In this document: piece by piece, positions 1-25,503 of the stretch
Layout: every line of letters starts with the position of its first letter
How positions within the stretch are numbered: the first letter of the stretch is position 1
DNA from: a candidate division WOR-3 bacterium
Lineage (GTDB): Bacteria; Hydrothermota; UBA3072; B12-G15
Reading direction: 5' to 3'
Assembly: GCA_965649055.1 (NCBI GenBank)
Contig: CBFGJG010000030.1
Coordinates: 1-25,503 of the forward strand
Length of the DNA: 25,503 nt
Notes under the pieces: model-generated
What the model saw: only the letters and a program-made list of their open reading frames with translations
Databases searched by the model: none
What the model was told of the DNA's origin: nothing
Position numbers and translations under genes: made by a program

Positions 1-19
1 CTACCTTGTGTGTTAGCAT
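1..19 (-). CDS. 5' end of a divergently transcribed gene (MLTHKV...), truncated by the window edge; product unknown
   Basis: Minus-strand ATG at 19-17 with AGGTGG (complement of ccacct, 25-30) 5 nt upstream; frame open to the edge. Only 6 codons are visible. Confidence 0.45.
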
Positions 20-62
20 ATATACCACCTATAATAATTGATGAGATTTATGATAAAATTTT

Positions 63-90
63 TAGACAAAACTTAAATGTTAATTATAAT
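63..90 (+). promoter_or_regulatory. possible sigma70-type promoter (upstream promoter)
   Basis: TAGACA (63-68), 16-bp spacer, TATAAT (85-90). The AT-rich background lowers specificity. Confidence 0.35.
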
Positions 91-191
91 AAATTGTACC
101 ACCATGTCCCTGATCTTCCCGAATATTAAATAGTTGAATAGCTCCTTTTTTTTAGTTTTAGAGAAATAAAATATTTTAATCTATAAAATGT

Positions 192-220
192 TTGACATTT
201 ATTATTTATAATACTATAAA
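192..220 (+). promoter_or_regulatory. sigma70-type promoter of the sbcD/sbcC-like pair, probably giving a leaderless mRNA
   Basis: TTGACA (192-197), 17 bp, TATAAA (215-220); ATG at 227 is 6 nt downstream; no Shine-Dalgarno. Confidence 0.65.
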
Positions 221-226
221 TTATTT

Positions 227-1273
227 ATGCAGATTGGAATCACAGCTGATTTACATTTAAGGGAAAATAATATCGAAAGATTTAATGCATTCAAATCTAT
301 TTTAAATACTTTAAGGTATAAAGGAATAAAAAATTTAATAGTTGCAGGTGACCTTTTTGATAAAGAAACATTGGATTATTCCTTATTTGAAAAGATATGT
401 TATGATTTCAAGGATATCGAAATATTATTATTACCGGGTAATCATGATGAAAATATTGAACAGCGGTTTTTTACAACAAAAAATATTAGAGTTCTAAAAA
501 AAATAACAATGCTGAATTTTGATAATGTTTATCTTTTGCTCGTTCCCTACATATCAAAAAGCTCAATGGATGAAGAGATAACAAGGTTTTTTATGGATAA
601 TGAAGTTCCGTCAAACTGGATTTTGATAGGTCATGGTGATTACCTGACATCAAAAAGGGCTGAAAATAAATACGAAAGAGGCTTTTATATGACATTAACA
701 AGCAATATAATTGATAGGTTTTTCCCTAAATTAGTTCTTCTCGGTCATATTCACAAACCTGATAGATATGGAAAGGTTATCTATACAGGTTCACCTGTTG
801 GTATAGATTTTACTGAGACAGGGAAAAGGAGATTCCTGATACTAAATACTGAAAAAATGGATGTAGAGTATGAATATGTAAAAACAGATATTATTTATTT
901 TTCAGAGGAGATACTTGTGACACCAATAAACGAGATTGAAAATGTAAAGAATAAATTGGATACTATGATTAAGAATTGGAATTTAGAGGAAAATGAAATG
1001 AATAAAGTAAAGTTGAAACTTAAAGTTTACGGATTTTCTTATGAAAGGAATATATTAAAAGATGAAATATTGAAGCATCTTTCATTAAAAAATATTATTT
1101 TTAACGAGGAAGATCTTGAATTCAATGTAAATGTTGTAAAAGAAGATGTTAGATTTTATCTACTTGAGAAATTTTTAAATGTAGTGGAAGAATTCGAAAT
1201 AAATAAAATATGCTCATTTGCTGATAAAAATGATATAATTGAAGCAGGTATGGAAACAATATTTGGTGAATAG
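227..1273 (+). CDS. Mre11/SbcD/YhaO-like metallophosphoesterase (DNA repair exonuclease subunit)
   Basis: Calcineurin-like motifs in order: ADLH, GDLFD, GNHD, GHG, LGHIH, followed by YTGSP...DFTETG; abuts a Rad50-like ATPase gene. Confidence 0.88.
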   Translation: MQIGITADLHLRENNIERFNAFKSILNTLRYKGIKNLIVAGDLFDKETLDYSLFEKICYDFKDIEILLLPGNHDENIEQRFFTTKNIRVLKKITMLNFDNVYLLLVPYISKSSMDEEITRFFMDNEVPSNWILIGHGDYLTSKRAENKYERGFYMTLTSNIIDRFFPKLVLLGHIHKPDRYGKVIYTGSPVGIDFTETGKRRFLILNTEKMDVEYEYVKTDIIYFSEEILVTPINEIENVKNKLDTMIKNWNLEENEMNKVKLKLKVYGFSYERNILKDEILKHLSLKNIIFNEEDLEFNVNVVKEDVRFYLLEKFLNVVEEFEINKICSFADKNDIIEAGMETIFGE

Positions 1274-3880
1274 ATGGGAATAAGAATTAAAAAGGTAAGT
1301 TTAAAAAATTGTGGTCCTGTTGACAAATTTATAGAAGATTTTAAGGATTTGAATATTATTTATGGTTTGAATGAATCGGGAAAATCTTTTATTGTAGAAT
1401 TTTTGTTAAAATCACTATTTAAAACTTTTAAAGATTGGGGTTATTTAAGGGAAGATATTGGTGAAGGTAGTGTAGAGGTGGAAATAGATAATAATGTGAT
1501 TGTATTCAGACCAAAAAGTATTAATAAACTTGATGACTTATTCCTAAATAAAAAGGGTCTACCAACACTTCTATCGAAACTTTTAGTCGTGAAATCCGGG
1601 GAAGTTGAATTTGTAGGAAACGAAAATTGTATTGATAAGGAATTTGTTAAAAATATACTCTCACAAGGAAAAACTCTAAGTGACATAGAGAAGAAGATAC
1701 CAAAGACAATAATAGATGTGGAAATTGGAGAAGATTTTTATGATATAAAAAGAAGTGGGGAAGGAGGGAAATTTCTCAAATTAAAAGAAAAATACGATAT
1801 AATTCAAGATATCTTGGATAGGAAAGTTCAAGAATACAGAATTTCCGGGTTTACAGAGCTTAAAATAAAAGAGGCAAAAATTTTAAAAGATATTGAGATG
1901 ATGAAAGATGCAAAGAGATACCAGGCATTCTTAACTAATGAAGAGGTAAAAAAACTTAGTGAAGAAGTTTCAAAATATCCAGATGATAAGGTGGATTTAA
2001 TAAAGGAATTGTTAGATGAACTAAGAAATAAAAATAGGGATTTAAATAATAAGGAAGAAGAATTAAAAGTGATAATGCAGAAGACAAAAAAGCTTGAAGA
2101 ACTTAAAATCAAGAAGGAAAAGATGCTAAAAGCAAAGGGATTCATTGCTTTTAAATATTCAAAAGAGATTGAGAAAAGAAAAAAAGAGATGGAAAAGATA
2201 CCTGAAGAAATGATAAATAGATTAGAATTACAGATAATTGATATAAAAAAGAAAGAGAATGAGTTAGAGAGAATGAATAAAACAATAGAGGAATTGAACA
2301 ATAAGACAAAAGAATTTGTCTGGTTAAAGTCTGCAAAGGAGAATTATCTTAAATTTTCGGAAGTGAAGTCTTATTTTAATTATCTAAACATTATATTCAC
2401 AGGTATGGGTTTGGCCTTTTTGACAATGGTCTTTTTCTTCAAGAGTGATTTTTTTGTTTTATTCTCAATCCTTTTTATTATTTTAGGTTTAGTAATTGAT
2501 ATCTTTAAAGAAGTAAAAACAGGGAAAGATTTATTGAAAAGGAGAGAGATTAATTTAATAAGAGAAGAATTTAAAGAAAAATTTGGCAAAGAAATTAAAG
2601 GTATTACTTCTTTTGATTCAGAAATAGAAAATTTAACTGAAGATTATAATAAAATAAAAGTGTATAAAGAGAAAAAAATGGAAGCTGAGATTGAACTTGA
2701 GATGTTAAGAAGTAATATAAAAAAAGAGCTTAAAGATATACCTTTAGAAAAAGCGGAAGAATATGTAAATGGTTTAAAACTTTCAAGGAAAAAATTGGCT
2801 GATGAGATAGCTCATTTTGAAAAACTAATTTCTTCTCTTAATATTAAAGAGACAGATTTTAGTTCTGAAGCCCCGGAGATAGAGTATAATCACGAGTTAT
2901 ATGCGGAGTTGGAAAAAGATTTATCATACTTTGAAAAAAAGAGTGAAGAAGCAATAATACTTGATGAGGAAATAAAAAGAATAAGAGAACAGATTTCTTT
3001 ATTAATTAATAAAATAAAAAGCATATTCAAAGAGATGGATTTAATTGTTAATGATGATAAGGATTTTGAATACTATTATAATAATATAAGGAAAACCATT
3101 GAAGAAAAAAAGAGGAAGATTGTTGAACTCGAAACAATCTTCGATACTTTTGGGATACATGAGAAGGATTTTATTAAAGAAGACCCCGGGATTAAGTTTT
3201 CACAAAAAGAGATGGATAGGCTTGAAAAAGAGAAAGAGAATATAAGAAATGAATTAGATAAACTCAAGAATAAATTACAGGAGATAAAATCAGAAATTAT
3301 TAAAATTACTGAAGATGAGATAACAACAGATATGGATAAATTACTGGAAAATTTATTTAAAAAGAGAGACGAAGTATATATGGAATTAAAGAAAAAAGAG
3401 GGACAGATAATTGGGAATAGATTGCTCTTTAAGGCGATTGAAATTTTAAAGAAAGAAGAAGACGAAAAGATTCTTGAAGCACTGAATTCAAAAGAGATAA
3501 AGGATACAATATTTAGTATAACCAAGAAATATAATAAACTCTTGATAGAAGGTAATAATATAAAGATTTCCAATGATACTGAGGAATATTATGTGAAAGA
3601 TTTAAGCACAGGCGCAAAAGAACAGGTGATGCTTGGCTTAAGGGTTGGTTTTATAAAAAAAATCCTTGGTAGAGATAATATCTTTCTTATACTTGACGAT
3701 GCATTTCAACATTCAGACTATAATAAAAGACCTGTCTTAATAGATACTTTAATAAAATTGTCTATGGATGGATGGCAGGTTATTTATCTAACAATGGACG
3801 ATAATATAAAAGATGAATTTTTAAAAAATATTGAATTGAATAAAATAGAGAATTTTAAATTTATAAATCTAAAGATTTGA
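1274..3880 (+). CDS. Rad50/SbcC/SbcE(YhaN)-like SMC-type ABC ATPase with long coiled coil and central transmembrane hairpin
   Basis: N-terminal Walker A GLNESGKS; C-terminal signature LSTGAKEQ, Walker B/D-loop LILDDAFQHSD and QVIYLT; K/E-rich coiled coil; two hydrophobic segments at about 2381-2505. Confidence 0.85.
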   Translation: MGIRIKKVSLKNCGPVDKFIEDFKDLNIIYGLNESGKSFIVEFLLKSLFKTFKDWGYLREDIGEGSVEVEIDNNVIVFRPKSINKLDDLFLNKKGLPTLLSKLLVVKSGEVEFVGNENCIDKEFVKNILSQGKTLSDIEKKIPKTIIDVEIGEDFYDIKRSGEGGKFLKLKEKYDIIQDILDRKVQEYRISGFTELKIKEAKILKDIEMMKDAKRYQAFLTNEEVKKLSEEVSKYPDDKVDLIKELLDELRNKNRDLNNKEEELKVIMQKTKKLEELKIKKEKMLKAKGFIAFKYSKEIEKRKKEMEKIPEEMINRLELQIIDIKKKENELERMNKTIEELNNKTKEFVWLKSAKENYLKFSEVKSYFNYLNIIFTGMGLAFLTMVFFFKSDFFVLFSILFIILGLVIDIFKEVKTGKDLLKRREINLIREEFKEKFGKEIKGITSFDSEIENLTEDYNKIKVYKEKKMEAEIELEMLRSNIKKELKDIPLEKAEEYVNGLKLSRKKLADEIAHFEKLISSLNIKETDFSSEAPEIEYNHELYAELEKDLSYFEKKSEEAIILDEEIKRIREQISLLINKIKSIFKEMDLIVNDDKDFEYYYNNIRKTIEEKKRKIVELETIFDTFGIHEKDFIKEDPGIKFSQKEMDRLEKEKENIRNELDKLKNKLQEIKSEIIKITEDEITTDMDKLLENLFKKRDEVYMELKKKEGQIIGNRLLFKAIEILKKEEDEKILEALNSKEIKDTIFSITKKYNKLLIEGNNIKISNDTEEYYVKDLSTGAKEQVMLGLRVGFIKKILGRDNIFLILDDAFQHSDYNKRPVLIDTLIKLSMDGWQVIYLTMDDNIKDEFLKNIELNKIENFKFINLKI

Positions 3881-3931
3881 ATATCTAAATCTTGTATACA
3901 AGCCTGATTGCTCTAATAATATCAGAAAAAT

Positions 3932-3956
3932 GTTGAAAGTTTATGGCTGACCCTAA
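3932..3956 (+). repeat. dispersed 25-bp intergenic repeat, copy 1 (GTTGAAAGTTTATGGCTGACCCTAA)
   Basis: 23/25 identical to 20052-20076; first 13 nt identical to 19259-19271. Confidence 0.85.
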
Positions 3957-3971
3957 TCTTTTAATTTTAAC

Positions 3972-3999
3972 TTGATTTTATAATTTATATTTGTATATT
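3972..3999 (+). promoter_or_regulatory. possible sigma70-type promoter of the tilS operon (leaderless-like)
   Basis: TTGATT (3972-3977), 16 bp, TATATT (3994-3999); GTG start at 4005 is 5 nt later with no SD. Confidence 0.35.
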
Positions 4000-4004
4000 T
4001 TAGT

Positions 4005-5324
4005 GTGATTGAAAGACTTAAAAAATACATAAATGAGACTGTTTTAATTGAAAAAAATAAAAAATATTTATTATCTTTTTCAGGCGGTCCTGATTCGGTT
4101 TTCCTTTCATATGTTCTTGATATTCTTGGGTTTAAATACGATTTTTTCTATATAAATCATGGGTTAAGGGATGATTCTGATAATGAAGAGGAATTCGTTA
4201 AGGAATTCTCGCGAAAAATGAAAAAGAATATTATTGTTGAAAGATTTAATGTAAAAAGATTTTGCAAAGAGAATAAATTAAGCATTGAAGAGGGTGCAAG
4301 GGTAATAAGAAGGCAGAAATTGATGGAGGCTTTTGTAAAAGGTTCATATAATGGTATTTTACTTGCCCATACACTTGATGACCTTATTGAAAACTTCTTT
4401 ATAAGGATGTTTCGTGGGAGTGGATTGGGTTTGCCAGGTATGAGTGCTAAGGACGGGATTTTTATTAGACCGATAATTATCTTCAGAAAATCAGAGATTG
4501 TCAGATTCCTTAAAGAGAATGGTATAAAATATTATGAAGACCCGTCAAATCTGGATAAGAAATTTTTAAGAAATAGGATTAGATTGGAACTTGTTCCATT
4601 GGTTGAAAAAATATCTCCAACAGGGATAAAGGGAATATTGAAAACCATTCAGAATATTGAAGATATGAAGTTAGCGTTTTCAGGTATTTTGGAAAATATC
4701 GAAGTGAGAAAGTATCTTACTCATTTAGAATTTGATAGCAGTAAAATAATAAATCTCCCTGAAACATTAAAGTTTATTTTTCTTAAAAATGCACTTTCTC
4801 TTTTCTCGGGAGAACTTGAACTGAAAAAGGAACATATTAAGAAATTAAATAAAAAATTAGAACTTAAGAATTTTATAGTTGAAATAAATGAAAATTATGG
4901 TATAATACAAAAGAAGATAAAACTTGAAGAAAGGAAATTAAAAATACCTGATAATTTTATTTTTGGCGATTTTTACTTTGAAATTGAAACAAAAGATAAA
5001 TTTGATTGTTTAAAATATAATGATAAGGATTATGAAGTAAATTGTTTTGATAGTTTATACATTAAAGAGCCGTTAATAATAAGAACGAGAAATAAAGGTG
5101 ATAAAATGATTAAATTCGGAAAGACTAAAGAAGAAAAGATAAAAGATTTCTTTATAGATAAAAAAATTCCTAAGATTTTGCGGGATTACTGGCCTTTAGT
5201 CTGCGATAAAAATGGAATAATATTAATTCCTTTTGTCGCAAGGTCGGAAATAGCGAGAATAACAGATAAAACAAGGAAAGTTTTAGTTATAAAATGCAGG
5301 AGGATTGAAAATGGATGGACCTAA
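4005..5324 (+). CDS. tilS: tRNA(Ile)-lysidine synthetase
   Basis: PP-loop SGGPDS, NHGLR, AHTLDD, EDPSN, RNRIR; C-terminal TilS_C region (IRTRNKGD...[12 protein letters not shown]...RDYWPLV); directly upstream of ftsH. Confidence 0.95.
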
Positions 5325-7104
5325 AGATGAAAGAATGAGAATACTTAGGATTATATTTATATGGATTGCATTGATAGGTGTAGTCTATTTTTTAGTAAAC
5401 TATCTTTACAAAGAAAAACCAGTTAATCTAAGTTTCACTGAATTCTTAAATTATGTAGATGATGGGAAAGTTAAAAGTGTAGTGTTTAACGATACACAGG
5501 TTTCAGGCGAATTATCAGATGGTAAAAAATTTGTCCTTCAACTCCCATTTCCTGACCCTGAACTACCAAGAAAACTTTCAGAGAAAGGTGTAGATGTTGT
5601 TGCGAAAGTAAGGTTGAATATTTTTAATTTCCTGGTTCAGGTGATACCTGCAGTTTTAATATTTATATTTTTCCTTATGATAATTAGACAATTCCAATCA
5701 GGACCAAATCAGGCATTCTCATTTGGTAAAAGCAGGGCGAAACTTGTTTCACCTTCAAAAGAGAGAATAACCTTTAAAGATGTCGCAGGTGTCGAGGAAG
5801 CAAAAGAGGAATTGAAGGAGGTTGTAGAATTCTTGAAACATCCTGACAGATATATTAAACTTGGTGCAAGGATACCTAAAGGGGTTATACTTGTTGGACC
5901 ACCGGGCTGTGGAAAGACGTTGCTTGCAAAGGCAGTTGCCGGTGAGGCAAATGTTCCTTTCTTTTCAATATCCGGTTCTGATTTTGTCGAGATGTTTGTT
6001 GGTGTTGGTGCTGCAAGGGTGAGAGACTTATTTGATACCGCAAAAAGGCATAGTCCTTGCATTATATTCATAGATGAGATAGATGCAGTCGGAAGGGTAA
6101 GGGGTGCAGGTATTGGTGGAGGACACGATGAAAGGGAGCAGACACTTAACGCATTACTTGTTGAGATGGATGGATTTGAGACAAATCAGGGAATAATAGT
6201 TCTTGCTGCAACAAACAGACCGGATATTCTTGATTATGCACTTTTAAGACCTGGAAGATTTGACAGAAGGGTGGTGATAGACCTTCCGGATGTGAAAGGA
6301 AGATACGAAATTTTGAAAGTCCATACAAGGGGAATACCTTTGTCCAAAGATGTTGACCTTGAGATTATAGCAAGGACAACACCTGGTTTTACAGGTGCTG
6401 ATATCCAGAATCTTACAAATGAAGCAGCACTGATTGCTGCAAGAAAGAAGAAAAAGAAAGTAACTATGGAAGATATAGAAGAGGCAAAGGATAAGATTTT
6501 AATGGGTGTTGAAAGAAAGAGTATGCTTTTGAGGGAAGATGAAAAAAAACTTATATCTTATCATGAAGCAGGACATACTATTGTATCATTTTTTACCCCT
6601 AATACAGACCCTATTCATAAAGTAACAATTATCCCGAGAGGATTTGCACTCGGAACAACACAGCAACTTCCACTTGATGATAGAAGAACATATTCAAAGG
6701 ATTATCTAATATCACAGCTTAGAACATTGATGGGCGGAAGGAGTGCAGAGGAGATTGTGTTTGGCTCAATATCAACCGGTGCCGGTAATGATATTGAAAG
6801 GGCAACAAGTATATCAAGAAGAATGGTATGTGAATGGGGAATGAGTGAGAAGCTTGGTCCGATATCTTTCGGTTGTGTTGACGATGATGGTTATTTCGGC
6901 AGGGATTTTTTCTCCGGCAGGGAATATTCTGAAGAGACAGCGCGTATTATAGATAGTGAGATTATGAGATTCGTTAATGAAGCATATGAGTATTCAAAGA
7001 AACTGCTTACTGAAAAAATAGATTTACTCCATAAACTTGCAGAAGAACTTTTAAAGAATGAAACATTATCAGGTGAAGAGGTCAAAAGGATTCTGACACA
7101 ATGA
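5311..7104 (+). CDS. ftsH: ATP-dependent zinc metalloprotease FtsH
   Basis: Two N-terminal TM segments, Walker A GPPGCGKT, Walker [27 protein letters not shown] zinc motif. Start placed at ATG 5311, 7 nt after AGGAGG (5298-5303), not TTG 5305. Confidence 0.97.
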
Positions 7105-7679
7105 AGAAAAAGATAGATACCAGGAAGATAGAAAAGGCAATAAAAGATATAATAATAGCGATAGAAGAAAATCCGGAAAGGGATGGTCTTAAAGATACAC
7201 CTAAAAGGGTTGCAAAACTTTATCAGGAATTATTCAAGGGTTTATATATTGACCCAAAAAAAACAATAAAAGTTTATAAGGAAAAAAAATATGATGAGAT
7301 AATAATTATTAAAGATGTTCCTTTTTACAGTATTTGTGAACATCACTTTTTGCCTTTCTTTGGTAAAGTCCATATTGCCTATATACCAAAGGATAATAAA
7401 ATAACTGGTTTTTCAAACATAATTGAATTTATAGATATTGCATCAAGAAAACCACAGATACAGGAAAGATTCACGCAGGAAATAGCAGATGTGATGATGG
7501 ACGTAATAAATCCCCTTGGAGTTCTTGTTATTGTAGAAGCAAGACAGTTATGTCTTGAAATGCAGGGCTTACAGAAATCAGGGACGATTACCACAACATC
7601 TGCAATACGCGGTGCATTTAAAAAAGAACCAACAAGACTTGAGGCACTTACCCTTATAATGGCAAATGATAAGAATTAA
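7101..7679 (+). CDS. folE: GTP cyclohydrolase I family protein (divergent active site)
   Basis: [20 protein letters not shown] and the third Zn-ligand Cys; located between ftsH and folP. Several conserved basic residues are substituted (see findings). Confidence 0.88.
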
Positions 7680-8835
7680 AGAATTTTATTCAAAAGAAGA
7701 CATAATAGAACAATTACAGAAGATAGGTGTGGACAAAGAAGTTGAAAATCTTCTATGTGATAAAATGAGGTTTTATACATTCCTTATAGAAGATATTACA
7801 CCAGCAATGGGAAATATAATAAAACAATCTGCACTTTCAAGGGGAACAGATGCAGCAATGAATAGGCTTGTTATAAAAGGAAAACCTGACTCTTCAGATA
7901 TTCTTATTGGTGGAACAAAAAGGGAATTCGAAAATATCTATAAAATTATGCAGGAACAGCCATTTAAACTTAAAAATATTTTCAAAGAAATAATAGAAAT
8001 CATAGATTTATTAGAAGGAAAGAAGAAAACAAAGATAATGGGAATATTGAATGTTACACCGGATTCTTTTTATGATGGTGGTAAATATGTTGATACAAAG
8101 AGTGCAATATTAAGAGGTATAGAGATGTTTAAAGAGGGGGCAGAAATAATTGATGTTGGAGGTGAGTCATCAAGACCGGGTTCGGAACCTGTTGATGAAG
8201 AAACTGAAAAGAAAAGGGTTATTCCCGTTGTAGATGCACTTGCAAAAGAGGGAATAACTATCTCTATCGATACATATAAATCAAATGTTGCAGAAGAATG
8301 TATTAAAAGAGGTGCAAAGATAATTAATGATATTTCTGGTATGAGATTTGATGAGAATATGGTTAAAGTTGTAAGGGATTATGATGTGAAGATTGTTATT
8401 ATGCATATGAAAGGAAAACCAAAGGATATGCAGGATAATCCATTCTATGAAGATGTGATGGAAGAAATACTTGATTTTTTTTCTGAAAGGATAGAGTTTG
8501 CAGAGAAAAATAATATTAAAGGTGAAAATATAATAGTGGACCCAGGTATTGGTTTTGGTAAGAGGGTTATAGATAACATTGAGATATTAAGAAATCTAAA
8601 AGAATTTCATTCTTTGAAAAAACCAATACTCCTTGGTGCATCAAGAAAATCTTTTATTGGTAAATTAACAGGTGCTGATAAAGAAGAGAGGCTTCCCGGT
8701 TCTTTACTCGCAGTATTTTTGGGATTAAAATCAAGTATTGATTACGTAAGGGTCCATGATGTAAAAGAGACAAAACAGGTTATTGACTTATATTATAAAA
8801 TAATGGAGAAAGATGATACAATTCACAATAATTGA
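7666..8835 (+). CDS. folP: dihydropteroate synthase with ~120-aa N-terminal extension
   Basis: MGILNVTPDSFYDGG, DVGGESSRPG, SIDT, IND, DPGIGFGK, GASRKSF and RVHDV all intact. Confidence 0.95.
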   Translation: MIRIKEFYSKEDIIEQLQKIGVDKEVENLLCDKMRFYTFLIEDITPAMGNIIKQSALSRGTDAAMNRLVIKGKPDSSDILIGGTKREFENIYKIMQEQPFKLKNIFKEIIEIIDLLEGKKKTKIMGILNVTPDSFYDGGKYVDTKSAILRGIEMFKEGAEIIDVGGESSRPGSEPVDEETEKKRVIPVVDALAKEGITISIDTYKSNVAEECIKRGAKIINDISGMRFDENMVKVVRDYDVKIVIMHMKGKPKDMQDNPFYEDVMEEILDFFSERIEFAEKNNIKGENIIVDPGIGFGKRVIDNIEILRNLKEFHSLKKPILLGASRKSFIGKLTGADKEERLPGSLLAVFLGLKSSIDYVRVHDVKETKQVIDLYYKIMEKDDTIHNN

Positions 8836-9559
8836 TTTTATTGACATATTGATTGTTGCTTCCCTTATTTATTTCTTCCTTCAATTCTTTAAAGGGACGA
8901 AGGCAATATTAACACTTACAGGTGTTTTAATATTATTTGTTTTATGGATGATAGGTAGTATATTTGACCTTAAAACACTAAAATTTGTATCAGGTGGACT
9001 CGGTAATATATGGATAATAGTTTTTGTTATTCTTTTCCAGAATGAGATAAGAAAGGCATTGCTTTCCCTTGGTTCTAAAGGTTTTTCAAGATTTATATTT
9101 ATTGAAGAGAGGGAGAAACTTGCAAAGGAAATCTCAGATGCAGCAAAAATCCTTTCTGATAAAAGGATCGGTGCTCTTATGGCCATAGAAAGGAACAACA
9201 CACTTGACCAGTATATCGAAAGGGGAATAAAGATGGAGGCTTCGGTTGACGCAAACCTTCTTGTTTCAATCTTTTCTCCTTATTCACCACTTCATGATGG
9301 TGGAGTTATAATAAGAGGGACTTCAATAGTTGGAGCAAAATCAATATTTCCGTTATCTAAAAATCCTAATCTGAGTCCATCCTTCGGAACAAGACACCTT
9401 GCAGCGATAGGTATCACTGAAGAAACAGATTGTATATGTGTTGTTGTATCAGAGGAAACGGGTTTCATTTCATTATGTTCAGGTGGTAATGTGGAAAGAA
9501 ATATTGAACCTGAAAAACTGAAGACAAAAATAATAAACGCAATACATAAAGGAGGATAA
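8813..9559 (+). CDS. cdaA: membrane-bound diadenylate cyclase CdaA/DacA (c-di-AMP synthase)
   Basis: Three N-terminal TM helices, VILFQNEIR, GALMAIER, SPLHDGGVII, GTRHLAAIGITE, VVSEETG. Confidence 0.9.
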   Translation: MIQFTIIDFIDILIVASLIYFFLQFFKGTKAILTLTGVLILFVLWMIGSIFDLKTLKFVSGGLGNIWIIVFVILFQNEIRKALLSLGSKGFSRFIFIEEREKLAKEISDAAKILSDKRIGALMAIERNNTLDQYIERGIKMEASVDANLLVSIFSPYSPLHDGGVIIRGTSIVGAKSIFPLSKNPNLSPSFGTRHLAAIGITEETDCICVVVSEETGFISLCSGGNVERNIEPEKLKTKIINAIHKGG

Positions 9560-12262
9560 ATGGAAAAAATCATACAATTCTTGAAATCCCAAAGAGGAAC
9601 AAAATTTTTATTTTTCCTTTTTACTTTTATATTTGTTATAATTGTCTACCTTTGGACAATTGCACCCACATTAGCATTCTGGGATTGTGGTGAGTTTATA
9701 ACCTGTTCATACATACTTGGGGTTCCACATCCACCTGGAACACCATTCTATGTTATTATTGGGAGGTTATTCTCTTTACTCCCTATTTCAAAAGATATTG
9801 GATACAGGGTCAATTTTTTCTCTTCTCTTTCAGGTGCTTTATCCGCAGCGTTCCTATATCTTATTATCATAAAAATAATTTCAATAGTATCCGCGAAAAG
9901 AGAGATTAATATTATACACCATCTCATTGCATTATCTGGGGCTTTATTATCCGCATTTGCATTCAGTGTATGGGATAACTCTGTAGAAGCAGAGGTCTAC
10001 TCACCTTCAAACCTTTTCCTTGTTATAGGTATGTGGCTTATACTACATTGGTATGATAACAGGGGAACTAAAGGGAATAAAAATACATTGCTTTTGGTGG
10101 TATATCTCGCATTTCTTTCTATGGGTATACATCTTTTACCACTTTTGCTCCTTCCGCCTTTACTTATTTTTGTTATACTTGTAGATTGGCGTGAGATAAT
10201 TGATACAAAATTTGTTATATCAGGTGTTATTCTTGCAATAATCGGTGTTACAACATATGCTTATCTTTATATCAGGGCAAAATTAAATCCTTATATAAAT
10301 GAGGCAGACCCATCAACCTTAAGAGCACTATGGGCTGTGTTTACGAGGGAACAATATGGTCCTATGAAACTTCTTCCAAGAAAGACACAGACTGAAACCG
10401 GTATGAGTTTAATCCCGGCATTCTGGGAACAGATAAAGGTCTATCTTAAGTATTATTCCTGGCAGTATTTCCCTTTCCCAAGGGAGAAAACAAACACTGT
10501 TCTTTCAATATTTTCAATGATTGGAACATATATTTATACCTTTCTTGGTGTTTCAGGTATGTATGTTCATTATAAGAGGGATAAAAAGACCTTCTGGCTT
10601 TTCTTTACATTGTTTATTCTCCTTTCCTTAGGGCTTGTTACATATCTTAATCTGAGATTCAGTCCTTCGGACCCAAATCCGAGGCATGAACCAAGGGAAG
10701 TAAGGGAAAGGGATTATTTCTTTGCTTCATCATATTTCTTCTTTGCTTTCTATGTTGGAATATTTCTATATTATTTATACGAGAAGATATCTTCGTCAAA
10801 ATTCTATAAATATCTGATATATCCTTATTATGCATTGATATTTTTTATTCCTATCCTTCCGATAATAAGCAATATAAAAAGCCATGTGAACAGAAGAGGA
10901 GATTACATACCTTATGATTATGCATACAATATGCTTGTTTCAGCAGACGAAAACTCTGTTGTTTTAACTAACGGAGATAATGATACATTCCCGTTATGGT
11001 TTATGCAGTATGTTGTAGGGTTTAGAAAACATGACCTTCCAAACAAAAAAGGTGTTATACTTGCAAATCTTTCACTCCTAAACACAAACTGGTATATAAA
11101 GCAGCTGAAAAAATGGGGCGTTCCAATGGATTTTGATACACCTTTCAGGGGTGTGGGTAGATTTGAAGAGGCATACAAAAAAGTAAGATTTAGAGGTTAT
11201 AAAGGGACATTTGAAGATTTTGTTATAGATAACCTTACACCCGTAAAGGCAGAGGATGGAAGTTTGCTGTTTGTAAAAGACCTTGCTATAAGAAATATAA
11301 TACTGGTGAGTTCAGGTATAACACCTAAACTTAAGGATTTTTTCATACCAGAATCAGTATTTGTAAAAGAGTATATAAAACCAGGTGTTTACAATCCTTC
11401 AATAAATCTTTATTTCTCTGCGACAGTAGCATATGAATCAAGGGTTGCTTACCAGAAACATCTTAAACTTGAAGGATTCCTTTACAAACTGCTTCCAGAA
11501 GAAAGCGAAGAAGAAATGGTAGACCAGGAAAAAACATACGACCTTCTTATGAATAAATTCAAATACAGGTCTGTTTTTGACAAAAGGATTTATAAAGATG
11601 AAAATACAACAAGGCTTCTTACAAATTATAGTGCATTGTTGTTCACACTCGGAAGAAGTATGAGATTAAATGTTATCAAATCACCATTTGTGTTTAACCC
11701 TGAAACATATGAGTTCCTTAAAGTTGACGAGAATCAGAAAGAAATCCTGAGGAAATCAGCAGAGGTTTTTGTCAAGGGTTTAAGCTTTTCAAATGATGAA
11801 AGAATCTGGGCAACCATTATGATTGAACTAAGGGCAATACTAAAGGTTATAAATGACCCTTCTTTTGCAATTGATTTAATTTCTCAGCTTGAGAAAGAAG
11901 GAGTATCACCTTATTTCTATTTCCTCAAAGGAGAGGTATATCGTCTTGTAGGTGATATCGATAATGCAGAATTAAATTTCAAGAAAGCAATGGAAAAATC
12001 CGAAAATGACCCTGGTATTTATTATTCTTACCTTAAGGTTCTTTTACTAAAAGGTGATAGAGCAAAGTTTGATTCAGTATTAAATTTGATTTTCAAGAAT
12101 CAGCAACTCTTTGGTGGTGTTTATGGATATGCAAATGCGCTGGGTGATACAGGGATGATGATTGATATTTTAAAATTTTACCTTATGATAAATCCAGGTG
12201 ATTATGAAACTAAAAATTATTTTGATTCTCTTAATTATAAGTTTTACAGGATGCCAAGATAA
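9560..12262 (+). CDS. DUF2723 / TMEM260-like multi-pass GT-C glycosyltransferase with C-terminal TPR-like region
   Basis: FWDCGEF, GVPHPPGTP, EAEVY, RERDYFF, TNGDNDTFPLW and NLSLLNTNWY motifs; many TM segments; TPR-like helices (YFYFLKGEVY...AELNFKKA). Confidence 0.85.
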   Translation: MEKIIQFLKSQRGTKFLFFLFTFIFVIIVYLWTIAPTLAFWDCGEFITCSYILGVPHPPGTPFYVIIGRLFSLLPISKDIGYRVNFFSSLSGALSAAFLYLIIIKIISIVSAKREINIIHHLIALSGALLSAFAFSVWDNSVEAEVYSPSNLFLVIGMWLILHWYDNRGTKGNKNTLLLVVYLAFLSMGIHLLPLLLLPPLLIFVILVDWREIIDTKFVISGVILAIIGVTTYAYLYIRAKLNPYINEADPSTLRALWAVFTREQYGPMKLLPRKTQTETGMSLIPAFWEQIKVYLKYYSWQYFPFPREKTNTVLSIFSMIGTYIYTFLGVSGMYVHYKRDKKTFWLFFTLFILLSLGLVTYLNLRFSPSDPNPRHEPREVRERDYFFASSYFFFAFYVGIFLYYLYEKISSSKFYKYLIYPYYALIFFIPILPIISNIKSHVNRRGDYIPYDYAYNMLVSADENSVVLTNGDNDTFPLWFMQYVVGFRKHDLPNKKGVILANLSLLNTNWYIKQLKKWGVPMDFDTPFRGVGRFEEAYKKVRFRGYKGTFEDFVIDNLTPVKAEDGSLLFVKDLAIRNIILVSSGITPKLKDFFIPESVFVKEYIKPGVYNPSINLYFSATVAYESRVAYQKHLKLEGFLYKLLPEESEEEMVDQEKTYDLLMNKFKYRSVFDKRIYKDENTTRLLTNYSALLFTLGRSMRLNVIKSPFVFNPETYEFLKVDENQKEILRKSAEVFVKGLSFSNDERIWATIMIELRAILKVINDPSFAIDLISQLEKEGVSPYFYFLKGEVYRLVGDIDNAELNFKKAMEKSENDPGIYYSYLKVLLLKGDRAKFDSVLNLIFKNQQLFGGVYGYANALGDTGMMIDILKFYLMINPGDYETKNYFDSLNYKFYRMPR

Positions 12263-13157
12263 GTCACTTCCGCATGCTGCAGGAAACAGGGATGAAGTAA
12301 TCGTCCTTGTTAAAGAAGGTGATGAGAATATTGCGAAGTTTTTATCACCATATATAGAGAAGGAATTTTTTCTTCCTTCCCGTGAGGTCGTCTATTATCT
12401 GAATATCAATGATTATTCAAGAATAACCACTTACAAATTATGGAGGAATCTGATTTTAATAGGTTATCCGGGAACATCTGTAGATACATTTCTTTCAGAT
12501 AAAGCAAAAGAAGAGGCAAAAAATGGTGCTGTTTTCCATGAGAAAGACCTTTTTGTTAAAGGCCAAACAGTTATTGTTATATACGGACAGAATAGAGATT
12601 CATTGAAAAAACTAATTGATGAATATGGAGAGACTATTTATCAAATATTAAGGAATGACGAAAAGGAAAGGATAAAAAATCTTCTCTATATTGATGGTGA
12701 ACAGAAGAAGAAACAGGAAGAAATGATGAAACTTTATGGTGCTTCTTTTAGAATCCCTTTAGGATACAAAATATCAGTGAAAGAAAGGAATATCATATCT
12801 TATATCAGACACTATCCTGATAGATTATTTACTTTATATTTTGAATTGAATGGGAAAATCAGAGACCCTGTGAAATTCAGGGATTCTCTTTTCACTATTT
12901 ATTTTGAGGCTGATTCAGTTCTTAAATCTCACACAACTATAGATACAGTAGAATTCCTGGGGATTAGGTCTTTAAGAATTAGAGGGGTCTGGCAGAATTA
13001 TGGAAAGGTTATGGGTGGTCCTTTTGTAAGTTATATGTTCGTAAAAAATAATATCTTATACTTTATTGATGGTCATCTTTTTTCACCACAATTTAAAAAA
13101 TGGCCATATCTTGAAGAATTACAGATCATACTTGAAACATTCAAAACGGAGATGTGA
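12204..13157 (+). CDS. DUF4837-like lipoprotein
   Basis: Signal peptide with lipobox FTGC (ATG 12204, AGGTG at 12196-12200); motifs G..DEVIVLV, FRIPLGY, RGVW, MGGPFVSY, DGHLFSP..KK....EEL. Confidence 0.7.
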   Translation: MKLKIILILLIISFTGCQDKSLPHAAGNRDEVIVLVKEGDENIAKFLSPYIEKEFFLPSREVVYYLNINDYSRITTYKLWRNLILIGYPGTSVDTFLSDKAKEEAKNGAVFHEKDLFVKGQTVIVIYGQNRDSLKKLIDEYGETIYQILRNDEKERIKNLLYIDGEQKKKQEEMMKLYGASFRIPLGYKISVKERNIISYIRHYPDRLFTLYFELNGKIRDPVKFRDSLFTIYFEADSVLKSHTTIDTVEFLGIRSLRIRGVWQNYGKVMGGPFVSYMFVKNNILYFIDGHLFSPQFKKWPYLEELQIILETFKTEM

Positions 13158-14108
13158 ATGATAAATGAAGTTAAAAAAGAAATAGGTAAAATTATTATAG
13201 GTCAAAAAGAAGTCATAGAAAATCTAATAATCAGCACACTTGTTGAAGGACACACCTTGATTATAGGAGCACCTGGTCTTGCAAAGACATTACTTGTTAA
13301 TTCTGTTGGGAGGGTTCTCGGATTGTCTTTTTCAAGGATCCAATTTACACCAGACCTTATGCCCACAGATATAACCGGGACAGAAATTATTCAGGAACTT
13401 GATACAAAAGAGAAAGTATTAAGATTTATAAAAGGACCTGTTTTTGCGAACATAGTTCTTGCTGATGAGATAAATCGTGCACCGCCTAAAACTCAATCTG
13501 CTTTACTTGAAGCAATGCAGGAAAGAAAGGTTACATATGCAGGGAAGAATTATGAACTTGAAGAGCCTTTTATTGTTATAGCAACACAAAATCCCATTGA
13601 ACAGGAAGGAACATATCCTTTGCCGGAGGCGCAACTTGACAGGTTTATGTTTTCTATTAACATAGGTTACCCCAAGGAGGAAGAAGAGAAAATTATAATT
13701 GCAAGAGGTGTGATAAGCGATGTTTCAAATCTAAAAACTATTTCATCAAAAAAAGAGATATTGAAGATAAAAAAAGAGATAGAGTCAATGCCTGTCAGTG
13801 AAGAAATAATAGATTTAATAATGCAACTTGTTAAAGATACAAGGCCTGAAACAACAACAATACCAGAAGTTAAAAAATTCGTGGAATGGGGAGTAAGCCC
13901 GAGGGGTGGACAGTATCTATTACTTGGTGCAAAAGGAAGGGCTTATTTTAATCAAAGACCTACACCTTCAATTGAAGATGTTATTAAAACAGTTCCGCTT
14001 GTTTTTTCTCACAGGATTATTCTAAACTTCCTCGCTAATGCAGAAGGTGTAAAGATGCAGGATATAATAAATTTAATAACAAAAAATGTTAGTTCAGTTT
14101 CAAAATAA
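13158..14108 (+). CDS. moxR: MoxR family AAA+ ATPase
   Basis: GAPGLAKT, RIQFTPDLMPTDITG, LADEINRAPPKTQSALLEAMQE, ATQNPIEQEGTYPLPEAQLDRF. Confidence 0.93.
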   Translation: MINEVKKEIGKIIIGQKEVIENLIISTLVEGHTLIIGAPGLAKTLLVNSVGRVLGLSFSRIQFTPDLMPTDITGTEIIQELDTKEKVLRFIKGPVFANIVLADEINRAPPKTQSALLEAMQERKVTYAGKNYELEEPFIVIATQNPIEQEGTYPLPEAQLDRFMFSINIGYPKEEEEKIIIARGVISDVSNLKTISSKKEILKIKKEIESMPVSEEIIDLIMQLVKDTRPETTTIPEVKKFVEWGVSPRGGQYLLLGAKGRAYFNQRPTPSIEDVIKTVPLVFSHRIILNFLANAEGVKMQDIINLITKNVSSVSK

Positions 14109-15219
14109 TCTGAGAAAAATTCTCGGAGAGATAAGCTCTCTTGCTGAGGAATTAAATTTCAATGTATATCTCGTTGGTGGTCCAGCAAGGGATACGATTT
14201 TAAATATTCCAGTTAAAGATATTGATGTTATGGTTCTTGAAGATGGAATAAATTTTGCAAAGGAATTTTGTAAGAAAAAAAAGAAAGAAGTAAAAATATT
14301 TAAGGAATTTCTAACTGCAAAAATACCTGATATGAATATAGATTTTTCAACTGCAAGAAAAGAGTCCTATCCTTTTTATGGAAGTTTACCGGTTGTTTCA
14401 AAAGGAACCCTTGAAGAAGATATGAAAAGAAGGGATTTTACGGTAAACGCAATATGTATATCATTAAACAAAAAAAACTTTGGTGAAGTGATTGATATTA
14501 CAGGTGGGCTTGATGATTTAAAAAATGGATTATTAAGAATTTTACACAAAGATAGTTTTAAAGAAGATCCGACAAGGATATTGAGGGGAATAAGATTTAT
14601 GGGAAGGTTCGGATTTGAATTCTCAAAAGATACCGAGGATATACTGATAAACGATAAGATATTTATAGAGAAAATATCTTTCGAAAGGATATTAAGGGAA
14701 ATTTTTTTAATCTGTAAGGAAGATGGAAAAGGTCTGAAATATTTAAAAAAATATGGACTGGAAAAAATACTGAATATAGATATTCCGGAAGAAGAACTTG
14801 ATACAATACTTAGTTTATCAAAAAAATATAAAATAGAACCTTTAAAAAGTATATTATCGTATCTTTTTTTCAATAACTGTGAAAGATTGAATATGAGGGA
14901 ATATAAAAAGAATCTGAAAATTATAAAAGAATTTCCAGATTCATATTTTGATGTGATTAAGGCATTGAAGATTGATTATGAATTTCTTCCACTTTTATAT
15001 GTTAAATCTGAAAATAAGAAAGATGTATTGAGGTTTATAGAAGAAAGAGACAATCTCTATGTTGAAATTACCGGTGATGAATTAAAAAAATTCGGTTTTT
15101 CAGGTGTAGAATTTGGAAAGATAAAAAAAGAATTGATAGAGGGAAGATGGAAAGGTTATATAAAGAATAAAAAAGATGAAATAAAATATATAAAAGGGAG
15201 GATAAATGGATATAAATGA
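14086..15219 (+). CDS. cca: class II tRNA nucleotidyltransferase (CCA- or A-adding enzyme)
   Basis: LVGG..RD, DIDV, DFSTAR, RRDFTVNA and SFKEDPTRILRGIRF motifs; the flexible loop between TAR and RRD is present. Confidence 0.85.
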   Translation: MLVQFQNNLRKILGEISSLAEELNFNVYLVGGPARDTILNIPVKDIDVMVLEDGINFAKEFCKKKKKEVKIFKEFLTAKIPDMNIDFSTARKESYPFYGSLPVVSKGTLEEDMKRRDFTVNAICISLNKKNFGEVIDITGGLDDLKNGLLRILHKDSFKEDPTRILRGIRFMGRFGFEFSKDTEDILINDKIFIEKISFERILREIFLICKEDGKGLKYLKKYGLEKILNIDIPEEELDTILSLSKKYKIEPLKSILSYLFFNNCERLNMREYKKNLKIIKEFPDSYFDVIKALKIDYEFLPLLYVKSENKKDVLRFIEERDNLYVEITGDELKKFGFSGVEFGKIKKELIEGRWKGYIKNKKDEIKYIKGRINGYK

Positions 15220-16280
15220 ATTAAAAAGTAAGGTTGAAGAAATCGGGAGGTTTCTTTGATATAGGAAATAAAAAGAAAAGGAAGGAAGAGATTGAAAAGA
15301 TAATGCAAAACGAGGATTTCTGGAAGGATTTGGAAAAGGCAAAGGAAATTAACAGGGAGTTAAAAGAGATAAATTTAAAAATAGATGAATATCAAAGTAT
15401 ATTAAATGAAGTGAATATTTTGGAGGAATTTATTGAGATAGGCGAATCTGAAGAAGAGATAAACAAAGAAATTACAAGGATAAAGAGGAAATTAAATGAA
15501 CTTGAAGAAAGAATATTACTTTCAGACAAAGATGATATAAGGGGTGCAATATTAACAATCCATCCGGGTGCAGGTGGAACTGAATCCTGTGATTGGGCAC
15601 AGATGCTTTTGAGGATGTATACGAGATTCATAGAAAGGAAAGGATTTAAATATGAAATTATAGATTATCAGGCAGGCGAAGAGGCTGGGATAAAAGATGC
15701 ATCAATAGAGATAAGGGCAGAATACGCCTATGGACTTTTAAAATCAGAAACAGGTGTTCACAGGCTTGTCAGGATTTCACCTTTTGATGCAAACAAGAGA
15801 AGGCATACATCATTTGTATCAGTATTTGTATATCCATTGATAGAAGATGATGTTCAGATTGATATAAAGGAAGATGAGATTCAGATGGAAACTTTCAGGG
15901 CGTCAGGACCTGGTGGTCAGAATGTTAATAAAGTTAATACAGCAGTAAGACTTATACATATACCCACTGGAATAACAGTTACAGCAAGGAGTGAAAGGTC
16001 GCAATTCCAAAATAGAAAAATTGCTATGCTGTTGCTCAAAGCAAAACTTTATGCACTTGAAAAAGAAAAACAGGAAGAAGAAAAAAGGAAACTTGAGGAT
16101 AAAAAAACAGATATATCATGGGGGAATCAGATAAGGTCCTATGTTTTACATCCATATAAGCTTGTAAAAGACCATAGAACTGAATTTGAGACATCAAATG
16201 CAGAGGCAGTCCTTGATGGTGATATTGACGATTTTATAAGTGAATATCTAAAATGGCTCAAATTGACAGAGAAGAATTAA
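15206..16280 (+). CDS. prfB: peptide chain release factor 2, translated through a programmed +1 frameshift (join 15206-15256 and 15258-16280; 357 aa)
   Basis: ATG 15206 after GGGAGG gives [17 protein letters not shown] then in-frame TGA; the +1 frame continues DIGNKK... with RF2 motifs SPF (RISPFDAN) and GGQ. Confidence 0.95.
15245..15260 (+). other. RF2 autoregulatory +1 frameshift site
   Basis: GGGAGG-TTT-CTT-TGA-T: internal SD-like sequence, 3-nt spacer and shifty CTT TGA, matching the canonical prfB layout. Confidence 0.93.
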
Positions 16281-17218
16281 TAAAGAAGATAAGAATAGGA
16301 TTAATAATATCTGTTGTGATTACACTTATAGTTTTCGTAAGTGCGTTTATATTCACATATGAAGAAGAAACAAAAGGTTTCTTCAAATACTTTAAAAAAA
16401 TTTATTTTCTTAATACATTGTTAGTATGGATATTGTTCATCTCTTTTGATGCCCTGACAATATTTTTTATATCTACAGGTATCAAGAAATTAAAAGTTAT
16501 TGATTGTTTTTCATTCATAACTATGGGGCAGTTTCTTACAGCTATTACACCTTTTGGTTTTCTTGGATTACCTTTTCAATTGTATTATCTAACAAAGAAA
16601 AATTATGAGATAAGCGAAGGCCTATCTGTTTTTGCAATAAAGAGCGCAATTTATACAGTAATATACATTTTCGTTATACCTGTTGTCTTCATTTACACGA
16701 GTTCTATATTTGAAAATATTTTTTTTAAACACGCATTCAAAATAATATCAGCTATAATTGTTTCAGGAATATGCTTGTTAGTATTCTTTCTTATTAAGCC
16801 TGAAATGATAACAAGGATAATTAAATGGAGAAAATTTTCAGAGCAGATATTGAAGTTCAGGGAAACTTTTCTTGGGTATTTCAGAAAAAACCCGGTTTTA
16901 TTTTTAATTTCTTTTTTCTTTGCAAACCTTTCCTATCTTTCCTATCTCTTCATTCCTGTATTCTTAATTCACGGATTGCATTCAGATGTTTCTACCCTAA
17001 AGATAATGATGTATCAGATAGTATTAAGATTCAGTATTCTTTTTTCACCAGCACCCGGTGGTAGTGGTATTGCAGAGGCTGGTTTCCTTGCATTATTCTT
17101 TAAGACTATTCCAAGACATTATCTTGGGATATACACACTTTTATGGAGATTTTTTACAGCATATTTAGGGCCGATTATTGGTGGAATAATATTAATCAAT
17201 TTTTTAAGAAAGAGATAA
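16253..17218 (+). CDS. lysylphosphatidylglycerol synthase TM-domain / UPF0104 flippase-like membrane protein
   Basis: Multi-TM protein with [19 protein letters not shown] and LLWRF motifs. Confidence 0.82.
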
Positions 17219-17279
17219 ACTATTCCTGTTAAAACCTGTAATTCTTTTTAATTAAAGTAATATAATACAAAATTTTCAT

Positions 17280-17307
17280 TTGACAAAAAATTATAATATT
17301 TTAACAT
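17280..17307 (+). promoter_or_regulatory. possible sigma70-type promoter of the permease gene
   Basis: TTGACA (17280-17285), 16 bp, TAACAT (17302-17307); SD GAGGAG at 17314-17319. Confidence 0.45.
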
Positions 17308-17322
17308 CCTTTTGAGGAGAGA

Positions 17323-19152
17323 ATGGAAAAAAGGAAACTAAATCTAATAGACATATTCTCAATCGCAACAGGTGCTATGATAAGTTCAGGGATATTCATA
17401 CTCCCTGGTATTGCATATGCTAAAACAGGTCCTTCTGTTGTTCTGTCTTACATTATCGCTTCTCTTTTTGCATTACCGGGTATGTTAAGTATGGCAGAAC
17501 TTATAACAGCTATGCCAAGAACAGGTTCGGAAACTTACATACTTCTAAAAGGTCTTGGGCCTGATGTTGGTTTTGTTGCAGGCCTTATTGCGTGTTTTTC
17601 TTTAATTACAAAAGCTGCTTTTTCACTGATAGGTCTTTCAATATTAATTCAAAATATATTAAGATTGCCAATATGGTTTATTGCATCAGTCCTTTGCGTT
17701 ATTCTGTTTTATTTCAACCTTTTAGGTTTAAAAAAGGCTACACTTCTACAAAATATTCTTGTTATTTTCCTTATATTGATAATGTTTTGCTATCCTGCTC
17801 TGTCATTCAAAGAAATAAATCTTTCACATTTCAGACCATTTTTTAAAAAAGATATAATATCTGTTTTTTCAACAGCTGGTTTTGTTTTTATATCCTATGC
17901 AGGACTTTTAAAGATTTCTACTGTTGCAGGTGAGACAAAAAGACCCGGGAAATACCTTCCAATAGGTATGTTCAGTTCTTATTTTGTTATTCTTATACTT
18001 TATACAATATCAGTTTTTACTACCATAGGAATCCTTGGTGAAGAAAAACTATCTTCAAGCCTTACACCACTTGCAGATGGAGCTTATAAGATTATTGGAA
18101 TTTGGGGAAGAATTATTATGAATATTGGAGCGATTTTTGCTTTCGTCTCAACTGCAAATGCAGGTATGATGAGTGCTGCAAGGACATTGATTCCATTGAG
18201 TGAATTCAGGCTTCTTCCACCATTTATATCAAGAATAAATAAAAGATTTATGACACCACATTTTTCATTGATTGTTGTTTCTCTTATTATGATTGCTTTT
18301 TTATTTTTAAAGATAGAAATCCTTGTAGAAGTAGCATCAATTTTTCTTGTGATTCAACATATTTTTGTTAACCTTGCAGTTATTGTTTTCAGGGAATCAA
18401 AGATTCAGAGTTACAAACCCACATTTAATTCTCCATTATATCCTTATATTCAGATTATTGGTGTGATATTCCTGATATTTATTCTAATTGAGATGGAGCC
18501 TCTTCCTATTGCTCTTGCATCAGTTATTCTTATTCTTTTCTTCCTTCTTGCATTGCTTATTAAGAGTGAGAAAAAAAATGTTGAATATGCATTATTAAAA
18601 ATAGTTGAGAATATTACAAAAAAAGATTCGATGTGTGATGTTATTGAGAAGGAATTAAGTGAGATTGTCTTTGAAAGAGATGAGATTGTAAAGGACAGAT
18701 TTGATGAAATGATAGAAAATTGCAAGATTCTGGATATAGATGAAAAGATAGATTTAAATAGGATAATGGAAATAATATCAGAGGAGTTTGCAAACGAACT
18801 TGGTATGAAAAAAGAAAAGATATTGGAGGAATTTTTGAATAGAGAGAAGGAAGGTAGCACAGTTATAAACGATTATCTTGCTATTCCACATATAATAATT
18901 GAAGGTAGGAAAGTTTTAAAGATTTTAATAATCAGGGCTAAGAAAGGGGTTCAATTTTCTGATGAATACAAAGATATAAATATAATATTTGCAATTGTTG
19001 CAAGCCCTGATGAAAGGAATTTCTATCTTAAAACACTTGCTGCAATTGCGCAGGTTTGTCATTCATACAATTTTGACAAAAAATGGCTCTGTGCAAGGAA
19101 TACAGAATCATTGAGGCATTTGATACTTCATAGTTCAAGAAGAAGATTTTAG
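17323..19152 (+). CDS. APC-family amino acid permease fused to a C-terminal PTS EIIA (fructose/mannitol/Ntr-type) domain
   Basis: GAMISSGIFILPG (APC TM1), GFVFISYAG...AGE (TM6), multiple TMs; C-terminal REKEGST...LAIPH containing the phospho-acceptor His. Confidence 0.88.
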   Translation: MEKRKLNLIDIFSIATGAMISSGIFILPGIAYAKTGPSVVLSYIIASLFALPGMLSMAELITAMPRTGSETYILLKGLGPDVGFVAGLIACFSLITKAAFSLIGLSILIQNILRLPIWFIASVLCVILFYFNLLGLKKATLLQNILVIFLILIMFCYPALSFKEINLSHFRPFFKKDIISVFSTAGFVFISYAGLLKISTVAGETKRPGKYLPIGMFSSYFVILILYTISVFTTIGILGEEKLSSSLTPLADGAYKIIGIWGRIIMNIGAIFAFVSTANAGMMSAARTLIPLSEFRLLPPFISRINKRFMTPHFSLIVVSLIMIAFLFLKIEILVEVASIFLVIQHIFVNLAVIVFRESKIQSYKPTFNSPLYPYIQIIGVIFLIFILIEMEPLPIALASVILILFFLLALLIKSEKKNVEYALLKIVENITKKDSMCDVIEKELSEIVFERDEIVKDRFDEMIENCKILDIDEKIDLNRIMEIISEEFANELGMKKEKILEEFLNREKEGSTVINDYLAIPHIIIEGRKVLKILIIRAKKGVQFSDEYKDINIIFAIVASPDERNFYLKTLAAIAQVCHSYNFDKKWLCARNTESLRHLILHSSRRRF

Positions 19153-19179
19153 TTATCAGGCTTTGAAATCTGGAAGAAT

Positions 19180-19207
19180 AAGGCATATCCTGCCTTTAGA
19201 TGTTTTT
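19180..19207 (+). terminator. possible intrinsic terminator
   Basis: AAGGCA-TATCC-TGCCTT hairpin (6-bp stem) starting 28 nt after the permease stop, followed by tagatgttttt. Confidence 0.35.
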
Positions 19208-19258
19208 GTCATTTCAAGATGCAAAGAATCTCTGGAATCCAAGGTTTTCAGTACAAAA

Positions 19259-19276
19259 GTTGAAAGTTTATTGACC
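19259..19276 (+). repeat. dispersed intergenic repeat, copy 2 (degenerate: GTTGAAAGTTTAT---TGACC)
   Basis: 13 nt identical to copies 1 and 3, then TGACC matching copy 1 if a 3-nt gap is allowed. Confidence 0.7.
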
Positions 19277-19382
19277 ACCATATTTTTCAAAGAAACTTGA
19301 CAAAAATGTTCCACCTATTAAATATAATAAAAGATATGTTAGATCGTTTACTTAACTTGATTAAAATAAAAAAGGAGGTTAG

Positions 19383-19622
19383 ATGAGATATTTTTTACTT
19401 TTATTTTTACCATTATTTGTATCTTCTACCCCTTACCTTTCATCAAAAATAAGTAATAATTATTGTTATGTTTCCGTATTTGACCTTTTAGGTGCAGAGT
19501 CTGAAGCAGTATCTTCCATTTTCATTGACGATGACAGTCCGATATGGATGATAGGAGCGTGTTTTTTAACAGGCTGTCTTGCAGGTTGGGCTATAACAGA
19601 ATTCGTCGAGTTTTTTCGTTAG
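19383..19622 (+). CDS. small exported/membrane hypothetical protein (79 aa)
   Basis: Strong SD AAGGAGG; signal-peptide-like N-terminus; C-terminal hydrophobic helix with ACFLTGC. Confidence 0.65.
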   Translation: MRYFLLLFLPLFVSSTPYLSSKISNNYCYVSVFDLLGAESEAVSSIFIDDDSPIWMIGACFLTGCLAGWAITEFVEFFR

Positions 19623-19635
19623 TAAAGGGGGGAAT

Positions 19636-20004
19636 ATGAAAAATGGTTTTTGTTTCTTATTTTTATTGTTATTTCTTATACCATTAAGAATATTTTCCAA
19701 TGATGAACCTTGTAAGGAAAAATTTTCTATTAATCTTTCCCAAATTATAGGTTCTTCACCGAATGAAATAGAGATTTATATTAAGAATGATAATTTTTCT
19801 AACGCTGATTCACTTTCACTTGGATGTTATGCCTGTATCTTCCTTGGATGTGATCTTCCAGCTTTTATCTCTATTATTCCTGTGTTAAGAGGAGATGACA
19901 AGGAATTTGCAAAATCATATATCATGGGTTATATTGCATATACTGCTGGTTTGTTGCTTGGGATGTATTTAGCTTATATATATAAGATGCCTAATGGTTA
20001 TTAG
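19636..20004 (+). CDS. small exported/membrane hypothetical protein (122 aa), probable paralog of the upstream gene
   Basis: G-rich SD (AAAGGGGGGA); signal-like N-terminus FLLLFLIPL; ACIFLGC motif; C-terminal TM helix. Confidence 0.7.
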   Translation: MKNGFCFLFLLLFLIPLRIFSNDEPCKEKFSINLSQIIGSSPNEIEIYIKNDNFSNADSLSLGCYACIFLGCDLPAFISIIPVLRGDDKEFAKSYIMGYIAYTAGLLLGMYLAYIYKMPNGY

Positions 20005-20051
20005 CGAATATTAGAATTATGAATAAAAATATTCGGGGAAAAATTTATAAA

Positions 20052-20076
20052 GTTGAAAGTTTATGACTGAACCTAA
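20052..20076 (+). repeat. dispersed 25-bp intergenic repeat, copy 3 (GTTGAAAGTTTATGACTGAACCTAA)
   Basis: 23/25 identical to 3932-3956, same orientation. Confidence 0.85.
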
Positions 20077-20086
20077 AAAATTTTTA

Positions 20087-20115
20087 TTGACAAATATAAA
20101 AAAATTTTTTATAAA
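20087..20115 (+). promoter_or_regulatory. sigma70-type promoter of the kinase/regulator pair, probably leaderless
   Basis: TTGACA (20087-20092), 17 bp, TATAAA (20110-20115); ATG 20121 is 5 nt later; no SD. Confidence 0.62.
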
Positions 20116-20120
20116 AAAGT

Positions 20121-22394
20121 ATGGTGATTTTTTTCTTTGTATGTTTTTTCAATATTCATACAAGGAAGACACTTATAAAAACTTTTTATACTAAATCTAT
20201 TGAAGTTAATATTGATTTTTATGATGAATCCAACGAAGCCCGTATTTTTGAATGTTATGATAATAGATGTCATATTAAAGACATTTATGGTGTTTTTATC
20301 CGTCAGGTTAATTTTCCATCGGATATTGACAGATTAATTTTGCTTGGTAGTTTTGATATAGACGGCTTACCACCACTTGACCTTATTTTCCTTGCAAGGA
20401 AAGGCGATTCGTTATTCATTGAGATTTTAGCAGGAGATAAGATAAAAGAGCACAAGATAATAGTCGGAAAAGATATAAGTAAAGTGTCAAAGGGATTTGA
20501 TGGATGGGTTTATATCAGTAGCATTGTAAAAAGTGATATAAACAATGATGGGTATAAAGACCTAATAATAGGTATAAATAGTGGTTTTGATCTTTATCCA
20601 AGAGGGATATTTGTTTTTGATATAAAGAATGAAAGAGAGTTATTCCACAGATGGGTTAGTGGTTGTCCAGTACATATATTTGTTGATGATATTAATAATG
20701 ATGGAGAAAAAGAGATATTATTCGGGACATTTGCACCTTGTAATGGTGCAGTTGTGGATGGGATTGATGATTTCAGTTCATATCTTTATATCTTGGACAA
20801 TAAAGGTAATATAATTCTTTCAAGGAGGGTAGGTGATTACTCAACAGATGTTCTTTTAGGTATAATTGAAAAGAATGGTTTGAAAAAGATAGTTGTGTGT
20901 GAAACAGAAGGGCTTGATGAGACAAAGGAACCAAATACTTTATTCATTCTTGACCCATTAAAGAATGAGATAGAGAAATATATTTATACAGGTGATAAAC
21001 ACTTTGGATTAGTTGTTGAAGACATAGATAGGGATAACAGGAAGGAGATAATAACAGGGAATAAAGATGGTATAATAAGGGTTTTTGATGAAGACTTGAA
21101 TTTAATAAAATCGAGGAAGTTTAATACTACTATAGAAGTTAATGGTGCAGAAGACCTTGATTGTGATGGTAGGATAGAGGTTATCGCATTTGGTTTTGAT
21201 AATAGATTAATCATTCTTGATGAAGACCTGAAAACGATATGCGAGAGTAAGGAAGTGGATAAGAAGATTGTTAATTTATTATTTTTGAAAAAAGGTAAAG
21301 AGAAAGGTGTTTTTATTAATAATTATATTTATGGTACTTCCATTTTTTTTCTCAAAGAGGAGTTATCTTTATTTAATATAGTTAATATAACTTCTTATGT
21401 TTTTTTAATGATTATTTTCTTTTTAGCAATCTATCTTATAATAAATTTTGGTATAAGGATAAGAAGGGTTCGGATGATACTTGATTCATCACCAGATGGT
21501 GTGGTTATAATTAACAGGTTTGGTAAGATAGTGTATAAGAATAAAAAGATAAAGGGTTTTGATGAAGAAGAATTAAGGAAGATATTATTGTTAATAAAAG
21601 AAGAAAAGAAAGAATTGGAGATAGAAGGTAAGAGATTACTTATAACTATGATAAATCTTAAAGGTGAGAAGATATTCACTATAACAGATATAACAGACAG
21701 GTATTATTCAGGTTCAGTTCTTTTATGGTCAGGAATAGCACAGAGGCTTGCACATGAGATAAAGAACCCATTATCTATATTATCACTCACATTGCAGAGG
21801 ATAGGAGAAGTATGTAAATGTAAAGATGAAAAGAAGATAAGAGAATATGTAGAATCATCTTTTGAAGAGATAGAGAGATTAAAAGATGTAACTGATAAGT
21901 TTATGAAGGTTCTTTCAATAGATAAACCAATAAGGGAGGAAGAGGATATAAATGAGATATTAGAAACAACTTTAAAAACATTTAATAAGACAATCTCAAA
22001 GGATTTAAAGATAGATAGAAAATATAAAGACAATCTGCCAAAGATTTATTGTGATAAGTATCAGTTGATTATAGCATTTTCGAACATAATAGATAATGCA
22101 ATAAAGTCAATGAAAGGGAAAGGTAAATTGAGTATAGAGACAGGATATATTGAGAAGATAATTGATAATAAGGTAAAAGGGTTTATAGAGGTTATGATAC
22201 AGGATACGGGTATAGGTATGGATAAAGAGGAGCTAAAGGAATTATTCAGGACTTTCAGGACAAATAGGGAAGATGGAACTGGGATAGGTCTTATAATAAC
22301 GAAGAGGATAATAGATGAGCATAAGGGAGAGATAGAATTTGAGAGTAAGGTAGGTGTAGGGACGATAGTCAGGGTAATTTTACCTACGAGTTGA
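20121..22394 (+). CDS. sensor histidine kinase with extracytoplasmic FG-GAP/VCBS-repeat domain, TM helix, PAS-like, HisKA and HATPase domains
   Basis: Ca-binding-type loops DINNDGYKD, DINNDGEKE, DIDRDNRKE, DLDCDGRIE; TM at YVFLMIIFFLAIYLII; ILDSSPDGVVIIN (PAS-like); H-box AHEIKNPL; NIIDNA, DTGIG, GTGIGL. Confidence 0.9.
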   Translation: MVIFFFVCFFNIHTRKTLIKTFYTKSIEVNIDFYDESNEARIFECYDNRCHIKDIYGVFIRQVNFPSDIDRLILLGSFDIDGLPPLDLIFLARKGDSLFIEILAGDKIKEHKIIVGKDISKVSKGFDGWVYISSIVKSDINNDGYKDLIIGINSGFDLYPRGIFVFDIKNERELFHRWVSGCPVHIFVDDINNDGEKEILFGTFAPCNGAVVDGIDDFSSYLYILDNKGNIILSRRVGDYSTDVLLGIIEKNGLKKIVVCETEGLDETKEPNTLFILDPLKNEIEKYIYTGDKHFGLVVEDIDRDNRKEIITGNKDGIIRVFDEDLNLIKSRKFNTTIEVNGAEDLDCDGRIEVIAFGFDNRLIILDEDLKTICESKEVDKKIVNLLFLKKGKEKGVFINNYIYGTSIFFLKEELSLFNIVNITSYVFLMIIFFLAIYLIINFGIRIRRVRMILDSSPDGVVIINRFGKIVYKNKKIKGFDEEELRKILLLIKEEKKELEIEGKRLLITMINLKGEKIFTITDITDRYYSGSVLLWSGIAQRLAHEIKNPLSILSLTLQRIGEVCKCKDEKKIREYVESSFEEIERLKDVTDKFMKVLSIDKPIREEEDINEILETTLKTFNKTISKDLKIDRKYKDNLPKIYCDKYQLIIAFSNIIDNAIKSMKGKGKLSIETGYIEKIIDNKVKGFIEVMIQDTGIGMDKEELKELFRTFRTNREDGTGIGLIITKRIIDEHKGEIEFESKVGVGTIVRVILPTS

Positions 22395-22401
22395 GGTTTA
22401 A

Positions 22402-23742
22402 ATGGTGAGGAAAGAGAAGATTTTAATAATAGATGATGAAGAGAAGATGTGCAGGTTATTAAAGGATATATTAGAAGTTGAGAAGTTTAATGTAGAGTAT
22501 GCACTTAATGGTAGTGATGGGATAGAGAGGTTAAAAAAAGAAGATTTTGATTTATTAATTCTTGATTTAAGATTACCTGATATGGATGGAATAAGTTTAT
22601 TAAAGAAGATAAGGGATAAAGGAATCCCTGTTATTATGATATCAGCATATGGTAATATACCTATGGTAGTCGAGGCAATGAAATATGGTGCAGAAGATTT
22701 CATAGAGAAGCCATTTGAGAAGGATAGGATAATAATAACAATAAAGAATGTGTTAAATAGGAAGAGGATAGAAGAAGAGAGGGATAGTTTAAAGAAAGAA
22801 GCACTTGAGAGGTTTAAGATAATTGGGGTATCTGATGAAATAATGCGAATAAAAGAATTGATAAAGAAATGTGCTAAGAATGATTATAATGTTTTAATAA
22901 CAGGGGAAACGGGGACAGGGAAGGAACTTGTTGCGAGGAACATACATTATTTGAGTGAGAGGTCAAAAGGAAATTTTGTTAAGGTTAATTGTTCAGCAAT
23001 ACCTGATACATTGATAGAGAGTGAGTTGTTTGGATATGAGAAGGGGGCATTTACAGGAGCATATAATACGAAGAAGGGATATTTTGAATTAGCGAATAAT
23101 GGCACATTATTTCTTGATGAGATAGGTGATATGCCTTTGAATGCACAGGCGAAGATTTTATCAGCGATAGAAGAGAAGGAGATATTTCATATAGGCGGGA
23201 CAACACCGATAGGTGTGAATACAAGGATAATATCAGCAACGAATCAGGATTTAGATAGACTTATAAAAGATAAGAAGTTCAGGGAAGACCTTTATTACAG
23301 GCTGAATGTGTTTTATATACATATACCGGCATTAAGGGAAAGGAAGGAAGATATACCTGTTCTTGCACAATATTTTCTTGATATGGCTTGTGTTGAAGTT
23401 AATACAGAATTCAAACATATAAGGAAGGACGGGATGGAATATCTTAAGACACTTGAATGGAAGGGAAATGTTAGGGAGTTAAAACACATAATGGAGAAGG
23501 CAGCAATAATTATAGAGGATACGGAGATAACTAAAGATGCCCTTATGGATATTTTTATCTCAGAAAATAATACATTGAATAGAAGTGTAAAATGCGAGAA
23601 AGAAGAGATAATAGAGGCACTTGAGAAGTCAAGATGGAAGATAGATAAGGCATCAAAGATTCTTGGAATCCATAGGTCAACATTGTTCAGGAAGATGAAA
23701 AAATACGGGATAAATTTTGAAGGGGAAAATGAGCAGGAATAA
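22402..23742 (+). CDS. NtrC/AtoC-family sigma-54-dependent response regulator (REC-AAA-Fis HTH)
   Basis: Receiver domain (IDDEE, LDLRLPDMDG, KP), GETGTGKE, ESELFGYEKGAFTGA, FLDEIG, FREDLYYRL, GNVREL, HTH LGIHRSTLFRKM. Confidence 0.95.
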   Translation: MVRKEKILIIDDEEKMCRLLKDILEVEKFNVEYALNGSDGIERLKKEDFDLLILDLRLPDMDGISLLKKIRDKGIPVIMISAYGNIPMVVEAMKYGAEDFIEKPFEKDRIIITIKNVLNRKRIEEERDSLKKEALERFKIIGVSDEIMRIKELIKKCAKNDYNVLITGETGTGKELVARNIHYLSERSKGNFVKVNCSAIPDTLIESELFGYEKGAFTGAYNTKKGYFELANNGTLFLDEIGDMPLNAQAKILSAIEEKEIFHIGGTTPIGVNTRIISATNQDLDRLIKDKKFREDLYYRLNVFYIHIPALRERKEDIPVLAQYFLDMACVEVNTEFKHIRKDGMEYLKTLEWKGNVRELKHIMEKAAIIIEDTEITKDALMDIFISENNTLNRSVKCEKEEIIEALEKSRWKIDKASKILGIHRSTLFRKMKKYGINFEGENEQE

Positions 23743-23772
23743 AATGTTGCAAAGCAACATTATGTTGCAAAG
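23743..23772 (+). promoter_or_regulatory. palindromic/tandem upstream activator sequence (putative binding site of the sigma-54 activator)
   Basis: AATGTTGC-AAA-GCAACATT inverted repeat (23743-23761), immediately followed by a second ATGTTGCAAAG (23762-23772). Confidence 0.6.
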
Positions 23773-23815
23773 AGAATTCGGGAATCAGTAATCATAAAAT
23801 CTTTAGTGTTTTAAA

Positions 23816-23828
23816 AATCAATTAATTA
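23816..23828 (+). promoter_or_regulatory. putative IHF binding site
   Basis: AATCAATTAATTA exactly matches WATCAANNNNTTR and lies between the palindrome and the next gene. Confidence 0.5.
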
Positions 23829-23893
23829 AAAATCTTTTAAATTCAGGAATAAAATTTTTTTATATGTAAACAAAAATAAAAAAGGAGGATTTT

Positions 23894-25503
23894 ATGAAAA
23901 AGTGTTTATTGTTGGTCGTTTTAATTTTGATTTTAATAGAAATATCTTCCTGTAAAAAGGAACAATTTGAAGAAGAAAAGACAATAATTATATCTCCTAA
24001 TGGAAACAATGTTGAATTTTCAGATGGTAGTTATATAAATATTCCGCCCAATACAATAAAATCGGGAACTGAGGTTGTGATAACTAAAAAAGATTTATCT
24101 GATTTAAAGATACCGGGAAATACAGTTCAATCTTCTTCTATTTTTACAATGAAATTTGATTTTGATGCTGTGGTGATGGACTCAATTAAAAAGAAAGGTT
24201 TATTGGATTCTATACCATCTGATACTATATCAATTATTACATCAATAGAAGATAAAGAGAATCTTTGCACAAGGCTTGTTGTAATAACTTCAAATGATAC
24301 ATTTTTCTTTTATCAAAATGTTTTTGATACAGTGAACCTAAAAAAGATGTGTTCCTTCTCTTTGGGTTTATTAAAAAACATATATCTAAAAGATATCTCA
24401 GGCGATGTGAGATTTGAATTTACAGTATTAAGTTTTAAAGATGACTATGGAAGTAATGACAAAGGAACTATTGGAACTTTATATAGGATAACTTCCGTTG
24501 ATACATCAGGATATATAGAGATTTCAACACCTGTTTCGCTTAATGGTAAGATACCACTTATACTTGTTCATGGCTGGACATTTTATAGTAATTTTGAATA
24601 TATAGTTGCAAGAAAAAAATGCATATATGATAATTGGAATAATTTTATTGAACATTTTCTAAATAGTAATGATTTAAATCAGAAATATATGCTTTTTGCA
24701 TATAGATACAACAGAGATGTTCCAATAGACATTTCAGCAGAAGCCTTGAAAGATTTGGTAAATCAGGTTTTCCCTAATGATTCCATCGTTATTATAGCAC
24801 ATTCAATGGGTGGCTTAGTTTCAAGGGCATATATTGTGAGTAGAGGTGGTTATTCAAAGGTAAAAAGACTTATAACACTTGCAACACCTCATCATGGAAG
24901 TCCTTTTGCAAATATAGCAGTAGATTGTTTTTGGGTGTTTAACATTTATCCTTTACTTTTAAAACCTTCCTCATTTGATTTAAGATGGGATAATTTTGAT
25001 TTTGTTATTTCAATTCCAAATAATTTTTATCTTTCATTAATGAATTCATATGACAATTACACATCAAAATATAAATTGTTTTTAGGTTATATTACTTCTA
25101 ATGATGAACATAATTTAGGATATATTTTAGGTAAAAATTATTTAAAAGTAGTTTTTAATTATAGTTCTGATGGTGTTGTTCCTTTTGTAAGTGGTTCTTG
25201 GGAAGGTCACCAAGGTAATTTTGATGGTGATGCTATAACATTTTTAGATTATGATCATTCTCAGATGGTTCATGATAAGCCCAATGGTATGCTTTTTACG
25301 ACTATAAAAGATTATCTTTTAAGTATAACTGGTTCTACAAATAACCCACCCAATACACCATCGACTCCAACAGGACCTACGAGTGGATATGTGAATACAT
25401 CATATGATTTTTCTACGTCAGCAACAGATCCTAATGGGGACAATGTAGCGATAATGTTTGATTGGGGAGATGGGACGACATCATCATGGAGTTCATATGT
25501 ATC
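23894..25503 (+). CDS. lipoprotein with alpha/beta hydrolase (PGAP1/DUF676 lipase-like) domain and PKD domain; 3' end outside the window
   Basis: Not in the ORF track because no stop occurs in the window. SD AAGGAGG, ATG 23894, MKKCLLLVVLILILIEISSC lipobox; ILVHGW (~24560), AHSMGG (24797-24814), TLATPHHGSP, SDGVV (25166), DH (25253); then NNPPNTPSTPTGP...TSATDPNGD...FDWGDG (PKD-type). Confidence 0.88.
   Translation, partial: MKKCLLLVVLILILIEISSCKKEQFEEEKTIIISPNGNNVEFSDGSYINIPPNTIKSGTEVVITKKDLSDLKIPGNTVQSSSIFTMKFDFDAVVMDSIKKKGLLDSIPSDTISIITSIEDKENLCTRLVVITSNDTFFFYQNVFDTVNLKKMCSFSLGLLKNIYLKDISGDVRFEFTVLSFKDDYGSNDKGTIGTLYRITSVDTSGYIEISTPVSLNGKIPLILVHGWTFYSNFEYIVARKKCIYDNWNNFIEHFLNSNDLNQKYMLFAYRYNRDVPIDISAEALKDLVNQVFPNDSIVIIAHSMGGLVSRAYIVSRGGYSKVKRLITLATPHHGSPFANIAVDCFWVFNIYPLLLKPSSFDLRWDNFDFVISIPNNFYLSLMNSYDNYTSKYKLFLGYITSNDEHNLGYILGKNYLKVVFNYSSDGVVPFVSGSWEGHQGNFDGDAITFLDYDHSQMVHDKPNGMLFTTIKDYLLSITGSTNNPPNTPSTPTGPTSGYVNTSYDFSTSATDPNGDNVAIMFDWGDGTTSSWSSYV

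Follow-up and report, generated by a model that had tools for sequence, protein, structure and literature searches.

A variant FolE subfamily encoded next to ftsH in WOR-3 and Zixibacteria and its possible place in folate synthesis

GTP cyclohydrolase I (GCH I) is among the most conserved of cofactor enzymes, and its phosphate-binding residues and His179 (E. coli numbering) are treated as fixed. Mutants of its zinc ligands fail on the formamide intermediate. The active site sits between three subunits, and in the T. thermophilus enzyme the zinc is held by C108, H111 and C179, ribose opening is assigned to H110 and ring binding to E150, K134, R137, R183 and R64 bind the phosphates, and H177 protonates N7, replacement of the equivalent H179 abolishing activity (PMC4005822). 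In the human enzyme GCH1, R216 contacts the beta and gamma phosphates and a lid residue stacks on His143, closing the active site, and GCH I turnover requires long substrate residence (PMC7750480). The known role of the zinc lies in the hydrolytic first half of the reaction (PMC6718149).

Several systems depart from this scheme. PtnA (PMC7109123) and AzaE (PMC13749301) are FolE homologues that stop or branch half-way, which shows that the two halves of the reaction are separable; the triphosphate residues are present in both proteins, their substrate is, or is proposed to be, GTP, the first half is the one they favour, and their genes belong to antibiotic clusters. In Chlamydia, folE is absent, and FolE and FolQ are bypassed by RibA and TrpF(CtL2), a recruited TIM-barrel isomerase that turns the RibA product into H2NMP and complements the loss of folE in E. 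coli (PMC4161248). Finally, FolE2/MptA (GCH IB, PF02649), which is a separate family, fills the same pathway slot in some WOR-3 bacteria, although no match was found in the genome studied here.

The window analysed is a stretch of 25,503 nucleotides from a candidate division WOR-3 bacterium. On its plus strand it carries the gene string tilS-ftsH-folE-folP-cdaA, in which a complete ORF of 192 aa (7101..7679) is overlapped at its start by ftsH (5305..7104) and at its end by folP (dihydropteroate synthase, 7666..8835, with a 120-aa N-terminal extension), with tilS (4005..5324) upstream and the diadenylate cyclase gene cdaA (8813..9559) downstream as operon context. This ORF, here called folE*, codes for a variant GTP cyclohydrolase IA homologue, and is the sole FolE-family gene that profile searches found in the genome. 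By sequence and fold FolE* belongs to the FolE family: it scores 217.5 bits against PF01227 (cut-off 27), 209.7 against TIGR00063 (cut-off 181.6) and 242.4 against NF006826 (cut-off 162), and shares the fold and 44-47% identity with characterised GCH IA (Listeria 4uqf, M. tuberculosis 9p8z, T. thermophilus 1wm9, human GCH1). The location of its gene next to folP is a further feature in common with known FolE. Its predicted model (pLDDT 93) is an ordinary single-domain FolE T-fold with N-terminal helices, and superposes on M. tuberculosis FolE (9p8z) with a TM of 0.93; structural comparison with FolE gave a Z of 25.7 and an rmsd of 1.3 over 187 residues. The closest named homologues are from WOR-3 bacteria.

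The extension of FolP (7666-8040) has no Pfam match, and the genome is without a detectable DHFR; the extension possibly represents a dihydropteroate reductase domain of the H. pylori type. Elsewhere in the window, a peptide release factor ORF (15234-16280) with a TTG start seems to miss the usual N-terminus and would fit a prfB with programmed frameshift, and an amino-acid permease is fused to a PTS EIIA-type domain (17323-19152).

Residues of FolE* were mapped by alignment to Listeria, M. tuberculosis and human GCH I, in which GFSNIIE falls on the canonical GLSKxxR and QLCLEMQG on HxCxxxRG (all positions that follow are on the plus strand). As in canonical FolE, the predicted zinc and ring sites are intact, as the preliminary description had stated of this full-length ORF: C79-E80-H81-H82 (7335..7346) would provide zinc ligands as well as the His that opens the ribose (E. 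coli C110, H112 and H113), C151 the last zinc ligand, and Q121-E122 (7461..7466) the ring-recognition residues (E. coli Q151 and E152), E122 standing for the guanine-recognition Glu152. Unlike in canonical FolE, N106 (codon 7416 AAC) replaces Lys136 and E109 (7425 GAA) replaces Arg139 in the stretch 7413..7427, where S105 (E. coli Ser135) is kept, and Q149 (7545 CAG) replaces His179 and Q155 (7563 CAG) replaces Arg185 on either side of the retained C151 (7545..7565). These four substitutions, which had been read from the DNA alone, are borne out by the codons and by the alignment to solved GCH I. Only one of the four triphosphate residues Arg65, Lys136, Arg139 and Arg185 is therefore kept, namely Arg36 (E. 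coli R65; 7206..7208). A further difference concerns the lid, where canonical enzymes have a Phe six residues before the Glu66 equivalent (human F122), whereas FolE* has a subfamily-specific aromatic residue, Tyr59 (7275..7277), one residue further out, with a putative lid role. Because two defining features, the triphosphate residues and His179, are lacking, FolE* should not be filed as a canonical GCH IA without an assay.

An alignment was made of one FolE from each of 137 genomes of WOR-3, leaving out two fragments and a partial second copy. In it, 104 proteins are without Lys136 and the other 33 are canonical; 25 have the N..Q..Q of the window protein, and 16 the exact N/E/Q/Q set. Among the 80 FolE listed from other GTDB phyla, R65, K136, R139, H179 and R185 are retained in 78 and His179 in 80/80, and the two exceptions, from Zixibacteria and Latescibacterota, group with the window protein. 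The four basic residues and His179 are all present in 78/78 of the listed GTDB FolE outside the clade and in 33/33 canonical WOR-3 FolE, and the N/E/Q/Q pattern is far from chance. Of the 78 FolE matches in Zixibacteria, 71 were examined, giving 31 FolE* and 40 canonical proteins; 30/31 of the former were seen directly after ftsH, and the 40 canonical genes mostly adjoin PTPS genes. Within WOR-3, FtsH neighbour ORFs come from FolE* families in 101/101 cases and from canonical ones in none. The N/E/Q/Q changes are thus the hallmark of a conserved FolE subfamily whose genes lie next to ftsH in WOR-3 and Zixibacteria, the ftsH-folE* order being its ancestral locus. Both types are present in 11 Zixibacteria genomes (L280-L296, L268-L279), where the ftsH-locus FolE* is accompanied by a canonical FolE that usually lies by PTPS and short-chain dehydrogenase genes, a group that represents a putative biopterin-like operon.

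We then compared 136 FolE* with 151 canonical sequences. All 136 FolE* retain C110, H112, H113, Q151, E152 and C181, while Lys136 is lost in nearly all of them, and R65 is kept in 122, R139 in 73, R185 in 64 and H179 in 87, position 179 being Gln in every one of the remaining 49. Of the four basic residues of the phosphate site, 1, 28, 74, 29 and 4 proteins have none, one, two, three and four, respectively, i.e. at most two in 103/136 and three or four in 33/136. Lys136 itself had served in part to define the two groups, and the full pattern to define the 40 canonical rows from Zixibacteria; an independent control is therefore available only in the remaining 111 canonical rows and at the sites other than Lys136, which are fully conserved there. 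The lid Tyr seven residues before Glu66 is present in 126/136 FolE* against 1/151 canonical sequences, of which 132 have a Phe six residues before. Which basic residues are retained differs between FolE* lineages, and His179 to Gln requires at least 7 changes on the tree. The expectation that N/E/Q/Q would define a conserved clade is therefore upheld for a subfamily under purifying selection, but the losses are mosaic and the exact set occurs in only those 16 WOR-3 FolE. The most diverged FolE* (G137, L143) carries E111K and R65F.

Concerning a single origin of FolE*, a quick tree gave an SH-aLRT of 100, and a careful tree of 101 rows a support of only 56/77; when 36 long or near-duplicate rows were removed and 65 left, 39 of the 40 FolE* rows formed a clade supported at 99/96, the outlier (P0086) being a protein that retains Lys136. 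Many long FolE homologues (P0272-P0361) contain inteins carrying LAGLIDADG endonuclease domains, and one of these (P0272) is of the FolE* type.

The median dN/dS of the N/Q/Q group is 0.052, based on the 48/300 pairs that were usable (dS 0.1-1.5), which are non-independent, those with the window sequence itself being saturated; canonical WOR-3 families range from 0.046 to 0.116. The pattern moreover recurs in homologues at 60-96% identity with synonymous codon variation. The residue change is thus concerted, clade-wide and under purifying selection (dN/dS ~0.05), which argues against decay, as the preliminary description had surmised.

The genome of the window (93.8% complete) contains folB, folK, folP, folC and ribBA/E/H. 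The absence of folB and folK from the window, to which some weight had been given earlier, is real but carries no meaning, because the two genes are present on another contig of the genome, C23 (L003 402-3238, G000), as a folB-folK-deoxynucleoside kinase group directly downstream of a roadblock/small GTPase (MglB/MglA-like) pair; the FolB encoded there is divergent. Of the genes that the preliminary description had proposed to look for genome-wide, folB and folK were hence found, but a second folE, folE2 or queD was not. In the same 93.8% complete genome we found no FolE2 (PF02649), GCH III, PTPS/QueD, QueC or DHFR, and a profile built on the 137 WOR-3 FolE detected no second FolE member among 7231 ORFs (next best E 0.028). 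RibBA lies on contig C53 (E 5.8e-73) with an intact RibA, which is uninformative because ribA is near-universal in the phylum; ribD was not found in the genome, probably owing to an assembly break, since contig C53 starts at ribE.

Across the phylum, FolE2 scores over the cut-off in 95/242 WOR-3 genomes, and occurs together with FolE* in only 2 of 102 FolE* genomes, where it lies inside a que operon. In a sample of 80 genomes, in which related genomes are non-independent and drafts miss genes, the 61 with FolE* have folP in 56, ribA in 60, folB in 33 and queC in 26 cases, against folB in 0 of the 19 non-FolE* genomes; queC is present in 24/59 FolE* genomes without FolE2, and folK in 29/30 genomes tested. 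In most genomes that retain the downstream genes, no GCH I candidate other than FolE* was found, as in the window's own genome, where folBKP are present. FolE*, canonical FolE and FolE2 thus substitute for each other with the downstream genes retained, which usually indicates that enzymes occupy the same step of a pathway.

Two further observations concern the pterin enzymes downstream. In four families (f15, f38, f37 and f13, i.e. G176, G147, G143, G035 and kin; L163, L359, L167, L356, L327-L349), folK and in most cases folP are present, but FolB gave no match and the only PTPS is of the CxxxHGH (QueD) type, so that the aldolase step looks like another pathway hole there. In families f31, f32 and f34 (L321, L322, L323), whose genomes are without queC and folB, PTPS-like proteins have HEH replacing HGH and possibly form a new folate-type PTPS subfamily.

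We tentatively propose, at somewhat less than an even chance, that FolE* performs only the Amadori and ring-closure half of the GCH I reaction, on the monophosphate product of RibA, to yield dihydroneopterin monophosphate; a substrate with fewer phosphates is the most economical reading. RibA would turn GTP into 2,5-diamino-6-ribosylamino-4(3H)-pyrimidinone 5'-phosphate, whose ring would be gripped by Glu122 and whose single phosphate by the one or two remaining basic residues; His81 would open the ribose, and FolE* would then form 7,8-dihydroneopterin monophosphate by an Amadori rearrangement followed by ring closure. Such a product would bypass the FolQ pyrophosphatase step and, after a phosphatase, would pass to FolB, FolK and FolP, or in relatives to PTPS/QueD. 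The zinc would be retained as a Lewis acid or structural ion, the weakest step of the scheme.

Ring closure on the RibA product is favoured because the residues that have relaxed are the phosphate binders and the His that protonates N7 in the first half, because the ring Glu, the ribose-opening His and one or two basic residues are kept, and because different lineages retain different basic residues, which is what the need to bind about one phosphate would lead to. It is also favoured by the selection on folE* and the pathway slot it fills, and by the precedent of Chlamydia TrpF, which converts the same RibA product. The comparison has its limits: the chemistry is shown in Chlamydia (PMC4161248) and would apply to FolE* by proposal only, folBKP being kept downstream, and the enzyme here is FolE itself with its zinc site kept. 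FolE* could work like TrpF but would not be a member of that family, because it has a FolE fold and no (beta/alpha)8 barrel. Compared with PtnA and AzaE, FolE* is the product of a housekeeping-locus gene and would keep the second half.

Some support may come from QueD. The basic residue (Lys/Arg) before the catalytic Cys of QueD/PTPS is absent in 28/30 FolE*-only genomes against 4/25 FolE2-only genomes, with 6 more lacking the Cys, and Lys is kept in 2/2 genomes with both FolE* and FolE2; however, this co-variation comprises few independent events and is not significant (only 1 independent pair, p = 1). Archaeal PTPS-III may use the monophosphate (PMC5041015). Together with the second cyclohydrolase found in PTPS or que operons of the 11 Zixibacteria and 2 WOR-3 genomes that retain FolE*, the QueD trend is no more than suggestive of ring closure downstream of RibA, which would in turn have to count on a QueD that accepts a monophosphate, a point against it.

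More serious is that the zinc ligands are invariant (136/136), the known job of zinc being in the hydrolytic first half and TrpF not being known to need a zinc site, and that His179 persists in many lineages together with two or three basic residues, so that use of GTP is easy to imagine for them. A link to RibA is also weakened by its surroundings: no rib gene was seen among the common FolE* neighbours. Of 7995 candidates scored, the 120 best long homologues included no fusion to RibA; most of these 120 contain inteins or are fused to FolC. Co-occurrence cannot support the link either, because ribA and ribH are near-universal (79/80; 233/242). The only FolE* genome tested without ribA and ribH is that of G137, a single 92%-complete draft in which this may be an assembly gap.

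The invariant zinc site favours hydrolysis of GTP or, with lesser probability, of GMP or GDP. In the first case, unlikely but well worth keeping in mind, FolE* would be a complete GTP cyclohydrolase I producing dihydroneopterin triphosphate in a remodelled pocket, where millimolar GTP, possibly a metal-bridged triphosphate on Glu/Asp109, and the new Tyr lid would offset the lost contacts and His179. This agrees with the invariance of His112 and the zinc site, the gain of the lid Tyr, a score over the FolE equivalog cut-off, the position of FolE* as sole candidate supplier in genomes with queDEC, and the 33/136 proteins that keep three or four basic residues. Yet the four basic residues and His179 are universal in the 78 listed GTDB FolE outside the clade and the 33 canonical WOR-3 FolE, the window protein retains one basic residue and gains an acid, replacement of H179 abolishes activity in E. 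coli (PMC4005822), and turnover needs long substrate residence (PMC7750480).

Somewhat less likely, FolE* would run the whole zinc-dependent reaction on GMP or GDP (or guanosine) to give dihydroneopterin mono- or diphosphate, with the lid Tyr replacing His179. Both the invariant zinc site and the mosaic losses at the phosphate site would be accounted for, an acid at 109 would help to exclude GTP, and the QueD trend would fit. However, ring opening and formate release would have to proceed without His179 in 7 or more independent cases, the putative reach of the Tyr to the zinc must be assumed, and the papers searched gave no precedent for a FolE acting on GMP or GDP.

It is quite improbable that FolE* is a pseudo-enzyme with a binding, scaffold or regulatory role, pterin coming from an unrecognised enzyme or from salvage. 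This option, raised in the preliminary description, could draw on the four changed residues that are held important and on the 11 Zixibacteria and 2 WOR-3 genomes that hold FolE* beside another cyclohydrolase, but it loses ground because the catalytic core is invariant, because in WOR-3 FolE* nearly excludes, and replaces across genomes, FolE2 and canonical FolE, and because its own genome (93.8% complete) has no detectable FolE2, GCH III or second FolE. The interchange of the three enzymes with retention of folK, folP and often folB or queDEC makes both a pseudo-enzyme and decay unlikely.

Even more improbable is that another FolE-like subunit or domain provides in trans the residues that FolE* has lost. 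The active site between three subunits would allow it (PMC4005822). There are also long two-domain FolE matches, which we take to be plant-type GCH I, with complementary losses: K136 and R139 are lost in one domain and the zinc ligands in the other, so that the zinc-bearing domain lacks Lys136 and Arg139, as does FolE*. In these proteins the partner domain supplies the residues and His179 and Arg185 stay in the zinc-bearing second domain, whereas both are lost in the window protein, for which no partner was found among the 7231 ORFs of the genome. Private decay, an incipient pseudogene, or an assembly or sequencing error, for which no supporting point was found, has a negligible probability and is ruled out by the homologues at 60-96% identity that share the pattern with synonymous codon variation and a dN/dS of ~0.05; the notion of substitutions private to this genome under relaxed selection falls with it.

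We found no description of the FolE* subfamily or of a WOR-3 folate route in the papers searched, which were mostly outside subscription journals and supplements, and as far as these papers go FolE* appears to be a previously undescribed variant of a known enzyme. Because FolE* genes score over the FolE equivalog cut-off, they may be misannotated. Whichever explanation is correct, a multi-phylum subfamily that drops phosphate residues and His179 under strong selection breaks the rule that these are fixed. If GTP is still used, the FolE* family would offer a set of naturally occurring mutants with which to study what His179, the zinc and the lid contribute to the slow second half, where their roles are unsettled. 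If FolE* instead acts on the RibA product, it would represent a second, independent RibA-fed entry into folate beside that of Chlamydia, and the often unidentified FolQ step would be unneeded in FolE* genomes. With a shade more reserve than for the reaction itself, we suggest that in WOR-3, many Zixibacteria and neighbouring phyla RibA may open GTP for both flavin and pterin, FolE* may close the ring, FolQ would be unnecessary and QueD would be monophosphate-adapted, so that folate and queuosine synthesis would start in this way.
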